From positions 8,808 through 72,807 of the forward strand of contig CALIMJ010000038.1 of assembly GCA_938028835.1 (NCBI GenBank): a stretch of 64,000 nucleotides of DNA, read 5' to 3'. This stretch comes from an uncultured bacterium. Lineage in GTDB: Bacteria; Sysuimicrobiota; Sysuimicrobiia; Sysuimicrobiales; Sysuimicrobiaceae. The notes under the pieces were generated by a model that did not search any database, had not been told where the DNA came from, and saw nothing but the letters and a program-made list of their open reading frames with translations. Below are positions 1 through 64,000 of the stretch, piece after piece. The translations under genes and the position numbers were made by a program. Each line of letters opens with the position of its first letter. Positions within the stretch are counted from its first letter, which is position 1.

Positions 1-2
1 TG

Positions 3-149
3 GACGGGCGGGGCGACGGGGTGGTCCTGAGCGTGCTGCACGGGCGGGACGGCTCGTACGCTTACGCCAAGGCCCTCCGGGACGGCAAGCCCTCCCACCC
101 CCTTTCGGAAGAGGAACGTCAGGCGGTGGCTCAGGCCCTGGGAGCCTGA
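3..149 (+). CDS. 3' end of an unidentified upstream CDS (partial, runs off the window start)
   Basis: Open frame from window edge to TGA at 147-149 with high GC3; product not recognisable from 49 aa. Confidence 0.3.
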   Translation, partial: DGRGDGVVLSVLHGRDGSYAYAKALRDGKPSHPLSEEERQAVAQALGA

Positions 150-182
150 CTTGCCGCGCGGGAACACAGGAGGAGGTGGTTT

Positions 183-851
183 TTGCTGTTCCGGGATCGG
201 CGTCACGCGGGCGCGGTCCTGGGGGACCTGGTGCGACGGCACCTGTCCGCGGACGGTGCCACCGCCCTGGTCCTCGGGATCCCGCGGGGAGGCGTGGTGG
301 TGGCCTCAGAGGTGGCCAGGGCCTTGGGCGCCGAGCTGGACCTGGCGGTCCCCCGGAAGCTGCGCGCGCCGTACAACCCTGAGCTCGCGATAGGCGCCGT
401 GGCGGAGGACGGCAGCGTGTACGTGGACGAGCGGGTCACCACCTCCCTGCGGGTGCCGCAGGAGTACCTGCAGCAGGAGGTGGCCTACCAGCTGGAGGAA
501 ATCCGCCGGCGGCTGCAGGCCTACCGCCAGGACCGGCCGGCCCCCGAGGTTTCGGGGCGCAGCGTGGTGCTGGTGGACGACGGCATCGCCACCGGTTCCA
601 CCATGGTGGCGGCGGTGAGGTCCGTCCGCCGCAGGGGCGCAGCGCGGGTGGTCGTGGCGGTCCCCGTGGCTCCTCCGGAGGCCGTCCGGCGGCTGCGGGC
701 GGAGGGCTGTGAGGTACTGTGCGTCCGGGAAGAGCCCCTGTTCGTGGCAGTGGGCCAGTTCTACGAGGACTTCACCCAGGTCTCGGACGAAGAGGTCCAG
801 GCGCTACTGCAGGAGTTCTGGCGGAAAAAGGAGGCGAGCGGTGGACCGTGA
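183..851 (+). CDS. Phosphoribosyltransferase-family protein (COG1926-like predicted PRTase)
   Basis: TTG start 6 nt after AGGAGGAGG RBS; PRPP-binding-like VVLVDDGIATGSTM motif; 222 aa. Confidence 0.7.
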   Translation: MLFRDRRHAGAVLGDLVRRHLSADGATALVLGIPRGGVVVASEVARALGAELDLAVPRKLRAPYNPELAIGAVAEDGSVYVDERVTTSLRVPQEYLQQEVAYQLEEIRRRLQAYRQDRPAPEVSGRSVVLVDDGIATGSTMVAAVRSVRRRGAARVVVAVPVAPPEAVRRLRAEGCEVLCVREEPLFVAVGQFYEDFTQVSDEEVQALLQEFWRKKEASGGP

Positions 852-2421
852 GGGCGTGCTGGACCGCCTGCGGGAGGCCGCGGCCGAGCTGGAAAGGCTG
901 GTGGAAGCCCTACCGGAGGGGCTGCTGCGGGAGCCCCTGGAGCGGTGGACCCCGCTGGACGTGGCCGCGCACCTGGTGGGCTGGAACGGGCACGTGGCAC
1001 GCGGCCTACAGCAGCTAGTCCAGGGGCAGGCCCCCTTCTACCTCCCCCAGGCGGAGCAGGACTACGCGGAGCTGAACGCAGAGTCGGTGGCGCGGTGGGG
1101 CGGACTGGACCGGGCCGCGCTGCTGGGTGAGCTGCGGGCGTCCCTAGACGAGCTCCTGGTGTTCCTGACGTCGCTGCCTGCGGAACTGTGGGATCGGGAC
1201 TTCGGGGTCCGGCACCGGGACCGGCCGGTCACCGTGCTGTGGACTGTTGGCGCGCTGGCGCAGGACTACGTCTCGCGTACGGAGCGGTTGCGGGCCTGGG
1301 CCGCCCGGCGCGGGATCGAGGTGCCGCGGCAGGGCCTGCTCCGCACGGCTCTGTACCAACGGCACGTGCAGCTTGGGGCCCGCAGGGTGCCGTTTGCGGG
1401 CTGGGAGATGCCCGTGCAGTACCGGGGGATCGTGGCGGAACACCAGGCGGTGCGGACCTCTGCGGGGCTGTTCGACGTCTCCCACATGGGCGAGATCCGC
1501 ATCTGGGGGCCCGGCGCGCTGGCGACCCTCGACCGCTTGCTGTGTAACGATCCCCGGCGGCTCGCGGTGGGCCAGGCCCTGTACACGCCCATGTGCCGCC
1601 CCAACGGCGGGGTGCTGGACGACCTGGTGGTCTGCCGGCTGGGCGAGGACCGGTATCTCCTGGTGGTGAACGCCAGCCGGCGGGAGGTGGACAGCCAGTG
1701 GGTACGGGACCACGCGCGGGACTGCCGCGTCCGGGACGTGTCGTTCTTCACGTCGCTGTTGGCGCTGCAGGGCCCGAGGGCCCAGGAGTTGCTGCAGCGC
1801 CTCACCGAGTTTGACCTGTCCGGCCTTCCCCGCTTCCGCCTGACGCCGCCGATCCGGGTGGCGGGGGTCCGGGCTGTGGTATCGCGGACTGGATACACGG
1901 GCGAGGACGGTTTCGAAATCCTCACGGACTGGCTCGACGCGCCGCGGGTGTGGGACGCCCTGGTGGAGCTGGGAGCAACCCCCTGCGGCCTGGGCGCCCG
2001 CGACACCCTGCGGCTGGAGGCAGGCTACCTGCTGTACGGCCAGGACATGGACGAGTCCACCACCCCGCTGGAGGCGGGTTTGGGCTGGACGGTGAAACTC
2101 GAGGGCCGGGAGTTCGTGGGTGCTGGTGCCCTGCGCCGCCAGAAAGCGGAGGGGGTGCGGCGGCGTCTGTGCGGGCTCGTGCTGGAGGGGAGGGCCATCG
2201 CACGGTCGGGCTGTGCGGTGCTCCGCGACGGCGAGGTGGTGGGGCGGGTGACCAGCGGTACCTTCGGCCCGTCGGTGCAGCGCAGCATCGCCCTGGCCTA
2301 CCTACCCACGGAGCTGTCCGCAGCCGGTACTCGGGTGGAGGTGGCAGTGCGGGATCAGCGGGTCGCCGCGGAGGTGGCCAGCCTGCCCTTCTACCGGAGG
2401 GCTTCACGCGGTGGGATATAG
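841..2421 (+). CDS. gcvT: DinB_2/MDMPI-N-like domain fused in frame to glycine cleavage T-protein (aminomethyltransferase)
   Basis: GTG 841 sits 6 nt after GGAGG (830-834). N-terminal ~160 aa carry the WTPLDVAAHLVGW MDMPI_N/DinB_2 signature. From ~aa 165 the sequence is canonical GcvT (LYQRHVQLGARRVPFAGWEMPVQY ... TGYTGEDGFEI ... GARDTLRLEAGY). No stop codon and no ATG or good RBS at the domain junction (only GTG 1321 with a weak SD). Confidence 0.7.
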   Translation: MDREGVLDRLREAAAELERLVEALPEGLLREPLERWTPLDVAAHLVGWNGHVARGLQQLVQGQAPFYLPQAEQDYAELNAESVARWGGLDRAALLGELRASLDELLVFLTSLPAELWDRDFGVRHRDRPVTVLWTVGALAQDYVSRTERLRAWAARRGIEVPRQGLLRTALYQRHVQLGARRVPFAGWEMPVQYRGIVAEHQAVRTSAGLFDVSHMGEIRIWGPGALATLDRLLCNDPRRLAVGQALYTPMCRPNGGVLDDLVVCRLGEDRYLLVVNASRREVDSQWVRDHARDCRVRDVSFFTSLLALQGPRAQELLQRLTEFDLSGLPRFRLTPPIRVAGVRAVVSRTGYTGEDGFEILTDWLDAPRVWDALVELGATPCGLGARDTLRLEAGYLLYGQDMDESTTPLEAGLGWTVKLEGREFVGAGALRRQKAEGVRRRLCGLVLEGRAIARSGCAVLRDGEVVGRVTSGTFGPSVQRSIALAYLPTELSAAGTRVEVAVRDQRVAAEVASLPFYRRASRGGI

Positions 2422-2457
2422 TGGGGCTGTCGAGCGAAGTTGCGGAGGGAGGCGGAC

Positions 2458-2838
2458 GTGTATCCGGAGGACTATCGCTACAGCAGCGAGCACGAGTGGG
2501 CCAAGCGGGAAAACGGTAGGGTCCGGGTGGGGATCACCCGGTTCGCCGCAGACCGCCTCACGGACGTGGTGTACGTGGAGCTGCCCCAGGTGGGCTCGGA
2601 GGTGCGTTTCATGCAGCCCTTCGGGGTCGTGGAGTCCGTGAAGGCCGCCAGCGAGCTGTACGCGCCAGTATCCGGGAGGGTGGTGGAAGTGAACGAGCGG
2701 CTGCGGGACCACCCCGAGCTGGTGAACCAGGACCCGCACGGCGAGGGGTGGATGATCGTGGTGGAGGCCACGGACCCCTCCGAGCTGGATCGGCTGATGG
2801 ACGCCCAGGGGTACCGGCGGCACATCGGGGAGGCCTAG
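2458..2838 (+). CDS. gcvH: Glycine cleavage system H protein (lipoyl carrier)
   Basis: GTG 5 nt after GGAGGGAGG; EHEWAK, lipoyl-lysine context VESVKAASELYAPVSG; 126 aa. Longest ORF starts at TTG 2440. Confidence 0.85.
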   Translation: MYPEDYRYSSEHEWAKRENGRVRVGITRFAADRLTDVVYVELPQVGSEVRFMQPFGVVESVKAASELYAPVSGRVVEVNERLRDHPELVNQDPHGEGWMIVVEATDPSELDRLMDAQGYRRHIGEA

Positions 2839-2839
2839 G

Positions 2840-4213
2840 GTGCGCTACATCCCCACCACCCCCGGAGAGCGCGAGCACATGCTGCGGGTGATCGGCGTGC
2901 GCTCCGTGGCGGACCTGTTCGCGGACGTCCCCGACAGCGTTCGGCTGCGCCGGCCCCTCCGCCTGCGGCCCGCCCTCAGCGACCCGGAGGTGCTCCGGTA
3001 TCTGAGCTCCCTGGCAGACCGGAACGCCCACGCCGACCGCATGACCTGCTTCGTGGGCGCGGGGGCCTACGACCACTTCGTGCCGCCCGCGGTGTGGCAG
3101 CTGGTCGGCCGGGGCGAGTTCCTGACCGCCTACACCCCCTACCAGGCCGAGATCATGCAGGGCGAGCTGCAGGCGACCTACGAGTACCAGACCATGGTGT
3201 GCGAGCTCCTGGGGATGGAGGTCGCCAACGCCTCCATGTACGACGGCGCCTCCGCCCTGGGGGAAGCCGCGGTGATGGCGCGGGACCTCACGAAGCGGGA
3301 TCGGGTGGTGGTGAGCCGCGCAGTCCACCCGGAGTACCGGCAGGTGCTGCGCACGTACACCGAGCCGCTGGGGATCCGGGTGGTGGAGCTGCCGCACCAA
3401 GCCGGCACCACGCCGCCGAACCCGCGCGCGGTGGACCGGCGTACCGCGGCCGTGGTGGTGCAACACCCCAACTTCTTCGGCTGCCTGGAGGACGTGCGGG
3501 GCTGGGCGGAGGCCGCGCACCGGGTGGGCGCTCTGCTGGTGGTGGCCTGCTCAGACCCCCTGGCCTTCGGCCTGCTGGAGCCGCCGGGCCCTCTCGGGGC
3601 GGACATCGTGGCCGCGGAGGGCCAGCCGCTGGGCAACCCGCTAAACTTCGGCGGCCCGTACCTCGGCATCATCGCCACCCGGCAGGAGTTCGTGCGGCGC
3701 ATGCCGGGGCGTCTGGTGGGCGCCACCGTGGACCGTCACGGCCGCCGGGGCTTCGTCCTGACCCTGCAGACCCGCGAGCAGCACATCCGGCGGGAGAAGG
3801 CCACCAGCAACATCTGCACCAACGAAGCCCTGAACGCGCTGGCGGCGGCGGCGTACCTGAGCTTGCTGGGCCCCCAGGGGGTCCGGCAGGTGGCGGAGCT
3901 GTGCCTGCGCAAGGCGGACTACCTGAAGTCGCGGGTGGCGGAGCTGCCAGGCTTCCAGCTGCCGTTCCCCGCTCCCACGTTTCACGAGTTCGTGGTGCGG
4001 GCCCCCCGGCCGGCGGAGGCGCTGGTCCGGGCCCTGAGCCGGGAGGGGTTCCTGGCAGGCCTGCCCTTGGGGAAGTTCTACCGGGGGATGCGGGACTGCC
4101 TGCTGGTGGCCACCACAGAGAACCGGACCCGGGAGGAGATGGATCGGTTCGTGGAGGCCCTGGCCCGCGCTTGCCGGCGCGGGCGACACGTGGTGGGAGG
4201 TCGGATGGGATGA
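2840..4213 (+). CDS. gcvPA: Glycine dehydrogenase (decarboxylating) subunit 1
   Basis: GTG start after GGGGAGG; N-terminal P-protein half ([14 protein letters not shown]...); 1 nt after gcvH stop. Confidence 0.85.
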
Positions 4214-5664
4214 GGGACTTCCCGTTGATCTTCGAGCGGAGCGTGCCGGGCCGCCGCGGGTTTGGGTTGCCGGAGTCGGACGTGCCCGCCCAACCCCTGG
4301 AGGAGCTGGTGCCGCCGCAGGCCTTGCGGAGGCGGCCGCCCGCCCTGCCCGAGGTGAGCGAGCTGGATGTGGTCCGCCACTACACCCGGCTCAGCCACCG
4401 TAACTTCTCCATCGACGAGGGGTTCTACCCCCTGGGCTCCTGCACCATGAAGTACAACCCCAAGCTGCATGAGGAGCTGGCGCGGCTGCCGGGCTTCGCC
4501 CGCCTCCACCCCTACACGCCCGAGGAGCTGGCCCAGGGAGCGCTGCAGCTCCTGTGGGAACTGGGGGAGGAGCTGCGGGAGCTGGCGGGGATGGACGCGG
4601 TGACCTTCCAGCCCGCCGCGGGCGCCCACGGGGAGCTGGTGGGCCTGCTGGTGATCCGCGCCTACTTCGCTTCCCGGGGCGAGAAGCGCACCCGGGTCAT
4701 CGTCCCGGACTCCGCGCACGGCACCAACCCGGCCACCGCGGCCATGGTGGGGTACGAAGTGGTCACCGTGCGATCCGACGCCCGGGGCAATCTGGACTTG
4801 GCGGCCCTGGAGCAGTACCTGGACGAGCGCACCGCGGCGCTGATGTTGACCAACCCCAACACCCTGGGGCTCTTCGAGGAACAGGTGGACCGGATCTCGG
4901 AGCGCGTGCACGCCGTGGGCGCGCAGATGTACCTGGACGGGGCCAACTTCAACGCCATGGTGGGCATCACGCGGCCCGGTGACCAGGGGTTTGACGTGAT
5001 GCACATGAACCTGCACAAGACCTTCTCCACTCCCCACGGCGGGGGCGGTCCCGGAGCCGGGGTGGTGGCGGTGAAGTCCCACCTGGAGCCCTTCCTGCCC
5101 GTCCCCGTGGTGGTCCGGGACGGTGACCGGTACCGGCTGGACTTCGACCGGCCGCAGTCGGTGGGCCGGGTGCGGGCCTTCTACGGGAACTTCGCGAACC
5201 TGGTGCGGGCGTACGCGTATCTCCGGACGCTGGGAGCGGAGGGGCTGCGGGCGGTGGCGGAACACGCGGTCCTGCACGCCAACTACCTGCGCGTCCGGCT
5301 GGCCCCGTACTACGAGATCCCGTACCAGCGCATCTGCAAACACGAGTTCGTCGCCTCAGGCGTGCGACAGAAGCGGCGGGACGGGGTCACGACCCGGGAC
5401 ATCGCCAAGCGGCTGCTGGACTACGGTTTCCACGCTCCGACGGTGTACTTCCCCCTGATCGTGGAAGAGGCCATCATGATCGAGCCCACGGAAACGGAGA
5501 GCCTGCAGACCCTGGACGCGTTCGTGGACGCCATGGTCGCCATCGACCGGGAGTGCCGGGAGGACCCGGAAAAGGTGCGCACCGCTCCCCACACCACCGC
5601 TGTGGGCCGCCTGGACGAGGTGCGGGCGGCCCGCCAGCTGGACCTCCGGTGGAGGCCTGCCTGA
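4210..5664 (+). CDS. gcvPB: Glycine dehydrogenase (decarboxylating) subunit 2 (PLP-binding)
   Basis: ATG 4210 overlaps gcvPA TGA (ATGA); [30 protein letters not shown]-lysine motif; 484 aa. Confidence 0.85.
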
Positions 5665-5704
5665 AGTTTCCGGGGGCGGGCAGCAGGGAATCCGCGACGT
5701 GCCC

Positions 5705-5720
5705 TAGAAAGCGTTTTCTA
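5705..5720. promoter_or_regulatory. AT-rich imperfect palindrome TAGAAAGCGTTTTCTA between gcvPB and the cupin-tctCBA operon (candidate operator)
   Basis: 16-bp inverted repeat (half sites AGAAAGC / GTTTTCT) followed by AAAAAA. It is one of the few AT-rich islands in a ~70% GC window. There is no downstream U-tract, so it is unlikely to be an intrinsic terminator. Confidence 0.35.
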
Positions 5721-5748
5721 AAAAAGGCCGTCGTCGGGGAGGTGCCCC

Positions 5749-6141
5749 TTGGAACCGAAGCCCGCGCGAATCCGGGTGGTGGACGTGGAGGGGTGGGAGT
5801 TTCCTGCGGGCCGGCGGACGCGGGTTTTCGCGGGTGTGGCGGGGCTACCCACCCGGAACTTCGTCATGGGCCAGAGCCAGATCTATCCGGGCGGTGGGAT
5901 CCCCCGACACGCGCACGAGAACGAGGAGGTCTACCTGATCCTCAAAGGTCGGGCGCACATGACGGTCGGGGACGAGACGTTCGAGGTCTCGGAGGGGACC
6001 GCGGTCTACCTGCCGCCCAACGTCCCGCACGGGCTGACGAACGCGGGGGAGGAGGACGTGCTCCTGCTGTTCGTGTACTCGCCGGCCACGTTGGTGTCCC
6101 ACTGGAGTGAGGAACGACAGAAAGGAGGGAGGAGGACATGA
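5749..6141 (+). CDS. Cupin-2 domain protein
   Basis: TTG 6 nt after GGGGAGG; cupin motifs HAHENEEVYLILKG ... TAVYLPPNVPHG; 130 aa. Confidence 0.65.
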   Translation: MEPKPARIRVVDVEGWEFPAGRRTRVFAGVAGLPTRNFVMGQSQIYPGGGIPRHAHENEEVYLILKGRAHMTVGDETFEVSEGTAVYLPPNVPHGLTNAGEEDVLLLFVYSPATLVSHWSEERQKGGRRT

Positions 6142-7139
6142 GCAAGCGGTGGGTTGTTCTGCTCCTCGTGACCGTGCTGGCCACGGCAGGGCTCGCCTCC
6201 GCGGCCCCAAGCTGGCGACCCTCCCGCCCCATTACCGTCATCGTGCCTTGGCCCGCCGGAGGCTCCACGGACATGACGGCCCGGGTGCTCGCGAGCCAGA
6301 TGGAGCGGTTTTTGGGGCAGCGCATCGTGATCGTGAACACACCGGGAGCCGGAGGCGCTATTGGGATGAAGGAAGCCTGGGATCGTCCACGGGACGGTTA
6401 CACCTGGGCGGCCAACTCCAGCACGGCGGTCATCAGCTACCCTGTACTCGGTCAGCTGGAGGTCACCCACCGTGACTGGCTGTACTTCTACGTCCTGTAC
6501 GCGCCCAACGTGATCGCCGTTCCCGCCAACTCGCCGTTCCGGACCGCGAAGGACCTCGCAGACGCCATGCGGGCGCGACCCGGAGCCGTTCGTGTCTCCT
6601 CCGCCGGGGCGGGCAGTTCTGGACACCTGGGTGCAGAGACATTCCGGCTTGTTGTGGGCGCTACCTACCGCCACGTGGCGTACGCGGGCGGCGCGCCCGC
6701 GGTGGTCGCGGCGGTCCAGGGGGAGGTGGAGGCGGTCATGCAACTTTCCATGGAAGTGGCGGAGATGCTCCGGGCAGGTCGTCTCCGGGCACTGGCGGTG
6801 ATGTCCCGTAGTCCGCTGACCATGGAGGGCTACGGGGTGATCCCCCCTATTAGCCAGGTGTTTCCTAACTTTCCGGAGACCGGTTCGTACTTCGGGCTGA
6901 TGGTGCCGAAAGACATGCCCGCTGACATCGTGGCTGCGGTGGAGGCGGCTTTTCGTCCCGCCTCAGAAGCTCCCGCGGTGCGTCTGTTCGCGCGCCAGAA
7001 CGGGGTGGTGGCGGTGAGCCTGTCGGGCCGTCAAGCTACAGAGGTGACGGAGCAGAAGGCCCGGCGGGTGGCCTGGACCCTGTTCGAGGCGGGGCTGGCG
7101 AAAAAGACGCCGACGGAGCTGGGGATTCCCCGGCCTTGA
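6138..7139 (+). CDS. tctC: Tripartite tricarboxylate transporter substrate-binding protein (TctC/Bug family)
   Basis: ATGA overlap with cupin stop; signal peptide, then the Bug-family core PITVIVPWPAGGSTDMTAR ... NTPGAGGAIG. Confidence 0.8.
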   Translation: MSKRWVVLLLVTVLATAGLASAAPSWRPSRPITVIVPWPAGGSTDMTARVLASQMERFLGQRIVIVNTPGAGGAIGMKEAWDRPRDGYTWAANSSTAVISYPVLGQLEVTHRDWLYFYVLYAPNVIAVPANSPFRTAKDLADAMRARPGAVRVSSAGAGSSGHLGAETFRLVVGATYRHVAYAGGAPAVVAAVQGEVEAVMQLSMEVAEMLRAGRLRALAVMSRSPLTMEGYGVIPPISQVFPNFPETGSYFGLMVPKDMPADIVAAVEAAFRPASEAPAVRLFARQNGVVAVSLSGRQATEVTEQKARRVAWTLFEAGLAKKTPTELGIPRP

Positions 7140-7140
7140 G

Positions 7141-7638
7141 GTGCAGGAGGGGGATGTGACGGAGGGGCGGCCGACAACGGCTTCCCTTGCAGACACGGCT
7201 GGCGCCGTCGTTCTGGCAGGGGTGGCTCTGGGATTCCTTAAGGCCGCGCTGGACATCCCTGCTGACACCGCCCTTTGGACCTGGTACGACTCTCCGGGGC
7301 TGACGCCGGCCCTGTTGGCCGGCGGCCTCTTGCTCCAGTCGCTGGTCCTCCTGGCGAGATCCCTACTGGCACCGGGGAGGGGAATCGGTGGGACGGCCGG
7401 GCTCAGGGGGGCGCGCTCGTGGGGCGCAGGACGCGTCCTGGCGGCCTTGGCTTTCTGCGTGGCCTTTGTGGCCCTCATGGGGCGGGTACCCTTCGGGGTC
7501 CTGGTGGCGGCGCTGGTGTTCGCCGTGACGGTGGCCTTCCGCGGAACGGACGCACCCCGTGCGGCGGTTCTGGCGGTGCTCACTGCGATCGGGGTCGTGC
7601 TGGTGTTCGGCCGGCTGTTTTTCGTGCCGCTGCCATGA
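7141..7638 (+). CDS. tctB: Tripartite tricarboxylate transporter small membrane protein (TctB family)
   Basis: Small 4-TM hydrophobic protein between tctC and tctA; start could be GTG 7141 or 7156. Confidence 0.6.
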   Translation: MQEGDVTEGRPTTASLADTAGAVVLAGVALGFLKAALDIPADTALWTWYDSPGLTPALLAGGLLLQSLVLLARSLLAPGRGIGGTAGLRGARSWGAGRVLAALAFCVAFVALMGRVPFGVLVAALVFAVTVAFRGTDAPRAAVLAVLTAIGVVLVFGRLFFVPLP

Positions 7639-9149
7639 ACGCGCTCGCATTCCTGTCGGAACTGGCGCGGCTGGCCACGGACCCTGCGACGGTGGCGCTG
7701 GTCCTCGTGGGCGCCCAGGTGGGCATCGTCTTCGGCATGCTGCCAGGGTTGACCGCCACCATGGCCATGTCGTTGCTGACCGGGCTTACCTTCTCGCTGC
7801 CGGCGAGTCAGGCGGTGGCGGTGCTGCTGGGAGCGTACGTGGGCGCCATCACAGGAGGGAGCCGGTCTGCGGTCCTCCTCAACATCCCAGGGACTCCGGC
7901 TCAGGCTGCCGTGTGCCTGGACGGGTTCCCGTTGGCCATGCAGGGCCGCGCGGCCGAGGCCATCGGGCTTTCTGTGACGGCCTCCACCCTGGGAACCCTG
8001 TTCGGCGTCGCGATGCTGGCCCTGTTCGCACCGCTCTTGGGTCAGGTGGCGCTCCAGTTCGGTACGTGGGAGTTCTTCTGGCTGGCGGTGTTCGGCGTCG
8101 TGATCGCCGGGAGCCTAACCGGGGGGCGGGACGCGCTGAAGGGGTGGATCGCCGGGACCCTAGGGCTTTTGCTGGCCACCGTGGGGCAGGACGGCATCCA
8201 CGCGTATCCCCGCTTCACCCTGGGCCGGGTGGAACTCCAAGGGGGGTTCGCCCTGATCCCGGTCCTGGTGGGCGCGTACGGGATGTCAGAGATCCTGACG
8301 GTCCTGCGCCGGAGTGAGCGCGCGGTGGTGCACACGCGCCTGGACCGGGTCCTGCCGCGTTTCAAGGAGGTGTTCCGGCATCGGTGGCACATCCTGAGGT
8401 CTGGACTCATCGGGACGTTCGTGGGGATCATCCCGGGTGTGGGCGAGGATATCGCCTCGTGGGTCTCCTACGACGTGGCCCGGAGGACAAGCCGGAGCCC
8501 GGAGCAGTTCGGGAGGGGATCCATCGAGGGGCTCATTGCGGCGGAGACGGGGGATAATGCGTGTATCGGGGGTGCGTGCGTTCCGGTGCTTACGCTCGGG
8601 GTGCCGGGAAGCGCGCCGGCTGCTGTACTGCTTGCCGCTCTGACGATCCACGGGCTGAAACCCGGCCCGCTGCTGGTGCTGCAGCACCCGGAGACCGTGT
8701 GGCAGGTCGTGGCGCTGTTCCTCCTGGCGACCCTGGCGGTATTCGTGCTCAGTTTGACGCTGGTGCGCCCCATGGTCCGGATCCTGCTGATCCCGCGGGA
8801 AGCGCTGATGCCCGTGGTGTATGTGCTGTGCGTGGTCGGGAGCTTCGCCATTTCGGCTCGGATCTTCGATGTGTGGGTGATGCTCGGGTTCGGCCTGCTG
8901 GGGTTTGCCCTGAGGGAGACGGGGTATCCGGTGGCGCCCCTGGTTCTGGGGTTCATCCTGGGGCCGATGGCGGACGACAACTTGCGGCGCGGGCTGGCCC
9001 TTACGGGCGGCGATCCGGCAGCGTTCTTCACACGGCCGATCTCCGCGGTCCTGGTGGCGCTCATCGTCTTCACGGTGGTCGGCCGGACGCTCCTGGGGTC
9101 GCGGGTCCGTCGGCGTGGGGCACGGGAAGAGGCGCCGGCCCTGACGTGA
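7635..9149 (+). CDS. tctA: Tripartite tricarboxylate transporter large permease (TctA family)
   Basis: ATG 7635 overlaps tctB TGA (ATGA); polytopic membrane protein, 504 aa; TctA-like glycine-rich repeats. Confidence 0.8.
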   Translation: MNALAFLSELARLATDPATVALVLVGAQVGIVFGMLPGLTATMAMSLLTGLTFSLPASQAVAVLLGAYVGAITGGSRSAVLLNIPGTPAQAAVCLDGFPLAMQGRAAEAIGLSVTASTLGTLFGVAMLALFAPLLGQVALQFGTWEFFWLAVFGVVIAGSLTGGRDALKGWIAGTLGLLLATVGQDGIHAYPRFTLGRVELQGGFALIPVLVGAYGMSEILTVLRRSERAVVHTRLDRVLPRFKEVFRHRWHILRSGLIGTFVGIIPGVGEDIASWVSYDVARRTSRSPEQFGRGSIEGLIAAETGDNACIGGACVPVLTLGVPGSAPAAVLLAALTIHGLKPGPLLVLQHPETVWQVVALFLLATLAVFVLSLTLVRPMVRILLIPREALMPVVYVLCVVGSFAISARIFDVWVMLGFGLLGFALRETGYPVAPLVLGFILGPMADDNLRRGLALTGGDPAAFFTRPISAVLVALIVFTVVGRTLLGSRVRRRGAREEAPALT

Positions 9150-9997
9150 GCGGCTTCGGGATGCGCCTGGCGTACACCGTAGCCGCTCCGGACGGCGGCG
9201 CCCCTGCCCTGGCGTGGTGCGGTCCGCTGGAGACTGTCCTAGAGAGGGTGCGCGTGGCGGGGTTCGAGGGGGTCGAACTGTACGTGGTGGACCCCGGCCG
9301 ACTGGACCCGGTGCGGTTGGCGGGACGCATCGCGGAAGCGGGGCTGACCCCAGCGGCCGTGTGCACGGGGGAAGTCTACGGGCGTGACGGGTTACACCTG
9401 TCCGCCCGCGAGGAGGAAGTGCGGAGGGCGGCGATGGCGCGGAGCCGGGCGATCATCGACCTCGCGGCCGCCCTCCGGGTGCCCGTGAACGTGGGCCGGC
9501 TGCGCGGTCCCGCGGCTGGAGACCCGGGCGCCGCGCGCCGCGCGCTGGACGCCCTGGGTGAGCTGGCCGCGTACGCGTGGGCCCGCGGGACTTACCTGGT
9601 CCTCGAACCTGTGAACCACCACGAGCTGGACTTGGTCAACACTACCTCGGAGGGGATCTCCTGGGTCCGCCAGGTGAACCACGAGGGGCTGCGTCTCATG
9701 CTGGACCTGTATCACGTGCAGCTCGGCGACGTATCTGTACCGGCGGCCTTCGTGGCCGCATGGGCCGCCGGGGTCCTGGCGCACGTGCACGTGTCCGACA
9801 GCAACCGGCTTGCCCCCGGATGGGGCCACTTCCCCCTCAGGGACGTGCTGGCGGTCCTGGAAGCCGTGGGTTACACAGGCTGGGTCACGGTGGAATGTTT
9901 GCAGCGTCCGAGCCCCGAAGCGACGGCCCGTCAGGCTGGAAGCCACCTCCGCAGGCTTCTGGAGGAGCTGCAGGGGAGCCCCGCCGGGCTCCGATAG
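9146..9997 (+). CDS. Sugar phosphate isomerase/epimerase (xylose-isomerase-like TIM barrel)
   Basis: GTGA overlap with tctA stop (alternative ATG at 9161); AP-endonuclease-2/XylA-like TIM-barrel pattern (LVLEPVNHHE..., HVHVSDSNR); 278-283 aa. Confidence 0.6.
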   Translation: MSGFGMRLAYTVAAPDGGAPALAWCGPLETVLERVRVAGFEGVELYVVDPGRLDPVRLAGRIAEAGLTPAAVCTGEVYGRDGLHLSAREEEVRRAAMARSRAIIDLAAALRVPVNVGRLRGPAAGDPGAARRALDALGELAAYAWARGTYLVLEPVNHHELDLVNTTSEGISWVRQVNHEGLRLMLDLYHVQLGDVSVPAAFVAAWAAGVLAHVHVSDSNRLAPGWGHFPLRDVLAVLEAVGYTGWVTVECLQRPSPEATARQAGSHLRRLLEELQGSPAGLR

Positions 9998-10000
9998 GAT

Positions 10001-11161
10001 TCAGGCGTCCACTCCAGCCAGCCTGAGGAAGGCCCGCATACGGTGGGCCGCGAGCTCCGGGTCGTGAAGGAGTCCCGCGCGATCGGCCAGGACAAACACC
10101 TCCACCAGATGGAGAACAGACCGGGCGCTCTCCATCCCTGCCACCATGCGGAAGTGAGGTTGGTGTCCGTTGATGTAGGCCAGGAAGACCAAGCCGGTCT
10201 TATACCGGTAGGTGGGGGGTCCGAAGATGTGGCGGCTAAGTGGAACACACGGTGCCAAAATCTCCTCGTAAGCCGCCGCGTCGCCCCGGTCGAGGGCTTG
10301 CAGCGCCGCAGAAGCCGCGGGCGCGATGGCATCGAAAATGCCCAGGAGTGCGTGGCTGATATGCTGACCGTCTCCCCGGATCAATTCCACGAAGTGGAAG
10401 TCGTCTCCAGTGTAGACCCGCACGGACGGGGGCAGGCGGCGCCGAAGCTGGACCTCGACCTCCGGATCCAGCAGGGAGACCTTGACCCCTTCCACGCGAT
10501 CCGCGTGTTCGCCCACGAGATCCACGAAGAACTCGAGCGCGTCGCGGGGGTCCCGGTAGCCCCAGTAGCCGCGCAGCGAGGGGTCGAAGGCCTCACCCAG
10601 CCAGTGGACCATTACGCGCCGGCTGGCAGACCGGAACAGGCTGACGTAGACCCTGCGGTAATCCCCGGGCTCCCGGGCTGCCGCACACAGGGCCCGGCTG
10701 CTCATAAGGACCGCCTGGGCCCCGTGGCCCTCAACCCACTCCAGCTGCCGGCGGTAGCTGGCCTCCACCTCGTCAAGGCTGGCCTGGCCGGGAGCGAGAT
10801 CGTCGGTGTTCACGCCGCACACAACAGGCGCGTGGGAGGGGTTCGCAAGTTCAGCTGTCCGGCGGCAGAGTTCCATGGCCGTGGCGGGGTCGAGGCCCAT
10901 CCCCCGTTGCGCGGTGTCCATGGCTTCCGCCACGCCGAGGCCCCAGGACCATAGGTGGGCTCGGTACGCTAGGGTAGCCTCCCAGTCCAGATGACACTTC
11001 CCTTCCTCCGGCTCCCGCCAGGGGTCTGCCACCACATGGGCGGCGGCGTAGGCGACCCGGGAGCGGATCGGATCCCGGGGACGGGAGAAAGCCCGGGGAG
11101 GACCGAGTCGGTACCGGACCAGCGATCGGTCAGGCTGGGGCAGGAGTACCTCTACGGCCAT
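10001..11161 (-). CDS. DUF993-family protein (function unknown)
   Basis: ATG 11161 is 2 nt after the stop of the upstream Gfo/Idh/MocA gene; 386 aa. I recall DUF993-family proteins pairing with Gfo/Idh/MocA oxidoreductases, but cannot verify that here. Confidence 0.5.
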   Translation of the reverse strand: MAVEVLLPQPDRSLVRYRLGPPRAFSRPRDPIRSRVAYAAAHVVADPWREPEEGKCHLDWEATLAYRAHLWSWGLGVAEAMDTAQRGMGLDPATAMELCRRTAELANPSHAPVVCGVNTDDLAPGQASLDEVEASYRRQLEWVEGHGAQAVLMSSRALCAAAREPGDYRRVYVSLFRSASRRVMVHWLGEAFDPSLRGYWGYRDPRDALEFFVDLVGEHADRVEGVKVSLLDPEVEVQLRRRLPPSVRVYTGDDFHFVELIRGDGQHISHALLGIFDAIAPAASAALQALDRGDAAAYEEILAPCVPLSRHIFGPPTYRYKTGLVFLAYINGHQPHFRMVAGMESARSVLHLVEVFVLADRAGLLHDPELAAHRMRAFLRLAGVDA

Positions 11162-11163
11162 GG

Positions 11164-12312
11164 CTAGAGCTCCAGCTCCGGTAGGTCTACCCAGCGCCGC
11201 TCCCGCCAGGAGGTATAGGCCGCTTCCACCACCTGGAGCCCTCGGGCGCCCTCGAGGAAATCCCAGTGGTACGGGGCTCCGCCCAGGGCGTGCTGTAAGA
11301 AGAGCTCCCACTGCACCTTGAAGGCGTTGTCGAAGGGCTCGTTGTCGGGGACAGGAGTCCAGTCCGCGTAGTAGTCGTGATCCTTGGGAATGTCCGGGTT
11401 CCACACCGCCCGGGGCGTGCAGACGCGGTGCTGCACGTAACAGTCCCGCAACCCCGCCACCGCGCTCCCGTGGGCCCCGTCCACCTGGATCTGCAGCAGG
11501 TCATCCCGTCGGACCCGCACAGTCCACGAGGACAGGACGTGGGCGACGATCCCGCCGTCCAGCTCCAGAATGGCGTACGCCGCGTCCTCCGCCGTGCAGG
11601 CGTAGGGCCGGCCGCGCTCGTCGTAGCGCTGTGGAACGTGGGTGGCCCCCAGACACACGAGGGCTCGGATGCGCCCGAACAGGTTCTCCAGAACGTACTG
11701 CCAGTGGCAGAACATGTCCAGGACGATGCCGCCGCCGTCCTCTCGGCGGTAGTTCCACGACGGCCGCTGGGCCGGTTGCCAGTCACCCTCGAACACCCAG
11801 TAGCCGAACTGCATGTGGACGGATAGGACCCGGCCGAAGAAGGTTGAGTCCACCAGCCTCTTCAACTTGCGAATTCCCGGCAGGAACAGCTTGTCCTGCA
11901 CCACCCCGTTGGCCACCCCCTTCTGCCGGGCAAGGCGTGCCAGGTCCAGGGCGGACGCAAAATCCGAGGCCACCGGCTTCTCGCAGTACACGTGTTTGCC
12001 GGCGGCGAGGGCGCGTCGGACGGCCTCCGCTCGGGCTGAGGTGACCTGCGCGTCGAAGTAGATGAGGGCGTCAGGGTCCGAGAGCGCCTCGTCCAGGGAA
12101 GCCGTCCACCGCCGGATCCCGTGGGCTCGAGCAAGGGCCTGCAGCTTTTCGGGGTCGCGGCCCACCAGCACGGGCTCGGGGACCACTGTGGTCCCGTCTG
12201 CGAGGGGAACACCCCCCTGTTGCCGGATGGCCAGGATGGAGCGGACCAAGTGCTGGTTGCGTCCCATCCGGCCGGTAACCCCGTTCATGAGAATGCGCAC
12301 GGTACGGGTCAT
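11164..12312 (-). CDS. Gfo/Idh/MocA-family NAD(P)-dependent oxidoreductase
   Basis: ATG 12312 (MTRTVRILMNGVTGRMG Rossmann motif) after a GGAGA RBS. The six-frame track starts earlier at a TTG. C-terminal alpha/beta domain is typical of the family. Confidence 0.75.
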   Translation of the reverse strand: MTRTVRILMNGVTGRMGRNQHLVRSILAIRQQGGVPLADGTTVVPEPVLVGRDPEKLQALARAHGIRRWTASLDEALSDPDALIYFDAQVTSARAEAVRRALAAGKHVYCEKPVASDFASALDLARLARQKGVANGVVQDKLFLPGIRKLKRLVDSTFFGRVLSVHMQFGYWVFEGDWQPAQRPSWNYRREDGGGIVLDMFCHWQYVLENLFGRIRALVCLGATHVPQRYDERGRPYACTAEDAAYAILELDGGIVAHVLSSWTVRVRRDDLLQIQVDGAHGSAVAGLRDCYVQHRVCTPRAVWNPDIPKDHDYYADWTPVPDNEPFDNAFKVQWELFLQHALGGAPYHWDFLEGARGLQVVEAAYTSWRERRWVDLPELEL

Positions 12313-12392
12313 GGAAAGGGTTTTCTCCAAGAACCTCCCTGTTTCCTCCCGCTTCCGGGCCTGTCGCCACTTTGTCTCGCGGGTGGGCGGTG

Positions 12393-12413
12393 TTGACAGG
12401 ACCGTTACCCTAG
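12393..12413 (+). promoter_or_regulatory. Candidate lacI-side promoter/operator: TTGACA (12393-12398) and perfect 10-bp palindrome ACCCTAGGGT (12404-12413)
   Basis: Lies in the divergent 119-bp intergenic region between the Gfo/Idh/MocA operon and lacI. No convincing -10 at 17 bp. Also a repeated GAAAGGGNTTTC motif at 12314 and 12415 abutting both start codons. Confidence 0.25.
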
Positions 12414-12431
12414 GGTCTGAAAGGGATTTCC

Positions 12432-13451
12432 ATGCCGACGCTGGCAGAAGTGGCGAGGACGGCCGGGGTGTCCCTGGCGACGGCCAGCCGGGTTCTCAGC
12501 GGCAGCGGCTACCGGGTCCGGCCGGAGCTCCGGCGGAGGGTGCTGGCCGCCGCGCGGAGCCTGAACTATGTGCCCAACGCCCACGCGCAGGCCCTGGTCC
12601 GGGCGCGCACGCAGGTGGTGGGGGTGGTCGCCCACGACGTCAGCGACCCGTACTTCGCCGAAATCGTACGGGGCGTACAGCGCATCGCCAGTCGGGCGGG
12701 ACGGCTCACCATCATCTGTAACACCTACCGCGATCCCGATCGAGAGGTGGAGTACGTGCGGCTCCTCCACGCCCAGCGGGTGGAGGCCATCGTGCTGGCT
12801 GGGAGCGGGCGCGACGACCGTAGCTACGGGCAGAAGATGTTGGCGGCCGTGGAGGCTTACCTGGCCACCGGGGGGCGGCTGGTGGTGATCAGCCGTCACC
12901 ATTTACCCGGTGACGCGGTGCTGCCGGACAACTTCGGGGGAGCCAGGGCCCTGGCCCACTACCTGGCGGATCTGGGGCATCGTAGGGTAGCCATGATCGC
13001 GGGGCCTCCACGGCTGACAACCACGCGGGATCGGGTGGAGGGCTTCCGCCAGGGGTTGTCGGAGAGAGGCATCCCCCTGGATCCCACCTGGGTGTTGCCC
13101 GGCGACTTCGGCCGAGACAGCGGAGAGGCGGCGGCGGAAGAGCTCCTCCGCAGAGGGCTGCGTGCAACTGCCATCTTTGCCCTGAACGACCAGATGGCTG
13201 TGGGAGCCCTGGCAGCCCTTCGGCGGGCGGGGGTCCGGGTCCCCGACGACGTCTCCCTAGCGGGTTTCGACGACATGGCGATCGCTCGCGACGTCACACC
13301 CACGCTGACCACGGTCCGCATCCCCATGGAGGAGATGGGGGTCCGGGCCATGGAGCTGGCCTTGGAGAACTCCGGCGAAGACCTTCGCGTGGCGTTTTTC
13401 CCCGCTGTGGTGATCCCCAGGGAAAGCACGGCTCCACCGAAGGGGGCTTAG
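12432..13451 (+). CDS. LacI-family transcriptional regulator
   Basis: N-terminal HTH (LAEVARTAGVSLATASRVLSG), periplasmic-binding-like effector domain; 339 aa. Confidence 0.85.
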   Translation: MPTLAEVARTAGVSLATASRVLSGSGYRVRPELRRRVLAAARSLNYVPNAHAQALVRARTQVVGVVAHDVSDPYFAEIVRGVQRIASRAGRLTIICNTYRDPDREVEYVRLLHAQRVEAIVLAGSGRDDRSYGQKMLAAVEAYLATGGRLVVISRHHLPGDAVLPDNFGGARALAHYLADLGHRRVAMIAGPPRLTTTRDRVEGFRQGLSERGIPLDPTWVLPGDFGRDSGEAAAEELLRRGLRATAIFALNDQMAVGALAALRRAGVRVPDDVSLAGFDDMAIARDVTPTLTTVRIPMEEMGVRAMELALENSGEDLRVAFFPAVVIPRESTAPPKGA

Positions 13452-13456
13452 CAGAG

Positions 13457-14602
13457 GTGGGGACGGATCTGCAGGCGCGGATCGCTCGGGTGGATGTGTA
13501 CGTGGTGGGACTCCCGGTCCGGCGGCCCTTCGCCATCTCCGGAGGAGCGGTGACCCGTGTGGGGGAACCCGCGGTGCGCGTGCTGGTCAAGGTTACCGAC
13601 ACGGACGGCGTGTACGGCTGGGGTGAGGCGACTCCGTTGCCGTCGTGGACGTACGAGACCACCGAGTCCATCGTGGGGACACTGCGCGGCTATCTGGCCC
13701 CCGCGGTTCACGGCCATCCGCTCTGGGATCTGGATGGGCTCCACCGGACGTTCGACCGCGTCATCCAGCGTGGCTTCTCCATCGGTGCCCCGCTGGCCAA
13801 GGCTGCCCTGGACGTGGGCGTCCACGACCTTGTGGGCCGGCGTCTCGGGGTGCCCGTGGGTGTCTGGCGCGGATCCCGGAGGCGGGAGGAGATCGAGCTG
13901 GCGTGGGTGGTGTCGCCCGAAAGCGTGGAGGCGGCGGAGGCCAGCGTGGAGGAGGGACGGGCTGCGGGCTACCGCGCGTTCAAAGTCAAAATCGGACTGC
14001 ACACGGAAGACGAAGATGTGGCCATCGTCCGGGCTGTCCGAAGGCGTGCGGGATCCGCTTTCCTGTGGGTGGACGCCAACCAGGCTTACCGACCGCAGGA
14101 AGCGCTGCGGGTGGCCCGGCGACTTTCCGAGCTGGACGTGGCGGTTTTCGAGCAGCCCTTGAGGAGCAACGACCTGTTCGGCCTCGCGTGGCTGCGCGAG
14201 CGGTCACCGATCCCCGTTGCCTTGGACGAGACCCTGCGACACCCGCAGGACCTGCTGACCGCGGTTCGACTCGGGTGTCTGGACGTGGCTATCGCCAAGG
14301 TCCAGCGCAACGCGGGCCTGTGGTTGTCGTGGAGACTCTGCGCGCTCGCGGAGGACTCCGGGATCGACCTGATGGGATCCGGGCTCACCGACTCCGACCT
14401 TGGGCTGGCTGCCTCCCTGCACCTGTTCAGTGGTTTCGGCCTCCGCCATCCGGCGGACCTGAACGGGCGGCAGTTCCTTGAGAGCCCGTACGCGGTGCAG
14501 ACCGTTCGCGTGGAAGGCGGGCGCGCCACGGTCCCCTTGGGCCCTGGGCTGGGGGTGGAGGTGGACGAGGGGGCCGTCCGGCGCCTCAGCCTCTCGATCT
14601 GA
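13457..14602 (+). CDS. Enolase-superfamily enzyme, MLE/dipeptide-epimerase-like subgroup
   Basis: FKVKIG (KxK) motif, barrel acid residues (WVDANQAY ... VFEQPL ... ALDE); 381 aa; directly downstream of lacI. Confidence 0.7.
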   Translation: MGTDLQARIARVDVYVVGLPVRRPFAISGGAVTRVGEPAVRVLVKVTDTDGVYGWGEATPLPSWTYETTESIVGTLRGYLAPAVHGHPLWDLDGLHRTFDRVIQRGFSIGAPLAKAALDVGVHDLVGRRLGVPVGVWRGSRRREEIELAWVVSPESVEAAEASVEEGRAAGYRAFKVKIGLHTEDEDVAIVRAVRRRAGSAFLWVDANQAYRPQEALRVARRLSELDVAVFEQPLRSNDLFGLAWLRERSPIPVALDETLRHPQDLLTAVRLGCLDVAIAKVQRNAGLWLSWRLCALAEDSGIDLMGSGLTDSDLGLAASLHLFSGFGLRHPADLNGRQFLESPYAVQTVRVEGGRATVPLGPGLGVEVDEGAVRRLSLSI

Positions 14603-14663
14603 CCTTCGAATTAGACAACTTGGCCGCGGGATTGCTCTCCCAGGGTAAGCAGGGGAGGCTGTC

Positions 14664-16298
14664 GTGACCCTTTCGAGCCGGCTGGTGGTGGTCACCCTCG
14701 TGGCGGTGATCCCCGTGGCCCTGAGCCTGGGCTACACGTACCGCCGGGAGCGAGCAAGACAGCTGGTCCTCGTGGAGGATCGGGCACGGCGATCCGCGGA
14801 GCTCCTCGCCGCGGACACCGGCCGCCTGCTGGAGGACGCCCGGCGGGAACTGGTGCGCCTGGGTCTGGTTGGTGCGGTCCGCGAGGGGGAGCGGGAGGGC
14901 TGCAACCAGCGGCTCGCCCGCACCGTGGCGGACGGCCAGCTGTTTGCAGGCGTCCTGAGGGTGGACCGCTGGGGTCGGCCGGTGTGCGCCTCCCACCCGA
15001 TGGCTGCCATGGGCTGGGCCAGCCAGCCCGCCAGCCGGGCGCTGGTGCGGACGGCGAGGTTCTCGGTGGGCGTGTACGTAGACGGAGGTAGTGCCTTGGG
15101 CCTAGCGGTGGCCGTACCCGTTCTGGACGCCAGGTACCGGTCGACCCTCGGCACCCTGCTGGCCGCAGTGCACCGAGACCGCCTGCAGGGCCTGGTACGC
15201 GGCCGGCCGGCCGTGGCGGGGGAGACCTGGGCGGTAGTGGACCCGCGCGGGCGGGTGCTGGCCGCCTGGCCAGAAGGCGCTGCCCAACGACGGAGACCCT
15301 GGGCGGTCTGGGACCGGCGCGACATCCCGTCGGACGGGGTAGCACAAGCCGGCTGGACTTCCGCAGCGACCTTCCGGCGGAGCAAGGGCCACGCGACGGC
15401 CCACGTGGCCCTGGCGGATGGCGCGGTCGTGGCGGTGTGGGCGGTATCCGAGGACGTGTTGTTCGCGGACCTGCGGGCCGCAGCGCGGAACAGCTGGCTG
15501 GCCCTGGGGTTGGCCGCGGTCTGCGCGGCGGCGGTGGTGTGGGGGGCGAGCCGGTGGCTGGTGTTGCAGCCCGTGCAGGCTCTCGTGCGGGCGGCCGAGC
15601 GGGTGCGCGCAGGGGACCTGTGGGCGCGTACGGGGCTGGCCTACGACGGCACCGAGCTGGGCTCCCTGGCCGCCGCCTTCGACGAGATGGTGGACGCCCT
15701 CCGGGCCCGGGAGGCGGAGCTCGCCGCGGCCTATGACACCACCCTGGAGGGGTGGTCCAGGGCCCTGGATCTGAGGGATCGCGAGACCCGGGGACACACC
15801 CTGCGCGTGGCCTCCCTAGCGGTGGAACTGGCCCGGGCCATGGGCGTGCCAGAGGATCAGGTGGTGCACCTTCGCCGGGGGGCCCTCCTGCACGACATCG
15901 GCAAGATGGCCATCCCCGACGAGATCCTCCACAAGCCGGGGCCCCTGACGCCCGAGGAGATGGCGGTCATGCGGCGCCACCCCCAGTACGCCTACGAGCT
16001 CCTGTGGCCCATCCACTACCTGCGTCCGGCCCTGGACATCCCCTACTGCCACCACGAGAGGTGGGACGGTACAGGCTACCCCCGCGGCCTGCGGGGAGAG
16101 GAGATCCCCCTGCCGGCCCGGATCTTCGCGGTGGTGGACGTCTGGGACGCGCTTTCGAACCCTCGGCCTTACCGGGCCGCCTGGCCGCGGGACCAGGTCC
16201 GGGCCTACCTGCAGGAGCAGGCCGGCCGCCAGTTCGACCCTGAGGTGGTGGCAGCGTTCCTGCGGCTGCTGGACGGCCGGGAAGCGGAAGCGAGCTAG
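14664..16298 (+). CDS. Membrane sensor - HAMP - HD-GYP c-di-GMP phosphodiesterase-type signalling protein
   Basis: GTG 6 nt after GGGGAGG; N-terminal TM helix, ~270-aa extracytoplasmic region, second TM, HAMP, then an HD-GYP domain (LHDIGKMAIPDEIL ... HHERWDGTGYPRGL). Confidence 0.75.
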   Translation: MTLSSRLVVVTLVAVIPVALSLGYTYRRERARQLVLVEDRARRSAELLAADTGRLLEDARRELVRLGLVGAVREGEREGCNQRLARTVADGQLFAGVLRVDRWGRPVCASHPMAAMGWASQPASRALVRTARFSVGVYVDGGSALGLAVAVPVLDARYRSTLGTLLAAVHRDRLQGLVRGRPAVAGETWAVVDPRGRVLAAWPEGAAQRRRPWAVWDRRDIPSDGVAQAGWTSAATFRRSKGHATAHVALADGAVVAVWAVSEDVLFADLRAAARNSWLALGLAAVCAAAVVWGASRWLVLQPVQALVRAAERVRAGDLWARTGLAYDGTELGSLAAAFDEMVDALRAREAELAAAYDTTLEGWSRALDLRDRETRGHTLRVASLAVELARAMGVPEDQVVHLRRGALLHDIGKMAIPDEILHKPGPLTPEEMAVMRRHPQYAYELLWPIHYLRPALDIPYCHHERWDGTGYPRGLRGEEIPLPARIFAVVDVWDALSNPRPYRAAWPRDQVRAYLQEQAGRQFDPEVVAAFLRLLDGREAEAS

Positions 16299-16302
16299 CG
16301 GC

Positions 16303-16773
16303 TCACTTGGAGTGCTTGTCGGCCACCTTCGTGGCCCCGTAAGCTTCCGGCTTGGTCTTGGCCGCGTACCCGGAACCCGTGACCATGCCCACCACCTCGC
16401 GGATGATGGACTTGGTCTCCCCTCGGTCGCCCACGTCCACGTGGATCTCCACGGGCAGCTGCGAGTGGCCGTTGCGGGCCAGCCCTGCGGAGAGGCGGGA
16501 GGCCACCTCCAGGCTCAGCGAAACCTCGTAGAGGATCCTCTGGCGGAGGCTGTCCATCTTGCGGGCGTAGTGCTTCCGGTAAAAGTACCGGCCGCCCTGC
16601 CCGACCCGGTGGATCACGATGGCGGTCACAAAGCAGGTGTGGTCCGAGACGAGAGAGTCCGTGCCCACGATCAGGTGGTAGGGCCGCTCGGGCTGTTCCT
16701 CCACGAACGCCACCACGTGGCGGAACATCTCGTCGAACGTCATGCGCCCCAGGGTGGGGCTTACGTACTCCAT
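16303..16773 (-). CDS. ykuK: YkuK/DUF458-family RNase-H-fold protein
   Basis: ATG 16773; matches the B. subtilis YkuK pattern (FDE..., LIVGTDSLV, CFVTAIVIHR, HVDVGDRGETK); 156 aa. Confidence 0.55.
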   Translation of the reverse strand: MEYVSPTLGRMTFDEMFRHVVAFVEEQPERPYHLIVGTDSLVSDHTCFVTAIVIHRVGQGGRYFYRKHYARKMDSLRQRILYEVSLSLEVASRLSAGLARNGHSQLPVEIHVDVGDRGETKSIIREVVGMVTGSGYAAKTKPEAYGATKVADKHSK

Positions 16774-16829
16774 GGCGGACTCCCAGGCCAGTATAGGCCG
16801 GCCCGACGGGTTCCTTCCACGGGCCGGGC

Positions 16830-17423
16830 CTACAGCTCGCGCCGACCCTCCAGGGCCCTGGCGAGGGTCACCTCGTCCGCGTACTCCAGGTCCCCACCCA
16901 CGGGCAGCCCGTGCGCCAGCCGCGTCACCCGGACCCCCAGGGGACGGATGAGCCGGGCGAGGTAGAGGGCGGTGGCGTCTCCCTCCACGCGAGGGTTGGT
17001 GGCCACGATGACCTCGCGCACCTCGCCGCTGCGCAGGCGGTCCAGTAGCTCGCGGATGCGCAGGTCCTCCGGGCCCACCCCGTCCAGCGGTGAGATGGCG
17101 CCCCCGAGCACGTGGTAGCGGCCTCGGAACTCCCGGGCCCGCTCGATGGCCAGCACGTCCCGCGAGTCCTCCACCACGCAAAGGACGGAGGGGTCGCGAG
17201 TGGGGCTGGTGCAGATGGCACACGGGTCCGTGTCCGTGAGGTGGAAGCAGACCGAGCACGGCTTCACCCGCGCCTTGGCTTCCAGCAGAGCTTCGGCCAG
17301 CTGCCGGACCTCGTCCTCGGACATCCGGAGGACGTGCAGCGCCAGGCGCTGGGCGGTTTTCGGCCCCACCGTGGGCAGCCGCGACAGCTGCTCGATCAGG
17401 CGGGCCAGAGCCTCAGGCAGCAT
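16830..17423 (-). CDS. recR: Recombination protein RecR
   Basis: ATG 17423; HhH ([13 protein letters not shown]), C4 zinc finger ([16 protein letters not shown]), Toprim; 197 aa. Confidence 0.9.
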
Positions 17424-17428
17424 CCCTT

Positions 17429-17740
17429 TTACGCCAGACCCGGGAGGCCGAGGTCTCCGGCGATCCCCTTCAGGCGCTGCTCCGCGTGTGCACGGGCCTG
17501 CTCCTGGGCGTGGTGCAGGGCCGCCAGCACCAGGTCCTCCAGGGTCTCCACGTCCACGGGGTCCACCACTTCCGGCGCGATGTGCACCTCCAGGACGCGG
17601 CCATGGCCGTCCACCACCACCCGGACGGTGCCGCCGCCCGCACTGGCCTCCACGCGTTCCTGCGCGAGCTCCTCCTGCACGCGGGCGAACTCCTCCTGCA
17701 CCTTCTGGACCTGCCGGAGCACCTTGCTTATGTCCCGCAC
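17429..17740 (-). CDS. ybaB: Nucleoid-associated protein YbaB/EbfC
   Basis: 103 aa; YbaB family, [11 protein letters not shown]...; sits between dnaX and recR as in Firmicutes. Confidence 0.85.
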
Positions 17741-17756
17741 GGCTCACCTCTTTAAG

Positions 17757-19379
17757 CTACTCCTCCGGTGCCTCCAGCGGCCGGAAGGCCACAGCGGGCC
17801 CCAGGAGGTGCGCGGCCTGCTCCACCAGCGGGTCCCTGGGCGGCTCGTGCGGTGGAGAGGGTGGGGTGTCCGCCACCACGAACCGCAGCCGCAGGCGCCG
17901 GCCGAGGGCCTGCTGCAGGGCCTGTTCTACCAGAATCCGGTGCCGCGAATCCTGCAGGGTGCCGGCTGCGAACTCCCCGCCCGCTGGGAACTCCACCACG
18001 AGCTCGTCTGCGTCCAGCGCGGCGGGCTTGCCGTCCGCCAGCAGCGCGAAGGTGTAGGCACGCCTGGCCTTGACCTCCTCCAGGACGCGGGGCCACCGCG
18101 CCACCACCGAATCCCAGTCCAGCTCGGGTTCTACGGGTAGGGCGGACTGGATCGCAGGTCCGTCCGCCTCCGCAGTCCGGCCGGCCGGTACCGGCGCTTG
18201 TGCCGGCGGGGCGGGCGGTTCGGGTTCTGTCGCCTGCAGCATCCGCTCCAGCCTGAGCACGCGGCCACGCAGGCCCTCCAGGGTGGGGTCCGCGTCGGGC
18301 CGCGCCAGGCGCAGCAGGGCCAACTCCAGGTTGAGCCGGGGCTGGGTACTCCACCGGGCCTCGCTCTCCGCGGCCGCCAAGAGGGAGATGGCCCGCAGGA
18401 GCTCCTCTGGAGGGAAGCCCTGGGCCTGCTGGAGCAGCCGCGCGACCCGATCCCCAGGCGCATCCACCAGGTCCCGGAGGTCTGGGGAGGTACGCAGGAG
18501 CAGCAGGTCCCGGAAGTGGGAAACCAGACGCCGCAGCACCGCGCGGGGGTCCCGGCCGCTTTCCGCCACCCGTGCGGCCAGCCGCAGGGCGGCAGGGGCG
18601 TCGGAGTTCTGCACCGCCTCCGTGACCGCGTCCACCAGCTCGTCCTCCAGCAGGCCCAAAAGGCGGACCACGTCCGCTTCGTGGATGGGCCCTTCCACGC
18701 TGCTGGCCAGCTGGTCCAGCACACTCTCCGCATCCCGCAGCGCCCCGTCCGCGGACCGGGCGATCAGGTGCAGGGCGCCGGGGGTGATCTGCAGCCCCTC
18801 CTCCTGGGCGATGCGGGACAGCCGCTCCACCACCAGGGGCGTGGGGATCCGTCGGAACTCGAACCGCTGGCACCGGGAAAGGATCGTGGTGGGCAGCCGG
18901 TGGGGTTCGGTGGTCACCAATACGAACACCACGTGCGGGGGCGGCTCCTCCAGGGTCTTCAGCAGCGCGTTCTCCGCCTCCGTGGTGAGCATGTGGGCCT
19001 CGTCCAGGATGTACACCTTGTACCGGCTGGCCGCGGGCGCCAGGCGGACCCGCTCGCGGATCTCCCGGATCTCGTCGATCCCCCGGTTGCTGGCGGCGTC
19101 CAGCTCGATGACGTCCAGGGAGCTGCCCTCGGCGATGGCCCGGCACGCTGCGCAGCGGTTGCATGGGTCCGGCGTGGGCCCCTGCTCGCAGTTGAGGGCC
19201 TTGGCGAGGATCCGGGCGGTGGTGGTCTTTCCGGTACCGCGGTGGCCGCTGAACAGGTACGCGTGGCTGATCCGGCCGGTGGCGAGGGCGCCCCGCAGGG
19301 TACGGGTCACCGGCTCCTGCCCCACTACGTCGCCGAAGGACTGGGGCCTCCACTTGCGGTACAGAGAGAGATGCGCCAT
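17757..19379 (-). CDS. dnaX: DNA polymerase III subunits gamma/tau
   Basis: ATG 19379 (MAHLSLYRKWRPQSF...), Walker A GHRGTGKTT, zinc module CNRCAACR, Pro-rich tau C-terminal region; 540 aa. The longer six-frame ORF upstream is non-coding. Confidence 0.9.
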   Translation of the reverse strand: MAHLSLYRKWRPQSFGDVVGQEPVTRTLRGALATGRISHAYLFSGHRGTGKTTTARILAKALNCEQGPTPDPCNRCAACRAIAEGSSLDVIELDAASNRGIDEIREIRERVRLAPAASRYKVYILDEAHMLTTEAENALLKTLEEPPPHVVFVLVTTEPHRLPTTILSRCQRFEFRRIPTPLVVERLSRIAQEEGLQITPGALHLIARSADGALRDAESVLDQLASSVEGPIHEADVVRLLGLLEDELVDAVTEAVQNSDAPAALRLAARVAESGRDPRAVLRRLVSHFRDLLLLRTSPDLRDLVDAPGDRVARLLQQAQGFPPEELLRAISLLAAAESEARWSTQPRLNLELALLRLARPDADPTLEGLRGRVLRLERMLQATEPEPPAPPAQAPVPAGRTAEADGPAIQSALPVEPELDWDSVVARWPRVLEEVKARRAYTFALLADGKPAALDADELVVEFPAGGEFAAGTLQDSRHRILVEQALQQALGRRLRLRFVVADTPPSPPHEPPRDPLVEQAAHLLGPAVAFRPLEAPEE

Positions 19380-19420
19380 GGGTCCGGAGCGGGCCTGCCG
19401 ACACTGGTATTCTACCTGAA

Positions 19421-20308
19421 GTGGGACCGGACAGCTCCCTGCTGGCAGTGCGGATCGGCCTGGTGGCCCTGCAGGGGCTTGGCGCCTTGTGGGTCTACCA
19501 GGATGCCAGGCGGTGGTCCCGGGCCGCGTGGTGGTGGGGCCTGTTGGTGGCCGCAGGCGGGCCAGTGACCTTCCCCGCGTACGTGTTGCTGTTCCGGCCA
19601 CCCGCCGGGGAGTGGGGTGCCGCAGAGGTCCTCGCGGTGGCGAGTTTCGGGTTGCTCGCGGTCCCGCTGGCTGCCGGCCTGTTGGTGTACCCGTGGGAAG
19701 GGTTCGGGGCCGTGGCCACGGCGGTGGTGGCGCAGAGTGCGGCGCTGCTGGCAGGCTGCTGGCAGGTGCTGCGGCGCTACCGGCGGACGTGGTCCGGGCT
19801 GGGCCTCAGCCGGGCGGGCGCGCCGCGGTGGGCGGCGGTGGGAGTGGCGGCGGGGATTCCTCTCGTGGCCGCGGTCCACTACGCGGTGCAGCCCGCCGCG
19901 GTGTACCTGCTGGGACTGGTGGTGGGCCAGGAGCGCGCCCGAACCCTAGCAGAGCTGGAGCAGTGGTCCAATCCCCTCGTCCAGGCGATGCCCCCTCTGA
20001 GCGACTGGCCCGCGGTGGCCCTGTTCGCGGCCTTGGTGTGCGGGCTCGTGCCCCTGGCGGAGGAGGTATTCTTCCGAGGCCTAGCTTACCGCGCGGCCCG
20101 GCGCAGGCTCCCTCCGGGGTGGGCTGCGGGGCTGGTCGCGTTGGCCTTCGCCGCGGTGCACCTGCAGGTGGTGAACTTCCTGCCCATCGCGGTGCTGGGG
20201 TGGGCCTTCGCGGTGGCGGTGGAGCGCACGCGCAGCCTCGTGCCCGCGGTGGCGATGCACGCGGTCAACAACCTGGTGGCCCTCGTGGTGGCCTACGGGC
20301 AGCGGTAG
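19421..20308 (+). CDS. CPBP-family intramembrane metalloprotease (CAAX protease/Abi)
   Basis: Motifs EEVFFRG, FAAVH, HAVNN; multi-TM; 295 aa; start codon uncertain (no RBS). Confidence 0.7.
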   Translation: MGPDSSLLAVRIGLVALQGLGALWVYQDARRWSRAAWWWGLLVAAGGPVTFPAYVLLFRPPAGEWGAAEVLAVASFGLLAVPLAAGLLVYPWEGFGAVATAVVAQSAALLAGCWQVLRRYRRTWSGLGLSRAGAPRWAAVGVAAGIPLVAAVHYAVQPAAVYLLGLVVGQERARTLAELEQWSNPLVQAMPPLSDWPAVALFAALVCGLVPLAEEVFFRGLAYRAARRRLPPGWAAGLVALAFAAVHLQVVNFLPIAVLGWAFAVAVERTRSLVPAVAMHAVNNLVALVVAYGQR

Positions 20309-20666
20309 CGCGTCGGGCTTTGGGTGTGTGAGCGGCCGTGCACCCGCCGTCGACGCCACGACCGCGGCGGACCCCGCGTACCGACTCCGGCCAGGTGCCC
20401 CCGCGGCGCCCGGGAGGGTCTGCTTACCGTTGCTTCCTTCCGGACCTGGCGGGGTTCGCAGGTTCCCGTCGCGCAGGACCCAGCCGTCCTCGCCGGGGAC
20501 CGCGGACCGGACCCGTAGCCGCGCCGCCTCGGGCGGGAGTTCAGCCCCCCTATGGCGGATCGGGGGTACAGGGAACCGCCAGCTCCCCGCCTAGCACGGC
20601 CGCGCCCCGAGTATAGCACCGCCAGGAGCTCCGAGCCGGCCCCGCGAAGCAACCGCAGGAGGGTTC

Positions 20667-21617
20667 GTGTTGCGGAACTCCCAGGCGGATGTGTTCGAAC
20701 GGGCGCCCGCCCGGCCGCTGCGGCTGGGCCGGGCGGAGGTGTACGTGGGCACGTGCTCGTGGACGCGGGGTTTCGAGTCCTTCTACCCCCGGGGCTTCCG
20801 CAGTCGCCCGGAGGCGCGCCTGCGGTACTACGCCACGGTGTTCCCCACGGTGGAGGTGGACGCCACGTACTACGCCCTGCTCCCCCCGGACACCGCCCGG
20901 AAGTACGTGGCGTGGACGCCGGATGGGTTCCTGCTGAACGTGAAGGCCTTCGGGCTATTTACCGGCCAAGGCGCGGAGACAGCCCGTCTGCCGGAGGGGG
21001 TCCGGGCGCTCCTGCCGGGTGCTCTGCGGACCCGTCGGCGCGTGGTGGACCGCGACCTCCCGGAGGAGGTGGAGACGCTGTGCTGGGAACTGTTCCTGGA
21101 CTTCTGCCGGCCGCTCCGGGAGGCGGGGAAGCTCGGCTACCTGCTGTTCCAGTTCCCCCGGTGGGTCACCTACTCGGAGCGGTTCTTCCGCAGGCTGGAT
21201 TACCTGGTCCGCATGACCCGGGGCTACCGGCTGGCGGTGGAGTTCCGCCACGGGTCGTGGGTGGAGGCTTCGGTGCGGGACCGGGTGTGGGGCGCCCTGC
21301 GGGAGCGGGGCCTCGTGTATGTGGTGCCGGACGAGCCGCAGCTGGAGTGGACCGTTCCACCGGAGGTGGCGGTCACCGCGGACTGGTCGGTGGTGCGGTT
21401 CCACGGCCGCAACGCGGAGGCCTGGTCCGCCCGCGGCGCGGACGTGAAGGAGCGGTTCGACTACCTGTACACCGAGGAGGAGCTGCGTCCCTGGGCGCGG
21501 CGCGCGCGGCGGCTGGCCGCGGAGGTGGACCGGCTGTTCCTCATGATGAACAACTGCGAGCGGGGCCAGGCCGCGGTGAACGCGCAGATGCTGCTGGACC
21601 TGCTGGGGGGAGGCTGA
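20667..21617 (+). CDS. DUF72-family protein (YecE-like)
   Basis: GGAGGG RBS; DUF72 pattern (VYVGTCSWTRG..., YYATVFPTVEVDATYY, FEFRHGSW); 316 aa. Confidence 0.7.
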   Translation: MLRNSQADVFERAPARPLRLGRAEVYVGTCSWTRGFESFYPRGFRSRPEARLRYYATVFPTVEVDATYYALLPPDTARKYVAWTPDGFLLNVKAFGLFTGQGAETARLPEGVRALLPGALRTRRRVVDRDLPEEVETLCWELFLDFCRPLREAGKLGYLLFQFPRWVTYSERFFRRLDYLVRMTRGYRLAVEFRHGSWVEASVRDRVWGALRERGLVYVVPDEPQLEWTVPPEVAVTADWSVVRFHGRNAEAWSARGADVKERFDYLYTEEELRPWARRARRLAAEVDRLFLMMNNCERGQAAVNAQMLLDLLGGG

Positions 21618-21618
21618 G

Positions 21619-22551
21619 CTGAGCCCGCCGACCCTGCAGGACGTCCTGGACGCGCAAAGGCGGATCCAGCCCTGGGTCCTGCGGACCCCCGTGGTCTCCG
21701 CCTGGGCCCTGGGGATTTGCCTGAAGCTGGAGTCGCTGCAGGTCACTGGGTCGTTCAAGCCCCGGGGCGCGTTCAACCACATCCTGCGCCACCGCGACCG
21801 GTGCAGGCAGGGAGTTGTGACCGCCTCCTCCGGCAACCACGGCCAGGCCGTGGCCTACGCGGCGCGGTCTCTGGGCCTGCCCGCGGTGGTGGTGGTGCCC
21901 GAGGACGTGGTGGCGGTGAAGGAGCGGAGCATCCGGGCCTGGGGAGCAGAGGTGGTGCGGTGTGGCCGCACCACCGCGGACCGCATCGCCGCGGCCCTGG
22001 ACCTGGCACAGATCCGGGGGCTGCACTACGTCCCGCCCTTCGACGATCCGGATGTTATCGCCGGACAGGGCACGGTGGGGCTGGAAATCCTCACCCAGTT
22101 CCCTGCGGTGCGAACCGTAGCGGTGCCGTGTGGCGGCGGGGGGCTGCTCTCAGGCGTGGCCGTGGCGGTGAAGAACCTGCGGCCGGACGTCCAGGTGGTG
22201 GCGGTGGAGCCGGAGGGAGCCGCGTGCTTTTTCGCTTCCTGGAAGGCGGGCAGGCGGGTGCGCCTGAACCGGGTACAGACCGTGGCGGACGGGCTGAGGG
22301 CGGTGGAGCCGGGAGAGCTGACCTGGAGGTGTGCTTCCCAGTTCGTGGACCGCTTCGTGACCGTGACCGACGTGGAGATCCAGCGGACGGTGGTGCGCCT
22401 GTTGGAGGTGGCGAAAGTGGTGGCGGAGCCCTCGGGGGCGGCCGCGGTGGCTTACTGCCTCCGGGAACCGTCGGAGGGGACGCTGGCGGTGGTAAGCGGA
22501 GGCAACCTGGACCCGGAGCTGATGGTGCGGTGGGTGAGGGAGGCCCCTTGA
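21619..22551 (+). CDS. Threonine/serine dehydratase-like PLP-dependent enzyme; 5' boundary uncertain (first canonical start is GTG 21691)
   Basis: PLP motif LQVTGSFKPRGAFN, glycine loop SSGNHGQAVAYAA. The conserved N-terminal segment (PTLQDVLDAQRRIQPWVLRTPVV) is encoded at 21619-21690 in frame. That stretch has only a CTG as a possible start, 2 nt after the DUF72 stop. Confidence 0.65.
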   Translation: MSPPTLQDVLDAQRRIQPWVLRTPVVSAWALGICLKLESLQVTGSFKPRGAFNHILRHRDRCRQGVVTASSGNHGQAVAYAARSLGLPAVVVVPEDVVAVKERSIRAWGAEVVRCGRTTADRIAAALDLAQIRGLHYVPPFDDPDVIAGQGTVGLEILTQFPAVRTVAVPCGGGGLLSGVAVAVKNLRPDVQVVAVEPEGAACFFASWKAGRRVRLNRVQTVADGLRAVEPGELTWRCASQFVDRFVTVTDVEIQRTVVRLLEVAKVVAEPSGAAAVAYCLREPSEGTLAVVSGGNLDPELMVRWVREAP

Positions 22552-22576
22552 CATGCGAATACCTGTTCGCCATAAT
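22548..22576 (+). promoter_or_regulatory. Near-consensus sigma-A promoter TTGACA-17-CATAAT
   Basis: TTGACA at 22548-22553, 17-nt spacer, CATAAT at 22571-22576. AT-rich consensus elements stand out in a ~70% GC background. Predicted TSS ~22583, i.e. ~170 nt before the RNase-H-like ORF. Confidence 0.5.
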
Positions 22577-22753
22577 GGCCACAGAAAAGGCGTCGGGGTG
22601 CCGGTTTGGTGGCGCGCGCGTACGCGGTCGAGGGAACCCGGACGAGGCGCAGGGTTCGCAGGCTGTGGCAGGCCCTGGGGGACGACCGTCGACTCGTGCG
22701 CCTCAAGCTCTCCCTGGTGGCCGTCCTGTACCTCTGTGCGGCGACGGTGGCGC

Positions 22754-23173
22754 GTGGCGGCTAAGTGGCTGCACCTGGTGGTCGGTGCGTTCCCTCAGTC
22801 CCGGGGTAGCCGCTACGGGGTGGTGGTGGCCTCGGACGGGGTCAGCGTCCGCAGCTGGGGCGGCTGGCAGACGGAGGCGGACGAACCGGCTGCTGCGATC
22901 CGGGCGGTCCTGGAGGGGCTTTGGGTGGCTCGGTCGTTCGGCCGCAGGGTGCGGGTATGCGTTCACCCGCCGGAGGTGGCTTCTTGGCTGGGTCGGCGCG
23001 CACCGGTCCCCGACCGTCACGTTCGGTATTTCGTCCAGGTGAGGGCCCTCAGCCATACCTACCGGCAGGTGGAGTTCCTCCCGGCGAGTCCTGCGGAGGT
23101 GGAGCTGGCCCGCCGGGCCGCTGGACCGGGTGGGCCGCTGGCCGCGGGCGATCTGGAGCTTGCTTCCCGGTGA
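22754..23173 (+). CDS. RNase-H-like fold protein (degenerate); function unknown
   Basis: High-GC3 frame; VVVASDG ... QTEADEPAAAIRAVLEGL resembles the RNase HI beta1 / alphaA region, but the later catalytic Asp residues are not evident. Alternative GTG at 22736. Confidence 0.3.
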   Translation: MAAKWLHLVVGAFPQSRGSRYGVVVASDGVSVRSWGGWQTEADEPAAAIRAVLEGLWVARSFGRRVRVCVHPPEVASWLGRRAPVPDRHVRYFVQVRALSHTYRQVEFLPASPAEVELARRAAGPGGPLAAGDLELASR

Positions 23174-23222
23174 GGCCCTGAACCGCAGGGCATCCGAGGC
23201 CGTATGGACGGGTGTGGGGCTG

Positions 23223-23299
23223 TGGCGCGCCCGGAGGGACTCGAACCCCCAACCTTCTGATCCGTAGTCAGATGCTCTGTCCAGTTGAGCTACGGGCGC
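23223..23299 (-). tRNA. tRNA-Arg (anticodon ACG)
   Basis: Manual cloverleaf: 7-bp acceptor GCGCCCG/CGGGCGC, anticodon loop CUACGGA, T-loop GGTTCGAGTCC, encoded CCA. Confidence 0.85.
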
Positions 23300-23307
23300 G
23301 GGACCGG

Positions 23308-23787
23308 ATGAATTCTAGCAGAGCCCTTCCCCTGGTGTCCACGGCGCTGGTGGTGCTGCTGGCGGCGGGCGCCGCGCGAGCCGCACCGCGCGGGCGGACC
23401 CTTATCGTGCCGGGTCGGGCAGTGGGCCCGGTGGTTCTCGGGATGACCCCGCAGCAGGTGGTACGGGAGCTGGGGCCTCCCGTGGGTCCTGCCCGGGCCC
23501 ACGCGGGGGCGAAACTGTCCTGGCCGGGCCGGGGGATCACGGTGCGGCTGGACCGGGAAGGACGGGTGGACGCGGTGTTCGTGGAGAGTCCGGAGTACCG
23601 CACCGCGGGAGGGGTCGGGGTGGGTAGTAGACGGGAGGAGGTGGTGGCGGCGTTCGGGCCCGCCTCCCACGCCCAGGAGGACGGCACCACCCTCATCCTG
23701 GCATACCCCGCCCTGGGAATCTCCTTTGCCATCCGCAAGGACCGGCAGGACCGTGTGGAGCTTGTGATGGTATACCGGCCCGGCTGA
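23308..23787 (+). CDS. Secreted protein of unknown function (signal peptide)
   Basis: ATG 23308; N-terminal signal peptide ALVVLLAAGAARAAP; 159 aa. Confidence 0.5.
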   Translation: MNSSRALPLVSTALVVLLAAGAARAAPRGRTLIVPGRAVGPVVLGMTPQQVVRELGPPVGPARAHAGAKLSWPGRGITVRLDREGRVDAVFVESPEYRTAGGVGVGSRREEVVAAFGPASHAQEDGTTLILAYPALGISFAIRKDRQDRVELVMVYRPG

Positions 23788-23802
23788 GCCCCAGCGCGGT
23801 GT

Positions 23803-24909
23803 TCAGGGAGTCGCACGGAGGGTCACCACCTGCCGGGGAAGGCGGCTCAGCACCTCCGGCCCGGAAGGGCCCAGGATCACCGCCTCCTCCAGGCGGATGC
23901 CGAAATCTCCGGGCAGGTAGATCCCCGGCTCCACCGTGAAGGCCATCCCCACTTCGAGGATTTCGGAGTTCGTCCCGTGGAGGGAGGGTGGCTCATGCAC
24001 GGAAAGCCCCAGCCCGTGGCCGGTCCGGTGTAGGAAGTGGGCGCCGTAGCCCGCAGCTTCGATCACCTGCCGGGCCGCCCGATCCACATGGGAAGCCGGG
24101 ACACCCGGCTGCGCGGCTGCGAGCGCTGCCTGGAGCGCCCGGTCCACCACCTGCCACACCTCCCAGAACCGCTGGGTGGGCTCTCCAAGGAAACCCACCC
24201 GGGTCACGTCGGAGCAGTAGCCCTCCACCCTCGCCCCCAGGTCCACAAGGATGGGCTCTCCCGGCTGCAGCCGCCTGCCTCCAGGCCTGTGGTGGGGCAG
24301 GGCGCTGTTTGGACCCGAGGCCACCAGCACGAAGGGCACCTCGTCCGCTCCGGCCGCGGCCATGGCCCTCCGGGCGGCTTCTGCGACTTCTCCCTCCGAA
24401 GTCCCCACCCGGCAGGCCCGGAAGGCCGCCTGCACCCCCTCGTCCGCAACCCGAGCGGCCCGGCGCAGGGCCTCCACCTCGAAGGGGTCCTTGCGCGCTC
24501 TCAGGGGTGCCAGCAGGGCGGAGGCCAGGCAGTAGCGAGCGTGCGGCAGGCGGCTTTGGATCAGTAGAAGGTGGTCGGCCCTGAGGTCGTCCGACACCGC
24601 CACGCACTGGGGCGGTCCTCCCAGGAAGGCGAGGGCATCCAGCAGGGCGGAACCCGGGTCGTCCGCGTCCCCGTAGGCGAACACAGATACGGCGATGCTC
24701 TGCTGGACTGATTCCAGGTTCAGCCTGGGACTGACGACCGCCTGGCCGTCTGGAGTCACCAGCAGGAGGCACAGCCGTTCGTCCGCTAGCGGCGACCAGC
24801 CGCACACGTAGCGGAAGTCGTCCCCCGGTCCCAGGGCCACAAGCTCGCAGCCTGCGGCGGCCATCCGCCCACGCAGGCGCTCAAGGCGTGCGGGCTGCGG
24901 GCTGGCCAC
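23803..24909 (-). CDS. M24-family Xaa-Pro aminopeptidase/prolidase
   Basis: Creatinase N-domain plus pita-bread fold with metal ligands (HRTGHGLGLSVHE, ...EPGIY); 368 aa; begins 1 nt after the upstream gene's stop. Confidence 0.8.
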   Translation of the reverse strand: MASPQPARLERLRGRMAAAGCELVALGPGDDFRYVCGWSPLADERLCLLLVTPDGQAVVSPRLNLESVQQSIAVSVFAYGDADDPGSALLDALAFLGGPPQCVAVSDDLRADHLLLIQSRLPHARYCLASALLAPLRARKDPFEVEALRRAARVADEGVQAAFRACRVGTSEGEVAEAARRAMAAAGADEVPFVLVASGPNSALPHHRPGGRRLQPGEPILVDLGARVEGYCSDVTRVGFLGEPTQRFWEVWQVVDRALQAALAAAQPGVPASHVDRAARQVIEAAGYGAHFLHRTGHGLGLSVHEPPSLHGTNSEILEVGMAFTVEPGIYLPGDFGIRLEEAVILGPSGPEVLSRLPRQVVTLRATP

Positions 24910-25725
24910 CTACCACCACGAGAACTTCTTCCGGACCTCCCGGGCGGTCTCCGGCGCGATGTCCACGGGCAGCAGGTTCTCGTACTCGCCCATCCGCGTT
25001 ACCAGGCGGGCCCCGTTGGGTGCCCACTTGCCCTGGAACTTGCCCAGCTCCGGCACGTACGCGATGCTGCCACCCTGCATCATGATTCCGCCGTAGAACT
25101 CCCCGTACTGGCCCACGGCCAGGACCGGCATCAGAAGCTCCATGGTCCGCGCCCGGACCGCGGACTGCATGGTCTCCAACATGTAGGGCATGTCGGACGA
25201 CGCCACCATCTGGACCACGAGGATCTCCGCCCCCGCGTTGGCCAGCTTCCGAGCGATCTCGGGGACCAGCAGCTCGTAGCCGCCCAGGATCCCCACCTTC
25301 ACCCCGTGGATGGTGGTGGGCCGGTTGGGCCCCGGGTCGTACAAGCCACGCTCGGTGGGGTAGAAGACCTGCTTGTAGTGCTTGCTGATGATCTTGCCGG
25401 TGGGGGCGATGACGAATGAGCAAATGCGGGGTTTGGGGACCTTCCGGGCCCCTTTGGGCTTCGGGATCAGCTCCCGCGTGGCGCCGCAGATCACGTAGAC
25501 GTTGGCTTCCCGGGCCGCCTGGCTCAGGCGGTCGGTGATGGGGCAGGGGATGGGCATGGGTTTGACGTTGCCCAGGAAGTATTCGGAGAAGGCTACCACC
25601 GCAGCCCCCTCCCGGCCCGCCCGGCGGATGAACTCCACCGCCTTCTCCAGGTTGTCGGTGGTGCCCTCCTCCCAGGACCGGCTCTCCCCCCACCGGTAGC
25701 GGATCTGCGCGAGTCCGAATCGCAC
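24910..25725 (-). CDS. Carbon-nitrogen hydrolase (nitrilase superfamily) protein
   Basis: GTG 25725 after GGAGGTGA RBS; CN-hydrolase triad context (AFSEYF, ...K..., ICSFVIAPTGK); 271 aa. Confidence 0.7.
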   Translation of the reverse strand: MRFGLAQIRYRWGESRSWEEGTTDNLEKAVEFIRRAGREGAAVVAFSEYFLGNVKPMPIPCPITDRLSQAAREANVYVICGATRELIPKPKGARKVPKPRICSFVIAPTGKIISKHYKQVFYPTERGLYDPGPNRPTTIHGVKVGILGGYELLVPEIARKLANAGAEILVVQMVASSDMPYMLETMQSAVRARTMELLMPVLAVGQYGEFYGGIMMQGGSIAYVPELGKFQGKWAPNGARLVTRMGEYENLLPVDIAPETAREVRKKFSWW

Positions 25726-25875
25726 CGCCTCACCTCCTGGGTCGAACAGCGGTTGGTCACAAACGCGTGCGTCCGACCGCGTGTTCCGCTCGATTTTATT
25801 ACGCGCTGCAGCCGGCCCTTCTCCTGCACCGGCGCGCAGGGACCGCGGTCCGGCGGTCGAACTCTCCCCACGTCC

Positions 25876-26649
25876 ATGCCTGTACGGACGGCTGGCCCCC
25901 AGGAGTCGGAGGCGCGGCGGCGGCGCCGGGTCCGGGGGATCCTGGAAGCCCTCAAGGCCCGCTACCCGGACCCCCAGATCCCGCTGACGCACCGATCGTC
26001 CTTCGAACTGTTGATCGCCACCATTCTGTCGGCCCAGTGCACCGACGAGACCGTAAACCGCGTGACCCCGCAGCTGTTCCGCCGGTTCCCGGGCCCCCAG
26101 GCCCTCGCGCAAGCGGATCTGGCGGTGGTGGAGGAGCTCATCCGGCCCACCGGGTTCTTCCGGCAGAAGGCCCGGGCCATCGTGGAGTGCAGCCGCAGGC
26201 TGGTGGCCGAGCACGGAGGCGAGGTCCCTCCGGACATGGAAGCCCTGGTGCGGCTGCCGGGGGTGGGCCGCAAGACCGCCAACGTCCTGTTCGCGGCCGC
26301 GGAGATCGAGCGGTGGCCCGGTTGGCCGCACACCCGCAGCCGTCCCGACGGAACCGGGATCGTGGTGGACACCCACGTGACCCGCTTGAGTCGGCGGCTT
26401 AGCCTGACCGAGGAGGTGGAGGCGGAGGCCATCGAGCGGGACCTGATGCGGCTGGTCCCCCCGGAGGAGTGGTCCCGTTTTTCCCTGCGGCTCATTTACT
26501 TCGGCCGGGAGGTGTGTACGGCCCGGGATCCCCGCTGCGCCACCTGCCCGCTGCGGCGGCTGTGTCCGTCCGCGCCCTACGAAGGCTTCCCGCCGTGGAT
26601 GGTCTCGGCGGCCAGGGGCGCCGCGCGGCGGGGTCGCAGGACCCGGTAG
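25876..26649 (+). CDS. nth: Endonuclease III (DNA glycosylase/AP lyase)
   Basis: HhH-GPD (LPGVGRKTANVLF), catalytic K/D (VVDTHV), 4Fe-4S cluster C-x6-C-x2-C-x5-C; 257 aa with a ~19-aa insertion (EIERWPGWPHTRSRPDGTG). Confidence 0.85.
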   Translation: MPVRTAGPQESEARRRRRVRGILEALKARYPDPQIPLTHRSSFELLIATILSAQCTDETVNRVTPQLFRRFPGPQALAQADLAVVEELIRPTGFFRQKARAIVECSRRLVAEHGGEVPPDMEALVRLPGVGRKTANVLFAAAEIERWPGWPHTRSRPDGTGIVVDTHVTRLSRRLSLTEEVEAEAIERDLMRLVPPEEWSRFSLRLIYFGREVCTARDPRCATCPLRRLCPSAPYEGFPPWMVSAARGAARRGRRTR

Positions 26650-26662
26650 GCCCCTACGGCCC

Positions 26663-27304
26663 GTGACCGTAGAATTGACCGGACTTTCTTCGGCGGAGGT
26701 GAGGGAATTGCGCGACCCGAGGAGGGAGCGGACCCTGGTGTTGGTGAAACCCGACGGGGTGCAGAGGGGCCTGGTGGGGGAGATCCTAGCGCGGTTCGAG
26801 CGGGCCGGGCTGAAGCTGGTGGCCCTGAAGATGGTGCGGGCGCCCCGGGAGCTTCTGGAGCGCCACTATCCTGCGGACGAAACGTTCCTCCGGGCCATCG
26901 GCGGCAAGACCAAGGAGGCGTTCGAGGCCTACGGCCTGGACGTCCGGGGGCGGATGGGCACCGAGGACCCGGTGGAGGTGGGCCGCCAGGTGCGGGAGTG
27001 GCTGGTGGAGTTCATGGCGTCTGGCCCCGTGGTGGCGGCGGTGGTGGAGGGCGTGCACGCGGTGAGCGCGGTCCGCAAGCTGGTGGGGCAGACGCTGCCC
27101 GTCTTCGCGGATCCAGGGACCATCCGCGGAGACTGGAGCACCGACTCACCCACCCTCGCCAATCTCGAGCAGCGGCCGGTTCGGAACCTGGTCCACGCCT
27201 CGGGAACCCTGGAGGAGGCGGATTACGAGATCCGGCTCTGGTTCCAGGAGGACGAGATCCACTCCTACCGCAGGGCCGACGAGGCTGCCCTGTTCGGCAG
27301 CTGA
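26663..27304 (+). CDS. ndk: Nucleoside-diphosphate kinase, long variant
   Basis: ERTLVLVKPDGVQRGLVGEILARFERAGLKLVALKM N-terminus and NLVHASG (His-loop variant of NxxHGSD); 213 aa versus a typical ~140. Confidence 0.65.
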   Translation: MTVELTGLSSAEVRELRDPRRERTLVLVKPDGVQRGLVGEILARFERAGLKLVALKMVRAPRELLERHYPADETFLRAIGGKTKEAFEAYGLDVRGRMGTEDPVEVGRQVREWLVEFMASGPVVAAVVEGVHAVSAVRKLVGQTLPVFADPGTIRGDWSTDSPTLANLEQRPVRNLVHASGTLEEADYEIRLWFQEDEIHSYRRADEAALFGS

Positions 27305-27329
27305 GAGGGCAGACGCCGCAGGCCGTGGC

Positions 27330-28109
27330 CTACCCCGGCCGCTCTAGACCAGGGATGCGGGCAAGGACCCACGCGCCGGCCTGGACCAGCCACCCCGGCT
27401 CGAGTCCGCCGGCGAGATCCTCGGGCGCTACGAGGTCCACCACGACACCTCCCACGTCCACCCGCAGGTTGACGAAGGGCCGGCGGGTGAGGGGGTTGGT
27501 GCGGCGGTGCAGCTGCTCCACGGTGCCCGCGATCCACGCGGTGGCGTCGGGTCTGTCCCCATCCGCGCCCTCGTCCAGGCTGGTGTGCCAGGTGCTGGCA
27601 AAGGTCCGGGGCGGCAGGCGGAACCCCGTGGCGTGCTGACTCGCGGCCCACTCCAGGCTGTCCCGGAAGCCCACCAGAGCGTCCGCGAAGCACGCCAGCT
27701 CCAGGTCCATGGACGCTGGCAGGGGAGGTAGGTACTGCACCACGCAAAGGAAGTCCACGAGGTCGCAGACCAGGGGGAACCGGCCGCTGTATGGCTCTGC
27801 GGGGTCTGTGGGGTCCAGCCACACCTCCCCCCACCCTTCCTCCGGGTTTTCAGGATCGTGTCCGACGGCGACGACCGCAGCCCGGTGACGGGCGCCGGTC
27901 TCAAAGAAGGGGAGCAGCCCGAGGGGCTGCCCGGTAGGCCCGAGCTCAGCCCAAAGCTCCACCCCGTCCCCCACCTGCCACCGCCGCAGGCCGAATCCGG
28001 GCTCCGCAGCGAGGGGTTGGCCCAGCCGCGCCGCTTGCTCCGCGAGGGCCTCCACGTCGGAGCCCCGTGGGAGCTGGAACCCCACGCAATCGAAGTACGT
28101 CATCATCAA
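27330..28109 (-). CDS. Hypothetical protein (no recognisable domain)
   Basis: 259-aa high-GC3 ORF starting MMMTYFDCVGF...; no motif I can assign. Confidence 0.45.
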   Translation of the reverse strand: MMMTYFDCVGFQLPRGSDVEALAEQAARLGQPLAAEPGFGLRRWQVGDGVELWAELGPTGQPLGLLPFFETGARHRAAVVAVGHDPENPEEGWGEVWLDPTDPAEPYSGRFPLVCDLVDFLCVVQYLPPLPASMDLELACFADALVGFRDSLEWAASQHATGFRLPPRTFASTWHTSLDEGADGDRPDATAWIAGTVEQLHRRTNPLTRRPFVNLRVDVGGVVVDLVAPEDLAGGLEPGWLVQAGAWVLARIPGLERPG

Positions 28110-28225
28110 AAAGACAGGAGACCGCCCCCGGGCGGCCTCCTGCGTCGGTCGCCTGGACGCCGGTCCGGCGTGCCGCCTAGACCACGGGAGTGTCCCGGCG
28201 GTTCACGCGTGTGCCGGACTGGCTC

Positions 28226-28654
28226 TTAGCGGCGGCCCCCCCGACGGGAGCCGCGCCGCGTGGCCCCGCGCTTGGTGGCCGGCCGGCGGGCCGTACGCCG
28301 CGGAGCCGTCTTGCGGGCCGTGGCCGCCTTCCGCGCAGCCCGACGGGGCGCGGCCTTTTTCGCCGCAGTCTTCCGCGCGGGCTTGCGGGCCGGCTTCTTG
28401 GCGGCAGCCTTCCGGGCCGGCCGGGCGGCTTTCTTCGCGGGCCGCGCGGGCTTGCGGGCCGCGGGCCGGCGCTTGGGTGCCGCCGGCGCGGGCGCCGCGG
28501 GTGCAGGCTCCCCGGGCGCCGGCGTCATGGGCGCTTCCATTTCGCCGTACATGTCCTCCGCCTCCTCGTCCGTCGTCAACGACAGGTCGCCCTGTTCGTC
28601 GAACTCTTCTTCCGCGAGCTCCTCGTGGAATCCTCCTGGGCGGCGTTCCTCCAT
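28226..28654 (-). CDS. Disordered acidic-N / Lys-Ala-Pro-Arg-rich-C protein (histone-H1-like, putative nucleoid/DNA-binding)
   Basis: ATG 28654 after GGGAGG; acidic head (EELAEEEFDEQGDLSLTTDEEAEDMYGEMEAP), then ~90 aa of PAARKPARPAKKAARPARKAAAKKPARKP repeats. Confidence 0.45.
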   Translation of the reverse strand: MEERRPGGFHEELAEEEFDEQGDLSLTTDEEAEDMYGEMEAPMTPAPGEPAPAAPAPAAPKRRPAARKPARPAKKAARPARKAAAKKPARKPARKTAAKKAAPRRAARKAATARKTAPRRTARRPATKRGATRRGSRRGGRR

Positions 28655-29145
28655 GGCCACGCGCCTCCCCCACGAAACCGTCTTTCGGCACGATTCTAGT
28701 ACCCACAACGCCCGGGAGCTATCGGAAGCGTGCGGAAGTGGCTTGCGGTCTGTGCGGATCGCCTTCTGGCGCGACAGCGGTCCGGCCCCCAGGGACCAGG
28801 GGCCTCCTCCCGCCACCACCAGGGCGACGGCACACAGCAACAGGACCGTGTCGAGGACGAAGCCCCCAGGTAGCCGCGGGGCCAGAGCACCCGCAGAATC
28901 GCCACCCCCATCTCCGCGGCCAGCAGGGCCGCCACCGGCCGGGTCACGAGCTTCAGCAGGGGCAGCACTCCGCCTCTCAGTTCCGGCGCGGCCACCGCGC
29001 GCGCCAGCCCCTCAGGCGCCGGGAACCCCGTGGCCACGGCAGACCCACGAAGCGGTCCATGCCCAGTTCAGGTACCCGTAGGGGACGAACACGGTGGCCA
29101 GGGCCACCCGGACCAGCAGGAGGCCGAGATCCGTCCCCACCGCGC

Positions 29146-29621
29146 TCAGTACCCGGAACTCTCCAGGTCCGGGTCGTTGGCCTGGATAGCCCGAAGCAGG
29201 CGGTCGGCCAGCTGACGGTCCAGGCGGCGGAGGGTCTCGTAGCGCTCGGTGGCCTTCTGGCGGTCCCCCATGGCCAGGTACGTCCGGGCCAGGTAGTCGT
29301 GGGCGGGCGCGTAGTCGGGCCGGAGGCTCAACGCGCGGCGGTAGGCGTCCACGGAGCGCTCGTAGTCACGGAGCTTGCGGTACGCGTACCCGAGGTTCGT
29401 CCACGCCTCTACGAACCGGGGTCCAGCCGGACTGCCTGCAGGTACGCGCGGACCGCCTGGTCCCACTGCTGGCGGCGGAAGTGCTCCACTCCCTGCCGGT
29501 AGAACCTCAGGGCTTCCTCGCCCACCCCACCTCCGGGCTCCCCTGCTGGGTCCGCCCCCGCCACAGCGCCCAGGCAGACGACCAGGGCCGCGGTCCACAG
29601 AAGCCTGCGCACAGCCCCCAC
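29146..29621 (-). pseudogene. TPR-repeat secreted protein interrupted by a frameshift
   Basis: Frame A (29409-29621): signal peptide plus first TPR, ending LDPGS*. Frame B (29146-~29420): continues with TPR repeats (AWTNLGYAYRKLRDYERSVDAYRRALSLRPDYAPAH...). The junction at ~29405-29420 needs a 1-nt indel. Confidence 0.55.
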
Positions 29622-29763
29622 CTCCTCTCCGGGGTATGGTGGAGCGTGCGTGCCACGGCTCGGTCACACCCTTACCAACGACGCCGGAGGCCCTAGCTAG
29701 GACTTCCCCGGTCTGGTGGCGACGATCTCTCCCCGGAGCCAGCCCGATCCAGGAGTTCCCAGT

Positions 29764-30852
29764 TTAACTCGCCAGGCCTCGGATCCGGAGCCTCAGGTCG
29801 TTGGGCGAGTCCGCATGCCGCAGCGCTTCCTCCACGGTCGCGAGCCCGCGCTGGATCAAGTCGTACAGGGCTTGATCGAAGGTCTGCATCCCGTCCTGGG
29901 TGCCTGCCTGGATGGCCTGCTTGATGGCCCCCACGTCACCCCTTCGCACCAGCTCCCGAATCCTGGGGGTGGCCACCAGCACCTCCAGCGCGGCCACCCG
30001 GCCGTTCCCGTCAGCCCGGGGGAGCAGCCGCTGGGAGACGATGCCCTCCAGGGTGATGGACAGCCTGTGCAGGATCTCCTGGGTGTGGTCGGGTGGGAAG
30101 AAGGCCAGCAGCCGTTCCAGCGCCTGGGCTGCGTTCATCGTGTGCAGGGTGCTGAGCACGAGGTGACCGGTCTCCGCGAAGTACAGGGCTGCGTCCGCGG
30201 ACTCCCGGTCCCGCATCTCCCCGATGAGCAGGACGTCTGGCGCCTGTCGCAGCGCGGCGCGGAGGGCGTGGTGGAAGGAGGGGGTGTCCGTGGCCACTTC
30301 CCGCTGGCTGACCAGGCTGCGCTTGTCGGGGTGCAGGAACTCGATGGGGTCCTCGATGGTCACGATGTGGCCGTCCTCGTGGGTGTTCCGGTGGTCGATC
30401 ATGGCCGCCAGGGTGGTGGACTTGCCGGAGCCGGTAGGGCCCGTGACCAGGACCAGCCCGCGCCTGCGCATGACCAGGTCCTTCAGGACCTCGGGGAGTC
30501 CGAGGTCTTCGAACGACGGGATGTCGGTCCGGACCCTCCGTGCCACGAGGGCAAGGGTCCCGCGCTGGCGGTACACGTTGACCCGGAACCGCCCCACGCC
30601 GGGCAGGCTGTACGCCAAATCCACGCTGTACTCCTGGCGCAGCTGCTCCAGCTGGCCCGCGTCCAGGATCTCCCGCACCAGGGCCTCGACCGCCGCGGGG
30701 CTGACCTTGGGCGTCTCCAGGGGCTGTAGCCGGCCATGGACCCGGTACGCGGGCGGGGACCCCACCTTCACGTAAAGGTCGCTGGCGTCCCGCTCGGCCA
30801 TACCCCGCAGCAGGTCCGCGGCCCGGAGCTCCGCAGGGGCCGCCGCGCTCAC
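29764..30852 (-). CDS. pilU: PilT-family type IV pilus retraction ATPase (PilU-like paralogue)
   Basis: GTG 30852 overlaps pilT stop (GTGA); Walker A GPTGSGKST, Asp box, Walker B, His box; 362 aa. Confidence 0.8.
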   Translation of the reverse strand: MSAAAPAELRAADLLRGMAERDASDLYVKVGSPPAYRVHGRLQPLETPKVSPAAVEALVREILDAGQLEQLRQEYSVDLAYSLPGVGRFRVNVYRQRGTLALVARRVRTDIPSFEDLGLPEVLKDLVMRRRGLVLVTGPTGSGKSTTLAAMIDHRNTHEDGHIVTIEDPIEFLHPDKRSLVSQREVATDTPSFHHALRAALRQAPDVLLIGEMRDRESADAALYFAETGHLVLSTLHTMNAAQALERLLAFFPPDHTQEILHRLSITLEGIVSQRLLPRADGNGRVAALEVLVATPRIRELVRRGDVGAIKQAIQAGTQDGMQTFDQALYDLIQRGLATVEEALRHADSPNDLRLRIRGLAS

Positions 30853-31943
30853 GGCGTCCCCCACGCGGAGGCCAAAGCCGCAGTGGGGGCTTCCCGGGCG
30901 AAGGCGTGCTTGTCCACCGCCCACCGGTAGGCCACCTCCGCGGTGATCCGGCCCGTCTTCAGCAGGTGCCGCAGGCTCTGGTCCAGGCTCTGCATCCCGT
31001 CCTTCAGCCCCGTCTGGATGGCGGAGGGGATCTGGTGGACCTTGTTCTCCCGGATCAGGTTGCGGACGGCGGGCGTGGCCACCATGACCTCCACCGCGGG
31101 CACCCGGCCGGTGCCGTCCGCGGTGGGCAGCAGCAGCTGCGCGACCACGCCCACCAGGGATTCGGCCAGCTGGACCCGGACCTGGTCCTGCTGGTGGCTG
31201 GGGAACACGTCGATGATCCGGTTGACGGTCTGTGCGGCGCTACTGGTGTGCAGGGTGCTCAGCACCAGGTGGCCCGTCTCCGCCGCGGTCAGCGCCAGGG
31301 CAATCGTCTCCAGATCCCGCATCTCTCCCACCAGGATCACGTCCGGGTCCTCGCGGAGGGCGGCCCGCAGGGCCGCCGCGAAGGACCGGGCGTGCACCCC
31401 CACCTCCCGCTGGTTGACGATGCTGCGCTTGTGCGTGTGCACGAACTCGATGGGGTCCTCCAGGGTGATGATGTGGGCGGTGCGGCGCTGGTTGATCAGG
31501 TCCACCATAGCCGCCAGGGTAGTGGATTTCCCGGCACCGGTGGGGCCCGTGACCACGATGAGGCCCCGGTCCCGCAGGGCCAGGTCCTCCAGCACCGGCG
31601 GCAGACCGAGCTCCCGGATGGTCTTGATGCGCGAGGGGATGAGTCGGAACACCGCCCCCTCGCCCAGCCGCTGGAAGAACACGTTGACCCGAAACCGCCC
31701 CAGGTTCGCGAGCTCCACGGAGAAGTCCAGGTCCAGGTGTTCCTCGAACCGCGCCTTCTGTGCGTCCGTGAGGATGTCGTACACCATGGCGTGCACGTCC
31801 TCCCGGGAGAGGGGGGGCCAGCCCTCTACGTCCACGAGCTCGCCGTTCACGCGGAGCTTGGGTGGCACTCCCACGGTGAGGTGGAGGTCGGAGGCGGCCT
31901 TCTGCTTGGCCAGGATCAGCAGTTCCGTAATGTCCAACGTCAT
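30849..31943 (-). CDS. pilT: Twitching motility ATPase PilT
   Basis: GPTGAGKSTT, HIITLEDPIEF, VILVGEMRD, AAETGHLVLSTLHT; 364 aa; ATGA overlap with upstream gene. Confidence 0.85.
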   Translation of the reverse strand: MTLDITELLILAKQKAASDLHLTVGVPPKLRVNGELVDVEGWPPLSREDVHAMVYDILTDAQKARFEEHLDLDFSVELANLGRFRVNVFFQRLGEGAVFRLIPSRIKTIRELGLPPVLEDLALRDRGLIVVTGPTGAGKSTTLAAMVDLINQRRTAHIITLEDPIEFVHTHKRSIVNQREVGVHARSFAAALRAALREDPDVILVGEMRDLETIALALTAAETGHLVLSTLHTSSAAQTVNRIIDVFPSHQQDQVRVQLAESLVGVVAQLLLPTADGTGRVPAVEVMVATPAVRNLIRENKVHQIPSAIQTGLKDGMQSLDQSLRHLLKTGRITAEVAYRWAVDKHAFAREAPTAALASAWGTP

Positions 31944-33436
31944 CCCTCCAGGACCGGTACGAGGAACTCAGGGGCTACGCGCAGCTCCTCCACGAGGCGA
32001 CGGGCCGAGGCCTCCAAGGGCGCCCCTTGCCCCTGGGCGGGAGCCCACTCGTACGCCACCGCGTGGCTGGAAAAGCCCGTGTACCGGCAGCCCTCGCAGC
32101 CCCCGGGAGAGGCCCAGCGCACGGGGACCTGAGGGGTCGGCCACGGGGGTGGGGCGTGGTGCACCGTGGCGCACCGACACAGTGCCGGCACGGGCACGAC
32201 GGACAGGACCCCGCGGACGGCCACAACCGCGGCTTCCGCACCCACAGCGGCGTGGACATGACGGGCCCGGTAACCCGGCAGGCCCAGGACGAGCCTCTGG
32301 CCCGGCCACCACGCCAGGAGGGGCTGGCGCAGGGCGCTGAGCGCCGGCGTGTCCGCCACCAGGGCGTCGGGACGTGCCTGCTGCCACAGGGGTGCGTCAG
32401 CTTCGGGGCATTCCACCACGCCCGGGATCGGGCGAACCCCACCGGCCCCGGCCAGCACGACGATCCCGCCCCATCGAGAGGCCAGCCGCGCCGCCAGGGA
32501 CCGCAGCAGGCGGGCCCGCAGCCCCGCCTCCGAGCAGGCCACCACCAGAAGCCCGCCCCCGTGCAGAGCCTGGAGGGCGGAGTCCCACACCTCCGCCGGC
32601 AGGCCCACGTCGTCCTGGAGCGGGTCCGCAGGAATCGGGCTGAGTGGGCCCGCCAGCCCTGCTCCCCAGCGCGTCCGGACCGGTCGCAGCGCCGCCTCCA
32701 CCGACCGGTCGGCCAGGACCACCTCGAACGCGAGCACGCCCTGGGAGCCCGCGCGATCCGCCAGTGCAGCGAGGGAGTCCCAAGGGACCTGCGGACCGTC
32801 GGCGGGGAACACTCCCGTAGGGGTGCGGTAGCGGACCCGCACCGTCCTCCCGGGGAGCGGCTCTACGTACACGTGGGTGGCTCCCTTCTGGGCCGCGTTG
32901 CTGAGCGCAAGGCGCAAGGCCAGGTCGTTATTCTGCTCCGGGGGCGGTGCCCCCGCCAGTAAGTCCAGGACCTCCCGGATGTTGGGGGCCAGGGCCACCA
33001 CGGGACAGGGCCGCAGCCCGGTGAGCTGCTGGACTTCCGCCAGCACCCGGTGGTCGGTGGGGTCGGCTAGGGCCATCGCCAGCTCACCCTGAGCTGCGAG
33101 GAGCGGTAGGACCCCGAGCCGGCGCTGTGCTTCCGCCCGCAGCAGCTTGAGCGCCTCGGGATCAACCATGTCGGGCCGCAGGTGTACGTAGGGCAGCTCC
33201 AGCTGCGTGCTGAGGGCCCACGCCACGTCGTCCTCTGTAGCGAAACCGAGGCGGACCAGGGCCTCGCCCAGGCGGATGCCGTGCTGCAGCTGGAACGTCA
33301 CCGCATGCTCCAGCTGCTGCGGGCTGATCACACGGGCCTGGAGGAGGATCTCCCCCAGGGGCCGGTGTGGGGTGGGTACCACGGGTCGGACCTCCACCTC
33401 GCTCGCCAAGGTGGGGTGTAGCAAGTTCCTTGCCAC
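31940..33436 (-). CDS. PilB/GspE-family pseudo-ATPase: N-terminal T2SSE_N/MshEN-like domain, degenerate ATPase core, retained C-terminal tetracysteine motif
   Basis: N-terminus has two 24-residue MshEN-like motifs (PLGEILLQARVISPQQLEHAVTFQ; RLGEALVRLGFATEDDVAWALSTQ). The Walker A position reads LLVVACSEAGLRARL instead of GPTGSGKTT. C-terminus keeps CRC...CEGCRYTGFS. 498 aa, first gene of the pilT operon. Confidence 0.6.
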   Translation of the reverse strand: MARNLLHPTLASEVEVRPVVPTPHRPLGEILLQARVISPQQLEHAVTFQLQHGIRLGEALVRLGFATEDDVAWALSTQLELPYVHLRPDMVDPEALKLLRAEAQRRLGVLPLLAAQGELAMALADPTDHRVLAEVQQLTGLRPCPVVALAPNIREVLDLLAGAPPPEQNNDLALRLALSNAAQKGATHVYVEPLPGRTVRVRYRTPTGVFPADGPQVPWDSLAALADRAGSQGVLAFEVVLADRSVEAALRPVRTRWGAGLAGPLSPIPADPLQDDVGLPAEVWDSALQALHGGGLLVVACSEAGLRARLLRSLAARLASRWGGIVVLAGAGGVRPIPGVVECPEADAPLWQQARPDALVADTPALSALRQPLLAWWPGQRLVLGLPGYRARHVHAAVGAEAAVVAVRGVLSVVPVPALCRCATVHHAPPPWPTPQVPVRWASPGGCEGCRYTGFSSHAVAYEWAPAQGQGAPLEASARRLVEELRVAPEFLVPVLEG

Positions 33437-33509
33437 CCCGGGTAGCCGATTGGGTTCTAGCCGACCGGCGGCGACGCGGGCCGTGTGTTCGCGGAAAAGG
33501 TCCGGGGAC

Positions 33510-33584
33510 TGGCTCCGGCGGTAGGACTCGAACCTACAACCCCCTGGTTAACAGCCAGGTGCTCTACCATTGAGCTACGCCGGA
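33510..33584 (-). tRNA. tRNA-Asn (anticodon GTT)
   Basis: Manual cloverleaf: acceptor UCCGGCG/CGCCGGA, anticodon loop CUGUUAA, T-arm GTAGGTTCGAGTCCTAC, discriminator G plus CCA. Confidence 0.85.
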
Positions 33585-33662
33585 ACGCGCGGGCAACGCG
33601 CCCTCCATCTTACGCGGGGCGGGGTGCGGTGTCAAAGGGGGCCGGTGAGGGAGGTGAGGTGC

Positions 33663-34802
33663 GTGAGCCGGTCGGAGGTGGCAGCGAACGCCCTGGTGGC
33701 GAGCCTGGTGGTGGCGGCCACCTACGGCGTGCTGTGGTTGCTGGTCCGGATCACCGACATCCTGGTCCTGGTGCTCATCTCGGCGATCCTGGCCTCTGGA
33801 CTGGCTCCCACGGTGACCCGCCTCGAACAGACGCGGGTGGGACGCCGCAGCCTCGGCCGCGCGTGGGCCATCGCGTTGACGGTGGTGGGGGTCCTGATGG
33901 CCGTGGGGCTGATGGTGAGCGTGCTGGTGACCCCCCTGGTCCAGCAGGCGGGCGCCTTCTTCGACCGGCTGCCGGAGTACGTACAGGAGGCGGAGGAGTG
34001 GCTGCGGCAGCTGCGGGTGCGCTACCCGTGGGTACCGGACGCCAGCCGTTGGGTGGCCCGGCTGCCGGAGGAGGTGCAGAACGTCGTGCAGTACTTCGGC
34101 CCCGCCGCGGGCGTGTTCGGGCGGTTCGTGGGCGGGCTGTTCACCGCCACCACGGTCCTGGTGCTGGTAATCTACATGCTCATCGAGGGGCCGCGGCTGA
34201 AGCAGGGGTTCGTGCGGCTTTTCCCACCCTCTCAGCGGCCACTGGTGGTGCAGGTGCTGGACGGGGTCGCGGCCAAGTTCAGCGGCTGGGTGCGGGGCAC
34301 CTTCCTGATGGGTTTTTCCATCTTCGTCATGGCCACCGTAGGGCTCATCCTCCTGGGCATCCCGTATCCCTTCGTCCTGGGGCTCGCAGCAGGCGTGGCG
34401 GAGCTCATCCCGGTGGTGGGGCCGTTTTTGGGAGCGGTACCGGCGGTGCTGGTGGCGCTGTTCCAGCCCACGTGGAAGCTGGTGGGGGTGGTGGTGCTGT
34501 TCGTCTTGGCGCAGCAGATCGAGCAGAACGTGCTGGTGCCGCGGATCATGAGCCGCGCGGTGGGTCTTTCCCCCATCCTCGCCATCTTCGCCTTGTTGGC
34601 GGGAGGGGCGTTGATGGGCGCGGTGGGGGTGCTGCTGTCCATCCCGGTGGCCGCGGCGCTGCAGGTGGTGGCCACGGAGGTGGTCCGGGTGGTGCTGCCG
34701 TACACCCGGTCGGACGTCTACGTGCTGGAGGACGCCGCGGACCCCGGCCGTCCCGCGGCCGGGACCGGGGCCGGCCACGAGGGAAGCGCCGGCCGGACCT
34801 AG
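33663..34802 (+). CDS. AI-2E family transporter (PerM/YhhT, UPF0118)
   Basis: GTG after GGGAGGTGAGG; 8-TM pattern and the GLAAGVAELIPVVGPFLGAVPAVLVA signature region; start codon approximate. Confidence 0.65.
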   Translation: MSRSEVAANALVASLVVAATYGVLWLLVRITDILVLVLISAILASGLAPTVTRLEQTRVGRRSLGRAWAIALTVVGVLMAVGLMVSVLVTPLVQQAGAFFDRLPEYVQEAEEWLRQLRVRYPWVPDASRWVARLPEEVQNVVQYFGPAAGVFGRFVGGLFTATTVLVLVIYMLIEGPRLKQGFVRLFPPSQRPLVVQVLDGVAAKFSGWVRGTFLMGFSIFVMATVGLILLGIPYPFVLGLAAGVAELIPVVGPFLGAVPAVLVALFQPTWKLVGVVVLFVLAQQIEQNVLVPRIMSRAVGLSPILAIFALLAGGALMGAVGVLLSIPVAAALQVVATEVVRVVLPYTRSDVYVLEDAADPGRPAAGTGAGHEGSAGRT

Positions 34803-35890
34803 GGCGGAGGTTCCAGCAGGCCGAACGCGCGCCATGCCTCCAGCTTGCCCCGTACCCGGCGGATCACCTCGTCGGTGAACTCCGTAGTGGTGGCCGCACC
34901 GCCCAGGTCTGGGGTGCGCACGCCGTCCTGTACGGCCTCGAAGGTGGCCTCGTAGATCGCACGGGAGGCCCGGGCCGCCGCCGAGTCACCCAGGTACGAT
35001 AGGGCGGCCGCGGTGGCCAGGATCATGGCCATGGGGTTGGCCAGGTTCTTGCCGTACAGGCGCGGGGCCGTCCCGTGGGGCGCCTCCGCGAGCGCCACCC
35101 GCACCTGCAGGTCGTCGTCCAGGGCCAGGACCACCGACTCCGCCCCCGCGATGCTGCCGAACATCTGCAGCACGAGGTCCGACAGGGTGTCCCCGTCGCG
35201 GTTCAAAGCCGGAATGACGAGCGCTTCCCCAGTGGTCTGCAGCAGCAGCGCGTACACCGCATCGATCAGCTGCGGCTCGTACGGGACGTCCGGGTGGCGT
35301 CGGGCCGCGGCGTCCAGTTCCTCCTTCAGCAGGCCCTCGTAGGTGGGGCTGACGGTATACTTCGGCCCCCCAAACACCTTTGCCCCCATGCGACGGGCGT
35401 GCCGGAAGCTGAACTCCGCCACCACCCGGCAGGTCCGGCGGCTCACCCGGGTGGTGCGGTACGCCACCTCCTCTAGGCCCTCGCCTTCCCTCCACTCCCG
35501 CGCGCCGTAGGCGTCTTCCACGGCCATGCGCACCACCGCGATGGGCGCCAGCACGCCCGCCAGGGGGCGCACCCCCGGGATCCGGCGGCCGGTGCGGAGG
35601 ATCACCTGGGCCCCGATGAGCTCCCGCAGCAGGGCGTTGGGGCTACCGACGTCGCCCGGTGCCTCCGGGGTCGTGGTGGCCGCCTTGAGGCCCACCCGAT
35701 GTCGGCGCAGGGCTTCCGCGGCCTCGTGCACCACGCGGTTCCCCGTGGCCCGGCGGTGCGCGAGACTCAGGTTGAACCGCACCAGGTGCAGGGGGAAGCC
35801 GCACACGCCGGGTTCCAGCAGCCGCAGGGCTTGCTCCAAAAGCTCCTGGCCCGTGAGGTCGCCTTCCAGGACGACGAGGCTCAGGTCCAT
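34799..35890 (-). CDS. Isocitrate/isopropylmalate dehydrogenase family protein
   Basis: ATG 35890; beta-decarboxylating dehydrogenase motifs (NLANPMAMILATAAALSYLGD); 363 aa. Confidence 0.7.
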   Translation of the reverse strand: MDLSLVVLEGDLTGQELLEQALRLLEPGVCGFPLHLVRFNLSLAHRRATGNRVVHEAAEALRRHRVGLKAATTTPEAPGDVGSPNALLRELIGAQVILRTGRRIPGVRPLAGVLAPIAVVRMAVEDAYGAREWREGEGLEEVAYRTTRVSRRTCRVVAEFSFRHARRMGAKVFGGPKYTVSPTYEGLLKEELDAAARRHPDVPYEPQLIDAVYALLLQTTGEALVIPALNRDGDTLSDLVLQMFGSIAGAESVVLALDDDLQVRVALAEAPHGTAPRLYGKNLANPMAMILATAAALSYLGDSAAARASRAIYEATFEAVQDGVRTPDLGGAATTTEFTDEVIRRVRGKLEAWRAFGLLEPPP

Positions 35891-35897
35891 CGTACCT

Positions 35898-38540
35898 TCA
35901 GTCGTCCTGCAGGGCTTCCCGCACCCGGGCCACCAGTTCGCTGATGAGGAACGGCTTCTGCAGGAAGCCCTTCGCCCCGCGGGCCACAGCGTCGCGGGCG
36001 GCACGCTCGTGTGTGTACCCGCTGGTCAGGAGGATCCGGGCCTCCGGGTCCAGGGTTCGCAGGGCGTCAAAGGTCTGGGTGCCGGAGAGGCCGGGCATGG
36101 TCATGTCCAGGATCACCAGGTCGATCCCCCCCGCGTGCTCCTGGTACAGGCGCAGCGCTTCCTGGCCGTCCGTGGCCACCAGCACCCGGTACCCGCGGCG
36201 GGTCAGCACGTCCCGGAGCAGGTTGCACAGAGGCTCCTCGTCGTCCACCACCAGGATGGTCTCCCCAGCTCCTCCGTCCACCTCCGCCTCCCCCGGCTCC
36301 TCGGGTTCCCCCGCGCCGCTCGCGACCGGCAGGTACATCCGCACCGCGGTGCCCTTCCCTACTTCGCTGTCCACCTCCAGAAAGCCCCCGTGGTTGCGGA
36401 CGATGCCGTACACCATGGCCAGCCCCAGCCCGGTCCCCTTTCCGGGTCCCTTGGTGGTGAAGAAGGGCTCGAACATGCGGGCCCTCACGTGCTCGTCCAT
36501 CCCCACGCCCGTGTCCCGCACGGTCAGGCACACGTACGGCCGCAGGACCGGCGGTTCCCCGGAGGTGGGGTCGGGTGCGATGACCGGTTGCAGGATCAGC
36601 TCGAGGACGCCGCCGTCCGGCATGGCGTCGCGGGCGTTCATGCACAGGTTGAGGACCGCTTGGTGGAGCTGGCTCGCGTCCCCCTCCACCATGGGCAGGT
36701 CGGAGGGGAAGCGCGTGCGCAGCTCGATGCGGGGGTCCAGGGTGCTGCGGAACAGCTCCGTCACCTCGGAGCACAGGCGGGCCAGGTCCAGGGGACGGAC
36801 CTCGAACTTACCCTTGCGGGCGAACCCCAGCAGCTGGCGGGTCAGCTCGGAGGCGCGCAGGGCAGACCGCTCCAGGACATCAAAGTACTGCTGCAGCTCC
36901 GGGCTGCTGGGCAGTTCCTCCTTCAGCAGCCCCAGGTAGCCCACGATGGTACCGAGGATGTTGTTGAAGTCGTGGGCGATGCCGCCCGCGAGGGTGCCGA
37001 TGCTCTCCATCTTCTGTGCCTGCAGGAGCTCCTCTTCCAGGCGCTTGTTGGCGGTGATGTCGCGGTACACACCGAGCACGCCCACCGGCCTTCCCTGGGC
37101 GTCCCGCTGGACCGAGAGGGAGGCGGACACCCAGCTGACTTGGCCGTCCGCGGTCCGGTGCTGCAGCTCCCCGCGCCAGATCCCGTCCCGCAGGAGGTGC
37201 TGGCGCAGGCGCGCGAGGCTGTCCCGGGCCTCGGGCTGCACCAGGGCGTCGAAGTCGCGGCCCACCACGTCGCTGGCCAGCCACCCGTACAGAGCCTCCG
37301 CGGCACGGTTCCAGTACACCACCCGCCCGTCCCAGTCCGTGGCTACGATGGCGTCCTGCACCTGTTCCAGCAGGCTGGCCTGGAAGTGCAGCATCTCCGC
37401 CACGCGCCGGTGCTCCGTGAGATCCCGCACGATCCCCAGCAACATGGGTTTGCCCCGGAGGACCACCCGGTTGGCCTGCAGCTCGCACTCCAGGCGGCTT
37501 CCGTCGGGGCGCACACCCACGAAGCCCACCGCCTCCCCAGGGGACGGGGAGGAGAGCCGTTCCCGCAGGTAGTTGGCGAGCTTGGGGTGGTCCTCGGGCG
37601 CGCACAACGCCAGGGGGCCGAGCCGGCCCACGCACTCCGCAGACGTGGTGCGGAACATCTGCAGGAACCGGCGGTTGACGAAGCGGAACAGCCCGTCCTC
37701 CAGGAGGAACACCCCGTCGGGGGATTCCTCGATGAGGGTACGGTAGCGGGCTTCCGACTCCCGCAGCTCCTCCTCCAGGTGGCGCTGCTCGGTGATGTCC
37801 AGGGCGATGGCCAGCACGAACTGGAGATGTCCCTGGGGGTGACGCATGGGTGCCAGCAGCACCTCCAGGACCCTGGAGGGGGAGGCTGGGCGGCGGGCGT
37901 CCGTGGGCGGCCACGCGAAGTTCTGCAGCTTGACCGCCTGCCCCCGCAGCGCTTCCTCCAAGGCGCTGCGGTGCTGGGGGCCGAACACGGAGCCACCCCG
38001 GAGTGCGTTGGGCGGATCCCCGGACGGAGCCGGGCCTGGACCGAACAGCTCCACCCACGCGCGGTTGGTGGCGATGACCCGGCCGTCCAAGTCGAGCGCC
38101 TGTGCGGGCAGGGGGAAGTCGTGCAGGGCCTGTCGGAGGTGGGAAGCCAGTTCCCGCGCGCCCCCCGCCCCTGGCGGTGTGATGGACCACACCAGAGACC
38201 TGCCCGCGGCCTCGGCGCGGGCGGAGGCCTGCACCACAGTCCCGTCTGCGCGGCGGAGCCCCAGCTCCCCGGTCCACCGCTTGAGCCGCCGCGCCTCCGC
38301 CAGCACGTGGAGGGCCTCGGCAGAGCCGTCCGTCAGCGCGCGGAACGGCAGGCCCACCACCGATCCTGGCTCGAGGCCCACCAGGTCGGCCGCGGGGCGG
38401 TTGGCGGCCACCACCACACCCTGCTCGTCCACCTCCAGCACCGCGTCCGAGACGGCCCGGAGCACCGCCGCTAGGCGCTCGGAAGCTTCCGCCGCCCTAG
38501 GGTCGTCGACGTGTCTTTTCCGCCGCCACAACATCCCCAC
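35898..38540 (-). CDS. Multi-PAS hybrid sensor histidine kinase with C-terminal receiver
   Basis: Four PAS-like segments, HisKA (AHDFNNILGTIVGY), HATPase_c (GTGLGLAMV), REC (ILVVDDEEPL ... DLVILDMTMPGLSG); 880 aa. Confidence 0.8.
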   Translation of the reverse strand: MGMLWRRKRHVDDPRAAEASERLAAVLRAVSDAVLEVDEQGVVVAANRPAADLVGLEPGSVVGLPFRALTDGSAEALHVLAEARRLKRWTGELGLRRADGTVVQASARAEAAGRSLVWSITPPGAGGARELASHLRQALHDFPLPAQALDLDGRVIATNRAWVELFGPGPAPSGDPPNALRGGSVFGPQHRSALEEALRGQAVKLQNFAWPPTDARRPASPSRVLEVLLAPMRHPQGHLQFVLAIALDITEQRHLEEELRESEARYRTLIEESPDGVFLLEDGLFRFVNRRFLQMFRTTSAECVGRLGPLALCAPEDHPKLANYLRERLSSPSPGEAVGFVGVRPDGSRLECELQANRVVLRGKPMLLGIVRDLTEHRRVAEMLHFQASLLEQVQDAIVATDWDGRVVYWNRAAEALYGWLASDVVGRDFDALVQPEARDSLARLRQHLLRDGIWRGELQHRTADGQVSWVSASLSVQRDAQGRPVGVLGVYRDITANKRLEEELLQAQKMESIGTLAGGIAHDFNNILGTIVGYLGLLKEELPSSPELQQYFDVLERSALRASELTRQLLGFARKGKFEVRPLDLARLCSEVTELFRSTLDPRIELRTRFPSDLPMVEGDASQLHQAVLNLCMNARDAMPDGGVLELILQPVIAPDPTSGEPPVLRPYVCLTVRDTGVGMDEHVRARMFEPFFTTKGPGKGTGLGLAMVYGIVRNHGGFLEVDSEVGKGTAVRMYLPVASGAGEPEEPGEAEVDGGAGETILVVDDEEPLCNLLRDVLTRRGYRVLVATDGQEALRLYQEHAGGIDLVILDMTMPGLSGTQTFDALRTLDPEARILLTSGYTHERAARDAVARGAKGFLQKPFLISELVARVREALQDD

Positions 38541-38573
38541 GCCCCCGGAGCAACTGGCGTGCCCGACCCGGAC

Positions 38574-39572
38574 CTACGCGTGCAGCTCCAGGATGTCCCC
38601 GTCCTCCAGCACGTGGTCCCGCCCCACCATCTGGCCGTGGTAGCCCCGGCCCCACAGACGGGCATACTTCAGTTTCTCCGCCAGCTCCTTGTGGATGACC
38701 TCCGCGGCGTCGCGCACCGTGGATCCCCGAGGCAGCACGAAGGGGGCCTGCAGGTCAGGCTTCTGGCCCGGTGGCTTGCTGTACACGCGGATCTTGTGGA
38801 GGACCGTGAAGATCCTGCCCCGCAGCTGTTCCAGGCCGTCCCCGCGCACCGCGGACACCGGCAGGGGCTGGGCCGGCAGGCGGTCGCCCAGCAGCTCGAC
38901 CAGCACGGCCAGGTTCTCCCGGGCTCCCGGCAGGTCCCACTTGTTGGCCACCACCACGGTGCGCTTGTGGGCTCCCCGCGGCAGGGAGGGATCGTCCGGG
39001 AGCTCCGCCTGCTCGCCCACCAGGAACACCCGGTTGTCCGGCAGCAGCCGCAGGGTGTCCTCCAGGTACAGGATCCCGTCGTCGCTGCAGTCGAGCACCA
39101 GCACCGCCGCGTCGGCACCCCGGATCAGGCCGTAGAGCCACCCCTCGTCGAACTCCCGGCACACCGGCGGGGTGTCCACCAGCTGCACCTGCACGTTCTC
39201 GAAGTGCATCATGCCGGGTTGGGGCACCCGCGTGGTCAGGGGATAGGGCGCCACCTCTGGCGCGGCATTGGTGAGGGCGGCCAGCAGGCTGGACTTCCCG
39301 GAGTTGGGCGGGCCCACGAGGACCACCTGGCCGGCGCCTTCCCTGGGGATGTGGAAGAACGGTTGGGCCCGGGCGCCTCCCCGACGGGTCTGCATCTCCT
39401 GGCGTAACCGGGCGATCTTGCGTTTGATGTCAGCCTGGAGCTTCTCCGTCCCCTTGTGTTTGGGCACGGTGCGCAGCATCTCCTCGAGGGCCTCCAGGCG
39501 CTCCTGCGGGGAGGCCGCCTGGCGGTATCGCTGCTCCGCGTTGAGATACTCAGGTGTCAGGTTCGCCGGCAT
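38574..39572 (-). CDS. Obg/DRG-family GTPase with C-terminal TGS domain
   Basis: G1 GPPNSGKSS, G3 DTPP, G4 NKWD, C-terminal TGS-like segment (IRVYSKPPGQ...); 332 aa. Confidence 0.65.
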   Translation of the reverse strand: MPANLTPEYLNAEQRYRQAASPQERLEALEEMLRTVPKHKGTEKLQADIKRKIARLRQEMQTRRGGARAQPFFHIPREGAGQVVLVGPPNSGKSSLLAALTNAAPEVAPYPLTTRVPQPGMMHFENVQVQLVDTPPVCREFDEGWLYGLIRGADAAVLVLDCSDDGILYLEDTLRLLPDNRVFLVGEQAELPDDPSLPRGAHKRTVVVANKWDLPGARENLAVLVELLGDRLPAQPLPVSAVRGDGLEQLRGRIFTVLHKIRVYSKPPGQKPDLQAPFVLPRGSTVRDAAEVIHKELAEKLKYARLWGRGYHGQMVGRDHVLEDGDILELHA

Positions 39573-39625
39573 CGGGGCTCCCTCTCCTCCATCGTAACGG
39601 GCGGCCTGTTGCCGCCGCGGCGGCT

Positions 39626-41830
39626 ATGATAGGTGGGATGGCGCGCGCTGTTCCGCCTAGGACGACCCGGGTACACCCCGCCCTGCGCCCGCTCCTGCGG
39701 GCTTCGGGGGTGCCGGCGCCGGGGCCCTTCGAGCCTTCCCCTTTCCAGCTGCAGGCGCTGGAGGCGTTCCGGGAGGCCGACGTCCTCGTGGAGGCGCCCA
39801 CAGGAAGCGGGAAGACGTGGATCGCGGAGCAGGCGATCCGGGAGGGGCTGGGGTCCGGGCGCAGGTGCTGGTACACCACACCCCTGAAGGCCCTGTCGAA
39901 CCAGAAGCACCGACGGTTCTGCGGGCTGTACGGGGAGGAGCGCGTGGGGCTGCTAACCGGGGAACGGCGGGTGCGGCCGGAAGCCCCGGTGGTGGTTGCC
40001 ACCACCGAGGTGCTGCGCAACACGCTGTACGACCCGCAGCAGGCGCCTGACCTGGTGGTCCTGGACGAGGCCCACTACCTCAGCGACCCGGAGCGCGGGA
40101 CCGCGTGGGAGGAGGTGATCCTGTACGCGCCCCCCACCACCCGGCTGCTGTTGCTGTCCGCCACCCTGCCGAACGCCGCCGAACTGGCGGACTGGATGGC
40201 GGAGGTCCGCGGGCGCCGGCCCGTGGTGGTCGCGGAGCGCGTGCGGCCCGTGCCCCTGGAGTTCCTGGCTGCGGACGCGGAAGGCCGACTGGTGCCCCTG
40301 GATCGGGCCACGGCGCAAGGCCGCCGGCCCCGGGACTGGGTGGCGGCCGTGATGGCGGCGCTGGAGGAGGCCGGGCTGTTGCCCGCCATTTTCTTCTTTC
40401 CCGCGCGCAGGCTGTGCGACGAGGCGGTGCAACGGCTGGGCAGGCAGGCCGCGCGGGGTGAAGGGGATCGGCGGGAGGTGTGGCGGCGGTGGGAGGAGGA
40501 GTTCCCGCACCTGCGCGGACACCCGTTCCGTGCACCCCTCCTGCGGGCAGGGGTGGCGCCGCACCACGCAGGCCACACCACCGCGTGGCGCCTGGTGGTG
40601 GAGGATCTGCTGGAAAAGGGGCTGTTGCGGGCGGTGTGCGCCACCACCACCCTGGCCGCGGGCCTCGACGTACCCGCCCGGACTGTGGTGCTGACCACCC
40701 TGGTGCGGAGCAGCCCAGAGGGGATGGTCTACCTGTCGGCGACCGAGTTCCACCAGATGACGGGACGGGCCGGCCGCCGGGGCAAGGACACGGTTGGCTT
40801 CGTGGTTCTGCCGGCCCTGGACCCAGACGAACTCGCGCAGGCGGAGGCCCTGATGGGCTCAAGCCCCGAACCCATCCGGTCCGCGTTCGCCCCCACCTAC
40901 CCGCTGGTGTTGAACTTGCTGCGGACGAGGCCCGTGGAGGCCGCGGTGGCAGAGCTGGGCCGTTCCCTGGCCGCTTATCAGCGGAGGCGCCAGGTGGAGC
41001 AGGTGCGCCGGCGCCTGGAGTCGATCCCACCGGACCCTCTAGTGGATCGGCCCTGTGGGGACCGGCTGTACACGCGGGTGCGGTACGAGCGTCTGCGGGA
41101 GCGTCCGGAAGTTCACGCGGCGGATCTGGCCGCTTGGCCCTGCCGCACCTGCCCCGTGGAGGGGCGATGCGTAGAGTCCCTGGAGGCCCTGCGGCGGATG
41201 GAGCAGCAGCGGTCCCGGTTACGCCGGGAGTTGCTGCAGCTCGAGGGCGAACTGCAGGACGTGTTCCGCGCCCGCGCGCGCGTCCTCCAGCGCCTGGGCT
41301 ACCTGGACCCCGCCTACCGGTCCACCGCGGAAGGCAACTGGGCCGCGCGGCTGCGGCACCCCAGGTGTCTGGTGCTGGCGGAGCTGGTCCGCAGGGGCCT
41401 GCTGCCCACAGACCCACACCGGCTGTGCGGCTACGCCGCGGCCCTGAGCACCGAGCGAGCTCCCCGGCTCGGCCAGGAGGCGGGTCTGGACGTGCTGGCG
41501 CGCCTGGTGGAGGCGCTGGCGGAGGTGGAGACCCAGGAGGGGCTGCCGCCGGAGGGCTTGGTGGATGAGTTCCGCCCGCAGTGGGACCGGGCCTTACGGA
41601 GGGTGCTGCCCTCCAGCGCGGACCGCCGGGCGTGGGCGGCTCAGGCGTGGAGTGCGGGAGCGGACTTTTCGGTCCTCTGCCGGGAGCTGGACGTGGCCGA
41701 GGGAGATCTGCAGCGCATCCTTCTGCAGGCGGCGGAGATCTGCAACCAGCTGGCGGAGCTGCCTCAGGCGGAGGTTTCCCGGCCCGCAACCCAGGCTCGG
41801 GACCGTCTGCTGCGGCCCCCCGTGGTCTAG
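39626..41830 (+). CDS. Ski2/HelY-like DEAD/DEAH-box helicase
   Basis: Motif I APTGSGKT, Ia TTPLKALSNQK, II DEAHY, III SAT; Ski2-type arch/C-terminal region; ~735 aa. Start is ATG 39626 or 39638. Confidence 0.75.
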   Translation: MIGGMARAVPPRTTRVHPALRPLLRASGVPAPGPFEPSPFQLQALEAFREADVLVEAPTGSGKTWIAEQAIREGLGSGRRCWYTTPLKALSNQKHRRFCGLYGEERVGLLTGERRVRPEAPVVVATTEVLRNTLYDPQQAPDLVVLDEAHYLSDPERGTAWEEVILYAPPTTRLLLLSATLPNAAELADWMAEVRGRRPVVVAERVRPVPLEFLAADAEGRLVPLDRATAQGRRPRDWVAAVMAALEEAGLLPAIFFFPARRLCDEAVQRLGRQAARGEGDRREVWRRWEEEFPHLRGHPFRAPLLRAGVAPHHAGHTTAWRLVVEDLLEKGLLRAVCATTTLAAGLDVPARTVVLTTLVRSSPEGMVYLSATEFHQMTGRAGRRGKDTVGFVVLPALDPDELAQAEALMGSSPEPIRSAFAPTYPLVLNLLRTRPVEAAVAELGRSLAAYQRRRQVEQVRRRLESIPPDPLVDRPCGDRLYTRVRYERLRERPEVHAADLAAWPCRTCPVEGRCVESLEALRRMEQQRSRLRRELLQLEGELQDVFRARARVLQRLGYLDPAYRSTAEGNWAARLRHPRCLVLAELVRRGLLPTDPHRLCGYAAALSTERAPRLGQEAGLDVLARLVEALAEVETQEGLPPEGLVDEFRPQWDRALRRVLPSSADRRAWAAQAWSAGADFSVLCRELDVAEGDLQRILLQAAEICNQLAELPQAEVSRPATQARDRLLRPPVV

Positions 41831-41851
41831 ACGCCTCGAAAGGGGGTGGGT

Positions 41852-43162
41852 CTACGGGCGCCCCGTGACGTGGAGCTGACCTGCCGGCGTGAACTGTTCG
41901 GTCTCCGTGGAGCCCGCCAGGGCCACGGTGGAGCTGACCCCCAGGGCCTGAAGCACCGTGTCGAAGTACCCGGTGCCCGCCTCCCTCTGGTGCCGGGTGG
42001 CGGTGTACCCGTCCTGCTCCATCTGGAACTCCCGCTCCTGCAACTCCACGTAGGCGGCCATCCCCCGCCGCGCGTAGTCGTGGGCCAGCTGGAAAGCGGA
42101 GGCGCAGAGCGCGTGGAAGCCTGCCAGGGTCACGAACTGGAACCGGTAGCCCAGGGCCGCTAGCTCCTGCTGGAAGCCCGCGATGGACTGCGGGTCCAGG
42201 TGCCGGCGCCAGTGGAAGCTCGGAGAGCAGTTGTAGGCCAGCAGCTTGCCCGGGAAGCGGGCGTGGATGGCCTCCGCGAAACGCGCGGCCTCCTCCAGGT
42301 CCGGCCGGGAGGTCTCAAACCACAAAAGGTCCGCGTAGGGCGCGTACGCCAGAGCGCGGTGGATGGCGGCTTCCAGCCCCGACCGGACCACATGGTAGCC
42401 CTCAGGGGTGCGCTGGCCGGTGAGGAAGGACGCGTCGTAAGGGTCCGCGTCGCTGGTGAGCAGGCGGGCGTCCCGGGCGTCGGTCCGGGCCACGAGCACC
42501 GTGGGCACGTCGCAGACATCCGCGGCCAGCCGGGCTGCCTGCAGGACCCGCACGAACTGGGCGGTGGGGACCAGGACCTTGCCGCCCAGGTGCCCGCACT
42601 TCTTTTCGGAGGCGAGCTGGTCCTCGAAGTGCACCGCAGCGGCGCCCGCCTCGATGAAGGCGCGGGTCACCTCGAAGGCGCTGAGGGGGCCACCGAATCC
42701 CGCCTCCGCGTCGGCCACGATGGGGACGAGCCAGTCGCGGTGCACCCGGCCCTCAGCCCACTCGATCTGGTCCGCCCGGCGCAGGGCGTTGTTGATCCTG
42801 CGGACCAGCGCCGGCCCGCTGGTCCACGGGTAAAGCCCGAGGTCCGGGTAGGTGGTCTCCGCCAGGTTGCTGTCCGCAGCCACCTGCCAGCCACTCAGGT
42901 AGATGGCCTGTAGCCCCGCCCGAACCATCTGTACGGCCTGCATCCCGGACAGCGCGCCTAGGGCCGCCACGAACGGTTCCTCGTGCAGTGCCCTCCACAG
43001 CCGCTCGGCGCCCCGACGGGCCAGGCTGTACTCCACGCGCACCGAGCCGCGCAGGCGCACCACGTCTCGGGCGGAGTACAGACGGCGGACTCCCCTCCAG
43101 CGAGGCTCCGTGTGCCAGCGGTGCTCGAGCTCAAACGCCTCCCGCTCCAGGGCACTCTCCAT
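41852..43162 (-). CDS. aceA: Isocitrate lyase
   Basis: ATG 43162 after GGAGGG; catalytic KKCGH motif, ICL signature; 436 aa. Confidence 0.85.
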
Positions 43163-43209
43163 CTCGCCCTCCTGACCTGGGACTCGTTGTCGACCGGGGA
43201 AGGGGACGG

Positions 43210-43389
43210 CTAGGACGCTTCCGGCAGGGCCGCCAGCTCCGCTTCCAGCTCCCCGAGCGCCGCGCACGCCGCGCAGTAGGCGGTCCCCTCGGGGGTGTAC
43301 GCACAGTTCGGGCAGCAGGGAGCGCCACAGCTCTGGCAGGTCCACGCCTCGAACCAGCGCACCGTCCTTCCACACCAACACGTCGCCAT
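43210..43389 (-). CDS. Small Cys-rich zinc-ribbon-like protein (59 aa)
   Basis: ATG 43389 5 nt after GAGGTGA; 9 Cys in 35 aa (CWCGRTV...[14 protein letters not shown]...YCAAC), then a short helical tail; 47 nt upstream of aceA. Confidence 0.45.
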
Positions 43390-43545
43390 GGCAGTCACCT
43401 CGCCCCTACTGTGCGCGCCCGGCCCGGCGACCCTCCACGGCCCGGCGACCAACTCCCCCGAGCGGGGGGCGAATGGTTCAAAAACGGTGATGAGTGGGCG
43501 CACCCGCAAGGGCCTCAGATAAACGTTGTTGATCAGTCGCTGGTC

Positions 43546-44253
43546 CTAAAGGTGCAGCAGCAGGCGGAGGGTTCGGGCCGCGGATCGGCTCACGGGGATC
43601 TCAGTTCCGCGGTCGTCGTCCAGCTTGAGCAGCAGTGTCCCGGAGAAGTAGGGGTGGACCTCCCGGACGCAATCCAGGTTCACCACGTAGCTGCGGTGTA
43701 CCCGGACGAACTGGGCGGAGGGCAGCCGGCGTTGCAGGTGGCCCACGTTGCAGCTGGCCTCTACCGTCCCGTTCCGCGTGACGACCCGGCAGGTGTCGCC
43801 CTGCGCCTGCACGTACAGGATGTCGGAGGGGTCTACGAGCACCACGTGGTCGCCCGTGGGTACCGCCACCCGGGAAGCGGGGACCGGCTCTTCCTGCAAC
43901 AGCCGCTCCAGGGTCTTCCGCAACCGGGTGCGGTCCACGGGCTTGAGCAGGTAGTCAAAGGCCGCGGCCTCGAAGGCCTCCAGAGCGTGGTCCTCGAACC
44001 CCGAGACCAGCACGACCCGGGGTTTGCGGGGTAACGCAGCCAGTCTCCGGAGCAGGTCCAGGCCGGAAAGCCCGGGCATCCGGATGTCGAGGAACAGGGC
44101 GTCCACGGGCCCCTCGCGCAGCCGTTCCAGGGCGGCCTCCGCCGAGTCCACGGATTCCACGTCCTCCTGCCCCTCTTCCCGGAGCAGCTCTTCCAGGTAG
44201 CGGCGGGCTTCCGGGTCGTCGTCGGCCACCAGCAGCCGGAGGCGGCGGGTCAC
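43546..44253 (-). CDS. LytTR-family response regulator
   Basis: GTG 44253 overlaps kinase stop (GTGA); REC (RLLVADDD ... DALFLDIRMPGLSG) plus LytTR DNA-binding domain; 235 aa. Confidence 0.8.
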   Translation of the reverse strand: MTRRLRLLVADDDPEARRYLEELLREEGQEDVESVDSAEAALERLREGPVDALFLDIRMPGLSGLDLLRRLAALPRKPRVVLVSGFEDHALEAFEAAAFDYLLKPVDRTRLRKTLERLLQEEPVPASRVAVPTGDHVVLVDPSDILYVQAQGDTCRVVTRNGTVEASCNVGHLQRRLPSAQFVRVHRSYVVNLDCVREVHPYFSGTLLLKLDDDRGTEIPVSRSAARTLRLLLHL

Positions 44254-45386
44254 GACCTTCCCTCCACACGCCGCGGCAGCCATACGGTCACCCGGGTGCC
44301 GCGGCCCTCCTCGCTCTCCACCCGCAGGCCCGCCGCCTCTCCGTAGATGGCCCGCAGCCTGCGCTGCACGTTGAACAGCCCGATCCCCAACCCCGACCCG
44401 ACTCCCCGCTCGGTGACCACCTGCAGGCGGCCTTCCGGGATGCCCACCCCGTCGTCCTCTACCACCAGGACTAGGTCGTCCCCCCGTACCCCAGCCTGCA
44501 CCCGGACCGTCCCGGAGCCCGTCTTCGGCTCCACCCCGTGCACCACGGCGTTTTCCACCAACGGCTGCACGGTCAGGACGGGGACCAGCTCGCCCAGCAG
44601 GTCCCCGGGCACGTCCACCTGCGCCCGGAGGCGCGACCCCAGCCGGGCCCGCTCGATGGCCAGGTACTGCTCCACGTACCACAGCTCTTCCTCCAGGGTG
44701 CAGAACTCCCCGTGGGAGCGGAGCGCGTGCCGCAAGAACTCTGCGAAGTCGGTGAGCAGCCTGCGGGCCCGCTCGGGATCCCGGCCCACCACCGCAGCCA
44801 CCGAGTGGAGGGTGTTGAACACGAAGTGCGGGGAGATCTCCGCCCGCAGGGCCCGCAGCTCTTCTCGAGTAAGCCGCTCCACCTCCGCGTCCAGGAGGGC
44901 CAGCTCCAGCTGGGCGCCCAGCAGGTCACCCACCAGGGCTGCCCCCTCCACCACCTCCTGAGCGAAGGGACGGCCGTCGGTGCGGTAGAACTTGAGGGCC
45001 GCCGGCACCATCCCGCGGACCCGCAGGGGGACCACCAGGGCTGCCGTGAGGGGGCAGCGCGGCTCCGGGCAGCCGATCTCCTCTCGGGTGTGCGCCACCT
45101 GTACCTGGCCAGTGCGGAGGACGCGTTTGGTGAACTCCGTGGTGACGGGCTGGCCCGCTACGTGGTGGTCGTCGCCTGCGCCCACGAAGGCCAGGACCTG
45201 AGCTCGGCCCACTAGGGCCACGGCGTCCGCGCCCACGGCCTCACGCAGCATGCGGGCTACCTCCGCGGCGGCCTCTCGGGTGAGGCCGCGGCGGAAGACG
45301 TCTCGGGCCTGCCGGCTGACCTCCACCAGCTTCTGCACGGTGGGGACCAGCAGGGCCCGGTGGAGGCCGTCCACCACCCGTGGCAT
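44250..45386 (-). CDS. Cytoplasmic GAF-domain sensor histidine kinase (LytS/YehU-type His_kinase + HATPase_c)
   Basis: GAF-like N-terminal half, H-box EISPHFVFNTLHSVA, HATPase (GVGSGLGIGLFNVQRRL); no TM segments; 378 aa. Confidence 0.75.
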   Translation of the reverse strand: MPRVVDGLHRALLVPTVQKLVEVSRQARDVFRRGLTREAAAEVARMLREAVGADAVALVGRAQVLAFVGAGDDHHVAGQPVTTEFTKRVLRTGQVQVAHTREEIGCPEPRCPLTAALVVPLRVRGMVPAALKFYRTDGRPFAQEVVEGAALVGDLLGAQLELALLDAEVERLTREELRALRAEISPHFVFNTLHSVAAVVGRDPERARRLLTDFAEFLRHALRSHGEFCTLEEELWYVEQYLAIERARLGSRLRAQVDVPGDLLGELVPVLTVQPLVENAVVHGVEPKTGSGTVRVQAGVRGDDLVLVVEDDGVGIPEGRLQVVTERGVGSGLGIGLFNVQRRLRAIYGEAAGLRVESEEGRGTRVTVWLPRRVEGRS

Positions 45387-45512
45387 GCCAGCCAGCTCCT
45401 GCGTTTACCAGGATAGCGCGCCCGCAGGCGAGCCTGGGCCCAACTTTATTTATCCACCGGCGCGATGCCGCCCACAGGAACCGCCGGCTGGGCCTCGAAA
45501 ACTCTCCTAACC

Positions 45513-46334
45513 ATGAGGCAGGCAGAGGGCGAGCGCACGTTCGGATTCGAGAAGTTCAGCAGCCACGGGTTCTTCCGTGAGGTCAACCGCTGGTTGGTGG
45601 AGCACGTCGGCATCCGACCGGGAGACACGGTGGTGGACTTGGGCTGCGGGCCTGGCGCCGTTACGCAGCTCATCCTGGAGCACGTGGACCCACAGGCGGG
45701 CGCGGTGGTCTATGCCATCGACCCTTCGCCCTCCGCGCTGGAAACCGCGCGCCAACGCATCCGGTCCGCCGTGGTGCGGTTCCTGGAGGGGACCGCGGAG
45801 CGGCTCAGCCAGCTGGTACCCGCCGCGGACGTGGTGCTGTTCTGCAACGCCATCCACCTCGTGCAGGACAAGGTTCAGGTGGTGCGGGAAGCCCTGGCCG
45901 TCCTGCGCCCGGGTGGCGTGTTCGGCTTCAACACCACCTTCTTCGAGGGCGCCTACCCTCCCGAGACGCTGCGGTTCTACAAGCTGTGGATGCTGCGGGC
46001 GGTCCGGCACCTGAAGGAACGCGGCCTGGAGGTCGCCAGGGGCGTGAAGGCCACCGCCATGCGCTGGCTGACTCCGGAGGAGTACGAGGAGCTCCTGCGG
46101 GCGAACGGGTTCGGGGACGTACGCGTCCACCTGCAGCGGCAGGAGCTGTCCTGCCAGAGCCTGGAAGACATCAGCGAGTTCTCCCTGTTCATCGAGGGCG
46201 CGCTGCCCGGTGTGCCGCTCCAGGAGGCGTGCGAAGCCCTCAAGCTGGGCGTCCGGCAGGCGTTTCAGGAGATGGCCCTGGCCGCGGTGCCCCGCAATTG
46301 GCTCCAGGTCATCGCCCGGCGCGGCACCCGCTGA
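45513..46334 (+). CDS. Class I SAM-dependent methyltransferase
   Basis: Motif I VVDLGCGPG, motif post-I, LRPGGVF; longest ORF begins at 45465. Confidence 0.65.
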   Translation: MRQAEGERTFGFEKFSSHGFFREVNRWLVEHVGIRPGDTVVDLGCGPGAVTQLILEHVDPQAGAVVYAIDPSPSALETARQRIRSAVVRFLEGTAERLSQLVPAADVVLFCNAIHLVQDKVQVVREALAVLRPGGVFGFNTTFFEGAYPPETLRFYKLWMLRAVRHLKERGLEVARGVKATAMRWLTPEEYEELLRANGFGDVRVHLQRQELSCQSLEDISEFSLFIEGALPGVPLQEACEALKLGVRQAFQEMALAAVPRNWLQVIARRGTR

Positions 46335-46403
46335 CACCGGTGCCTCCCCGGGAAGTGGGGTGGCCGCGCCGGTGGCGCCGGTCCGAGCTCGAAGCCGGGT
46401 GGG

Positions 46404-46610
46404 TTAGCCGATGACGCGGACGTTGGAGGCCTGGGGGCCCTTCTGACCCTGCGTGACCTCGAACTCCACCTTCTGGCCTTCCTGGAGGTTCCGGTACCCC
46501 TCCCCCACGATGGCGGTGTAGTGTACGAACACGTCCTTGCTGCCGTCGTCGGGAGTGATGAACCCGTACCCCTTCTCCGGGCTGAACCACTTCACGGTTC
46601 CCCTGGGCAT
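46404..46610 (-). CDS. csp: Cold-shock protein (CspA family)
   Basis: 68 aa; RNP1 KGYGFI, RNP2 VFVHY. Confidence 0.9.
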
Positions 46611-46654
46611 CCTACGCCTCCGTGCCGTTCTGCCCGCACAACGCGGGACAGGCC

Positions 46655-46683
46655 CATCATCGGCCAGCCCCCCGGCTTTGTCA
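46655..46683 (-). promoter_or_regulatory. Candidate csp promoter (TTGACA-17-GATGAT on the minus strand)
   Basis: Minus-strand TTGACA (plus 46678-46683) and GATGAT (plus 46655-46660); ~45-nt 5'UTR ending in GGAGG. Confidence 0.35.
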
Positions 46684-46730
46684 ACGGGCCGGCAAAGGAA
46701 CGCCACCGCGCAGGGAGAAAGGAACATCGG

Positions 46731-47876
46731 ATGACGTGTCCCCTGGTGTACAGCCCCGAGTGCCGTCGCTACGACTTCGGCGGCGGACACCCCCTGAACT
46801 CCAGGCGCCTGGAGCTCGCCACCGACCTCCTGCGGGAGCTGGGGCTCCTGGAGCGTCACGGCGTGGTGCCGCCCCGCGTGGCGTCGGACGAAGAGCTGGG
46901 GTGGGTGCACAGCGCGGAGTATGTGGCGGCCGTCCGCGCCCTCAGCGAGCGGCCGGACCACCCCTTGTTGAGCCGCCTGTACGGGTTCGGGCCGGGGGAC
47001 AACCCGCCGTTCCGGGGCATGCATGAGGCCGCCGCCACCATCGTGGGAGGGGCCCTGGTGGCGGCGGAGGGGATCGCGTCCGGGGCGTTCCTGCACGCGT
47101 TCCACATCTCCGGGGGCCTCCACCACGCGCAGCGGGCCCAGGCCAGCGGTTTCTGCGTGTACAACGACGTGGCGGTGGCCTGCGAGTTCTTCCGGCGTCG
47201 CGGGTGGCGGGTGCTGTACGTGGACGCGGACGCCCACCACGGCGACGGGACCCAGGCCCTCTTCTACGACACGGATGAGGTCTTGACCCTCTCCCTGCAC
47301 GAGACGGGTCGGTACCTGTTCCCCGGCACCGGGGAGCCCGAGGAGCTGGGCGAGGGGCGCGGGTACGGCTTCAGCGTGAACGTGCCCCTGTTGCCTCTCA
47401 CGGACGACGCCTCGTGGGTGGAGTGCTTCGAGTGCGTGGTACCCCCGGTGGCCCGCGCGTTCCGTCCGGACGTGGTGGTGACCCAGCACGGGTGCGACAC
47501 GCACCGCCGCGACCCGCTCACCGACCTCGGCTGCACCGTGTACACCGCGGAGTACTTCGCCCGCCGGATGCACGAGCTGAGCCACGAGCTCTGCGACGGC
47601 CGGTGGCTGGCTACGGGCGGCGGGGGGTACGATATCTGGCTGACGGTGCCGCGAGCCTGGACCCTGGTCTACGGGGTGGTCTCCCACCAGGACGTACCCG
47701 ACGAGGTACCGGACACCTGGCGCCAGCGGTGGCGACCGTTGGCACCGGTGGATCTGCCGCGCCGGATGCGGGAGGATCCCTCCTCCGACGCGCCGCCCGT
47801 GGTACGGGCGCAGAACCTGGAGACCGCTGACCGGGTCACGCGCCGGGTCCTGGAGATCCTGGGGGGGCGCGCGTGA
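46731..47876 (+). CDS. acuC: Histone deacetylase-family protein (acetoin utilisation AcuC-like)
   Basis: ATG after GGGAGAAAGGAAC; HDAC motifs (HHGDG, SGGLHHA, DxH); 381 aa. Confidence 0.8.
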
Positions 47877-48241
47877 GGCCTGTGGTGTGGCTGGACAACA
47901 GCCCGTGGAGCTGGGAGGCCCTGGGCTACGCCCTTCAGCTGGCCCGGGCCCGACGGGTGGGGTTGGTGGCGGTGTGCGACCCCGGCCTGTCGCCACAGGA
48001 CCGGGATCGGGCGGTGGCCGAGGGCGCGGCGTGGAACGTGGACGTGGAGGTCCGCGTCCCGCCACCGGGAAGCCGCACCGAGTGGGAGGTGTGGCGGGCA
48101 GGCGGGGAGGAGGGAGCGGAGGTGGTGGTGGCCCCCAGGCGAACCGCGACCCGCAAGGTGGTGTTCGGAGCCGGCTTGGTGTGGCTGCTCACCAACGCGC
48201 CCGGCCCGGTGGTGGTGTACCGGTCCCCCAAGGAGCCGTGA
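47873..48241 (+). CDS. Universal stress protein-family (short) protein
   Basis: GTGA overlap with acuC; USP C-terminal ATP-binding-like [22 protein letters not shown]; 122 aa. Confidence 0.45.
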
Positions 48242-48242
48242 G

Positions 48243-48800
48243 TTGAGCATGCCGGCCGCAGCCTTTTGGGACCGGATGGGCCGGCCGGTGCAACTGGGGG
48301 AGTACCGGCCGGAGGAGCGCGGCCTGCTTGTGGCCATGTACCGCGCCTTCGACCCCGACCAGCGGGCGCAGGGGATCCCACCCCTGCACCCCCTGCGGCT
48401 GGCGGAGTGGGTCGAGGTCCTCACGGAGGGGGTGAACGTGGTGGCCAGGTGCGAGGGCCGGGTGGTGGGCCACGCCGCGCTGGTCCCCGACCGGGCAGGG
48501 TCCCATGAGCTGGCCATCTTCGTGCACCAGGACTACCAGGGCGCCGGGATCGGCAGCCGGCTGTTGCAGGCCCTGCTGGAACTGGGACGCGCCCGGGGTG
48601 TCCGCCACGTGTGGCTCACCGTGGAGCCGTGGAACGCGCGGGCCCAGGCCCTCTACCGCCGCGTGGGGTTCCAGCGCTCCGCCGCGGACCCGTGGGAGGA
48701 GGTGTGGGAGCTAGAGCTGGGCGAGCTTCCTGTTACCGGCCCACCCGGTGGTACTCCGGATTCGGGTGCCAGCCCAGAGCGTTCGCCAGGCGGTTGGTGA
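48243..48800 (+). CDS. GNAT-family N-acetyltransferase
   Basis: Acetyl-CoA motif A (QGAGIGSRLLQALLELGRARG); 3' end overlaps the convergent gene by ~68 nt. Confidence 0.65.
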   Translation: MSMPAAAFWDRMGRPVQLGEYRPEERGLLVAMYRAFDPDQRAQGIPPLHPLRLAEWVEVLTEGVNVVARCEGRVVGHAALVPDRAGSHELAIFVHQDYQGAGIGSRLLQALLELGRARGVRHVWLTVEPWNARAQALYRRVGFQRSAADPWEEVWELELGELPVTGPPGGTPDSGASPERSPGGW

Positions 48801-49305
48801 AGTTGAACATGGCAGCCACCTGGGCGATATCGAAGATGTCCTCGTCAGCCCAGCCGGCCTCCCGCAGGGCCTGGACGTCCGCCTCCGTCATGCGGTGTGG
48901 CTCCGTGGTGAGCTTGGCGGCGAAGTCCAGCATCGCCCGGTCCTTGCGGTCCAGGGGGGCGTGGCGGTAGTCGGTGGCGAGGGTGTCCGCCAGTACGGGA
49001 TCCTCGGTGAGCAACCGCAGGGCCGCTCCGTGGCTGGTGGAGCAGTAGTGGCACCGGTTGAGGGAGGAAACCACCACTGCGATCATCTCCCGCTGCACCT
49101 TCGTGAGGTTCGACGGACCCCGCATCAGGTAGTCGTAGTACTGCCACCAGCGGACGCAGTGCTCGGGCCGCACCGCGAAGATGCGGAACACGTTGGGGAA
49201 GATCCCCAGCCTCTCCACGGAGGCCCGCCCCAGCTCCCGGACCGCCTGCGGGAGCTCAACCTCCTCGGGGACACGGATCCACGCGAGCCGCCGTACGTCC
49301 GCCAC
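48733..49305 (-). CDS. Carboxymuconolactone decarboxylase / AhpD-like peroxidase-related protein
   Basis: CMD core with CxxxH (NRCHYCSTSHGAAL); 190 aa. Confidence 0.7.
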   Translation of the reverse strand: MADVRRLAWIRVPEEVELPQAVRELGRASVERLGIFPNVFRIFAVRPEHCVRWWQYYDYLMRGPSNLTKVQREMIAVVVSSLNRCHYCSTSHGAALRLLTEDPVLADTLATDYRHAPLDRKDRAMLDFAAKLTTEPHRMTEADVQALREAGWADEDIFDIAQVAAMFNFTNRLANALGWHPNPEYHRVGR

Positions 49306-49308
49306 GGG

Positions 49309-49659
49309 CTACCCCCGCCGGAACTCCTCGTACACCCGGTCGGTCTTGGCCGCCATCACGAAGTCGTTGCGGTGCAGGCCCCGGATCTTGTGGGTCCACC
49401 AGCTGACGGTGACCCTGCCCCACTCCGTGAGCAGGGCCGGGTGGTGTCCCTGCTCCTCCGCCAGCTCCCCTACCCGGTTGGTGAAGCGCAGGGCCTCGGC
49501 GAAGTTGGGGAAGGGGAAGGTGCGCTCTAGACGCGGGATACCGTCCCGCTCCACCACGGTCCACTCGGGGACCTCGCGGCGCAGCTCGGCCACCTCCGCC
49601 TCCGTGAGCGGGGGCTCGCCTCCCCGGCAGGGTACACAGCGCGTTTCGGCAAGACCCAT
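49309..49659 (-). CDS. phhB: Pterin-4a-carbinolamine dehydratase (PCD/DCoH)
   Basis: PCD signature ([30 protein letters not shown]); 116 aa. Confidence 0.8.
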
Positions 49660-49697
49660 AGCCTACAGCCTCCAGGATAGCACGGGTGGGCCGGCCC

Positions 49698-50099
49698 TCA
49701 CGGGGTCAGGACCACCGTGGGCAGCGCCTGCCCGCGGTCCCGGGCGGCACGGGCCACCAGCCGGCCCCCGAGGTGGTACCAGAGGCGGATACGGACCAGG
49801 CGGCGCAGCCCCTCGTGCGCCAGGGGCGGTTGGAACACCCGGCTGATGGCGATCTCCGACATGTCCCGGAAGAACCACCCCCAGTCCCCGCGATCCGGGG
49901 GCAGGGCCCGCACGCCATCCATGCGCACGTGCACGTCCACCTGTTGGCCCGAGGCGTCCAGGTGGACGGCGGTGACGGTGCCCGCGCCGATGAAGGACTC
50001 GACGAGGCGTCGCACCGCGGCGGCGGTGGGCAAAGCCGCCCCGTGGGCAGCGGCCACCGCCACCGCCGTTCCCAGCACCCCCGCCAGCCACCGGTGCAC
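49698..50099 (-). CDS. Hypothetical protein; start uncertain
   Basis: High-GC3 frame (longest ORF to 50162) upstream of the PCD gene; no domain assigned. The 49663-50256 ORF in the track is a low-complexity artefact of another frame. Confidence 0.3.
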   Translation of the reverse strand: MHRWLAGVLGTAVAVAAAHGAALPTAAAVRRLVESFIGAGTVTAVHLDASGQQVDVHVRMDGVRALPPDRGDWGWFFRDMSEIAISRVFQPPLAHEGLRRLVRIRLWYHLGGRLVARAARDRGQALPTVVLTP

Positions 50100-50281
50100 C
50101 TCCCCCGGTCTTCGCGGATCGCCACCCCGGTTCCTGCGGGAGCCCCTCCACCTCACGGACATAGACCGCAGCTATCCGTGGCATAGCGCGCATCGATTGG
50201 AAGGCGGTCACGGGGCGTGCTAGGTTGGGCGTGCGGGGACCGCCCGGAGGCGGCACCCGGTTGGGTCCGGAGGGAGAGGCC

Positions 50282-52162
50282 GTGCGCGTGAACCACGTGA
50301 AGCTCCTGGTCGGGGGGGTTCAGCTCCGCGACGGCGTGACCACCGTCACCGACATTCTCGGGAAGATCTTTACCCGCGCGGGGCTGTTCGCGGTGGCCAT
50401 GGAGAAGGGCTACGCGTCCACCATCTACGGGGCGCACCAGTTCGACCCCATGCTGGTCACCGAGGAACCTCCGGTGTCCTACGGAGATGCCGAGGTGGAC
50501 GTGCTGGTGGCCCTGGACTACGACAGCAACCCGGACGCCCCGGAGCAGCCCAACCGCGACACGGTGCTGCGGCACGGCGGCAAGCTGCGGGACGGCGGGA
50601 TCCTGGTGTACGACTCGTCGACCGGCGAGATCCCCACCGGAGCCCTGGAGGCGCGGGGCATCCAGGTCTTCCCCATCCCCGCCCGCAGGATCGCGCAGGC
50701 GGAGCTGAAGCGGGAGATCGTGAAGAACGTGGTGATGACCGGGGCCCTGTTCCGCCTGCTGCAGTTCGACTCCGACGAGACGTACCTACGGCAGCTGCTG
50801 GAGGAGCGGTTCCTGCGGAAGGGCCGTGAGGTGGTGGAGCTGAACCTGCAGGCGGCGCGGCGAGGCCGTCAGGAAGTGGAGCGAGTGCTGGAGGCGAACG
50901 GCTACGAGCTCCCCGTGCGGCTGGAGCCGCGGCCGGGCCGGCACCGGGCCGTGTACATCTCCGGGAACGAGTGTCTCGGGCTGGGCGCCATCGCGGGGGG
51001 GGTGCGCTTCTACGCGGGCTACCCCATCACGCCGGCCAGCAGCATCCTCGAGTTCATGGAGCAGTGGCTGCCCCGGTACGGCGGGCGCGCCCTGCAGGGC
51101 CAGAACGAACGGGAGAGCATTCGGGCCGCTCTGGGTGCTGCCCTGGCGGGGGTGCGGTCCATGGTGGGCAGCTCCGGGCCGGGGATCTCGCTGAAGGTGG
51201 AGGAGTTCGGAGTCAGCGGGGCGACGGAGACCCCCGTGATCGTGGTGGACGCTCAGCGAGCGGGGCCCTCTACGGGCATGCCCACGCGTCCGGAACAGGG
51301 CGACCTGAACCTGGTGATCGGGGGCGGCCACGGGGACTTCCCGCGGATCGTTCTGGCACCGGGCACCGTGGAGGAGTGCTACACCCTGATGCTGGAGGCG
51401 TGTGAGCTGTCGGACAAGTACCAGTGCCCGGTGTTCTTCCTGACGGACCTGAACCTTTCGGAGGGGAAGAAGACGGTGCTCGAGGAGGTGTTCCGGCGGC
51501 CTCAGGTGGTCCGGCACGGGATCGTGCGGGAGGAGGTCCGCTCTAAGCCCTACCGGCGGTTCGAGATCACCCCCTCCGGCATCTCTCCGCGCAGCGTGCC
51601 GGGCACCCCGGGTGTGGTCTTCAAGGCGAGCGGGGCGGAGCACGACGAGTTCGGGTTCGTGTCCATCGACCCGCGCAAGCGGGCGGCCATGATGGAGAAG
51701 CGCATGCGGAAGCTGGACACCTACCTCCGGGAGGACTGGAAGCCGCCGCAGGTGTTCGGCTCCGTGCGGGGGAACCCGGTACTGGTCGGCTGGGGGAACA
51801 CCCGGCCCGTGCTGGAGGAGGCGCGCTTGCTCCTGCAGCGCCGCGGGGTGCCGGTGGCCTTGGTCCACTTCACCCACGTCTTCCCGTTGCACCGCAGGAA
51901 GCTGGAGGCCCTGTTCGCGGACGCGGGCCCCGTGGTGGTGGTGGAGCAGAACTTCAGCGGTCAGTTTGCAGACCTGCTGCAGCGGGAGCTTCGGATCGCC
52001 ACCCGTCGGGTCAACAAGTACAACGGGGTGCCCCTCTACCCCACCGAGGTGGCGGAGGCCGTGCTGCAGGCCCTGCGGCGGGAGGGCGCGGTGGTGCGGA
52101 TCGGGGGCGACAGCCAGCCCGTGCCCGTGGAGGTAGGCCGCAATGAACACGAAGGGGATTAA
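50282..52162 (+). CDS. korA: 2-oxoacid:ferredoxin oxidoreductase, fused gamma-alpha subunit
   Basis: GTG after GGAGGGAGAGG; N-terminal gamma-like domain plus alpha domain (ISGNECLGLGAIAGG, YPITPAS). Confidence 0.8.
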   Translation: MRVNHVKLLVGGVQLRDGVTTVTDILGKIFTRAGLFAVAMEKGYASTIYGAHQFDPMLVTEEPPVSYGDAEVDVLVALDYDSNPDAPEQPNRDTVLRHGGKLRDGGILVYDSSTGEIPTGALEARGIQVFPIPARRIAQAELKREIVKNVVMTGALFRLLQFDSDETYLRQLLEERFLRKGREVVELNLQAARRGRQEVERVLEANGYELPVRLEPRPGRHRAVYISGNECLGLGAIAGGVRFYAGYPITPASSILEFMEQWLPRYGGRALQGQNERESIRAALGAALAGVRSMVGSSGPGISLKVEEFGVSGATETPVIVVDAQRAGPSTGMPTRPEQGDLNLVIGGGHGDFPRIVLAPGTVEECYTLMLEACELSDKYQCPVFFLTDLNLSEGKKTVLEEVFRRPQVVRHGIVREEVRSKPYRRFEITPSGISPRSVPGTPGVVFKASGAEHDEFGFVSIDPRKRAAMMEKRMRKLDTYLREDWKPPQVFGSVRGNPVLVGWGNTRPVLEEARLLLQRRGVPVALVHFTHVFPLHRRKLEALFADAGPVVVVEQNFSGQFADLLQRELRIATRRVNKYNGVPLYPTEVAEAVLQALRREGAVVRIGGDSQPVPVEVGRNEHEGD

Positions 52163-53006
52163 GCTCTGGGAGGAGAACGCCGTCCCTAAGCACCGCATCC
52201 AGTGGTGCCCGGGTTGCGGGGACTTCGGGGTGCTGGCGGCCCTCAAGCAGGCCCTCACGGAACTGGAGGTCATGCCCCACGAGCTGCTCCTGGTGGGCGG
52301 GATCGGTTGCTCGGGCCAGATCCGCAACTACCTGAACGGCAACGCGTTCCACGGTACCCACGGGGGCGCCCTCGCCTACGGGCTGGGCGCGAAGATGGCC
52401 AACCCGGACCTGAAGGTCATCTGCCTGGCGGGGGATGGCGACACCCTGGCCATCGGGGTGGAGAACTTCGTGCACGTGTGCCGGCGGGACCCCGACATGG
52501 TGCTGCTGGTCATGAACAACGGGGTGTACGGGCTTACGAAGGGACAGGACTCCCCCACCGCGGGCCTGGGGCAACCGGACGAACGCGGCAGCCGGGAGGA
52601 GCACCCGCCCATGGTGGACGCGCTCCTGCTGGCGCTGGCCAGCGAGGCCACCTTCGTGGCGCAGTCCTTCAGTGGGGACGTCAAGCACACGGCGCGGATG
52701 ATCGTGGAGGCCATCCAGCACCCCGGCTTCGCGTTCATCAACGACTTCTCCCCCTGCGTCACCTACAACCGCTTCAACACCTACGACTGGTTCCGGGAGC
52801 GGGTGGAGTACGTGCCGGACGACCACGACCCCTCCGACCGGGACGCGGCCTGGAGGTTGGTGCGAGAGTTCGCGCGCCGGGGCAAGATCCCCCTGGGCGT
52901 GGTGTACCGGAACCCGCGGCCGAAGCGGCCCCAGCGCCGGCTCCCCATGTGGGAGGACGAGCTGTCCGGGGTGGACCTGGATCCGGTCCTGGCGGGCTAC
53001 CGCTAG
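52143..53006 (+). CDS. korB: 2-oxoacid:ferredoxin oxidoreductase beta subunit (TPP-binding)
   Basis: WCPGCGDFG, TPP motif GDGDTLAIG; 287 aa; 20-nt overlap with korA. Confidence 0.85.
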   Translation: MNTKGIKLWEENAVPKHRIQWCPGCGDFGVLAALKQALTELEVMPHELLLVGGIGCSGQIRNYLNGNAFHGTHGGALAYGLGAKMANPDLKVICLAGDGDTLAIGVENFVHVCRRDPDMVLLVMNNGVYGLTKGQDSPTAGLGQPDERGSREEHPPMVDALLLALASEATFVAQSFSGDVKHTARMIVEAIQHPGFAFINDFSPCVTYNRFNTYDWFRERVEYVPDDHDPSDRDAAWRLVREFARRGKIPLGVVYRNPRPKRPQRRLPMWEDELSGVDLDPVLAGYR

Positions 53007-53016
53007 ATCTTCGCGG

Positions 53017-53373
53017 TTAGGTATTTCGGGCCACGACGATCTCGCTGTCGAAAAACCTCTCCTGGAACTCCACGAGGGCTCGGATCTCGTGCGCGGAGAA
53101 CGCCCTGCCTTCGGGCGCGACGACCAGCTTGTCTTCCTCGTCGTCGTGTCGGATGACGACACCGACCACAACGCCCTCGAAGGCCTGGAGGGGCTCGTAG
53201 ACGCCCAGAAGGTACGCATCCACGGGCGACCCGTCGCCGGACAGGGTGCCCGGCACGAACCCGTAGTTCACCGTGTACCAGATCGGATGACCGGCGGGGT
53301 GACGGCTCCCGAGCGGCCGGTCGACTTGGACGCGGACGCGTGCGCCCAGAAACTGCCGGAGGTCCGGTTTCAC
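53017..53373 (-). CDS. Short inorganic-pyrophosphatase-like protein
   Basis: Matches the family-I PPase core YTVNYGFVPGTLSGDGSPVDAYLLG (cf. [23 protein letters not shown]), but is only 118 aa and lacks the N-terminal strands. Confidence 0.45.
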   Translation of the reverse strand: MKPDLRQFLGARVRVQVDRPLGSRHPAGHPIWYTVNYGFVPGTLSGDGSPVDAYLLGVYEPLQAFEGVVVGVVIRHDDEEDKLVVAPEGRAFSAHEIRALVEFQERFFDSEIVVARNT

Positions 53374-53451
53374 GTGTCCCTCAGGAGAGCTGCGGGCACC
53401 CCGGAGGACGCGGAAGAACGGCCTTCAGACCCGGGGCCATCCCAACGCGCC

Positions 53452-53658
53452 CTAGTGGGCCCCGCAGCTGCAGGTTCCCCCGCACCCGCAACCCTCTGGT
53501 GAGCGGGCCGGGCGTGGAGCCGCGATGAGGGACACCAGACGACGGACGTCGTGGGACCCGCAGCGTTCGCAGAAGACACCGTCGGCGTCCGCGTACCCTA
53601 CTAGGCGTTCGAAGCGGTCCCCGCACTGGGTGCAGACGTACTCGTAGACCGGCATGGC
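53452..53658 (-). CDS. FmdB-family zinc-ribbon protein
   Basis: MPVYEYVCTQCGDRFE ... CERCGS, C-terminal Cys/Gly tail; 68 aa from ATG 53658. Confidence 0.7.
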   Translation of the reverse strand, partial: AMPVYEYVCTQCGDRFERLVGYADADGVFCERCGSHDVRRLVSLIAAPRPARSPEGCGCGGTCSCGAH

Positions 53659-53704
53659 GTCCCCTCCCTCCGCGGTCCATGATAGCAGGGGAGGGAAACG
53701 TCCC

Positions 53705-54355
53705 ATGGAGGAGCAGGCGCTGCGGGTACCCGTGGACGGGGATGGCGTGTTCGGAGACCTTTCGGTCCCGCGGGGAGCGAAGGGGCTGGTGGTGTTCGCT
53801 CACGGCAGCGGGAGTAGCCGCTTCAGCCCCCGCAACCGGTTCGTGGCGCGGAGGCTACGGGAGCGAGGGCTGGCCACCCTGCTGCTCGATCTCCTCACCG
53901 CCCAGGAGGAGCAGGAGGACGTGGGGACCGGCCGGTACCGGTTCGACATCGGGCTGCTGGCCGACCGGCTGCTGCGGGCGGTTGGCTGGACGGCCGACCA
54001 CGACGACCTCCGGGGGCTCCGGGTGGGCCTTTTCGGAGCCAGTACGGGCGCGGCCGCGGCCCTGCGGGCGGCGGCCGCGGCTCCCGAGCGCGTCGGCGCG
54101 GTGGTGTCCCGCGGGGGCAGGCCGGACCTGGCGCGGGAAGTCCTGCCTCGGGTCAGGGCGCCCACCCTGCTGATCGTCGGAGGGGCGGACGAGCCCGTCC
54201 TGCAGCTGAACCGGGAGGCCCTCCGGCTGCTCACGTGCGAGAAACGCCTCGAGGTGGTCCCAGGCGCGGGCCACCTGTTCGAAGAGCCGGGTGCCCTCGA
54301 CCGCGTGGCCGACCTGGCCGCGGACTGGTTCGCGCGGTACCTAGCAGGCTCCTAA
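53705..54355 (+). CDS. Dienelactone-hydrolase-family alpha/beta hydrolase
   Basis: VVFAHGSGSSRFS, nucleophile elbow GASTGAAAAL, LLIVGGADE, GAGHLFEE; 216 aa. Confidence 0.7.
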   Translation: MEEQALRVPVDGDGVFGDLSVPRGAKGLVVFAHGSGSSRFSPRNRFVARRLRERGLATLLLDLLTAQEEQEDVGTGRYRFDIGLLADRLLRAVGWTADHDDLRGLRVGLFGASTGAAAALRAAAAAPERVGAVVSRGGRPDLAREVLPRVRAPTLLIVGGADEPVLQLNREALRLLTCEKRLEVVPGAGHLFEEPGALDRVADLAADWFARYLAGS

Positions 54356-54765
54356 GCGCCCAGAAGCTGGGCCGCCCGTTCGTAGTCCTCGGCCCTCACC
54401 CAGAGGATCATCCCGTAGCGGCCCGCACCCGCGGTGGTGGCGGCTGCAGCAGTGATGTTGATCCCCCCCTCGCTGAGCTTGCGGATGTGCTCGGCGGCCG
54501 CCCCGACCCGGTCGTCGCCCTGTACCAGGAACGCCCGCTTGGGCGCGCTGAGCTGCCAGCCCTCCTGCGCGGCCACCCGCCGGAGCGCGTCGGGGTCCTC
54601 TGCCACCAGGTCCAGCTGGGCGCGCCCGCCCTCCACGGGGAACCCGAGATAAGCCAGCAGGTTCACCCCCGCCCGCTGCAGGGCCGCCAGTATCCGGAGC
54701 CCTTCGCCAGGCCGGTCCGGCACCACCACGTACTGGTACTCCACGCGCCGCACCACGTCCGCCAT
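54352..54765 (-). CDS. ACT-domain pair protein
   Basis: Two ACT-like beta-alpha-beta-beta-alpha-beta halves; 137 aa; 4-nt convergent overlap with the DLH gene. Confidence 0.5.
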   Translation of the reverse strand: MADVVRRVEYQYVVVPDRPGEGLRILAALQRAGVNLLAYLGFPVEGGRAQLDLVAEDPDALRRVAAQEGWQLSAPKRAFLVQGDDRVGAAAEHIRKLSEGGINITAAAATTAGAGRYGMILWVRAEDYERAAQLLGA

Positions 54766-54896
54766 GGCGCACCCCCCTTGTCCTTTCTGTCAGGTCCATT
54801 GTGCAGCAGCCGCGAGCCCGGCGACACGAGGTGTTGACGCAGCCTGCCGGGAGAAGCTAGACTTTAGCCTAAGCAAATTTAGTCGGAGGCAAACCA

Positions 54897-55550
54897 GTGA
54901 CCTCGGCCGCGGTGCAGGACTACCTGAAGGCGATCTACAAGCTGGGCCGGTCGGGCGTGCCGGTGGCCACCAACGCTATCGCCGCGCACCTGCGCGTGGC
55001 ACCCGCCTCCGTTACCAAGATGCTGAAGCGGATGAGCGCGCAGGGGCTGGTGACGCACACGCCGTACCACGGTGTGCGCCTGACGGCGGCCGGCCAGCGG
55101 GCGGCCCTGGAGGTGATCCGACACCACCGGCTGCTGGAGCTGTACCTGACGGTGAAGTTGGGGCTGCCCATCGAGCAGGCCCACGAGGAGGCGGAGCGGC
55201 TGGAGCACGCCCTGTCGGAGGACCTGGAAGAGCGTATCGCGCGGGTGCTGGGCGACCCCACCTCAGACCCTCACGGCGACCCCATCCCCAGCTCGGCCGG
55301 GGAGCTGCAGGAAGAGCAGCACCCCCGGCTTTCCGAGGCCGCGGCGGGCAAGACGTTCCGTGTGGAACGGGTCAGCGACAGCGATCCGGAACGACTCCGG
55401 CGTCTTGCCTCCCTGGCCCTACTGCCCGGCGCGCAGCTCCGGGTGCTGCGGAGGTCCGGCGGGTCGGTGACCGTGCAGACCGCAGAAGCCACCCACCGGC
55501 TGCCGGTGCGGGCCGCGGAGGGCGTGTTCGTGCGGGAGGTGCGGGAGTGA
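54897..55550 (+). CDS. mntR: DtxR/MntR-family metal-dependent transcriptional repressor (Mn-type, with FeoA/SH3-like C-domain)
   Basis: HTH (AIAAHLRVAPASVTKMLKRM), metal-site helix EQAHEEAERLEH (Glu at the DtxR Cys102 position, as in Mn-type repressors), DPHGDPIP; 217 aa. Confidence 0.8.
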   Translation: MTSAAVQDYLKAIYKLGRSGVPVATNAIAAHLRVAPASVTKMLKRMSAQGLVTHTPYHGVRLTAAGQRAALEVIRHHRLLELYLTVKLGLPIEQAHEEAERLEHALSEDLEERIARVLGDPTSDPHGDPIPSSAGELQEEQHPRLSEAAAGKTFRVERVSDSDPERLRRLASLALLPGAQLRVLRRSGGSVTVQTAEATHRLPVRAAEGVFVREVRE

Positions 55551-56452
55551 GGGGTACCGGGGCGCTCGTGGCCGCCGTGCTCCTGCTCCTTGTCCTCGCG
55601 GGCTGCGCGCCCGCTCCGGCTCCCTCGGCCACGCGGCCCAAGGCGGTGGCGACCATCAACATCCTGGCGGACTTCGTCTCGCAGCTGGCGGGCGACCGGG
55701 TGGAGGTGGTGAGCCTGATCCCGGTGGGCGGCGATCCCCACACGTACGAGCCGGTGCCCCGAGACGTGCAGAAGGTGGCGGAAGCGCAGATCGTCTTCTA
55801 CAACGGGCTGGGGCTGGAGAAGTGGCTGGAGGAGCTCATCGAGAACGCCGGCGGCCGCCGGGTGTCGGTGGAGCTCACCCGCGGTCTGCGGCCCGCCGTC
55901 CAGACGGAGGGACGGTACCGCGGAGACCCCGACCCGCACCTGTGGATGGACCCCGTGTTCGCCAAGCAGTACGTCCTGAACGCGCGGGACGCGCTGCGGT
56001 CTTTCGACCCGGCCGGCGCGGCCACCTACGAGGCCAACGCGGCCCGCGTGTTGCGGGAGCTGGACGCCCTGCACGCCTGGATCCAGGAGCAGGTCACCCG
56101 CATCCCTCCTCACCGGCGCAAGCTGGTTACCACCCACGACGCGTTCCGCTACTTCGGCCAGCGGTACGGGTTCCGGGTGGTGGGCACCATCTGGGGAATC
56201 AGCACCGAGGACGAGCCCTCCGCGCAGGAGATCGCGCGCCTGGTGGACCGCATCCGCGCGGAGCGGGTCCCCGCGGTGTTCGTGGAGACCACCGTCAACC
56301 CCAAGCTGATGGAGCGGGTGGCGCGGGAGGCGGGGGTCCGCATCGGCCAGAAGCTGTACGGGGACTCCCTGGGACCTCCAGGCAGCGGCGCGGACACCTA
56401 CGTGGGGATGATGCGGCACAACGTTCGGGCCATCGTGGAGGCGCTGCGGTGA
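55547..56452 (+). CDS. Metal (Mn/Zn) ABC transporter substrate-binding lipoprotein (TroA/ZnuA/MntC cluster-9 family)
   Basis: GTGA overlap with mntR after GGGAGG; lipoprotein signal LAGC; cluster-9 fold (INILADFV, GGDPHTYEP, DPHLWMDP, THDAFRYF). Confidence 0.8.
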   Translation: MRGTGALVAAVLLLLVLAGCAPAPAPSATRPKAVATINILADFVSQLAGDRVEVVSLIPVGGDPHTYEPVPRDVQKVAEAQIVFYNGLGLEKWLEELIENAGGRRVSVELTRGLRPAVQTEGRYRGDPDPHLWMDPVFAKQYVLNARDALRSFDPAGAATYEANAARVLRELDALHAWIQEQVTRIPPHRRKLVTTHDAFRYFGQRYGFRVVGTIWGISTEDEPSAQEIARLVDRIRAERVPAVFVETTVNPKLMERVAREAGVRIGQKLYGDSLGPPGSGADTYVGMMRHNVRAIVEALR

Positions 56453-57210
56453 GGGACGTTCCCGCCATCCGGGTGGAGAACCTGACGGTGTCCTACCGGG
56501 GCAAGCCGGCCATCCGGAACGTGAGCGTTGTCGTGGGGCAAGGGCTGCGGGTGGGGCTCATCGGCCCCAACGGCGCGGGCAAGTCCACCCTGCTGCGGGC
56601 TTTGGTGGGGCTTCTGGTGCCGGACACCGGGCGGGTGGAGCTGTTTGGCCGGCCCGTCCGGGAGGCGCGCAAGCTGGTGGCCTACGTGCCGCAGCGCAGC
56701 GAAGTGGACTGGGACTACCCCGTGGTGGCGGAGGAGGTGGTCCTCATGGGACGGTTCCCCCACGTGGGCTGGGTGCGCCGGCCGCGGCCGGAGGACCGGC
56801 GCGTGGCGCGCGAGTGCCTGCGGCAGGTAGGGATGGAAGCCCTGGCGCACCGTCAGATCGGACAGCTGTCCGGGGGCCAGCAGCAGCGAGTTTTCCTGGC
56901 GAGGGCTCTGGCCCAGGAAGCCCGGCTGCTCCTCCTGGACGAGCCCTTCGTGGGTGTGGACGCAGCCACCGAGGAGGCCATCTACGGTCTGCTGGACCGG
57001 TTGCGGGAGGAGGGGCGGACGGTGGTGGTGGCCACCCACGACCTGAGCCGCGCCCAGACCGCTTTCGACCGGCTGCTGCTGCTGAACCAGCACGTGGTGG
57101 CCTACGGCCCGCCCGCGGAGGTGTTCCAGCCTGCGCTGCTGCAGCGCACCTACGGGGGCCGGCTCACCCTCCTGGAGGTGGCGGACCAGAGGATGGCGAT
57201 CAGGCCATGA
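56449..57210 (+). CDS. Metal ABC transporter ATP-binding protein
   Basis: GTGA overlap; Walker A GPNGAGKST, signature LSGGQQQR, Walker B LLLLDEP; 253 aa. Confidence 0.85.
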   Translation: MRDVPAIRVENLTVSYRGKPAIRNVSVVVGQGLRVGLIGPNGAGKSTLLRALVGLLVPDTGRVELFGRPVREARKLVAYVPQRSEVDWDYPVVAEEVVLMGRFPHVGWVRRPRPEDRRVARECLRQVGMEALAHRQIGQLSGGQQQRVFLARALAQEARLLLLDEPFVGVDAATEEAIYGLLDRLREEGRTVVVATHDLSRAQTAFDRLLLLNQHVVAYGPPAEVFQPALLQRTYGGRLTLLEVADQRMAIRP

Positions 57211-58736
57211 GCCTGTGGGAGCTGGTGGTCGAACCCCTGCAGTACACCTTCATGCAGCGGGCCCTGACGGCCGCCCTACTGGTGGGCAGCATCTGCGCGG
57301 TGCTCAGCTGCTTCCTGCTGGTCAAGCGGTGGGCCCTGTTGGGCGACGCCATCTCGCACGCGGTGCTTCCAGGGGTGGCCCTCGCGTACCTGTTGGGCCT
57401 GCCCTTCTTCGTGGGGGCGGTGACCACGGGAATTTTGACCGCGCTGGGGATCTCCGCGGTGGAGCGGCACACCCGGATCAAGGAGGACTCCGCGATGGGC
57501 ATCGTGTTCACGGGCGCCTTTGCCCTGGGCTTCGTCCTGGTGAGCCGCATCCGCAGCAAGGCGGTGGACCTGTTCCACATCCTGTTCGGGAACGTGCTGG
57601 GGGTCTCGGACTCGGACCTCGTGCTGACCGCGGTCACGGGCGCGGTGGTGTTGGGAGCGGTCCTGCTGCTGTACAAGGAGCTGGTCCTGTGGACGTTCGA
57701 CCCGGTCGCCGCCGCGGCCATGGGGCTGCCCACGGGCGTGCTGCACTACACCCTCATGTTCCTGCTGTCGCTCACCATCGTGGCGTCCCTGCAAACCGTC
57801 GGCATCGTCCTGGTCGTGGCCATGCTGATCACCCCCGGCGGCGTGGCCTTCCTCCTGACGGACCGCATGTCGCGGATGCTCGGCCTGGCGGTGGCGGTCG
57901 GGGTGGTGTCCACCGTCACAGGCCTGTACCTCTCCTACTACCTGAACGTGGCCTCCGGTGCCACCATGGTCCTCGTGGCGAGCCTGTTGTTCTGCGCGGC
58001 GGTGCTCCTGGGCCCCCGGGAGGGGTTGGTGTGGGAGTGGATGCGGCGCAGGCGCCTGGCGGAGGAACGGGTGGCGGAGGACTTCCTCAAACAGGCCTAC
58101 GTGCTCGGCCCGGAGGGCTGGGCACCGGAACGGGTGGCGGAGCGGGTGGGCCTTTCGGCGCGCCGGGCCTGGCAGCTCCTGCGGAGGCTGCAGAAGGCGG
58201 GGCTGGTGCGCTGGGACGGGTCACGGGTGAGCCTGAGCGAGGCCGGGAGGGCGAGGGCGGTGGAGCTGGTCCGTTCGCACCGCCTGTGGGAACGGTACCT
58301 GGTGGAACAGGCGGGCCTGTCGTGGGCGGAGGTCCACGCGGAGGCGGAGCGGCTCGAGCACCTGAGCCCGACGGAGCTGGCGGCCCGGTTGGACGAGGCC
58401 CTGGGCCATCCCCGGCGGGACCCCCACGGGTCGCCGATCCCCCCCGAGGTCGCAGGCGCGGTGCCTTCGGTCCGCCTGCTGGATCGCGCACCGGGCGAGC
58501 GGGTGGAGGTGCGGGAGGTGGAGGACGAGGACCCGGAGGTCCTGCGGGCCCTCGAGGCGCGCGGGGTGCGGCCGGGCGTCCGTCTGGAGGTGTTGGAACG
58601 GGCTCCGGGTGGCCTGCGGGTGCGGTGCGACGGAGAGGAGGTGTGGCTGGACGCGCACCTGGCGGCCGCGGTGTACACGCAGGCGGAGGCAGGGTCCAGG
58701 GACGACGACGGGATGTCTGAGCTCCAAGGTGTGTAG
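57207..58736 (+). CDS. ABC-3 metal permease (MntB/ZnuB-like) fused to a C-terminal DtxR-family repressor domain
   Basis: ATGA overlap with the ATPase gene. First ~280 aa are an ABC-3 permease (8 TM). The remaining ~225 aa are a complete DtxR-like module: HTH, VRSHRLWERYLVEQAGLSWAEVHAEAERLEHLSPTE, DPHGSPIP, and an FeoA-like C-domain. No stop separates the two. Confidence 0.75.
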   Translation: MSLWELVVEPLQYTFMQRALTAALLVGSICAVLSCFLLVKRWALLGDAISHAVLPGVALAYLLGLPFFVGAVTTGILTALGISAVERHTRIKEDSAMGIVFTGAFALGFVLVSRIRSKAVDLFHILFGNVLGVSDSDLVLTAVTGAVVLGAVLLLYKELVLWTFDPVAAAAMGLPTGVLHYTLMFLLSLTIVASLQTVGIVLVVAMLITPGGVAFLLTDRMSRMLGLAVAVGVVSTVTGLYLSYYLNVASGATMVLVASLLFCAAVLLGPREGLVWEWMRRRRLAEERVAEDFLKQAYVLGPEGWAPERVAERVGLSARRAWQLLRRLQKAGLVRWDGSRVSLSEAGRARAVELVRSHRLWERYLVEQAGLSWAEVHAEAERLEHLSPTELAARLDEALGHPRRDPHGSPIPPEVAGAVPSVRLLDRAPGERVEVREVEDEDPEVLRALEARGVRPGVRLEVLERAPGGLRVRCDGEEVWLDAHLAAAVYTQAEAGSRDDDGMSELQGV

Positions 58737-58761
58737 CAGCCGGCCGCGGCAGGCGGGGTCC

Positions 58762-59505
58762 TCAGCGGAGGATCTTCGACAGGAAGGCCCGGGTGCGCTC
58801 GTGGCGGGGCTGGGTGAAGAAGGTTTCGGGCGGCGCTACCTCCACGACGGCGCCCTCGTCCAGGAAGACGATGCGGTCCGCCACCTCCCGCGCAAACCCC
58901 ATCTCATGAGTCACCACCACCATGGTCATCCCCCGGCGGGCCAGGTCCCGCATCACGTCCAGCACCTCCTGGATCATCTCCGGGTCCAGGGCGGAGGTGG
59001 GCTCGTCGAACAGCATGATCTTCGGCTGCATGGCCAGCGCCCGGGCGATGGCCACACGCTGCTGCTGCCCGCCCGACAGCTGCGACGGGTAGCTATCCGC
59101 CTTCTCGGGGATCCCCACGCGTTCCAGCAGCTCCCGGGCCACCCGCTCCGCTTGCTCGCGGGGCCACTTCCGCACGAGCACCGGCGCGAGGGTGATGTTC
59201 TGGAGCACCGTCAGGTGCGGGAACAGGTTGAACTGCTGGAAGACCATGCCCACCTCCCGGCGGACCGCGTCCACGTGGCGGAGGTCGTCGGTGAGCTCGA
59301 TCCCGTCCACCACGATGCGCCCCCGGTCGTGTCGCTCCAGCCGGTTGATGCAGCGGATGAGGGTGGACTTCCCTGATCCGGACGGCCCGCAGACGACTAC
59401 GACCTCCCCCGGCCACACCTCCAGGTCGATCCCCCGGAGCACATGGAGCCGCCCGAACCACTTGTGCACGCCCTGCAGGAGGATGATGGGGTCTATGCGG
59501 CTCAC
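58762..59505 (-). CDS. Polar amino-acid ABC transporter ATP-binding protein
   Basis: GTG 59505 overlaps permease stop (GTGA); [34 protein letters not shown]; 247 aa. Confidence 0.85.
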
Positions 59506-60152
59506 GGGACCTCCGCCGCCAGCCGGCGTTCCAGGCGTTGGGTAGCCACGGACAGCGGGTAGCACAGGAGGAAGTACAGCGCCGCCACCACGAGCCAGAT
59601 TTCGAAGGACGCGAGGGTGCGTTCCACGACGCGCCGGCCCGCGGTGGTCAGCTCGAACACGTTCACGATGGCGGCCAGGGAGGTGTCCTTCAGCAGGGTG
59701 GTGAACAGCCCCATGAGGGGCGGCAGGGTGCGCCGCAAGGCCTGCGGCAGGATGACCCAGCGAAGCGTCTGGGGGGAGCTCAACCCCAAGGACCGGGCCG
59801 CTTCCCACTGGCCCCGGGGCAGGGACTGGATGGCCCCCCGGACGATCTCCGCGGTGTTGGCGGCGGCGAAGAAGGTCATGGCCACGCTGGCGGCTACGAA
59901 GGCGTTCAGCCGGATCCCCACCGCCGGCAGACCGAAGAAGATGAAGAAGATCTGCATGATCAGCGGGGTGTCCCGGAACAGCTCCACGAAGACCGTAGCC
60001 GCCGCGTACACCGCGCCGCGGCCCAGACGCGCGATCCCCACCACAAACCCCAGGACCGTACCCAGGGCCATCACCAGCAGGCCCAGCAGCACGGTACCCT
60101 GAAGGCCCTCCAGGAGGTACGGCAGGTTGGCGGCCACGACGGTCCAGCGCAT
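59502..60152 (-). CDS. Amino-acid ABC transporter permease (His/Glu/Gln/Arg/opine family)
   Basis: EAA-loop region ([25 protein letters not shown]); 216 aa. Confidence 0.8.
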
Positions 60153-60158
60153 GGTCGA

Positions 60159-60830
60159 TCAACGGTCCCGTACCCGCAGGTACGCCAGGGCCCGGGACTC
60201 CACGTTCCGCAGGGCCCACACGAGCAGGAGGACGAGGGCCAGGTACAGGAGCGTGGCCATCCCGTATACCTCGAAGCTGCGGAACGTCCACGCTTCCAGG
60301 TCGCGGGCCACGAAGGTGAGCTCCACCATGCCGATGGCGGACACCAGGGACGAGTTCTTCACCAGGGCCACGAAGTTGTTGCCCAGGGCGGGGAGACTGA
60401 TGCGCACCGCCACGGGGAGCACCACGTGGCGGAAGCGCTGCCAGCCAGACAGCCCCAGGGCCGCGGCTGCCTCTCGGAGGCCCCGGGGGACCGCCTCCAG
60501 TCCGGCACGGAAGACCTCTGCGTTGTAGGCGGCGGTGTACAGGGAAAGCGCCAGCAGGCCGGACTGGAAGGGCGACAGGCGCAGCCCCACTCGGGGCAGG
60601 CCGAAGAACACGAAGAAGATCTGCACCAGCAAGGGCGTGTTGCGGAAGACCTCCACGTAGGCGGCCCCCAACCAGCGCAGCGGGGGCAAGGGGGCCGTGC
60701 GGGCGGCCGCGACAGCGACTCCCACGGCAGCAGCCAGGGCGATGGCGAGGGCGGAGACCTGGAGGGTCAGCAGGGCCCCGCGCAGGAGGGTGGGTAGCGC
60801 ATCGACCCAGAACTGCGCGGGGCCCGCCAT
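60159..60830 (-). CDS. Amino-acid ABC transporter permease (second membrane subunit)
   Basis: EAA-loop ([25 protein letters not shown]); 223 aa. Confidence 0.8.
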
Positions 60831-60840
60831 GGGAGCGTGA

Positions 60841-61656
60841 CTAGAGCTGGAGCTCCAGCGGGCACTTGGTCGCCGGCAGCAGCTGCCCGGCCACTTCCCC
60901 GAACCACTTGCCCACCAGCTTGGCGTGGACGCCCTGGGCCCGCAGGCGGGCCAGGGCCACGTTGATGGCGGCCAGCAGGTCCGTGTCGCCCTTGCGGACG
61001 CCGATCCCGTACGGACCCGGCATCTGCGGCGGCCAGCCCACTACCTTCAGGGTGGCGTCCTGCTTGGCGAAGGCCAGCAGCAGCACGTCGTCCTGCACGA
61101 AGGCCTCGGCGCGGCCGTCCTTGAGGGCGAGGAGGGCCTCGGAGTTCTGGCCGAAGGTGATCCGCTGGGCCTGAGGCGCCAGGGTTGCCACCACGCGGTC
61201 ACCGGTGGAGCCCTGGACGGTGGCCACCCGTCTGCCGTTGAGGTCCGTGAACCTGGTGATGGTGGTGTTGTCGCGGCGCACCAGGATCAGGTGACCGGAG
61301 CAGAAGTACGGCACGCTGAAGTCCACCACCTGCTTGCGGGCGCGGGTGATGGTCATGGTGGCCACCACCGCGTCGATCTGCTCCGTCTGAAGCATGGGGA
61401 TGCGGTTCGCGGAGGTCACCGCCACCAGCCGGACGCGGTCGGGGCTGCCCAGCACGATGCGGGCGATCTCCCGGCTCAGGTCGATGTCGAAGCCCTGGAG
61501 CTGACCGCGCTCGTCCACGAAGCCGAAGGGCGGGAAGTCCGCCTTCACGCCCACCACCAGAACGCCCCGCTGGCGAGCCACGTCCAGGGTGCCCGCGGCG
61601 AAGGCCACCCCGCTGACCAGCGCAGCCACGCAGACCGCCGCCAGCAGCTTCCTCAT
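60841..61656 (-). CDS. Amino-acid ABC transporter substrate-binding protein (family 3)
   Basis: ATG 61656 after GGGAGGTGAGG; signal peptide, SBP_bac_3 pattern (LVVGVKADFPPFGF..., GFDIDL); 271 aa. Confidence 0.8.
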   Translation of the reverse strand: MRKLLAAVCVAALVSGVAFAAGTLDVARQRGVLVVGVKADFPPFGFVDERGQLQGFDIDLSREIARIVLGSPDRVRLVAVTSANRIPMLQTEQIDAVVATMTITRARKQVVDFSVPYFCSGHLILVRRDNTTITRFTDLNGRRVATVQGSTGDRVVATLAPQAQRITFGQNSEALLALKDGRAEAFVQDDVLLLAFAKQDATLKVVGWPPQMPGPYGIGVRKGDTDLLAAINVALARLRAQGVHAKLVGKWFGEVAGQLLPATKCPLELQL

Positions 61657-61729
61657 CCGCCTCACCTCCCCGCTGGGGATTCGCAACCCAGAAGGTAACG
61701 CGAGGGACGGCGGGGGGCAACCGGGTGGG

Positions 61730-63148
61730 CTAGGCGGGACCCTTGCCGGGGTTCAGGATGCCCTCGGGGTCCAGCAGGACCTTGATCCGCCGCATCCACT
61801 CCAGGGCGGGGCCGTGTTCTGCGGCCAGGAACTTGCGCTTGCGCAGCCCCACCCCGTGCTCTCCGGTGGCGGTGCCCCCCACCTCCAGGGCCCGGTGCAC
61901 CAGCCGCTCGCTGTAGGCCTCCGCGCGGGGGTACTGGTCGGGCGGGGTGGCCACGAACACGTGGAAGTTGCCGTCCCCCACGTGCCCCACGATGCCGCCC
62001 ACGAGCGCCATCTCCTGGAGGAGCTGGTGGGCGAAGGCCACCAGCTCGGGGAGCTGCGACAGCGGCACCGCCACGTCCGTGGTGAGGAACGCGTGCCCGG
62101 GGTACGCGTGGGTCGCCGCCCAGTACACCTTGTGGCGGGCCTCCCACACGGCGCTGCGCTCCTCGGGGGTGTGGGCGGCCTGCACGAGTCCGGCCCCGTG
62201 GTCCCGGCAGACGCCCAGCACCGCCTCCGTCTCGGCCCGCAGGGCTTCCTGGGTGGACGAGTGGAACTCGAGGAACAGGGCCGGCTGTTCGGGGTCCCGG
62301 CGATCCAGGAAGGCGTTGACCACCCGCATGCTGAGGTCGTCCACCAGCTCCAGGCGCGCCACCGGTAGGCCCGTGGCCATGATCTCGTAGGCGGCCTCCG
62401 ACGCGGCCTCCACGGACGGGAAGAAGGCGCGGGCGGCGTGTACGTGCGCGGGGAGTGGGTGCAGGCGGACCGTGAGGCGCGTGATAACGCCCAGGGTCCC
62501 CTCCGAGCCGATGAACAGGTCCTTCAGGTCGTATCCGGAGCTGGTCTTGCGCACCGGCCGGCCCAGCTCCAACACCTGGCCGTCCGCCAGCACCACCTGG
62601 AGTCCCAGGACGTTGTGCCGCATGCCGCCGTACCGGACCGTGGTGGTGCCGGACGCGTTGGTGGCCGCCATGCCTCCCAGGGAGGCATCGGCGCCCGGGT
62701 CCACGGGGAAGAACAGCCCGTGGTGGCGCACCGCCCGGTTCAACGCGCCGTGGGTCACCCCGGGCTCCACGGTGGCCAGGAAGTCCTCGGGCCGCACCTC
62801 CAGGATCCGATCCATGCGGGAGAGGTCGAGGCTGATGGCAGGGCCCAGGGGGACCAGGGCCCCCTCGAGGCTGCTCCCCGCGCCGTAGGGAATCACCGGG
62901 ACTCGGTACTCCCGGGCCACGGCCAGGACCGCGCGGACGTCCTCCACACTGTGGGCGAAGACTACCGCCAGCGGCCGACGCGACTCTGGGTAGCCCTCGT
63001 CCCGCCCGTGACTGTCCAGGACAGACTCCACCGTGGACACACGGCCTGCTCCCAGTCGCTCTACAAGGTCGGACACCAGCTCCACGGGCTGTAACCTCCC
63101 GGTGCGCCTAGGCTCGGATCCATGATACGCGGTGCGGCTTGCTGTCAT
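61730..63148 (-). CDS. glcD: FAD-linked oxidase (GlcD / D-lactate dehydrogenase family)
   Basis: ATG 63148; FAD-binding PCMH domain (VIPYGAGSSLEGA), FAD-oxidase C-terminal domain; 472 aa. Confidence 0.8.
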   Translation of the reverse strand: MTASRTAYHGSEPRRTGRLQPVELVSDLVERLGAGRVSTVESVLDSHGRDEGYPESRRPLAVVFAHSVEDVRAVLAVAREYRVPVIPYGAGSSLEGALVPLGPAISLDLSRMDRILEVRPEDFLATVEPGVTHGALNRAVRHHGLFFPVDPGADASLGGMAATNASGTTTVRYGGMRHNVLGLQVVLADGQVLELGRPVRKTSSGYDLKDLFIGSEGTLGVITRLTVRLHPLPAHVHAARAFFPSVEAASEAAYEIMATGLPVARLELVDDLSMRVVNAFLDRRDPEQPALFLEFHSSTQEALRAETEAVLGVCRDHGAGLVQAAHTPEERSAVWEARHKVYWAATHAYPGHAFLTTDVAVPLSQLPELVAFAHQLLQEMALVGGIVGHVGDGNFHVFVATPPDQYPRAEAYSERLVHRALEVGGTATGEHGVGLRKRKFLAAEHGPALEWMRRIKVLLDPEGILNPGKGPA

Positions 63149-63606
63149 CCGGACGCATCGGGGGCAGCCGGGCGCCTTCGGACCAGCAGCACCAGCTCGC
63201 CGGACTGAACCACCTCCTCCCGCTGGTTGACGACCTCGACCCGGTGGACCACTACCCCACGCCGCGGGTCCCTGGTCGCGCGCTTTTCCGCCAGCCGGGT
63301 CCGCGCTCGGATGGTGTCCCCCAGGAACACGGGCTTCAGAAAACGCCAGGAACGGACTTCCAGGAGGGCGAGCACTGCGGCTTCGGGGGTGGCCCGCTGC
63401 CGGAGCCCGGTCACCATGGACAGGACCAGCAGGCCGTGCGCCACGCGCTGCCCGAACGGGGTGGCAGCCGTGTAGGTGGCGTCCAGGTGCAAGGGGTTGA
63501 AGTCGCCAGACACCCCCGCGAAGTTGACCACGTCCGCCTCGGTGACCGTACGCCCGGGAGTTTCGAACTCCGTTCCTTCCTGCAAGTCCTCGGAATAGAC
63601 GGGCAT
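63145..63606 (-). CDS. MaoC-family (R)-specific enoyl-CoA hydratase-like hot-dog protein
   Basis: Hot-dog motif (GDFNPLHLD ... AHGLL); 153 aa; ATGA overlap with glcD start. Confidence 0.75.
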   Translation of the reverse strand: MPVYSEDLQEGTEFETPGRTVTEADVVNFAGVSGDFNPLHLDATYTAATPFGQRVAHGLLVLSMVTGLRQRATPEAAVLALLEVRSWRFLKPVFLGDTIRARTRLAEKRATRDPRRGVVVHRVEVVNQREEVVQSGELVLLVRRRPAAPDASG

Positions 63607-63726
63607 GGGTTCTCCCGCGGCCTCCCTGCACTAACGGCTCCTGTTTGAGGGTACCCCGGGGCCTGGCCAGGTCCACGGAGCGATCCCGCAGGCGGGGAGT
63701 TGGAGCCACATGGCTGGACCCGACGA

Positions 63727-63801
63727 TGGAGCGGGCGACGGGATTCGAACCCGCGGCCCTCGGCTTGGGAAGCCGATGCTCTACCCCTGAGCTACACCCG
63801 C
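63727..63801 (-). tRNA. tRNA-Gly (anticodon CCC)
   Basis: Manual cloverleaf: acceptor GCGGGTG/CGCCCGC (one G-U), anticodon loop UUCCCAA, T-loop GGTTCGAATCC, encoded CCA. Confidence 0.85.
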
Positions 63802-63905
63802 CCGCTCGCCCCTATTTTACCACGGGTTTACCACGGGCCCGCTAGGTCCCCGGCCGCCAGGGTCCCTGGCGTTTTGGGGCGAAGTAGGCACCTGTGGCGG
63901 CCGAA

Positions 63906-64000
63906 GTGGTGCTGCTCCACTACTCCGCACCCCCCGTGGTGGGCGGCGTGGAGTCCGTCCTGGGCCAGCAGGCCCGGTGGCTGAGGCGGGCCGGATACCG
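63906..64000 (+). CDS. 5' end of a GT4-family glycosyltransferase (partial, runs off the window end)
   Basis: VVLLHYSAPPVVGGVESVLGQQARWL matches the GT4 N-terminal glycine-rich pattern; GTG start assumed. Confidence 0.35.
   Translation, partial: MVLLHYSAPPVVGGVESVLGQQARWLRRAGY

Follow-up and report, generated by a model that had tools for sequence, protein, structure and literature searches.

DUF993 in a nine-gene uptake and breakdown locus of an uncultured Armatimonadota bacterium

The locus and its transport operon

We examined a nine-gene uptake and breakdown locus within a window of 64 kb (the whole stretch of DNA that was analysed) from an uncultured Armatimonadota bacterium. The locus is genuine: open reading frames and Pfam searches found all nine genes, their families, their start/stop overlaps and an upstream palindrome where the first-pass annotation had placed them. 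It is bordered on the left by gcvPB, which ends at 5664, and on the right by a HAMP/HD-domain gene that begins at 14664; a search of positions 5000-15500 gave no match to any Rfam family. Five plus-strand genes encode a cupin (5749-6141, 130 aa; Pfam Cupin_2, 73 bits), the transporter subunits TctC (6138-7139; TctC, 138 bits), TctB (7141-7638; TctB, 39 bits) and TctA (7635-9149; TctA, 476 bits), and a xylose-isomerase-like TIM barrel (9146-9997; AP_endonuc_2, 116 bits). The minus strand carries DUF993 (10001-11161, 386 aa; full-length match to PF06187, 555 bits) and a Gfo/Idh/MocA gene (11164-12312 or 12330) with both the N- and C-terminal Pfam domains. Two further plus-strand genes encode LacI (12432-13451; LacI HTH and Peripla_BP binding domains) and an enolase-superfamily enzyme (13457-14602; MR_MLE_N and MR_MLE_C).

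The junctions, read directly, bear out the proposed translational coupling from the cupin through tctCBA to the TIM barrel, with ATGA at 6138, ATGA at 7635 and GTGA at 9146, and a 1-nt gap between tctC and tctB. The convergent TIM-barrel and DUF993 stop codons lie 3 nt apart. As claimed, Gfo and DUF993 form a minus-strand pair, with 2 nt from the Gfo stop to the DUF993 start; the two are translationally coupled, and Gfo starts either at TTG 12330, after GGGAGG, or at ATG 12312. The lacI and enolase genes are 5 nt apart.

The first gene of the transport operon starts with TTG, preceded by the ribosome-binding site GGGGAGG, and encodes a small monocupin with HxH...E and H metal motifs; among solved structures, BacB (1e-15) and the Mn cupin TM1459 match it best. 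Two metagenome contigs, L089 and L090, have homologues with 58-62% identity immediately upstream of tctC, and Psychrobacillus (L027) has one with 47% identity 2.3 kb upstream of DUF993. The binding protein of the tripartite tricarboxylate transporter, TctC, which is periplasmic or lipid-anchored, is 74% identical to its counterparts in L089 and L090. Its best solved structure (4x9t) is uncharacterized; Tct-type binding proteins with a solved structure and a named ligand bind carboxylates, such as terephthalate. Gene callers favour a start at 7156 for the small membrane subunit TctB (gene calls in L001 and L002), and the large membrane subunit TctA shares 53-61% identity with TctA proteins encoded beside Gfo-DUF993 in L009, L074 and L082.

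The operon ends with the TIM barrel (alternative start, ATG 9161), which had been described as similar to sugar-phosphate isomerases. This assignment was ruled out by matches of the IolO and ketose-3-epimerase type, which point to an IolO-like keto-acid epimerase: the best NCBIfam matches were IolO 5-keto-L-gluconate epimerase (179.9 bits against a cut-off of 300), psicose 3-epimerase and IolE, all far below their cut-offs, with a weak match to fructoselysine 3-epimerase, and the best solved structure was TM0416 (1e-35). The nearest characterised relative, IolO/TM0416, epimerises 5-keto-L-gluconate (PMC12632266). L089 and L090 have homologues with 52-53% identity at the corresponding point of the operon.

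LacI, its candidate operators and the enolase-superfamily enzyme

The regulator is a LacI/GalR-family repressor whose orthologues (51-59% identity) share the recognition helix VSLATASR and are paired with an enolase gene in four clusters (L030, L086, L087 and L088). The partner enzyme was correctly recognized as KxK-type and MLE-like. It has K176 and K178, the metal ligands D206, E232 and D257, and K281, all of them invariant across orthologues, which occur at 62-68% identity in Actinomycetota and Bacillota. It belongs to the MLE subgroup without an assigned isofunctional family, as every NCBIfam equivalog scored below its cut-off (muconate cycloisomerase scored highest, with 194.5 against a cut-off of 335).

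A 16-bp LacI-type palindrome, TAGAAAGCGTTTTCTA (O1, 5705-5720), lies 29 bp upstream of the cupin start codon, with seven of its eight pairs matching around a central CG. With up to three mismatches allowed, the 64 kb contain only one other such site, TGGAAAGGGTTTTCTC (O2, 12312-12327) at the 5' end of the Gfo gene, which differs from O1 at three positions. O1 is not a chance feature, since none of 100 shuffled sequences had a match at this stringency and its footprint is conserved in relatives: the site is kept in L083 (TAGAAAGCGTTTTCT) and L085 (GAGAAAACGCTTTCT) although the flanking intergenic DNA has diverged. L083, L084 and L085 retain O2, the first two having lost 1 nt. The same GAAAGCGCTTTC core occurs in the lacI intergenic regions of four orthologous clusters from other phyla (L087, L088, L086 and L030), where CAGAAAGCGCTTTCTG-type palindromes lie beside the orthologous lacI genes. 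The palindrome, proposed earlier as a control site, is very likely a LacI operator, judging by its second copy at Gfo, the conserved footprints and the operators of orthologous clusters, and one very likely common to both divergent catabolic operons. A third candidate, TGAAAGGGATTTCC (O3, 12418-12431), abuts the lacI start codon with three mismatches to WGAAAGCGCTTTCW, a stringency at which chance alone would give 1.56 matches. It sits at a conserved position in relatives (AGAAATCGCTTC in L085), and it provides weak evidence that lacI may be autoregulated.

DUF993, its Gfo/Idh/MocA partner and their neighbours in other genomes

Structurally, DUF993 can be assigned to a known fold: it is a divergent (beta/alpha)8 barrel of the DHDPS/NAL type with a Schiff-base lysine, for which conserved K227 is the candidate: K227 and a GDD motif align with the DHDPS catalytic lysine and GND motif. 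However, DUF993 lacks the Tyr and the GxTGE carboxylate-binding motif of DHDPS and NAL, so its substrate could be a non-carboxylate ketone. A full-text literature search for DUF993, PF06187 and IPR009334 found no relevant paper and none naming DUF993, in keeping with the first-pass view that the family has no assigned reaction. Crystal structures of orthologues of both partners have been deposited without a function, 4dnh as 'uncharacterized protein' and 3oqb, the unnamed Gfo orthologue (548 bits), as 'oxidoreductase'. The best NCBIfam matches of Gfo, inositol 2-dehydrogenase (54 bits) and levoglucosan dehydrogenase (44 bits), are both far below cut-off.

The recurrence of DUF993 beside Gfo/Idh/MocA dehydrogenases, suspected earlier, was observed in 71 of 80 loci, in genomes from at least ten phyla. 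In these 71, a Gfo orthologue (57-67% identity) lies directly upstream of DUF993, and in 70 a TIM barrel follows directly downstream. This usual barrel belongs to a subfamily with weak matches to QuiC, Hyi and IolO; it shares at most 30% identity with the barrel encoded here, which is of a different subfamily, and is absent from the window.

The description of the locus as an orphan did not survive the comparison. It is a mosaic of modules, LacI-enolase with Gfo-DUF993 and cupin-tctCBA-TIM, each conserved across phyla; in the genome scan of 80 loci, all nine genes occur together solely in closely related Armatimonadota, whose housekeeping flanks are shared as well. LacI-enolase stands opposite transporter-Gfo-DUF993-TIM in the actinomycetotes Amycolatopsis, Actinomadura and Micromonospora, with an NMT1-type ABC transporter there in contrast to TctCBA here, and a short Bacillota contig fragment retains LacI-enolase opposite the same ABC transporter only. 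Enolase orthologues on long enough contigs lie in such LacI-enolase/ABC-Gfo-DUF993-TIM clusters. In 18 proteobacterial loci the gene directly upstream of Gfo-DUF993 is enolase-like and divergent, although these locus counts are not independent events: the clusters were retrieved by means of their own genes, and Bradyrhizobium-type loci make up 13 of the 18. TctCBA adjoins the Gfo-DUF993-TIM triad in Marinobacterium, Pseudolabrys and Limnohabitans, the last with an IolO-like TIM barrel after tctA, as here. In L089 and L090 the cupin-tctCBA-TIM block occurs together with LacI and Gfo, and a canonical DHDPS takes the place of DUF993. Many triad loci of Paenibacillus, Chloroflexota, Verrucomicrobiota and plasmid pAO1 have a sugar-type ABC transporter and no enolase gene, and many triad loci carry AraC or LacI regulators and further Gfo paralogues. 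Accessory genes include glycerate kinase (above the NCBIfam cut-off) in L009, L030 and pAO1, a tartronate-semialdehyde-reductase-like gene in L074, and aldehyde dehydrogenases near five genome-scan loci and on pAO1.

A possible sugar-acid route and its alternatives

We give roughly even chances to an explanation in which a sugar acid is taken up and broken down non-phosphorylatively under the control of one repressor, and in which DUF993, as a Schiff-base lyase or dehydratase, acts on a 2-oxo-acid intermediate. LacI would then repress the locus as a single regulon with three transcription units, cupin-tctCBA-TIM, gfo-DUF993 and lacI-enolase. Co-regulation is suggested by O1 and O2 being the sole two matches in 64 kb, where chance predicts none, by their conserved footprints and by the shared LacI recognition helix; the recurrence of LacI-enolase, enolase-like and TctCBA genes beside Gfo-DUF993 argues for functional unity. 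The chemistry of the enolase superfamily requires a carboxylate. Because known Tct ligands are also carboxylates and IolO/TM0416 is the nearest characterised relative of the TIM barrel, the substrate class first proposed, an organic or sugar acid, is the best supported. We infer an anionic polyhydroxylated compound, most likely a uronate, aldarate or keto-aldonate, and the following order of steps. TctC would bind the carboxylate for import by TctBA, and an inducer would free LacI from the GAAAGCGYTTTC operators before the cupin and Gfo genes. The MLE-type enzyme would abstract the proton alpha to the carboxylate, leading to dehydration, lactone ring-opening or epimerisation; Gfo/Idh/MocA would interconvert a hydroxyl and a carbonyl, and the IolO-like barrel, perhaps with the metal cupin, would epimerise or isomerise beside that carbonyl. 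Finally, K227 of DUF993 may form a Schiff base with a 2-oxo(-3-deoxy) acid, as suggested by the K227/GDD alignment and by DHDPS standing in at L089 and L090, and cleave or dehydrate it to pyruvate and a C3 fragment ending as glycerate, or to a semialdehyde. No phosphorylated intermediates would be involved. The glycerate kinase, tartronate-semialdehyde-reductase-like and aldehyde dehydrogenase genes of related clusters point to such C3 or glycerate end products.

Several observations count against this sugar-acid route. None of the locus enzymes reached the cut-off of a characterised isofunctional family in NCBIfam, the window lacks the usual DUF993-linked barrel, no glycerate kinase or aldehyde dehydrogenase homologue was found within the 64 kb, and O2 is imperfect, with its three mismatches and the deletion in L083. 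Known acid-sugar dehydratases of this superfamily fall in the MR, GlucD and ManD subgroups and not in MLE, whose substrates are mostly muconates, N-acyl amino acids and dipeptides. The many triad loci with a sugar-type ABC transporter and no enolase gene suggest a neutral sugar derivative as a possible substrate of the core. An unlikely alternative is a cyclitol or neutral keto- or anhydro-sugar: Gfo would oxidise a ring hydroxyl, like IolG or levoglucosan dehydrogenase, the TIM barrel would dehydrate or epimerise next to the new ketone, like IolE or IolO, and DUF993 would form a Schiff base with the ketone for retro-aldol cleavage or ring-opening, while the enolase gene and TctCBA would be lineage-specific additions feeding a carboxylated precursor into the core. 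The best NCBIfam matches of Gfo and of the barrel encoded here fit such a route, as do the weak matches of the usual barrel, the missing GxTGE and Tyr, the regulators and Gfo paralogues of many triad loci, and pAO1, whose cluster has a sugar ABC transporter and is labelled 'oxidative xylose degradation pathway' in a passage of PMC8190789 citing Mihasan 2013. However, those NCBIfam matches are all far below cut-off, Tct transporters with their carboxylate ligands occur in the window and several other loci, a carboxylate-requiring enolase-type partner is found in the 18 scan loci, in L030 and in the loci from the enolase-orthologue lookup, and genes of the iolB, iolC, iolD or iolJ type were found in none of the examined loci.

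We consider it improbable that the locus acts on a modified amino acid (an N-acyl or N-carboxyalkyl amino acid, a dipeptide-like compound, a hydroxyproline derivative, an Amadori compound or an opine), with the MLE-type enzyme as racemase or epimerase, DUF993 resembling the DHDPS-fold 1-pyrroline-4-hydroxy-2-carboxylate deaminase, and Gfo and the TIM barrel handling a sugar-like or hydroxylated side chain. Characterised MLE relatives do include L-Ala-D/L-Glu epimerase, N-acylamino-acid racemase, N-succinyl-amino-acid racemase and cis-3-hydroxy-L-proline dehydratase, the weak fructoselysine 3-epimerase match would fit, and NMT1- and Tct-type binding proteins bind varied small charged organics. 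However, aminotransferase, amino-acid oxidase or dehydrogenase, amidase and deacylase genes are absent from all conserved clusters examined, the accessory genes are glycerate kinase and tartronate-semialdehyde-reductase-like, and LacI-family control with Gfo and xylose-isomerase-like enzymes is typical of carbohydrate routes. It is very unlikely that a Tct operon for an unrelated acid, Gfo-DUF993 and LacI-enolase are three independent units that became neighbours by accident. The restriction of the full set to close relatives with shared flanks, the missing usual barrel and the imperfect O2 would fit such an accident, but pairs of modules recur together elsewhere (LacI-enolase with Gfo-DUF993, Tct with Gfo-DUF993, and cupin-Tct-TIM with LacI, Gfo and a DHDPS-fold enzyme), and the operator motif common to both catabolic operons matches the operators of orthologous LacI clusters.

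Under the sugar-acid route, DUF993 would act late, on a 2-oxo acid. Together, Gfo and the unstudied DUF993 make up an enzyme pair that recurs in at least ten bacterial phyla without an assigned reaction.

Gene content and candidate operators

The locus comprises nine genes in a window of 70% G+C, with gcvPB on one side and a HAMP/HD-domain gene on the other. On the plus strand, a cupin gene (5749-6141) is followed by tctC (6138-7139), tctB (7141-7638), tctA (7635-9149) and a gene for a xylose-isomerase-like TIM barrel (9146-9997). The DUF993 gene (10001-11161) lies on the minus strand after a Gfo/Idh/MocA gene (11164-12312/12330), and lacI (12432-13451) and an enolase-superfamily gene of the MLE subgroup (13457-14602) are again on the plus strand. 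Reading of the ORFs and their Pfam matches returned the coordinates and families that the first-pass annotation had given for all nine, and the junctions showed the described ATGA/GTGA overlaps and 2-nt gap, together with gaps of 3 and 5 nt. An Rfam search of the locus region for riboswitches or other RNA elements yielded zero family matches. Scanning for promoters and terminators gave no signal stronger than in shuffled sequence, and no terminator was found where the TIM and DUF993 genes converge.

Both flanks show peculiarities of their own. Directly 3' of the enolase gene, a membrane HAMP and HD (HD_5/HD-GYP-like) signalling protein is encoded (14664-16298, +); it has an added dCache domain in relatives, and its position is kept only in close relatives. 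On the 5' side, the glycine-cleavage T protein (window about 841-2421, +; L001:18741-20321) has 526 aa, with a DinB_2/MDMPI_N domain fused N-terminally to GcvT in this genome and in GCA_053491015; the GcvT of another relative, GCA_025060455, is a plain 367-aa protein without the fusion.

The regulator has the N-terminal LacI helix-turn-helix and the periplasmic-binding-protein-like core of the LacI/GalR family by Pfam. The general repressor-operator design of this family is established, the usual operator being a palindrome of 14-18 bp with a central CG near the regulated promoters. A palindrome upstream of the cupin gene had been proposed as a control site, and the proposal gained support. 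This site, O1 (TAGAAAGCGTTTTCTA, 5705-5720), spans 16 bp that form a near-palindrome around a central CG, and it is located 29 bp 5' of the cupin start codon. Its sole further match in the 64 kb at up to three mismatches is O2 (TGGAAAGGGTTTTCTC, 12312-12327), at the Gfo 5' end; none of 100 shuffles contained a match of this type. The cupin-upstream site is kept in two relatives (proteins about 80-85% identical) while the surrounding intergenic DNA has diverged, the version in L085 being a mirror-image variant, GAGAAAACGCTTTCT. O2 is also kept in relatives, one nucleotide of it being deleted in L083 and L084, and a third, weaker candidate site abuts the lacI start codon.

LacI orthologues that adjoin an orthologous enolase gene in other phyla have the recognition helix VSLATASR in common. 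Palindromes related to O1 occur in the divergent promoter regions of such regulators in Actinomadura (CAGAAAGCGCTTTCTG) and in a Bacillota MAG (TAGAAAACGCTTTCCA and TAGAAAACGCTTACCA), and the corresponding regions of Amycolatopsis and Micromonospora carry repeated sites of the type CTGAA(A/T)GCGCTTTC(T/A)G. From the pattern of O1 and O2, their conservation, and the related palindromes beside orthologues with the same helix, we read the locus computationally as one putative LacI regulon of three transcription units. As in other LacI/GalR systems, the candidate operator is palindromic (16 bp, with AT-rich half-sites on either side of a CG) and covers the promoter or the 5' end of its target operons, and the regulator gene is divergent from its target. 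The difference lies in the orthologous group itself, for which, with its VSLATASR helix and GAAAGCGCTTTC core, we found no earlier description.

Just 5' of lacI there is also a conserved TTGACA (12393-12398) followed by a perfect 10-bp palindrome, ACCCTAGGGT (12407-12416). The element (12393-12416), preserved in L083 and with a single mismatch in L085, could belong to the lacI promoter or serve as the site of a second regulator.

DUF993 and its companion proteins

The DUF993 protein matches PF06187 at 555.3 bits (cut-off 24) over residues 6-384 of 386, and matches the solved structure 4dnh at 1e-118. The latter is its orthologue SMc04132 of Sinorhizobium meliloti, deposited as uncharacterised. 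Over 8,000 clusters match the family at the 90% identity level, and they merge into few at 50%. Orthologues of DUF993 and of its Gfo partner share about 50-60% identity between phyla, and twenty aligned DUF993 sequences from several phyla have a mean column identity of 74%. The family had been described as lacking an assigned reaction; none was found, and no paper in the open-access full-text literature names DUF993. Full-text searches for DUF993, PF06187, IPR009334, SMc04132/33 and 3OQB found no functional study, the sole mention of SMc04132/33 being in a table of a PhaR transcriptome. Among candidate gene fusions, the unusually long "DUF993" proteins had no second Pfam domain. The gene is also present on 148 PLSDB plasmids and megaplasmids, mostly of Sinorhizobium and Rhizobium.

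The fold of DUF993 is that of the DHDPS/NAL enzymes, a superimposable (beta/alpha)8 barrel with a C-terminal helical domain. Lysine K227 (G-x-K-x-S) and the G252-D-D of T251-G-D-D are invariant in the 20 sequences and 25 residues apart, a spacing that we take to be that of the Schiff-base lysine and GDD motif in E. coli DHDPS. K227 would correspond to the DHDPS/NAL lysine on strand 6, which has G-(D/N)-D about 25 residues further on. An hhalign comparison (probability only 55%) likewise places K227 and GDD on the IKEA lysine and TGND of canonical DHDPS. The catalytic tyrosine (YNxP) and the GxTGE motif of DHDPS/NAL enzymes are not retained; the aligned segments read HWLGE..FDP and AEAMDTAQRG. 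Kinship to DHDPS was visible only by fold search and hhalign: PF00701 gave no match at E up to 0.01, phmmer against DHDPS was marginal only (E about 0.05), and a profile search of solved structures with DUF993 gave no DHDPS link. We accordingly place DUF993 as a structural offshoot of the superfamily of Schiff-base 2-oxo-acid lyases and dehydratases, outside the DHDPS family proper, as the tyrosine and GxTGE are replaced and no DHDPS Pfam match is found.

None of the enzymes of the locus attains any NCBIfam equivalog cut-off. The Gfo/Idh/MocA protein has an N-terminal Rossmann and a C-terminal alpha/beta domain (PF01408, PF02894, PF22725), with the EKP motif in VYCEKPVA; it scores 54 bits against a cut-off of 355 for IolG, and its structurally solved orthologue, 3oqb, was deposited without a functional name. 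The MLE subgroup is defined by both MR_MLE domains, with a KxK on strand 2, the metal ligands D, E and D on strands 3-5 and a further lysine on strand 6. In the enolase-type enzyme these domains score 168 and 52 bits by Pfam, and K176, K178, D206, E232, D257 and K281 are invariant among 11 orthologues. Muconate cycloisomerase was rejected as its identity (194.5 bits against a cut-off of 334.95, TIGR02534), as were other characterised MLE functions (Ala-Glu epimerase, OSBS/NSAR, hydroxyproline dehydratase), all below cut-off; the next-best scores were 125.8 and 105.9, both against 500. The best match to a solved structure was 156 bits. Enolase-superfamily chemistry needs a carboxylate.

The TIM barrel is a relative of IolO, its best NCBIfam match, at 179.9 bits against the 300 needed for assignment as IolO itself (NF041099); TM0416 is its best solved structure (1e-35). 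The window barrel is of a metal-dependent kind, and its closest relative of known activity epimerises 5-keto-L-gluconate; a 35%-identical IolO homologue from Luteolibacter has the same activity (PMC12632266). The substrates of these enzymes are keto sugar acids, which fits carboxylate uptake. The window protein is not the TIM barrel usually linked to DUF993: it is at most 30% identical to that subfamily, within which the median is 47%, and scores 180 bits with the IolO model versus 30-47 bits for the DUF993-linked proteins. No gene of the linked type was found elsewhere in the 64 kb. More distant homologues of the window protein, L091 and L092 (31-40% identity), have unrelated surroundings and were uninformative.

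The transporter is of the tripartite tricarboxylate (TTT) type, with TctC, TctB and TctA above their Pfam cut-offs, in the order C-B-A and encoded by overlapping or abutting genes. Solved binding proteins offered no ligand hints, the best TctC match (4x9t) being uncharacterised. The NMT1-type binding proteins of related loci had pyrimidine and nitrate binders as best structure matches, with low scores. For the cupin, the top solved structures were BacB and TM1459, and no entry among the best 60 of 71 was named KdgF; this search lends no support to a uronate-linearising cupin of the KdgF type.

Recurrence of the modules in other genomes

The first-pass annotation had called the locus an orphan, which proved wrong: it is a mosaic of modules that are each conserved elsewhere. 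All nine genes are present in close Armatimonadota relatives, but this says little on function because the housekeeping neighbours are shared too. A scan for DUF993 at one genome per species gave 80 loci, from Gemmatimonadota, Bacillota, Chloroflexota, Actinomycetota, alpha-, beta- and gamma-Proteobacteria, Deinococcota, Verrucomicrobiota, Acidobacteriota and Rokubacteria. Five ORF clusters (6, 20, 21, 25 and 30) were left out as antisense artefacts of greedy ORF calling, judged against tblastn positions. The expected recurrence of DUF993 beside Gfo was borne out: 71 of the 80 loci have an orthologue of the window's Gfo (57-67% identity) as the immediately preceding gene on the DUF993 strand, and in 70 an AP_endonuc_2 TIM barrel of approximately 280 aa lies directly 3' of DUF993.

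Orthologues of the enolase gene, at 62-68% identity, are widespread among Actinomycetota, and a Bacillota MAG has one as well. In three of four contexts (Amycolatopsis, Actinomadura and Micromonospora), lacI and the enolase gene are divergent from an NMT1-type ABC transporter, which is followed by Gfo-DUF993-TIM; the fourth is a 5.3-kb Bacillota contig that ends within transporter genes. Eighteen proteobacterial loci (L074:7404-8819, L054:7279-8676, L017:7399-8787 and 15 more) have an ORF of approximately 465 aa without a Pfam match directly 5' of Gfo. Aligned with the enolase superfamily, its KxK, D, E, DE and K are in register (hhalign probability 94.5%, E 8e-8). By this profile-profile comparison the product is a divergent enolase-superfamily protein, and the group looks like an unrecognised branch of that superfamily.

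TctCBA takes the place of the ABC system beside the Gfo-DUF993-TIM triad in Marinobacterium, Limnohabitans and Pseudolabrys, and in Limnohabitans an IolO-like TIM barrel follows tctA, as in the window. The whole cupin-tctCBA-TIM block recurs in two metagenome contigs, L089 and L090 (cupin 58-62%, TctC 74%, TctA 77%, TIM 52-53% identity), accompanied by LacI and two Gfo paralogues, with a canonical DHDPS-family gene where DUF993 would be. This replacement supports an analogous role for DUF993.

Further features of these variants were noted. In L089 (2225-12489) and L090 (862-11139) the cluster is paralogous, with the order LacI, canonical DHDPS, Gfo, cupin, TctCBA, Gfo, IolO-like TIM and a GlpD-like FAD dehydrogenase, with glycerophosphodiester phosphodiesterase and HAD genes on the opposite strand; their LacI has a separate site, CTGAAAGCG(C/T)TTGCAT. 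In Psychrobacillus soli (L027:7328-8936), a cupin gene (product 47% identical to that of the window) precedes those for a family III CoA-transferase, a Gfo paralogue and DUF993, and this different accessory set hints at CoA-ester chemistry there.

A candidate sugar-acid pathway and its alternatives

Several known catabolic routes resemble the locus in part. One group consists of non-phosphorylative routes for sugars and sugar acids that have an end enzyme of the DHDPS/NAL fold. It includes the oxidative uronate pathway (Udh, Gli, Gci, KdgD and KGSA dehydrogenase), the glucarate/galactarate route of E. coli (GudD/GarD, GarL, GarR and GarK), and the Weimberg and Dahms pentose routes, which employ a Gfo-type aldose 1-dehydrogenase, an acid-sugar dehydratase and either L-KDA dehydratase or KDG aldolase. 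Like non-phosphorylative routes, the locus has no kinases for intermediates, and related clusters include glycerate kinase (Marinobacterium, Micromonospora, pAO1), a tartronate-semialdehyde-reductase-like gene (Limnohabitans) or aldehyde dehydrogenases (several loci). These accessory genes point to C3 end products. However, no locus enzyme is an orthologue of those named, all NCBIfam equivalogs scoring below cut-off; the enolase-type enzyme is of the MLE subgroup and not MR, GlucD or ManD; DUF993 is unmatched by the DHDPS Pfam model and lacks the tyrosine and GxTGE; import is by a TTT system; and an IolO-like TIM barrel and small cupin are added. DHDPS/NAL enzymes of non-phosphorylative sugar-acid routes act via a lysine Schiff base, and L-KDP dehydratase is a member of this superfamily (PMC6336799).

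The Thermotoga maritima inositol and Luteolibacter L-glucose routes share with the window an IolO-like TIM barrel (IolO/LguG, 5-keto-L-gluconate 4-epimerase). Unlike them, the locus has a TIM barrel below the 300-bit cut-off and no altronate dehydratase, KDG kinase or KDPG aldolase, and the DUF993-linked TIM belongs to another subfamily. The cluster on the nicotine plasmid pAO1 of Paenarthrobacter nicotinovorans (L093, NZ_CP089294.1 58362-79570) has the order sugar ABC transporter, GMC oxidoreductase, AldH, Gfo, DUF993, glycerate kinase. As in the window, Gfo (52%) is directly followed by DUF993 (48%) in the same order and tightly packed, but the pAO1 cluster differs from the locus in its transporter, GMC oxidoreductase, AldH and glycerate kinase, lacks TctCBA, the enolase gene, cupin and TIM barrel, and has a GntR-type regulator. 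PMC8190789, citing Mihasan et al. 2013 (Res Microbiol 164:22), terms it an "oxidative xylose degradation pathway"; it is the only homologous cluster found with an experimental mention in the literature. Its DUF993 gene may have a proposed role in the primary literature.

We give about an even chance to a model in which LacI would control the import and degradation of a sugar acid, be it a uronate, an aldarate or a keto-aldonate, and DUF993 would cleave or dehydrate a 2-oxo(-3-deoxy) acid; both the substrate and the sequence of steps are our inference. The model draws on the carboxylate importer, the enolase-superfamily enzyme, the NAD(P) dehydrogenase, the IolO-like TIM barrel and the DHDPS-fold enzyme, which are the set of families typical of non-phosphorylative sugar-acid routes, and on the accessory genes of related clusters. 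Against it stand the loss of the carboxylate-binding motif from DUF993 and the many triad loci that have sugar-type ABC transporters and no enolase gene. Beside these two points may be set a cyclitol or neutral keto-sugar route, in which DUF993 would act on a plain ketone; given a carboxylate importer here, we hold this to be unlikely. The sugar-acid model is also at odds with the enolase-type enzyme, which is of the MLE subgroup and not of the subgroups known for acid-sugar dehydration, and with the failure of every locus enzyme to reach an equivalog cut-off. A modified-amino-acid route seems improbable. That independent units stand side by side by accident is a very slim prospect, contradicted by the way the modules pair up recurrently elsewhere and by the candidate operator that the units have in common.

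A broader proposal, possible though tentative, is that Gfo-DUF993, usually with its dedicated TIM barrel, forms the core of a widespread undescribed catabolic route in at least 10 phyla, DUF993 being a new Schiff-base class. Having arisen from the DHDPS/NAL fold with the tyrosine and carboxylate motifs replaced, DUF993 would then catalyse a reaction, or use a substrate, new to the superfamily. In this picture the window would hold a version of the route whose Tct importer, IolO-like epimerase, cupin and MLE-type enzyme supply the core with an acidic precursor.

We rate the locus as a repressor-controlled sugar-acid catabolic cluster of a known kind, whose core enzyme pair is uncharacterised yet very widespread. 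Its existence is no surprise to a specialist; the value lies in a function becoming assignable to a large orphan family with structures, as 4dnh and 3oqb are more than 10 years old and no function has been assigned to DUF993 and its Gfo partner. The analysis names a testable chemistry, namely Schiff-base formation between K227 and a 2-oxo acid. Ligands of the binding proteins (TctC, NMT1-type and sugar-type) would identify the substrate, the effector of a repressor with a defined candidate operator would identify the inducer, and cultured carriers are at hand for genetics (Sinorhizobium meliloti, Bradyrhizobium, Paenarthrobacter pAO1, Marinobacterium and Micromonospora). A solution would add a reaction to the repertoires of the DHDPS/NAL superfamily and the MLE subgroup, leaving general principles unchanged, and would close a gap in the carbon-source annotation of soil and rhizosphere bacteria.

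Follow-up and report, generated by a model that had tools for sequence, protein, structure and literature searches.

Introduction

Self-regulation of lexA is the rule. The Gram-positive LexA box has the consensus CGAACN4GTTCG (PMC9578287, Table 1) and is also given in the form CGAACRNRYGTTYC (PMC2248561). Among the proteins induced in the SOS response, small membrane proteins that inhibit division turn up repeatedly: SidA of Caulobacter, YneA of B. subtilis and SosA of S. aureus are all small, single-pass proteins associated with a LexA-type box (PMC9578287). A different kind of SOS factor is ImuB, a member of the ImuA'-ImuB-DnaE2 mutasome, which binds the beta sliding clamp through the motif QLPLWG (PMC10421592). 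Canonical clamp-binding motifs have the form Q-phi-x-[LM]-[FL] or Q-phi-x-[LM]-x-[FL], as in QLSLPL of Hda (PMC11139829).

Sysuimicrobiota (CSP1-3) are an uncultured bacterial phylum that is abundant in soils and hot springs (PMC11604079). The text of that study makes no mention of LexA or SOS, neither lexA nor recA is listed in the supplement of the Sysuimicrobiota paper, and we found no SOS system described for the group in the literature examined. Here, we analyze a 64-kb stretch of DNA from a member of this group (the window), focusing on a locus that combines a LexA-type operator with genes for a membrane micro-protein and an RNase-H-like protein. To our reading this gene pair is new, not having been described before. 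The initial annotation of the locus recognized a real promoter and an ORF with a degenerate RNase-H-like pattern, and both of these stand. All three of its readings of the locus as a whole, namely a cis-regulatory leader, a small RNA or the remnant of an element that used a tRNA gene as its target, fail on the evidence presented below.

Results

A LexA-type operator fills the promoter spacer

The locus is headed by a sigma-70-type promoter on the forward strand (22548-22576), in which a -35 hexamer TTGACA (22548-22553) is separated by a 17-nt spacer from a -10 hexamer CATAAT (22571-22576). It had been singled out as the most canonical promoter in the window, and this is correct: it matches the consensus at 11 of 12 positions and is the only site in the 64 kb to do so. 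Three other sites reach 10/12, two of them in front of tRNA genes, and a promoter scan of 16 kb returned 2 sites where 0.3 would be expected. The PALP gene upstream ends in a TGA (22549-22551) that falls within the -35 hexamer, and both the -35 (TTGA..) and the -10 (.TA..aT) are kept across 16 distinct related promoters. From promoter geometry, transcription is predicted to start at an A at 22583, 7 nt past the -10 element. A start at this position would give a 5' UTR of about 23 nt, whose folding energy is within the range of shuffled sequences (z = -1.43). Automatic gene callers mis-call the locus, reporting a 206-aa ORF (P0001) that starts inside the promoter.

The key feature of the promoter, overlooked in the initial annotation, is a LexA-type operator (SOS/Cheo box), CGAAT-ACCT-GTTCG, which fills the spacer between the -35 and -10 elements (22556-22569). 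This sequence, CGAATACCTGTTCG, agrees with CGAAC-N4-GTTCG at 9 of the 10 specified positions, reads GCGAAT..GTTCGC when its flanking bases are included (22555-22570), and is the sole exact match to CGAAY-N4-GTTCG in 64 kb. Across the 14 window-lineage loci that cover the region (11 distinct sequences), the operator arms are conserved in every one, and variation falls in the central 4 nt and the flanks. The operator overlaps the core promoter, a position in which a bound protein would obstruct RNA polymerase. Two further boxes with one mismatch, at 5337 and 45530, were discarded, as they lie inside coding sequence (an uncharacterized ORF and a methyltransferase gene, respectively). A position-weight scan of the window and 17 loci returned, besides the orthologous sites, no box above 16 bits. 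Likewise, tblastn searches with B. subtilis LexA, E. coli RecA and a Sysuimicrobiota LexA found neither lexA nor recA in the window or in the window-lineage loci.

Related promoters precede lexA in sister lineages

In five loci from sister lineages (L020, L021, L023, L025 and L026), genes are arranged in the order PALP, lexA, small ORF, RNase-H-like gene, with start and stop codons overlapping or abutting at most of the junctions. The RNase-H-like homologues in these operons are about 33-39% identical to the window gene in their best local alignments, and homologues of the micro-protein are found downstream of lexA. The LexA proteins themselves retain the Ala-Gly cleavage site, the serine of GDSM and the lysine of ATVKR. 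Before each of the five lexA genes are two boxes of the form CG[ATC]AC-N4-GTTCG, at about -40 and -75 from the start codon. The proximal one sits between TTGA.A and TA...T, in a register identical to that of the window promoter. The window promoter and the self-regulated lexA promoter of the sister lineages are homologous; in the window lineage, lexA is missing from this operon slot.

We conclude that the promoter at 22548-22576 is most likely controlled by DNA damage, through LexA and the SOS response. Several observations nonetheless count against this. In the window lineage the left half-site departs from the consensus GAAC and reads GAAT, a single box is present here as opposed to the two before lexA in sister lineages, and no other SOS gene or box within the 64 kb indicates a regulon. 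Moreover, a subfamily of RNase-H-like proteins of 158-160 aa has no lexA neighbor and no clear box, with a one-mismatch site in L027 and none in L022 or L024.

The presumed leader is a micro-protein gene

The region downstream of the promoter had been described as a structured leader of about 170 nt, with the coding frame resuming only at about 22736. The latter is wrong, as another frame with a third-position GC content of 0.84-0.89 runs over 22610-22759. It belongs to a gene on the forward strand (22606-22764) for a 52-aa micro-protein, with a TTG start and a TAA stop, which is identified by third-position GC, tblastn and the pattern of codon changes. A Shine-Dalgarno-like GGGGTG (22595-22600) lies 5 nt upstream of the TTG, and equivalents of this motif (GGAGGTG, GAGGTG or GGGGTG) precede the TTG or GTG starts of the micro-gene in relatives. 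By tblastn, the micro-gene is found at the matching position in 10 related loci, with about 52-69% identity. Synonymous and non-synonymous codon differences number 193:201 in frame, as against 59:323 and 54:316 in the two other frames; the gene is conserved at the level of amino acids, and its indels are multiples of three. Other pipelines annotate homologues as a hypothetical protein of 46-52 aa. One subclade (L011, L013, L015 and L016) is without the micro-gene, yet has the promoter and the downstream RNase-H-like gene.

In the micro-protein, an Arg-rich and variable N-terminal half leads into an invariant DDR..RLK motif, and the C-terminal part is a hydrophobic helix (about aa 33-49). The Kyte-Doolittle maximum, 2.3, falls within aa 35-49, and the AF2 model is a single helix with a pLDDT of about 91 over aa 31-50. 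From these features, we infer that the micro-protein is a tail-anchored membrane protein.

The stretch is not a structured RNA. The fold of 22577-22780 (-97.1 kcal/mol) is no more stable than the mean of its shuffles (-99.9 kcal/mol; z = +0.61). A scan of 21500-24500 against Rfam at E <= 10 matched only the tRNA, and an RNAalifold consensus of nine relatives reached -10.8 kcal/mol; its covariation term was +0.35, which means that covariation lends no support. The inverted repeat GGCCACAG/CTGTGGC is indeed present, but it spans 7 bp rather than the 8 originally given, plays no part in the minimum-free-energy fold and lacks conservation among relatives.

An RNase H fold without its catalytic residues

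The second gene (22754-23173, forward strand) encodes a protein of 139 aa from a GTG start, which was fixed by aligning 140-aa homologues. The two genes overlap by 11 nt, from this GTG to the end of the micro-protein gene, suggesting translational coupling. The prediction of an ORF of about 140 aa with a degenerate RNase-H-like pattern was accurate, as the protein has an RNase H1 fold in which all four DEDD columns are non-acidic. Its AF2 model (pLDDT 85.8) has as its top Foldseek matches the N-terminal RNase H domain of Rv2228c, Halobacterium RNase H1 and LC11 RNase H1 (3hst, 4e19 and 3u3g), with E-values of 2e-8 to 6e-6 and query-normalized TM-scores of about 0.66-0.75 against type 1 RNases H. 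The family profile aligns end to end with Rv2228c. In a Pfam profile search, the match of the window protein itself to RVT_3 stays below threshold (11.9 bits, with a cut-off of 21.6), while members of the wider family do match PF13456. No record was an exact match to the 139-aa product, and neither it nor the micro-protein has a family in NCBIfam, PADLOC or PHROGs.

At the DEDD columns, the window protein has V/A/H/R. Family-wide, Asp never occurs at D1, Ala predominates at E2, and D4 is occupied chiefly by Arg or Ala. At the D3 column, Asp is kept in most members (73), with His in the window subfamily. Four outliers in the family alignment are true RNases HI, and these retain DEDD. As its DEDD residues are replaced, the window protein has the type 1 RNase H fold but is not a functional member of that group.

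The family tail resembles clamp-binding motifs

The protein ends in ...GDLELASR, with the codons for the tail motif D-L-E-L-A at 23150-23164 (forward strand); the subfamily consensus is DLELV.R. The tail has a pLDDT below 50, so it is probably disordered. E141 and L142 are nearly invariant in the alignment, and a conserved tail motif is found in 90 of the 116 family members. The tails are of three types, DLPLW, QLxLPL and, in the window subfamily, DLELV, all of which resemble beta-clamp-binding motifs. LPL[WF] occurs in 55/116 members, QLxL[PV]x in 14/116 and the window type in 15/116, with the best clamp motifs carried by the 158-160 aa subfamily. From this resemblance, the 139-aa protein may bind the DNA sliding clamp. 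Its own DLELA, however, has degenerated further than any other tail in the family and fits neither canonical motif, as it has no Gln and has Ala where Phe or Leu is expected. The clamp gene dnaN was not identified among the annotated genes of the window.

A tRNA-Arg gene is a conserved neighbor

As initially noted, the ORF ends close to a convergent tRNA-Arg(ACG) gene. Its last nucleotide, 23173, is 49 nt from the tRNA gene (23223-23299, reverse strand), which lies outside the operon and has a promoter of its own, TGGACA-18-TAGAAT (23341-23312, reverse strand). No intrinsic terminator was found between 23173 and the tRNA, and folds of this spacer are within shuffle range on both strands (z = -0.36 and +0.43). 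The tRNA is a conserved neighbor in the window lineage: when the flank was compared for an insertion, the RNase-H-like gene adjoined tRNA-Arg in 15 of the 15 window-lineage loci that reach it. The order PALP, small ORF, RNase-H-like gene, tRNA-Arg, next gene holds in every window-lineage relative that covers it, down to about 55% protein identity.

Discussion

We propose, with a probability of about 0.7, that this locus of a Sysuimicrobiota member is an SOS-inducible two-gene operon, whose micro-protein would inhibit cell division and whose RNase-H-fold product would bind the sliding clamp. A LexA dimer would occupy CGAAT-N4-GTTCG and, as this palindrome lies in the spacer of a near-consensus promoter, would block RNA polymerase. 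Upon DNA damage, RecA would stimulate the self-cleavage of LexA and the promoter would be freed. An mRNA with a short leader would then be made from near 22583, from which the two coupled genes would be translated. By analogy with SidA, YneA and SosA, the 52-aa, putatively tail-anchored micro-protein would be the SOS cell-division inhibitor of this lineage. The 139-aa protein, by analogy with ImuB, would act without catalysis, as a binder whose disordered tail docks on the beta sliding clamp.

The palindrome might instead be the operator of another dimeric repressor, or LexA might have been lost from the lineage, such that the operon would not be under SOS control. The lack of lexA in the window and in window-lineage loci speaks for this, as do a left half-site that is consistently GAAT rather than GAAC and a lone box that has no regulon partner in 64 kb. 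We nevertheless find such a scenario unlikely, given that the identical box and promoter register precede lexA in five sister-lineage loci and that no other conserved regulator gene is nearby. The operator arms have been conserved even though the RNase-H-like proteins have diverged to about 55% identity, so a protein that binds them is to be expected. If the operon is SOS-controlled, its micro-protein could still act in another way. TisB and DinQ are SOS toxins, and both are very small, hydrophobic, single-helix proteins. A protein of this description behind a LexA-type box could be a membrane toxin of the same type, leading to depolarization and persistence, with the RNase-H-like protein being unrelated or a modulator. 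The chances of this appear slim to us, as the long Arg-rich cytoplasmic N-terminus is unlike TisB and DinQ and no antisense RNA or antitoxin feature is evident. In addition, the gene is tightly coupled in sister lineages both to lexA and to the gene that follows, an arrangement more typical of lexA-linked checkpoint genes.

Could the 139-aa protein be an active nuclease after all, with a non-canonical site formed from the invariant E80, H107, Q101 and R103 (numbered on the 145-aa query of alignment A1)? Several polar residues are indeed invariant, and the third Asp is kept in 73 members of the wider family, but three of the four metal-binding carboxylates are gone family-wide and all four are gone in the window subfamily. 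We know of no RNase H-fold nuclease that works without them, and consider an active enzyme very improbable. We give almost no credence to the two remaining explanations. The first, a structured cis-regulatory leader, riboswitch or small RNA at 22577-22760, before the RNase-H-like gene, might be argued from the 7-bp inverted repeat, from GC-rich self-complementary runs and from a 6-bp hairpin at the micro-gene start codon with one compensatory pair. Against these stand the unremarkable fold, the lack of an Rfam family or any gain from covariation, the strong protein-coding signal with its amino-acid-level conservation, and the subclade in which this stretch is absent while the promoter and downstream gene are kept. 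The second is that the ORF and its AT-rich promoter are what remains of a mobile element once inserted at the tRNA-Arg 3' end, as suggested by the ORF abutting that end, by a gene-tRNA spacer that varies among close relatives, and by a 23-nt imperfect direct repeat (19/23; 22661-22683 and 23218-23240) whose second copy overlaps the tRNA 3' end. A rough estimate of the odds of such a repeat arising by chance is borderline, but its first copy lies inside the conserved coding sequence of the micro-protein, and because that sequence is constrained we judge the repeat to be fortuitous. Gene order is constant in every window-lineage locus, housekeeping genes flank the pair with no integrase or transposase, PADLOC and PHROGs return no matches, and in sister lineages the pair belongs to the lexA operon, beside which no tRNA was called. 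A recent tRNA-targeted insertion was rejected on the same grounds: no integrase, a repeat that is imperfect and lies in coding sequence, and the gene at the tRNA in all loci that reach it.

The SOS-inducible operon that we favor would give a first look at the DNA-damage response of Sysuimicrobiota. Operon structure and operator tie two uncharacterized protein families to lexA, one of membrane micro-proteins of 46-75 aa and the other of RNase-H-fold proteins that lack catalytic residues and carry a clamp-motif-like tail. If this tail binds the clamp, the family would join ImuB as a second example of an inactive enzyme fold turned into a clamp-binding factor of the SOS response. A bolder possibility, which we raise tentatively and with more doubt than conviction, is that the catalytically dead RNase H represents a new class of SOS effector, a clamp-docking, damage-induced brake or adaptor of replication. 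It would be encoded with a new tail-anchored division inhibitor, the two forming a checkpoint cassette that was ancestrally co-transcribed with lexA in Sysuimicrobiota. On a practical level, the locus illustrates how a GC-rich micro-gene can be misread as a structured RNA leader.

Compared with known systems, the window box is closest to Gram-positive LexA promoters, including SOS genes of B. subtilis and S. aureus and self-regulated lexA (PMC9578287, PMC2248561). It shares with them the 14-bp palindrome, the GAAC/GTTC-type arms, the 4-nt spacing and the overlap with the -35/-10 spacer. It differs in its left arm, where the window lineage has GAAT and sister lexA genes are preceded by G[ATC]AC, and, compared with self-regulated lexA, in that lexA is not at the window locus. 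The micro-protein resembles SidA, YneA and SosA in being a predicted small, single-pass membrane protein whose gene is probably under LexA control (PMC9578287). It has no sequence similarity to these or to any other known division inhibitor, and is tail-anchored in prediction. Its N-terminus would be long, Arg-rich and cytoplasmic, with hardly any of the protein outside the cell, a topology unlike that of YneA and SosA, which act through extracellular domains.

The 139-aa protein has the fold and the order of secondary-structure elements of type 1 RNases H without the basic protrusion (RVT_3/PF13456), such as the N-terminal domain of Rv2228c, Halobacterium RNase H1, LC11-RNase H1 and Sulfolobus tokodaii RNase HI. 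It departs from them in the change of DEDD to V/A/H/R, a score below the Pfam threshold, the added tail motif and the probable SOS context. In these last respects the family recalls ImuB, in which an enzyme fold without catalysis, placed in an SOS context, has a disordered C-terminal region with a clamp-binding motif (PMC10421592). No imuA or dnaE2 neighbors are present here, and the motifs compare as QLPLWG in ImuB, DLPLW in the lexA-operon subfamily and DLELA in the window protein itself. The two folds are also distinct, that of a Y-family polymerase in ImuB and that of RNase H1 here.

A LexA-type box lies within the promoter

The comparisons below identify this locus as a previously undescribed two-gene cassette, putatively under LexA-type control. 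Its promoter lies exactly where the initial annotation had placed it, with a -35 hexamer TTGACA (22548-22553, plus strand), a 17-nt spacer and a -10 hexamer CATAAT (22571-22576, plus strand). A promoter-pattern scan found no other 11/12 match in 64 kb, in keeping with its description as the most canonical promoter of the window; a 16-kb scan gave 2 sites where 0.3 were expected. Only three more sites in the 64 kb match at least 10/12, each with 10/12. Two of them, both minus-strand, stand immediately 5' of tRNA genes: TGGACA-18-TAGAAT, which includes an extended TG (23341-23312), precedes tRNA-Arg, and TTGACA-17-TAAGAT (~33635) precedes tRNA-Asn. The third is at 46684 (minus strand).

The promoter spacer contains a palindrome, CGAATACCTGTTCG (22556-22569). 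In an alignment of the intergenic region, GCGAAT-N4-GTTCGC was kept in 14/14 window-lineage loci covering it (11 distinct sequences, one with GAAC), and its central four bases and flanks drift; the spacer is thus not free to vary in relatives. The pattern CGAAY-N4-GTTCG has a single exact match in 64 kb, at this site. The LexA (Cheo) box of B. subtilis and S. aureus is CGAACN4GTTCG (PMC9578287, Table 1), and the Gram-positive LexA box is also given as CGAACRNRYGTTYC (PMC2248561). We identify the palindrome as a putative operator, a LexA (Cheo) box of the Gram-positive type that differs from the B. subtilis/S. aureus box in its left arm, which is GAAT in all but that one window-lineage sequence.

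The presumed leader encodes a micro-protein

The region behind the promoter had been described as a ~170-nt structured leader with an 8-bp inverted repeat, the coding frame resuming only at ~22736-22754. The fold of 22577-22780 was no better than dinucleotide shuffles (-97.1 vs -99.9 kcal/mol, z = +0.61), Rfam returned no family match for the region even at E <= 10, and an RNAalifold consensus of nine relatives reached only -10.8 kcal/mol, with zero contribution from covariation. The repeat is only 7 bp long and lacks conservation in relatives, and the minimum-free-energy fold does not use it. The region is instead protein-coding: the frame from TTG 22606 has a third-position GC of 0.84-0.89 over 22610-22759 and runs to TAA 22762-22764 (plus strand), giving a protein of 52 aa. 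By tblastn, this micro-protein was found in 10 related loci at an unchanged position and with ~52-69% identity, and other pipelines had previously called hypothetical proteins of 46-52 aa there. A Shine-Dalgarno-like GGGGTG/GGAGGTG precedes the TTG/GTG start by 5-7 nt in every relative. In a comparison of nine sequences, synonymous and non-synonymous codon changes number 193 and 201 in frame, against 59:323 and 54:316 out of frame. The N-terminal half is variable, with indels of whole codons, and the C-terminal half is conserved (DDRR.VRLKL.LV.VLYLCAA.V.RGG). Hydropathy reaches its maximum of 2.3 over residues 35-49, and the AF2 model is a single long helix (pLDDT ~91 over residues 31-50). We read the product as a putative tail-anchored membrane protein with an Arg-rich cytoplasmic N-terminus.

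A 6-bp hairpin (GUGCCG / UGGCGC, 22598-22616) surrounds the start codon of the micro-gene, with one pair being CG in three relatives and GC in three. As its fold z-score is only -1.43, it may be due to chance or be a weak modulator of translation.

The second gene encodes an RNase H fold without the canonical active site

Homologues of 136-145 aa set the start of the downstream gene at GTG 22754, so that it shares 11 nt with the micro-gene. The gene ends at 23173 and encodes 139 aa (MAAKWLHLVV...), in line with the ~140-aa ORF first noted. We rejected a 206-aa ORF from ATG 22553 as an annotation artefact that starts inside the promoter and runs in the wrong frame through the micro-gene. A public gene call of this form (P0001, 22553-23173) is 99% identical to the window, and such calls are likely a systematic mis-annotation of the locus.

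An AF2 model built on the family alignment (pLDDT 85.8) arranges its elements as b1-b2-b3-a1-b4-a2-a3-b5-a4 and leaves the C-terminal tail disordered. Its best Foldseek PDB matches are all type 1 RNases H, namely the Rv2228c N-terminal domain, Halobacterium RNase H1, LC11 and Sulfolobus tokodaii RNase HI. Searching with a profile brought up 45 further, more remote relatives of the protein, and a second, word-indexed search returned 72 proteins, many with PF13456. We read the columns of the four catalytic carboxylates (DEDD) from the profile alignment to Rv2228c and from a family alignment in which four true RNase HI sequences served as anchors. In the window protein, they are V, A, H and R. 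Family-wide, no member has Asp at D1, 77 have Ala at E2, and most have Arg or Ala at D4; D3 is Asp in 73 members and His in the window subfamily. The protein thus combines an RNase H fold with loss of the canonical active site. Promoter, ORF and a "degenerate" RNase-H-like fold stand from the initial annotation, and the structured leader does not.

In sister lineages the same genes follow lexA

We inspected gene order on eight contigs encoding distant RNase-H-like relatives. Five (L020, L021, L023, L025 and L026) have the order PALP, lexA, small ORF, RNase-H-like gene. The small ORFs are homologues of the micro-protein (..FWDDRQAVRLK.., then a hydrophobic helix), and start and stop codons at the junctions mostly overlap or abut (ATGA, TGATG, TAATG). 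The LexA proteins are canonical, with a VSAG cleavage site, GDSM and ATVKR. Two boxes, CG[ATC]AC-N4-GTTCG, precede each of these lexA genes at ~-40 and ~-75 relative to the start codon, and the proximal one lies between TTGA.A and TA...T in a register identical to the window's, which makes the window promoter the counterpart of a self-regulated lexA promoter. In the window lineage, lexA is absent from this slot and the promoter would drive both downstream genes directly; no lexA was found in the window or the window-lineage loci. A subclade (L011, L013, L015 and L016) is without the micro-gene, and the LexA-type promoter there would drive only the RNase-H-like gene, ~50 nt 3' of it, so this gene is the operator's constant partner. 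Ca. Tepidifontimicrobium thermophilum, of the family Sysuimicrobiaceae (PMC11604079 supplement), is close to the window lineage, with 84% identity in the RNase-H-like protein.

The convergent tRNA-Arg(ACG) (23223-23299, minus strand) lies 49 nt past the stop codon, close to the 50 nt first given, and had raised the possibility of a remnant of an element that targeted the tRNA. A 19/23 repeat does link 22661-22683 to the tRNA 3' end, but one copy lies within the constrained micro-protein coding sequence. The tRNA adjoins the RNase-H-like gene in every window-lineage locus reaching that far, syntenic housekeeping genes flank the locus (dnaX, Rce1-like, DUF72 and PALP to one side; M24 peptidase, CN-hydrolase and NDK to the other), and there is no integrase among the genes around the locus. 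These comparisons lend no support to a mobile-element remnant.

Among the closest relatives, the spacer between gene and tRNA 3' end differs in length, being ~335 nt in L001, L005 and L010 (non-coding in L001 and L005) and ~1.5 kb in L006 (4436-5960), where it carries ORFs that by eye are NUDIX hydrolase-like and short-chain dehydrogenase-like; no integrase was seen in these spacers. Upstream, the threonine-dehydratase-like PALP ORF (21691-22551) is at most 286 aa in the window vs 310-323 aa in relatives, and is ~73 nt from the DUF72 gene, with no such gap in L018. Possible causes, near 21618-21690, are a frameshift, a sequencing error or an alternative start. The window dnaX is at 17757-19601. 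In L018, a second, unrelated RNaseH_like (PF04308) gene (3568-4038) is found beside recR-ybaB-dnaX, a few kb 5' of the operon.

Tail motifs and proposed functions

The RNase-H-like proteins end in a short conserved motif behind a variable linker; this tail is missing from the true RNase HI outliers. The motif is ..DLPLW(AAAS) in 55/116 members, including every lexA-operon member inspected, ..QL[ESAD]LPL.. or similar in 14 (one exactly QLSLPL), and the window type, ..DLELV.R, in 15. A subfamily of 158-160 aa (L022, L024 and L027) has near-canonical QLxLPL tails, the best clamp motifs of all, and its genes are flanked by those for a ceramidase-like protein and a GAF histidine kinase. It has no neighboring lexA and no clear box, with a 1-mismatch LexA-type box in L027 only, and the SOS link may therefore apply to part of the family only. 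The ~200 nt upstream of these genes are AT-richer, and a GCGTTATA-like element is common to L022 and L024.

For the micro-protein, we propose a role as an SOS division inhibitor, because of its place in the lexA operon and by analogy with SidA, YneA and SosA, which are small SOS-induced membrane proteins (PMC9578287). The main alternative is a TisB-like membrane toxin.

One canonical clamp-binding pattern is Q-phi-x-[LM]-x-[FL], and Hda has QLSLPL (PMC11139829), identical to the tail of one family member. ImuB, a catalytically dead SOS protein, has an experimentally validated clamp-binding motif, QLPLWG (PMC10421592), which the DLPLW tails resemble; of all tails in the family, the window's own, DLELASR, matches least well. 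On the strength of these likenesses, we propose that the RNase-H-like protein would be induced in the SOS response and bind the clamp without catalysis, serving as a brake on replication or as an adaptor. The cassette is of a regulatory kind already known, but its effectors are new.

Follow-up and report, generated by a model that had tools for sequence, protein, structure and literature searches.

The host of the analysed DNA is an uncultivated hot-spring bacterium of the Candidatus Sysuimicrobiota (CSP1-3), close to Ca. Tepidifontimicrobium. The window, meaning the whole 64-kb stretch analysed, carries three chained minus-strand genes that encode a PilB-derived protein, referred to here as pseudo-PilB, followed by PilT and a second PilT paralogue, PilT2 (Table 1). 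No further pilus genes were found within the 64-kb window. The chaining had been proposed in an earlier, sequence-only reading of this DNA and was borne out when the ORFs were checked. The stop codon of pseudo-PilB and the start codon of PilT share the 4 nt ATGA (31940-31943), and the PilT stop and PilT2 start share GTGA (30849-30852).

Table 1. Features of the pseudo-PilB locus. Residue numbers, here and in the text, refer to the 498-aa ORF; those of the 480-aa protein are lower by 18.
Feature	Position	Strand	Length, basis or remark
PilT2 (second PilT paralogue)	29764-30852	-	362 aa from GTG 30852; TIGR01420 458 bits, cutoff 319
PilT	30849-31943	-	364 aa; TIGR01420 498 bits, cutoff 319
Pseudo-PilB gene	31940-33382	-	about 480 aa, probable start GTG 33382; longest ORF to 33436, 498 aa
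Tetracysteine (Zn-site) region, retained	32087-32179	-	CRC...(24 aa)...CEGC; translation
Degenerate ATPase core (CTD)	32192-32596, approximate	-	alignments
Pseudo-Walker A LLVVACSEAGLRARL	32507-32551	-	counterpart of LVTGPTGSGKTTTL in alignments
N2D-like domain	32597-32929, approximate	-	profile search against PDB, HHalign, AlphaFold, Foldseek
MshEN_C / N1D subdomain	32951-33202	-	residues 79-162; Pfam MshEN PF05157, 52.8 bits, E 4e-14
MshEN_N c-di-GMP-binding module (predicted)	33203-33361	-	53 residues; translation, NF053729
tRNA-Asn(GTT)	33510-33584	-	ARAGORN; directly 5′ of pseudo-PilB, same strand
Sigma-70-like promoter match TTGACA-17-TAAGAT	33607-33635	-	10/12, 5′ of tRNA-Asn; consensus match only

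The start of pseudo-PilB given earlier, at 33436, was not upheld. The true start is probably the downstream GTG, giving a protein of about 480 aa, because a Shine–Dalgarno sequence (GGAGG, 33391-33395) precedes this codon with a spacer of 8 nt and the homologues are 476-483 aa long; a 100%-identical database protein (P0001) has 480 aa. The GC3 of the gene is 0.85, against 0.90-0.93 in the neighbouring genes. No terminator-like site was found between the tRNA-Asn gene and the pseudo-PilB start, and the tRNA may be co-transcribed with the operon. The promoter search upstream of the tRNA returned one match, with 0.1 expected in shuffles.

The catalytic motifs of PilT are intact (Walker A GPTGAGKS, Walker B DPDVILVGEMRD, His box TGHLVLSTLH), and the protein also carries AVRNLIRE. 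PilT2 likewise has an intact Walker A, Walker B and His box, with RIRELVRR in place of AIRNLIRE. This protein had been described as a PilU-like PilT paralogue. It is indeed a second PilT-family ATPase, but the label denotes only a second paralogue without AIRNLIRE and implies no orthology to proteobacterial PilU. The window PilT2 is 58% identical to the PilT2 of a related locus (L029) and only 46% to the PilT of that locus, indicating that PilT2 is orthologous across the family. Among close orthologues, dN/dS is 0.07-0.13 for PilT and PilT2 and 0.29-0.37 for pseudo-PilB; a value of about 0.3 implies that the pseudo-PilB gene is functional.

The C-terminal two-thirds of pseudo-PilB is a diverged PilB/GspE N2D and CTD, as established by profile searches, HHalign and AlphaFold/Foldseek. 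Pfam T2SSE does not match the window protein even at E<=1; it matches 22 of 27 relatives. An hmmsearch of the window profile against the PDB gave a full-length match to residues 333-833 of Thermus thermophilus PilF (domain E 1.9e-26) and a match to the EpsE core (E 8e-7). Comparison with canonical PilBs by HHalign gave a probability of 98.7% over 290 columns (E 3e-16). The AlphaFold model (pLDDT 87.6, pTM 0.82) has GspE, PilB and PilF as its top Foldseek matches (E 1e-18 to 1e-15). Within the N2D-like domain, GATHVYVEP...VRVRYR is the equivalent of ASDIHxEP...RVRYRxDG in PilB.

Alignment to canonical PilB/GspE confirmed that the catalytic boxes are gone and that the four cysteines are kept. 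At the Walker A position every P-loop glycine is substituted and an invariant arginine (Arg307) takes the place of the Walker lysine. In the window protein the Asp box EDPVE has become GAGGV and is followed by a deletion of about 9-11 residues, Walker B with its catalytic Glu (DPDxIMVGEIRD) has become RPDALVADTPAL, and the His box TGHLVLSTLHT has become PGQRLVLGLPGY. The pattern [GA][CS]x[DEG]xxxR occupies the Walker A position in all 27 family members, and GxxxxGK[ST] in none. A frameshift masking a Walker A is excluded, since the same degenerate sequence is common to 27 orthologues of different species, with dN/dS of about 0.3. Judging from these motifs, pseudo-PilB is incapable of canonical ATP binding or hydrolysis. 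In the retained zinc-site region, C420, C447 and C450 are invariant in 27/27 members. The first cysteine pair of the window protein is CxC rather than CxxC; its C422 is invariant in a 15-member core subfamily, and members of the REC type have the second cysteine at CxxC spacing.

The N-terminus passed the MshEN profile check. NCBIfam NF053729 (“c-di-GMP_motif”) matches residues 26-78 at 58.2 bits (cutoff 38, E 5e-16), alongside the Pfam MshEN match. The module has a 24+5+24 layout: motif I PLGEILLQARVISPQQLEHAVTFQ, the spacer LQHGI and motif II RLGEALVRLGFATEDDVAWALSTQ. The two tandem 24-residue motifs proposed earlier are therefore present, but motif I opens with PLG and not RLG. The quoted peptides, namely both motifs, the Walker-position sequence and CRC...CEGC, all translate at the places listed in Table 1. 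Motif I departs from the consensus with Pro at position 1, Arg at the usual Gly-10 and Val at 21, and its affinity for c-di-GMP could be low or absent. The GSPII-C domain of PilF, which also has Pro at motif position 1, still binds c-di-GMP with a KD of about 0.5 uM (PMC11731258). Across the 27 members, the key Leu, Gly and Gln residues are invariant or almost so, and the layout is kept although most members, close relatives excepted, are only 26-41% identical to the window protein. Motif II bears a signature particular to the family, (S/T)EDD(V/I/L)AWAL. The c-di-GMP motifs and MshEN_C are equally conserved (majority-residue frequency 0.73 and 0.72).

Pseudo-PilB represents a new family with at least 27 members, each of them without Walker A and with the c-di-GMP motifs; the hosts are without exception uncultivated and represented by MAGs. 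In 23 of 24 species-representative loci the gene immediately 3′ of pseudo-PilB is PilT, followed in most by PilT2; no PilT2 match was found in L016, L020, L022 and L035. This order extends well past close relatives, into lineages with about 28% pseudo-PilB identity and loci with wholly different flanks (L010, L011). An N-terminal receiver domain (Response_reg) is present in 18/27 members. In relatives the operon usually starts, directly 5′ and on the same strand, with a hybrid histidine kinase, a REC-HD-GYP protein and a stand-alone REC. The module has a GGDEF gene as its immediate neighbour in L010 and L029, and possibly in L031; in L009 such a gene is found about 5 kb downstream. The c-di-GMP link is stronger than first stated, as REC-HD-GYP genes share the operon in these relatives. 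The HD-GYP gene first cited in its favour (14664-16298) does encode a genuine HAMP-HD-GYP protein (HD...HHERWDGTGYP), but it is 15 kb from the operon, beyond unrelated housekeeping genes, and gene order does not back a connection. The window subfamily (Sysuimicrobiaceae) has neither a receiver domain nor an operon-linked HD-GYP, so that its signalling context is borrowed from relatives.

Canonical PilB occurs in the same phylum. Ca. Fervidifonticultor tertius (JAVKIY) has the module (L031) together with a canonical cluster of PilB, PilT (a further PilT, of 395 aa), PilC and pilin (L041), and in F. quartus (JAVKJV) a canonical PilB (L043) accompanies the module (L029). The coexistence is seen in these two MAGs, relatives outside the window's own family. 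In Ca. Geohabitans (L027) a real PilB divergently adjoins the module. Such coexistence counts for pseudo-PilB as a regulator and not a replacement motor. The canonical PilBs of the phylum mostly retain intact tandem MshEN motifs of their own, so the need for a separate receptor is not obvious.

The best explanation, held at about even confidence, is that pseudo-PilB is a c-di-GMP-gated pseudo-motor that regulates PilT/PilT2 in type IV pilus dynamics. The earlier proposal of a pseudo-ATPase serving as a c-di-GMP receptor for retraction is supported by the profile, alignment, frameshift and synteny checks. The PilB body plan is kept (MshEN_N, MshEN_C/N1D, N2D, CTD, Zn-Cys4), and with its conserved N1D and N2D/CTD ring the protein would dock at the PilB site at the foot of the pilus machinery. 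Its occupancy by c-di-GMP would determine whether it blocks or frees this site, and thereby which motor can engage, canonical PilB for extension or PilT/PilT2 for retraction. In most relatives the series of hybrid sensor kinase, REC-HD-GYP phosphodiesterase, stand-alone REC, REC-MshEN-pseudoPilB, PilT and PilT2 suggests that the ancestral protein integrated a phosphorelay with locally controlled c-di-GMP; on the best reading it was gated by phosphorylation too. The Sysuimicrobiaceae subfamily, having lost both the receiver domain and the neighbouring HD-GYP, would then respond to c-di-GMP only.

It is also conceivable, if rather unlikely, that pseudo-PilB is a positive adaptor or scaffold that binds PilT and/or PilT2 directly, without competing with PilB. 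It might, for instance as a stacked ring or through an N1D tether, bring them to the pilus base or activate them there upon a change in c-di-GMP or phosphorylation. We know of no heteromeric PilB-PilT complexes, which counts against such an adaptor. That the gene is strictly adjacent to pilT and translationally coupled to it agrees with an adaptor, but adjacency is just as much to be expected of an antagonist expressed along with the retraction motors. PilT has no N1D of its own, while MshEN_C is strongly conserved in pseudo-PilB, and PilU is known as an accessory motor whose function depends on PilT (PMC6762196). Competition at the platform and direct PilT/PilT2 binding would fit the present results alike. 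An output away from the pilus, such as c-di-GMP-responsive signalling for exopolysaccharide (EPS), biofilm or another process with the PilT genes as mere neighbours, is improbable. A Walker A mutant of Myxococcus xanthus PilB raises EPS independently of pili (PMC11656802) and, given the canonical pilB-pilT-pilC order in the phylum, pseudoPilB-pilT could be what remains of a duplicated pair. Against this, the adjacency survives deep divergence and changing flanks, strong purifying selection acts on both PilT paralogues, and EPS or glycosyltransferase genes are not consistently found near the family loci.

Very little probability attaches to pseudo-PilB still being an enzyme, an unusual assembly or retraction motor with a non-canonical nucleotide site in which Arg307 replaces the Walker Lys and acidic residues lie by the old Walker B. 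In its favour, most REC-type members have Ser/Thr right after the invariant Arg, the N2D arginines (VRVRYR) are kept, and in the REC-type consensus Walker B survives as a VDD-like remnant, together with one His-box His. However, bulky or charged residues stand in place of all three P-loop glycines in 27/27 members; the window protein has no acidic residues in its Asp box, no catalytic Glu and neither of the His-box histidines; its core has lost about 9-11 residues; and dN/dS is 3-4 times that of the real motors. If the gene were a pilB pseudogene in decay, or if an assembly error or frameshift concealed a normal Walker A, this might account for the faster evolution and lower GC3 of pseudo-PilB relative to its neighbours. 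That reading is effectively refuted by the shared degenerate motif and purifying selection: at least 27 species/MAGs from independent assemblies have the ORF intact and similar in length, the N-terminal domains are highly conserved and the AlphaFold model is confident.

To our knowledge, no PilT/PilU pair headed by a pseudo-PilB is known, although such pairs resemble this operon in having two adjacent PilT-family genes, the first with an AIRNLIRE-like motif and the second without. Extension ATPases of the MshE/PilB type (Vibrio cholerae MshE, Clostridium perfringens PilB2, M. xanthus PilB; PMC5013675) share the 24+5+24 module followed by MshEN_C, N2D, CTD and Cys4, and many pilB-pilT clusters share the pilT neighbour. 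These are active ATPases in which c-di-GMP tunes the extension motor; pseudo-PilB has the motif II signature of its family and, with its catalytic boxes gone, a receptor domain that lacks any catalytic output of its own. Wang et al. (2016) named MshEN fusions to REC and HD-GYP in general terms (PMC5013675). The best solved-structure relative by sequence profile, and among the best Foldseek matches, is PilF (PDB 6f8l, 5oiu, 6ejf), whose matched region is GSPII-C plus the ATPase core (profile positions 6-447). PilF differs in having three GSPII domains and a canonical Walker A, and in being the motor essential for assembly and DNA uptake.

FimX (with PilZ) of Pseudomonas/Xanthomonas is also a pseudo-enzyme c-di-GMP receptor for a type IV pilus motor (PMC11656802; PMC8389850), but it derives from degenerate GGDEF-EAL domains and not from the motor, and acts positively on PilB without a known PilT link. 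M. xanthus PilB K327A, in a nucleotide-free signalling state, up-regulates EPS (reviewed in PMC11656802), so an ATPase-dead PilB body can carry information; this is a laboratory mutant of a real motor, whereas pseudo-PilB is a separate paralogue in which evolution has fixed the dead state. CpiA and TfpB of Acinetobacter baylyi (PMC8213720) are likewise extra proteins that modulate motor choice at the pilus base. Of these, TfpB, though paralogous to PilB, is an active ATPase, CpiA is an unrelated small inhibitor, and neither senses c-di-GMP through MshEN. No published description of a pseudo-motor of this kind was found in the literature. The family suggests an undescribed “pseudo-motor” switch for type IV pili, in which the ATP site has been lost and the c-di-GMP sensor module has stayed intact.

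Three consecutive ORFs on the minus strand form the operon, which encodes a PilB/GspE-like protein with a degenerate ATPase site (pseudo-PilB), a PilT and a second PilT paralogue (PilT2). The window has a G+C content of ~70%. The sequence-only reading had chained the three genes through two 4-nt overlaps, and both are read directly in the sequence. The stop of pseudo-PilB (ctg gag gga TGA) overlaps the start of PilT (ATG acg) as ATGA at 31940-31943, and PilT and PilT2 share GTGA at 30849-30852 (acg ccG TGA gcg). The three peptides quoted in that reading also translate exactly where expected. The chain of genes thus stands, with one correction to the start of the first gene. This is most likely the GTG at 33382 rather than 33436, since a GGAGG lies 8 nt upstream of it, the database protein that is 100% identical to pseudo-PilB has 480 aa, and all orthologues have 476-483 aa. 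The tRNA-Asn(GTT) gene upstream is preceded by a strong match to a sigma-70-like promoter (TTGACA-17-TAAGAT). No terminator-like site was found between this tRNA and the pseudo-PilB start, and transcripts begun at the tRNA promoter may run on into the operon. Downstream of the operon lie two genes whose products, of 204 and 259 aa, have no Pfam match; the former has a C-terminal tail very rich in Lys, Ala, Arg and Pro, and the position of the latter is kept in relatives.

The C-terminal two-thirds of pseudo-PilB has the N2D and RecA-like CTD fold of a PilB/GspE homologue. A profile of 15 orthologues matched T. thermophilus PilF (query 6-447 to PilF 333-833, domain E 1.9e-26) through the third GSPII domain and the entire ATPase core, and V. 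cholerae EpsE was matched by the C-terminal part of this profile alone (E 8e-7). HHalign comparison of a C-terminal profile with canonical PilBs gave a probability of 98.7% (E 3e-16, 290 columns). The AlphaFold2 model of the protein (pLDDT 87.6, pTM 0.82) had GspE, PilB and PilF as its best PDB matches in Foldseek (E 3e-18 to 1e-14, probability 1.00). All three approaches agree with the PilB/GspE-like identity originally claimed. The T2SSE family (PF00437) was not matched by pseudo-PilB even at E<=1, and TIGR02538 gave 48.5 bits, all of it from the N-terminus, far short of its cutoff of 675.

The loss of Walker A had been noted from the sequence alone. The alignment with canonical motors shows that the Asp box, Walker B and His box have been lost as well, and that the tetracysteine described at the C-terminus is present. 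Three of its four cysteines are invariant family-wide. In REC-type relatives, the members that carry a receiver domain, partial remnants of the Asp box, Walker B and His box survive. As four defining ATPase features are lost and the fold is kept, pseudo-PilB is a derived pseudo-enzyme and, functionally, no member of the ATPase family. A Walker A hidden by a frameshift or an assembly artefact was sought as a refutation of this and is ruled out, as 27 independent orthologues share that degenerate segment. The motif GxxxxGK(S/T) was found in none of the 26 extracted orthologues, and [GA][CS]x[DEG]xxxR occupies the Walker A place in all 27 aligned members, the window included.

Genes of the window and features of pseudo-PilB. 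Residue numbers follow the 498-aa ORF (subtract 18 for the 480-aa protein).
Feature	Position or canonical form	Strand	State or remark
Three consecutive ORFs	29764-33436	minus	codon-position GC of coding type
Pseudo-PilB	31940-33382	minus	~480 aa
PilT	30849-31943	minus	gene 2
PilT2	29764-30852	minus	gene 3
tRNA-Asn(GTT)	within 33510-33635	minus	128 nt upstream of pseudo-PilB start; same strand as operon
204-aa protein	28226-28840	minus	downstream of operon
259-aa protein	27330-28109	minus	downstream of operon
Multi-PAS hybrid kinase	35898-38540	minus	PAS-HisKA-HATPase-REC
HD-GYP sensor	14664-16298		HAMP + HD_5
Metal-transporter permease ORF	56814-58736	plus	ABC-3 permease + Fe_dep_repr_C + FeoA
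Glycine-cleavage T-protein ORF	709-2421	plus	N-terminal DinB_2/MDMPI_N-like region, residues 54-184
Walker A	GPTGSGK(T/S)		ACSEAGLR; invariant Arg307 under Lys, all three glycines replaced
Asp box	EDPVE		GAGGV
Segment after Asp box			~9-11 residues deleted in pseudo-PilB
Walker B	DPDxIMVGEIRD		RPDALVADTPAL; catalytic Glu lost
His box	TGHLVLSTLHT		PGQRLVLGLPGY
N2D signature	ASDIHxEP...RVRYRxDG		GATHVYVEP...VRVRYR; kept
Zn site	tetracysteine		C420, C422, C447, C450; kept

The N-terminus of pseudo-PilB carries the c-di-GMP module. Residues 26-78 match NF053729 ‘c-di-GMP_motif’ (58.2 bits against a cutoff of 38, E 5e-16) and residues 79-162 match Pfam MshEN PF05157 (52.8 bits against 23.1, E 4e-14), so that the proposed MshEN domain is found by two profiles above their curated cutoffs. 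Residues 26-78 have exactly the 24+5+24 layout of two 24-residue motifs and a 5-residue spacer, the layout with which V. cholerae MshEN binds one c-di-GMP (PMC5013675). The claim of two tandem motifs was accurate for this layout and for motif II (RLGEALVRLGFATEDDVAWALSTQ), which fits the consensus except for Val at position 17. It was less so for motif I (PLGEILLQARVISPQQLEHAVTFQ), which begins with Pro, has Arg in place of the usual Gly-10 and carries Val at position 21. Of these, P1 and V21 are allowed by or near the relaxed pattern [RKPN]hGxxhhxx[GAS]hh... (Wang et al. 2016) and R10 is outside it. In an alignment of 27 members, most relatives have (R/K)LG at motif I. A PDB profile search showed Asn at position 10 in the aligned Geobacter PilB sequences. 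Across the 27 members, the Leu, Gly and Gln residues through which MshEN contacts c-di-GMP vary little or not at all, and the most conserved regions are the c-di-GMP module and MshEN_C (majority-residue frequencies of 0.73 and 0.72), with N2D and CTD less conserved at 0.56-0.61. A strict regular expression for the tandem motif matches 15 of the 26 pseudo-family members, which is an under-count, and the 27-member alignment is the better evidence. Binding of c-di-GMP by the module is plausible on these grounds.

A conserved pseudo-PilB family is found across the Sysuimicrobiota, and the window protein is one member of it. Only ~16 full-length relatives came up in a word-indexed search of 5.8 billion proteins, and each belonged to an ‘Armatimonadota’ MAG or a hot-spring metagenome. 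The C-terminal profile, run exhaustively by HMM search over 1.84 billion cluster representatives, returned five representatives (E<1e-30) of the core family, the 15-member subfamily that includes the window. Beyond a sharp drop in score, this search reached more distant proteins with a similar Walker A replacement (e.g., VGCTDPWVRSTLLH). When one genome per GTDB species was scanned for the signature (S/T)EDD(V/I/L)AWAL, 24 loci were found, a lower bound on the distribution given by a single signature peptide. These include Ca. Tepidifontimicrobium thermophilum, whose protein has 87% identity to the window pseudo-PilB, Ca. Sysuimicrobium calidum, five Ca. Fervidifonticultor species and Ca. Geohabitans tengchongensis. 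The NCBI taxonomy places Tepidifontimicrobium, Fervidifonticultor and Geohabitans in Candidatus Sysuimicrobiota, formerly CSP1-3. The bacterium of the window belongs to the Sysuimicrobiaceae. In a Pfam scan of the 27 members, MshEN was matched in 27, T2SSE in 22 (E<=1e-3, best E 3e-28) and Response_reg in 18. The dN/dS against close orthologues is 0.29-0.37 for pseudo-PilB, 0.07-0.13 for PilT and 0.09-0.12 for PilT2; the pseudo-PilB gene is under purifying selection that is more relaxed than that on the true motors. A pseudogene is ruled out by this dN/dS of ~0.3 together with the phylum-wide conservation of the ORF.

Other proteins of the superfamily also lack the canonical Walker A. This applies to about one third of the 150 best T2SSE-like matches to the degenerate profile (database proteins P0027-P0171). 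One distinct class has Lys replaced by Arg, as GPxxSGR[ST] (e.g., P0036, P0039, P0040, P0061 and P0062), and further examples include P0031, P0055 and P0058. A protein of 482 aa (P0017), distinct from the pseudo-PilB family, combines MshEN with a degenerate ATPase core, has GPPRAGGS at Walker A and has no tetracysteine. Judged from such sequences, pseudo-ATPases of the PilB/GspE superfamily may be widespread and commoner than recognised.

Both motors of the operon belong to the PilT/PilU family (TIGR01420, 498 bits for PilT and 458 bits for PilT2 against a cutoff of 319), with Walker A, Walker B and His box intact. PilT has the AIRNLIRE motif, a feature of the retraction motor PilT proper, in the form AVRNLIRE. 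This motif is absent from PilT2, which has RIRELVRR at that place, and it is solely in the sense of this absence that PilT2 would be called PilU-like.

To establish gene order, each of the three proteins of the window was compared by tblastn with every locus retrieved from relatives. The expected synteny with pilT-pilT2 was recovered, with a PilT orthologue directly 3′ of pseudo-PilB in 23 of the 24 species loci. The exception (L026) has the order PilT, PilT2, kinase, pseudo-PilB. The PilT2 orthologue comes next in most loci; tblastn gave no PilT2 match in four (L016, L020, L022 and L035), and three loci end at a contig edge. The order of pseudo-PilB and PilT is kept even where the flanks differ wholly from those of the window (L010 and L011).

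The commonest architecture among the 27 members is REC-MshEN-pseudoATPase, which is taken as ancestral for that reason. The consensus receiver of the family retains the DD...D...S...K residues. Directly upstream and on the same strand, relatives encode hybrid sensor kinases (PAS, GAF or Cache; HisKA, HATPase, REC), REC-HD-GYP phosphodiesterases and stand-alone receivers, and the stops and starts of these genes often overlap. By tblastn tabulation, an HD-GYP domain is present in 14 of the 27 loci, mostly directly upstream. A GGDEF gene abuts the module in L010 and L029, a weak match occurs in L031, and in L009 a GGDEF gene lies ~5 kb downstream.

The signalling context is poorer in the window's subfamily, which has lost the receiver domain and whose operon is without an HD-GYP gene. 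The multi-PAS hybrid kinase of the window lies 2.5 kb upstream in all core loci, separated from pseudo-PilB by an isocitrate/isopropylmalate dehydrogenase-family (Iso_dh) gene and an AI-2E transporter gene. Its kinase core scores 57-66 bits against the operon kinases of REC-type relatives, which score 250-470 bits among themselves. It may be what is left of the kinase at the head of those operons, but the similarity is only distant and the two intervening genes are unrelated. The HD-GYP sensor, to which the sequence-only reading had appealed, is a genuine HAMP-HD_5 gene (PF13487, 138.9 bits; LLHDIGK ... HHERWDGTGYP). It lies 15 kb from the operon, beyond dnaX and metabolic genes, and a functional link between the two is unsupported by gene order.

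No other pilus gene was found within the 64-kb window. Canonical PilBs of the phylum were searched for with a seed that lies divergently beside the module in Ca. Geohabitans (L027), in which GPTGSGKT, EDPVE and DPDIIMLGEVRD are intact. Many canonical PilBs from ‘Armatimonadota’/Sysuimicrobiota MAGs were returned, and most of those with loci examined reside in pilB-pilT(395 aa)-pilC-pilin clusters. Such a cluster (L041) is present in the assembly of Ca. Fervidifonticultor tertius (JAVKIY) that also holds the pseudo-PilB locus L031. In F. quartus (JAVKJV), the assembly with the pseudo-PilB locus L029 also encodes a canonical PilB, which has no pil gene beside it (L043). Canonical PilB and the pseudo-PilB module can thus occur in one genome, and the idea that pseudo-PilB substitutes for a missing PilB is rejected at the phylum level. 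In the canonical PilB of Ca. Geohabitans tengchongensis (L027:3-1364, minus strand) the second c-di-GMP motif is degenerate (QHLARVILEMEV...), which suggested that c-di-GMP sensing had been delegated following the loss of motifs from canonical PilBs. As a general rule this is rejected, since the tandem motif is complete in most of the phylum's canonical PilBs that were inspected. A third kind of MshEN ATPase was seen in the phylum, a divergent protein of 737-762 aa beside the canonical pilB-pilT-pilC-pilin clusters (L036-L042; e.g., L038:1393-3669, minus strand) that carries TPR repeats and MshEN as well as a T2SSE domain in which GPTGSGKT is intact.

Two further ORFs of the window have composite domain content. 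The ABC-3 metal-transporter permease ORF also contains FeoA and Fe_dep_repr_C, the C-terminal metal-binding/dimerisation domain of iron-dependent repressors, and, provided that the ORF is called correctly, would be an unusual fusion of transporter and sensor. The N-terminal region of the glycine-cleavage T-protein ORF results either from a fusion or from a start set too far upstream, overlapping the ORF at 183-851.

The earlier proposal, a pseudo-ATPase that acts as a c-di-GMP receptor regulating retraction, holds up as a sequence-based inference. Pseudo-PilB would be a c-di-GMP receptor, ancestrally also a phospho-receiver, that steers pilus dynamics through the co-encoded retraction motors. 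This reading follows from a PilB fold with no catalytic site, a conserved c-di-GMP module and the obligatory linkage to PilT and usually PilT2, along with the phosphorelay and HD-GYP operons of relatives and the coexistence with canonical PilB. As to how it may act, competition for the PilB docking site at the PilC/PilM platform is favoured, because pseudo-PilB keeps the parts by which PilB docks, namely the Zn site, N1D/MshEN_C and the body made up of N2D and CTD. According to Koch et al. 2021 (as cited in PMC11656802), extension and retraction motors probably contest a single site. A PilB body with a dead ATPase would plug this site naturally, and where it is co-expressed with PilT the balance would shift towards retraction. 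The main rival, less likely but still plausible, is that pseudo-PilB serves as a positive adaptor towards PilT/PilT2. Three further readings are less likely again, in falling order: a non-pilus output, a remaining enzymatic activity, and a relic or artefact. The grounds are the conserved module, the dN/dS and the 27-member alignment.

A wider form of the docking-site reading can be offered tentatively and is somewhat doubtful as a whole. The pseudo-PilBs may constitute a phylum-wide ‘pseudo-motor’ class that has given up ATP hydrolysis for good to become a signal-integrating clutch at the type IV pilus base. Such a clutch would sense c-di-GMP with its MshEN domain and, in the majority of lineages, a phosphorelay with its N-terminal REC, and would release the machine to a dedicated PilT/PilT2 retraction pair or keep it from them. 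Its inputs would be supplied by the operon-encoded hybrid kinase and REC-HD-GYP.

Each part of this system is known. MshEN receptors are occasionally fused to REC or HD-GYP (PMC5013675), and REC fusion recurs in the REC-type pseudo-PilBs; PilB and PilF, as well as PilT/PilU pairs, are likewise familiar, and FimX is a known pseudo-enzyme receptor of c-di-GMP. It has been reported that nucleotide-free PilB signals in M. xanthus (PMC11656802). A naturally Walker-A-less MshEN-PilB paralogue heading a pilT operon is apparently undescribed: no description was found in a literature search that covered largely journals open without subscription, and it is absent from the 2024 PilB review (PMC11656802) and the MshEN paper (PMC5013675). 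The Sysuimicrobiota/CSP1-3 genome papers checked do not mention pili or PilT. The present system bears on how cells decide which motor, extension or retraction, occupies the type IV pilus base, and on how c-di-GMP binding to MshEN becomes output. If true, the present reading would add a new regulatory principle, in which a pseudo-enzyme derived from a motor acts as a switch, and would give a simple experimental handle through which MshEN signalling is uncoupled from ATP turnover. The operon is also the first hint of regulated pilus dynamics in the Sysuimicrobiota (CSP1-3), a globally abundant uncultivated phylum.
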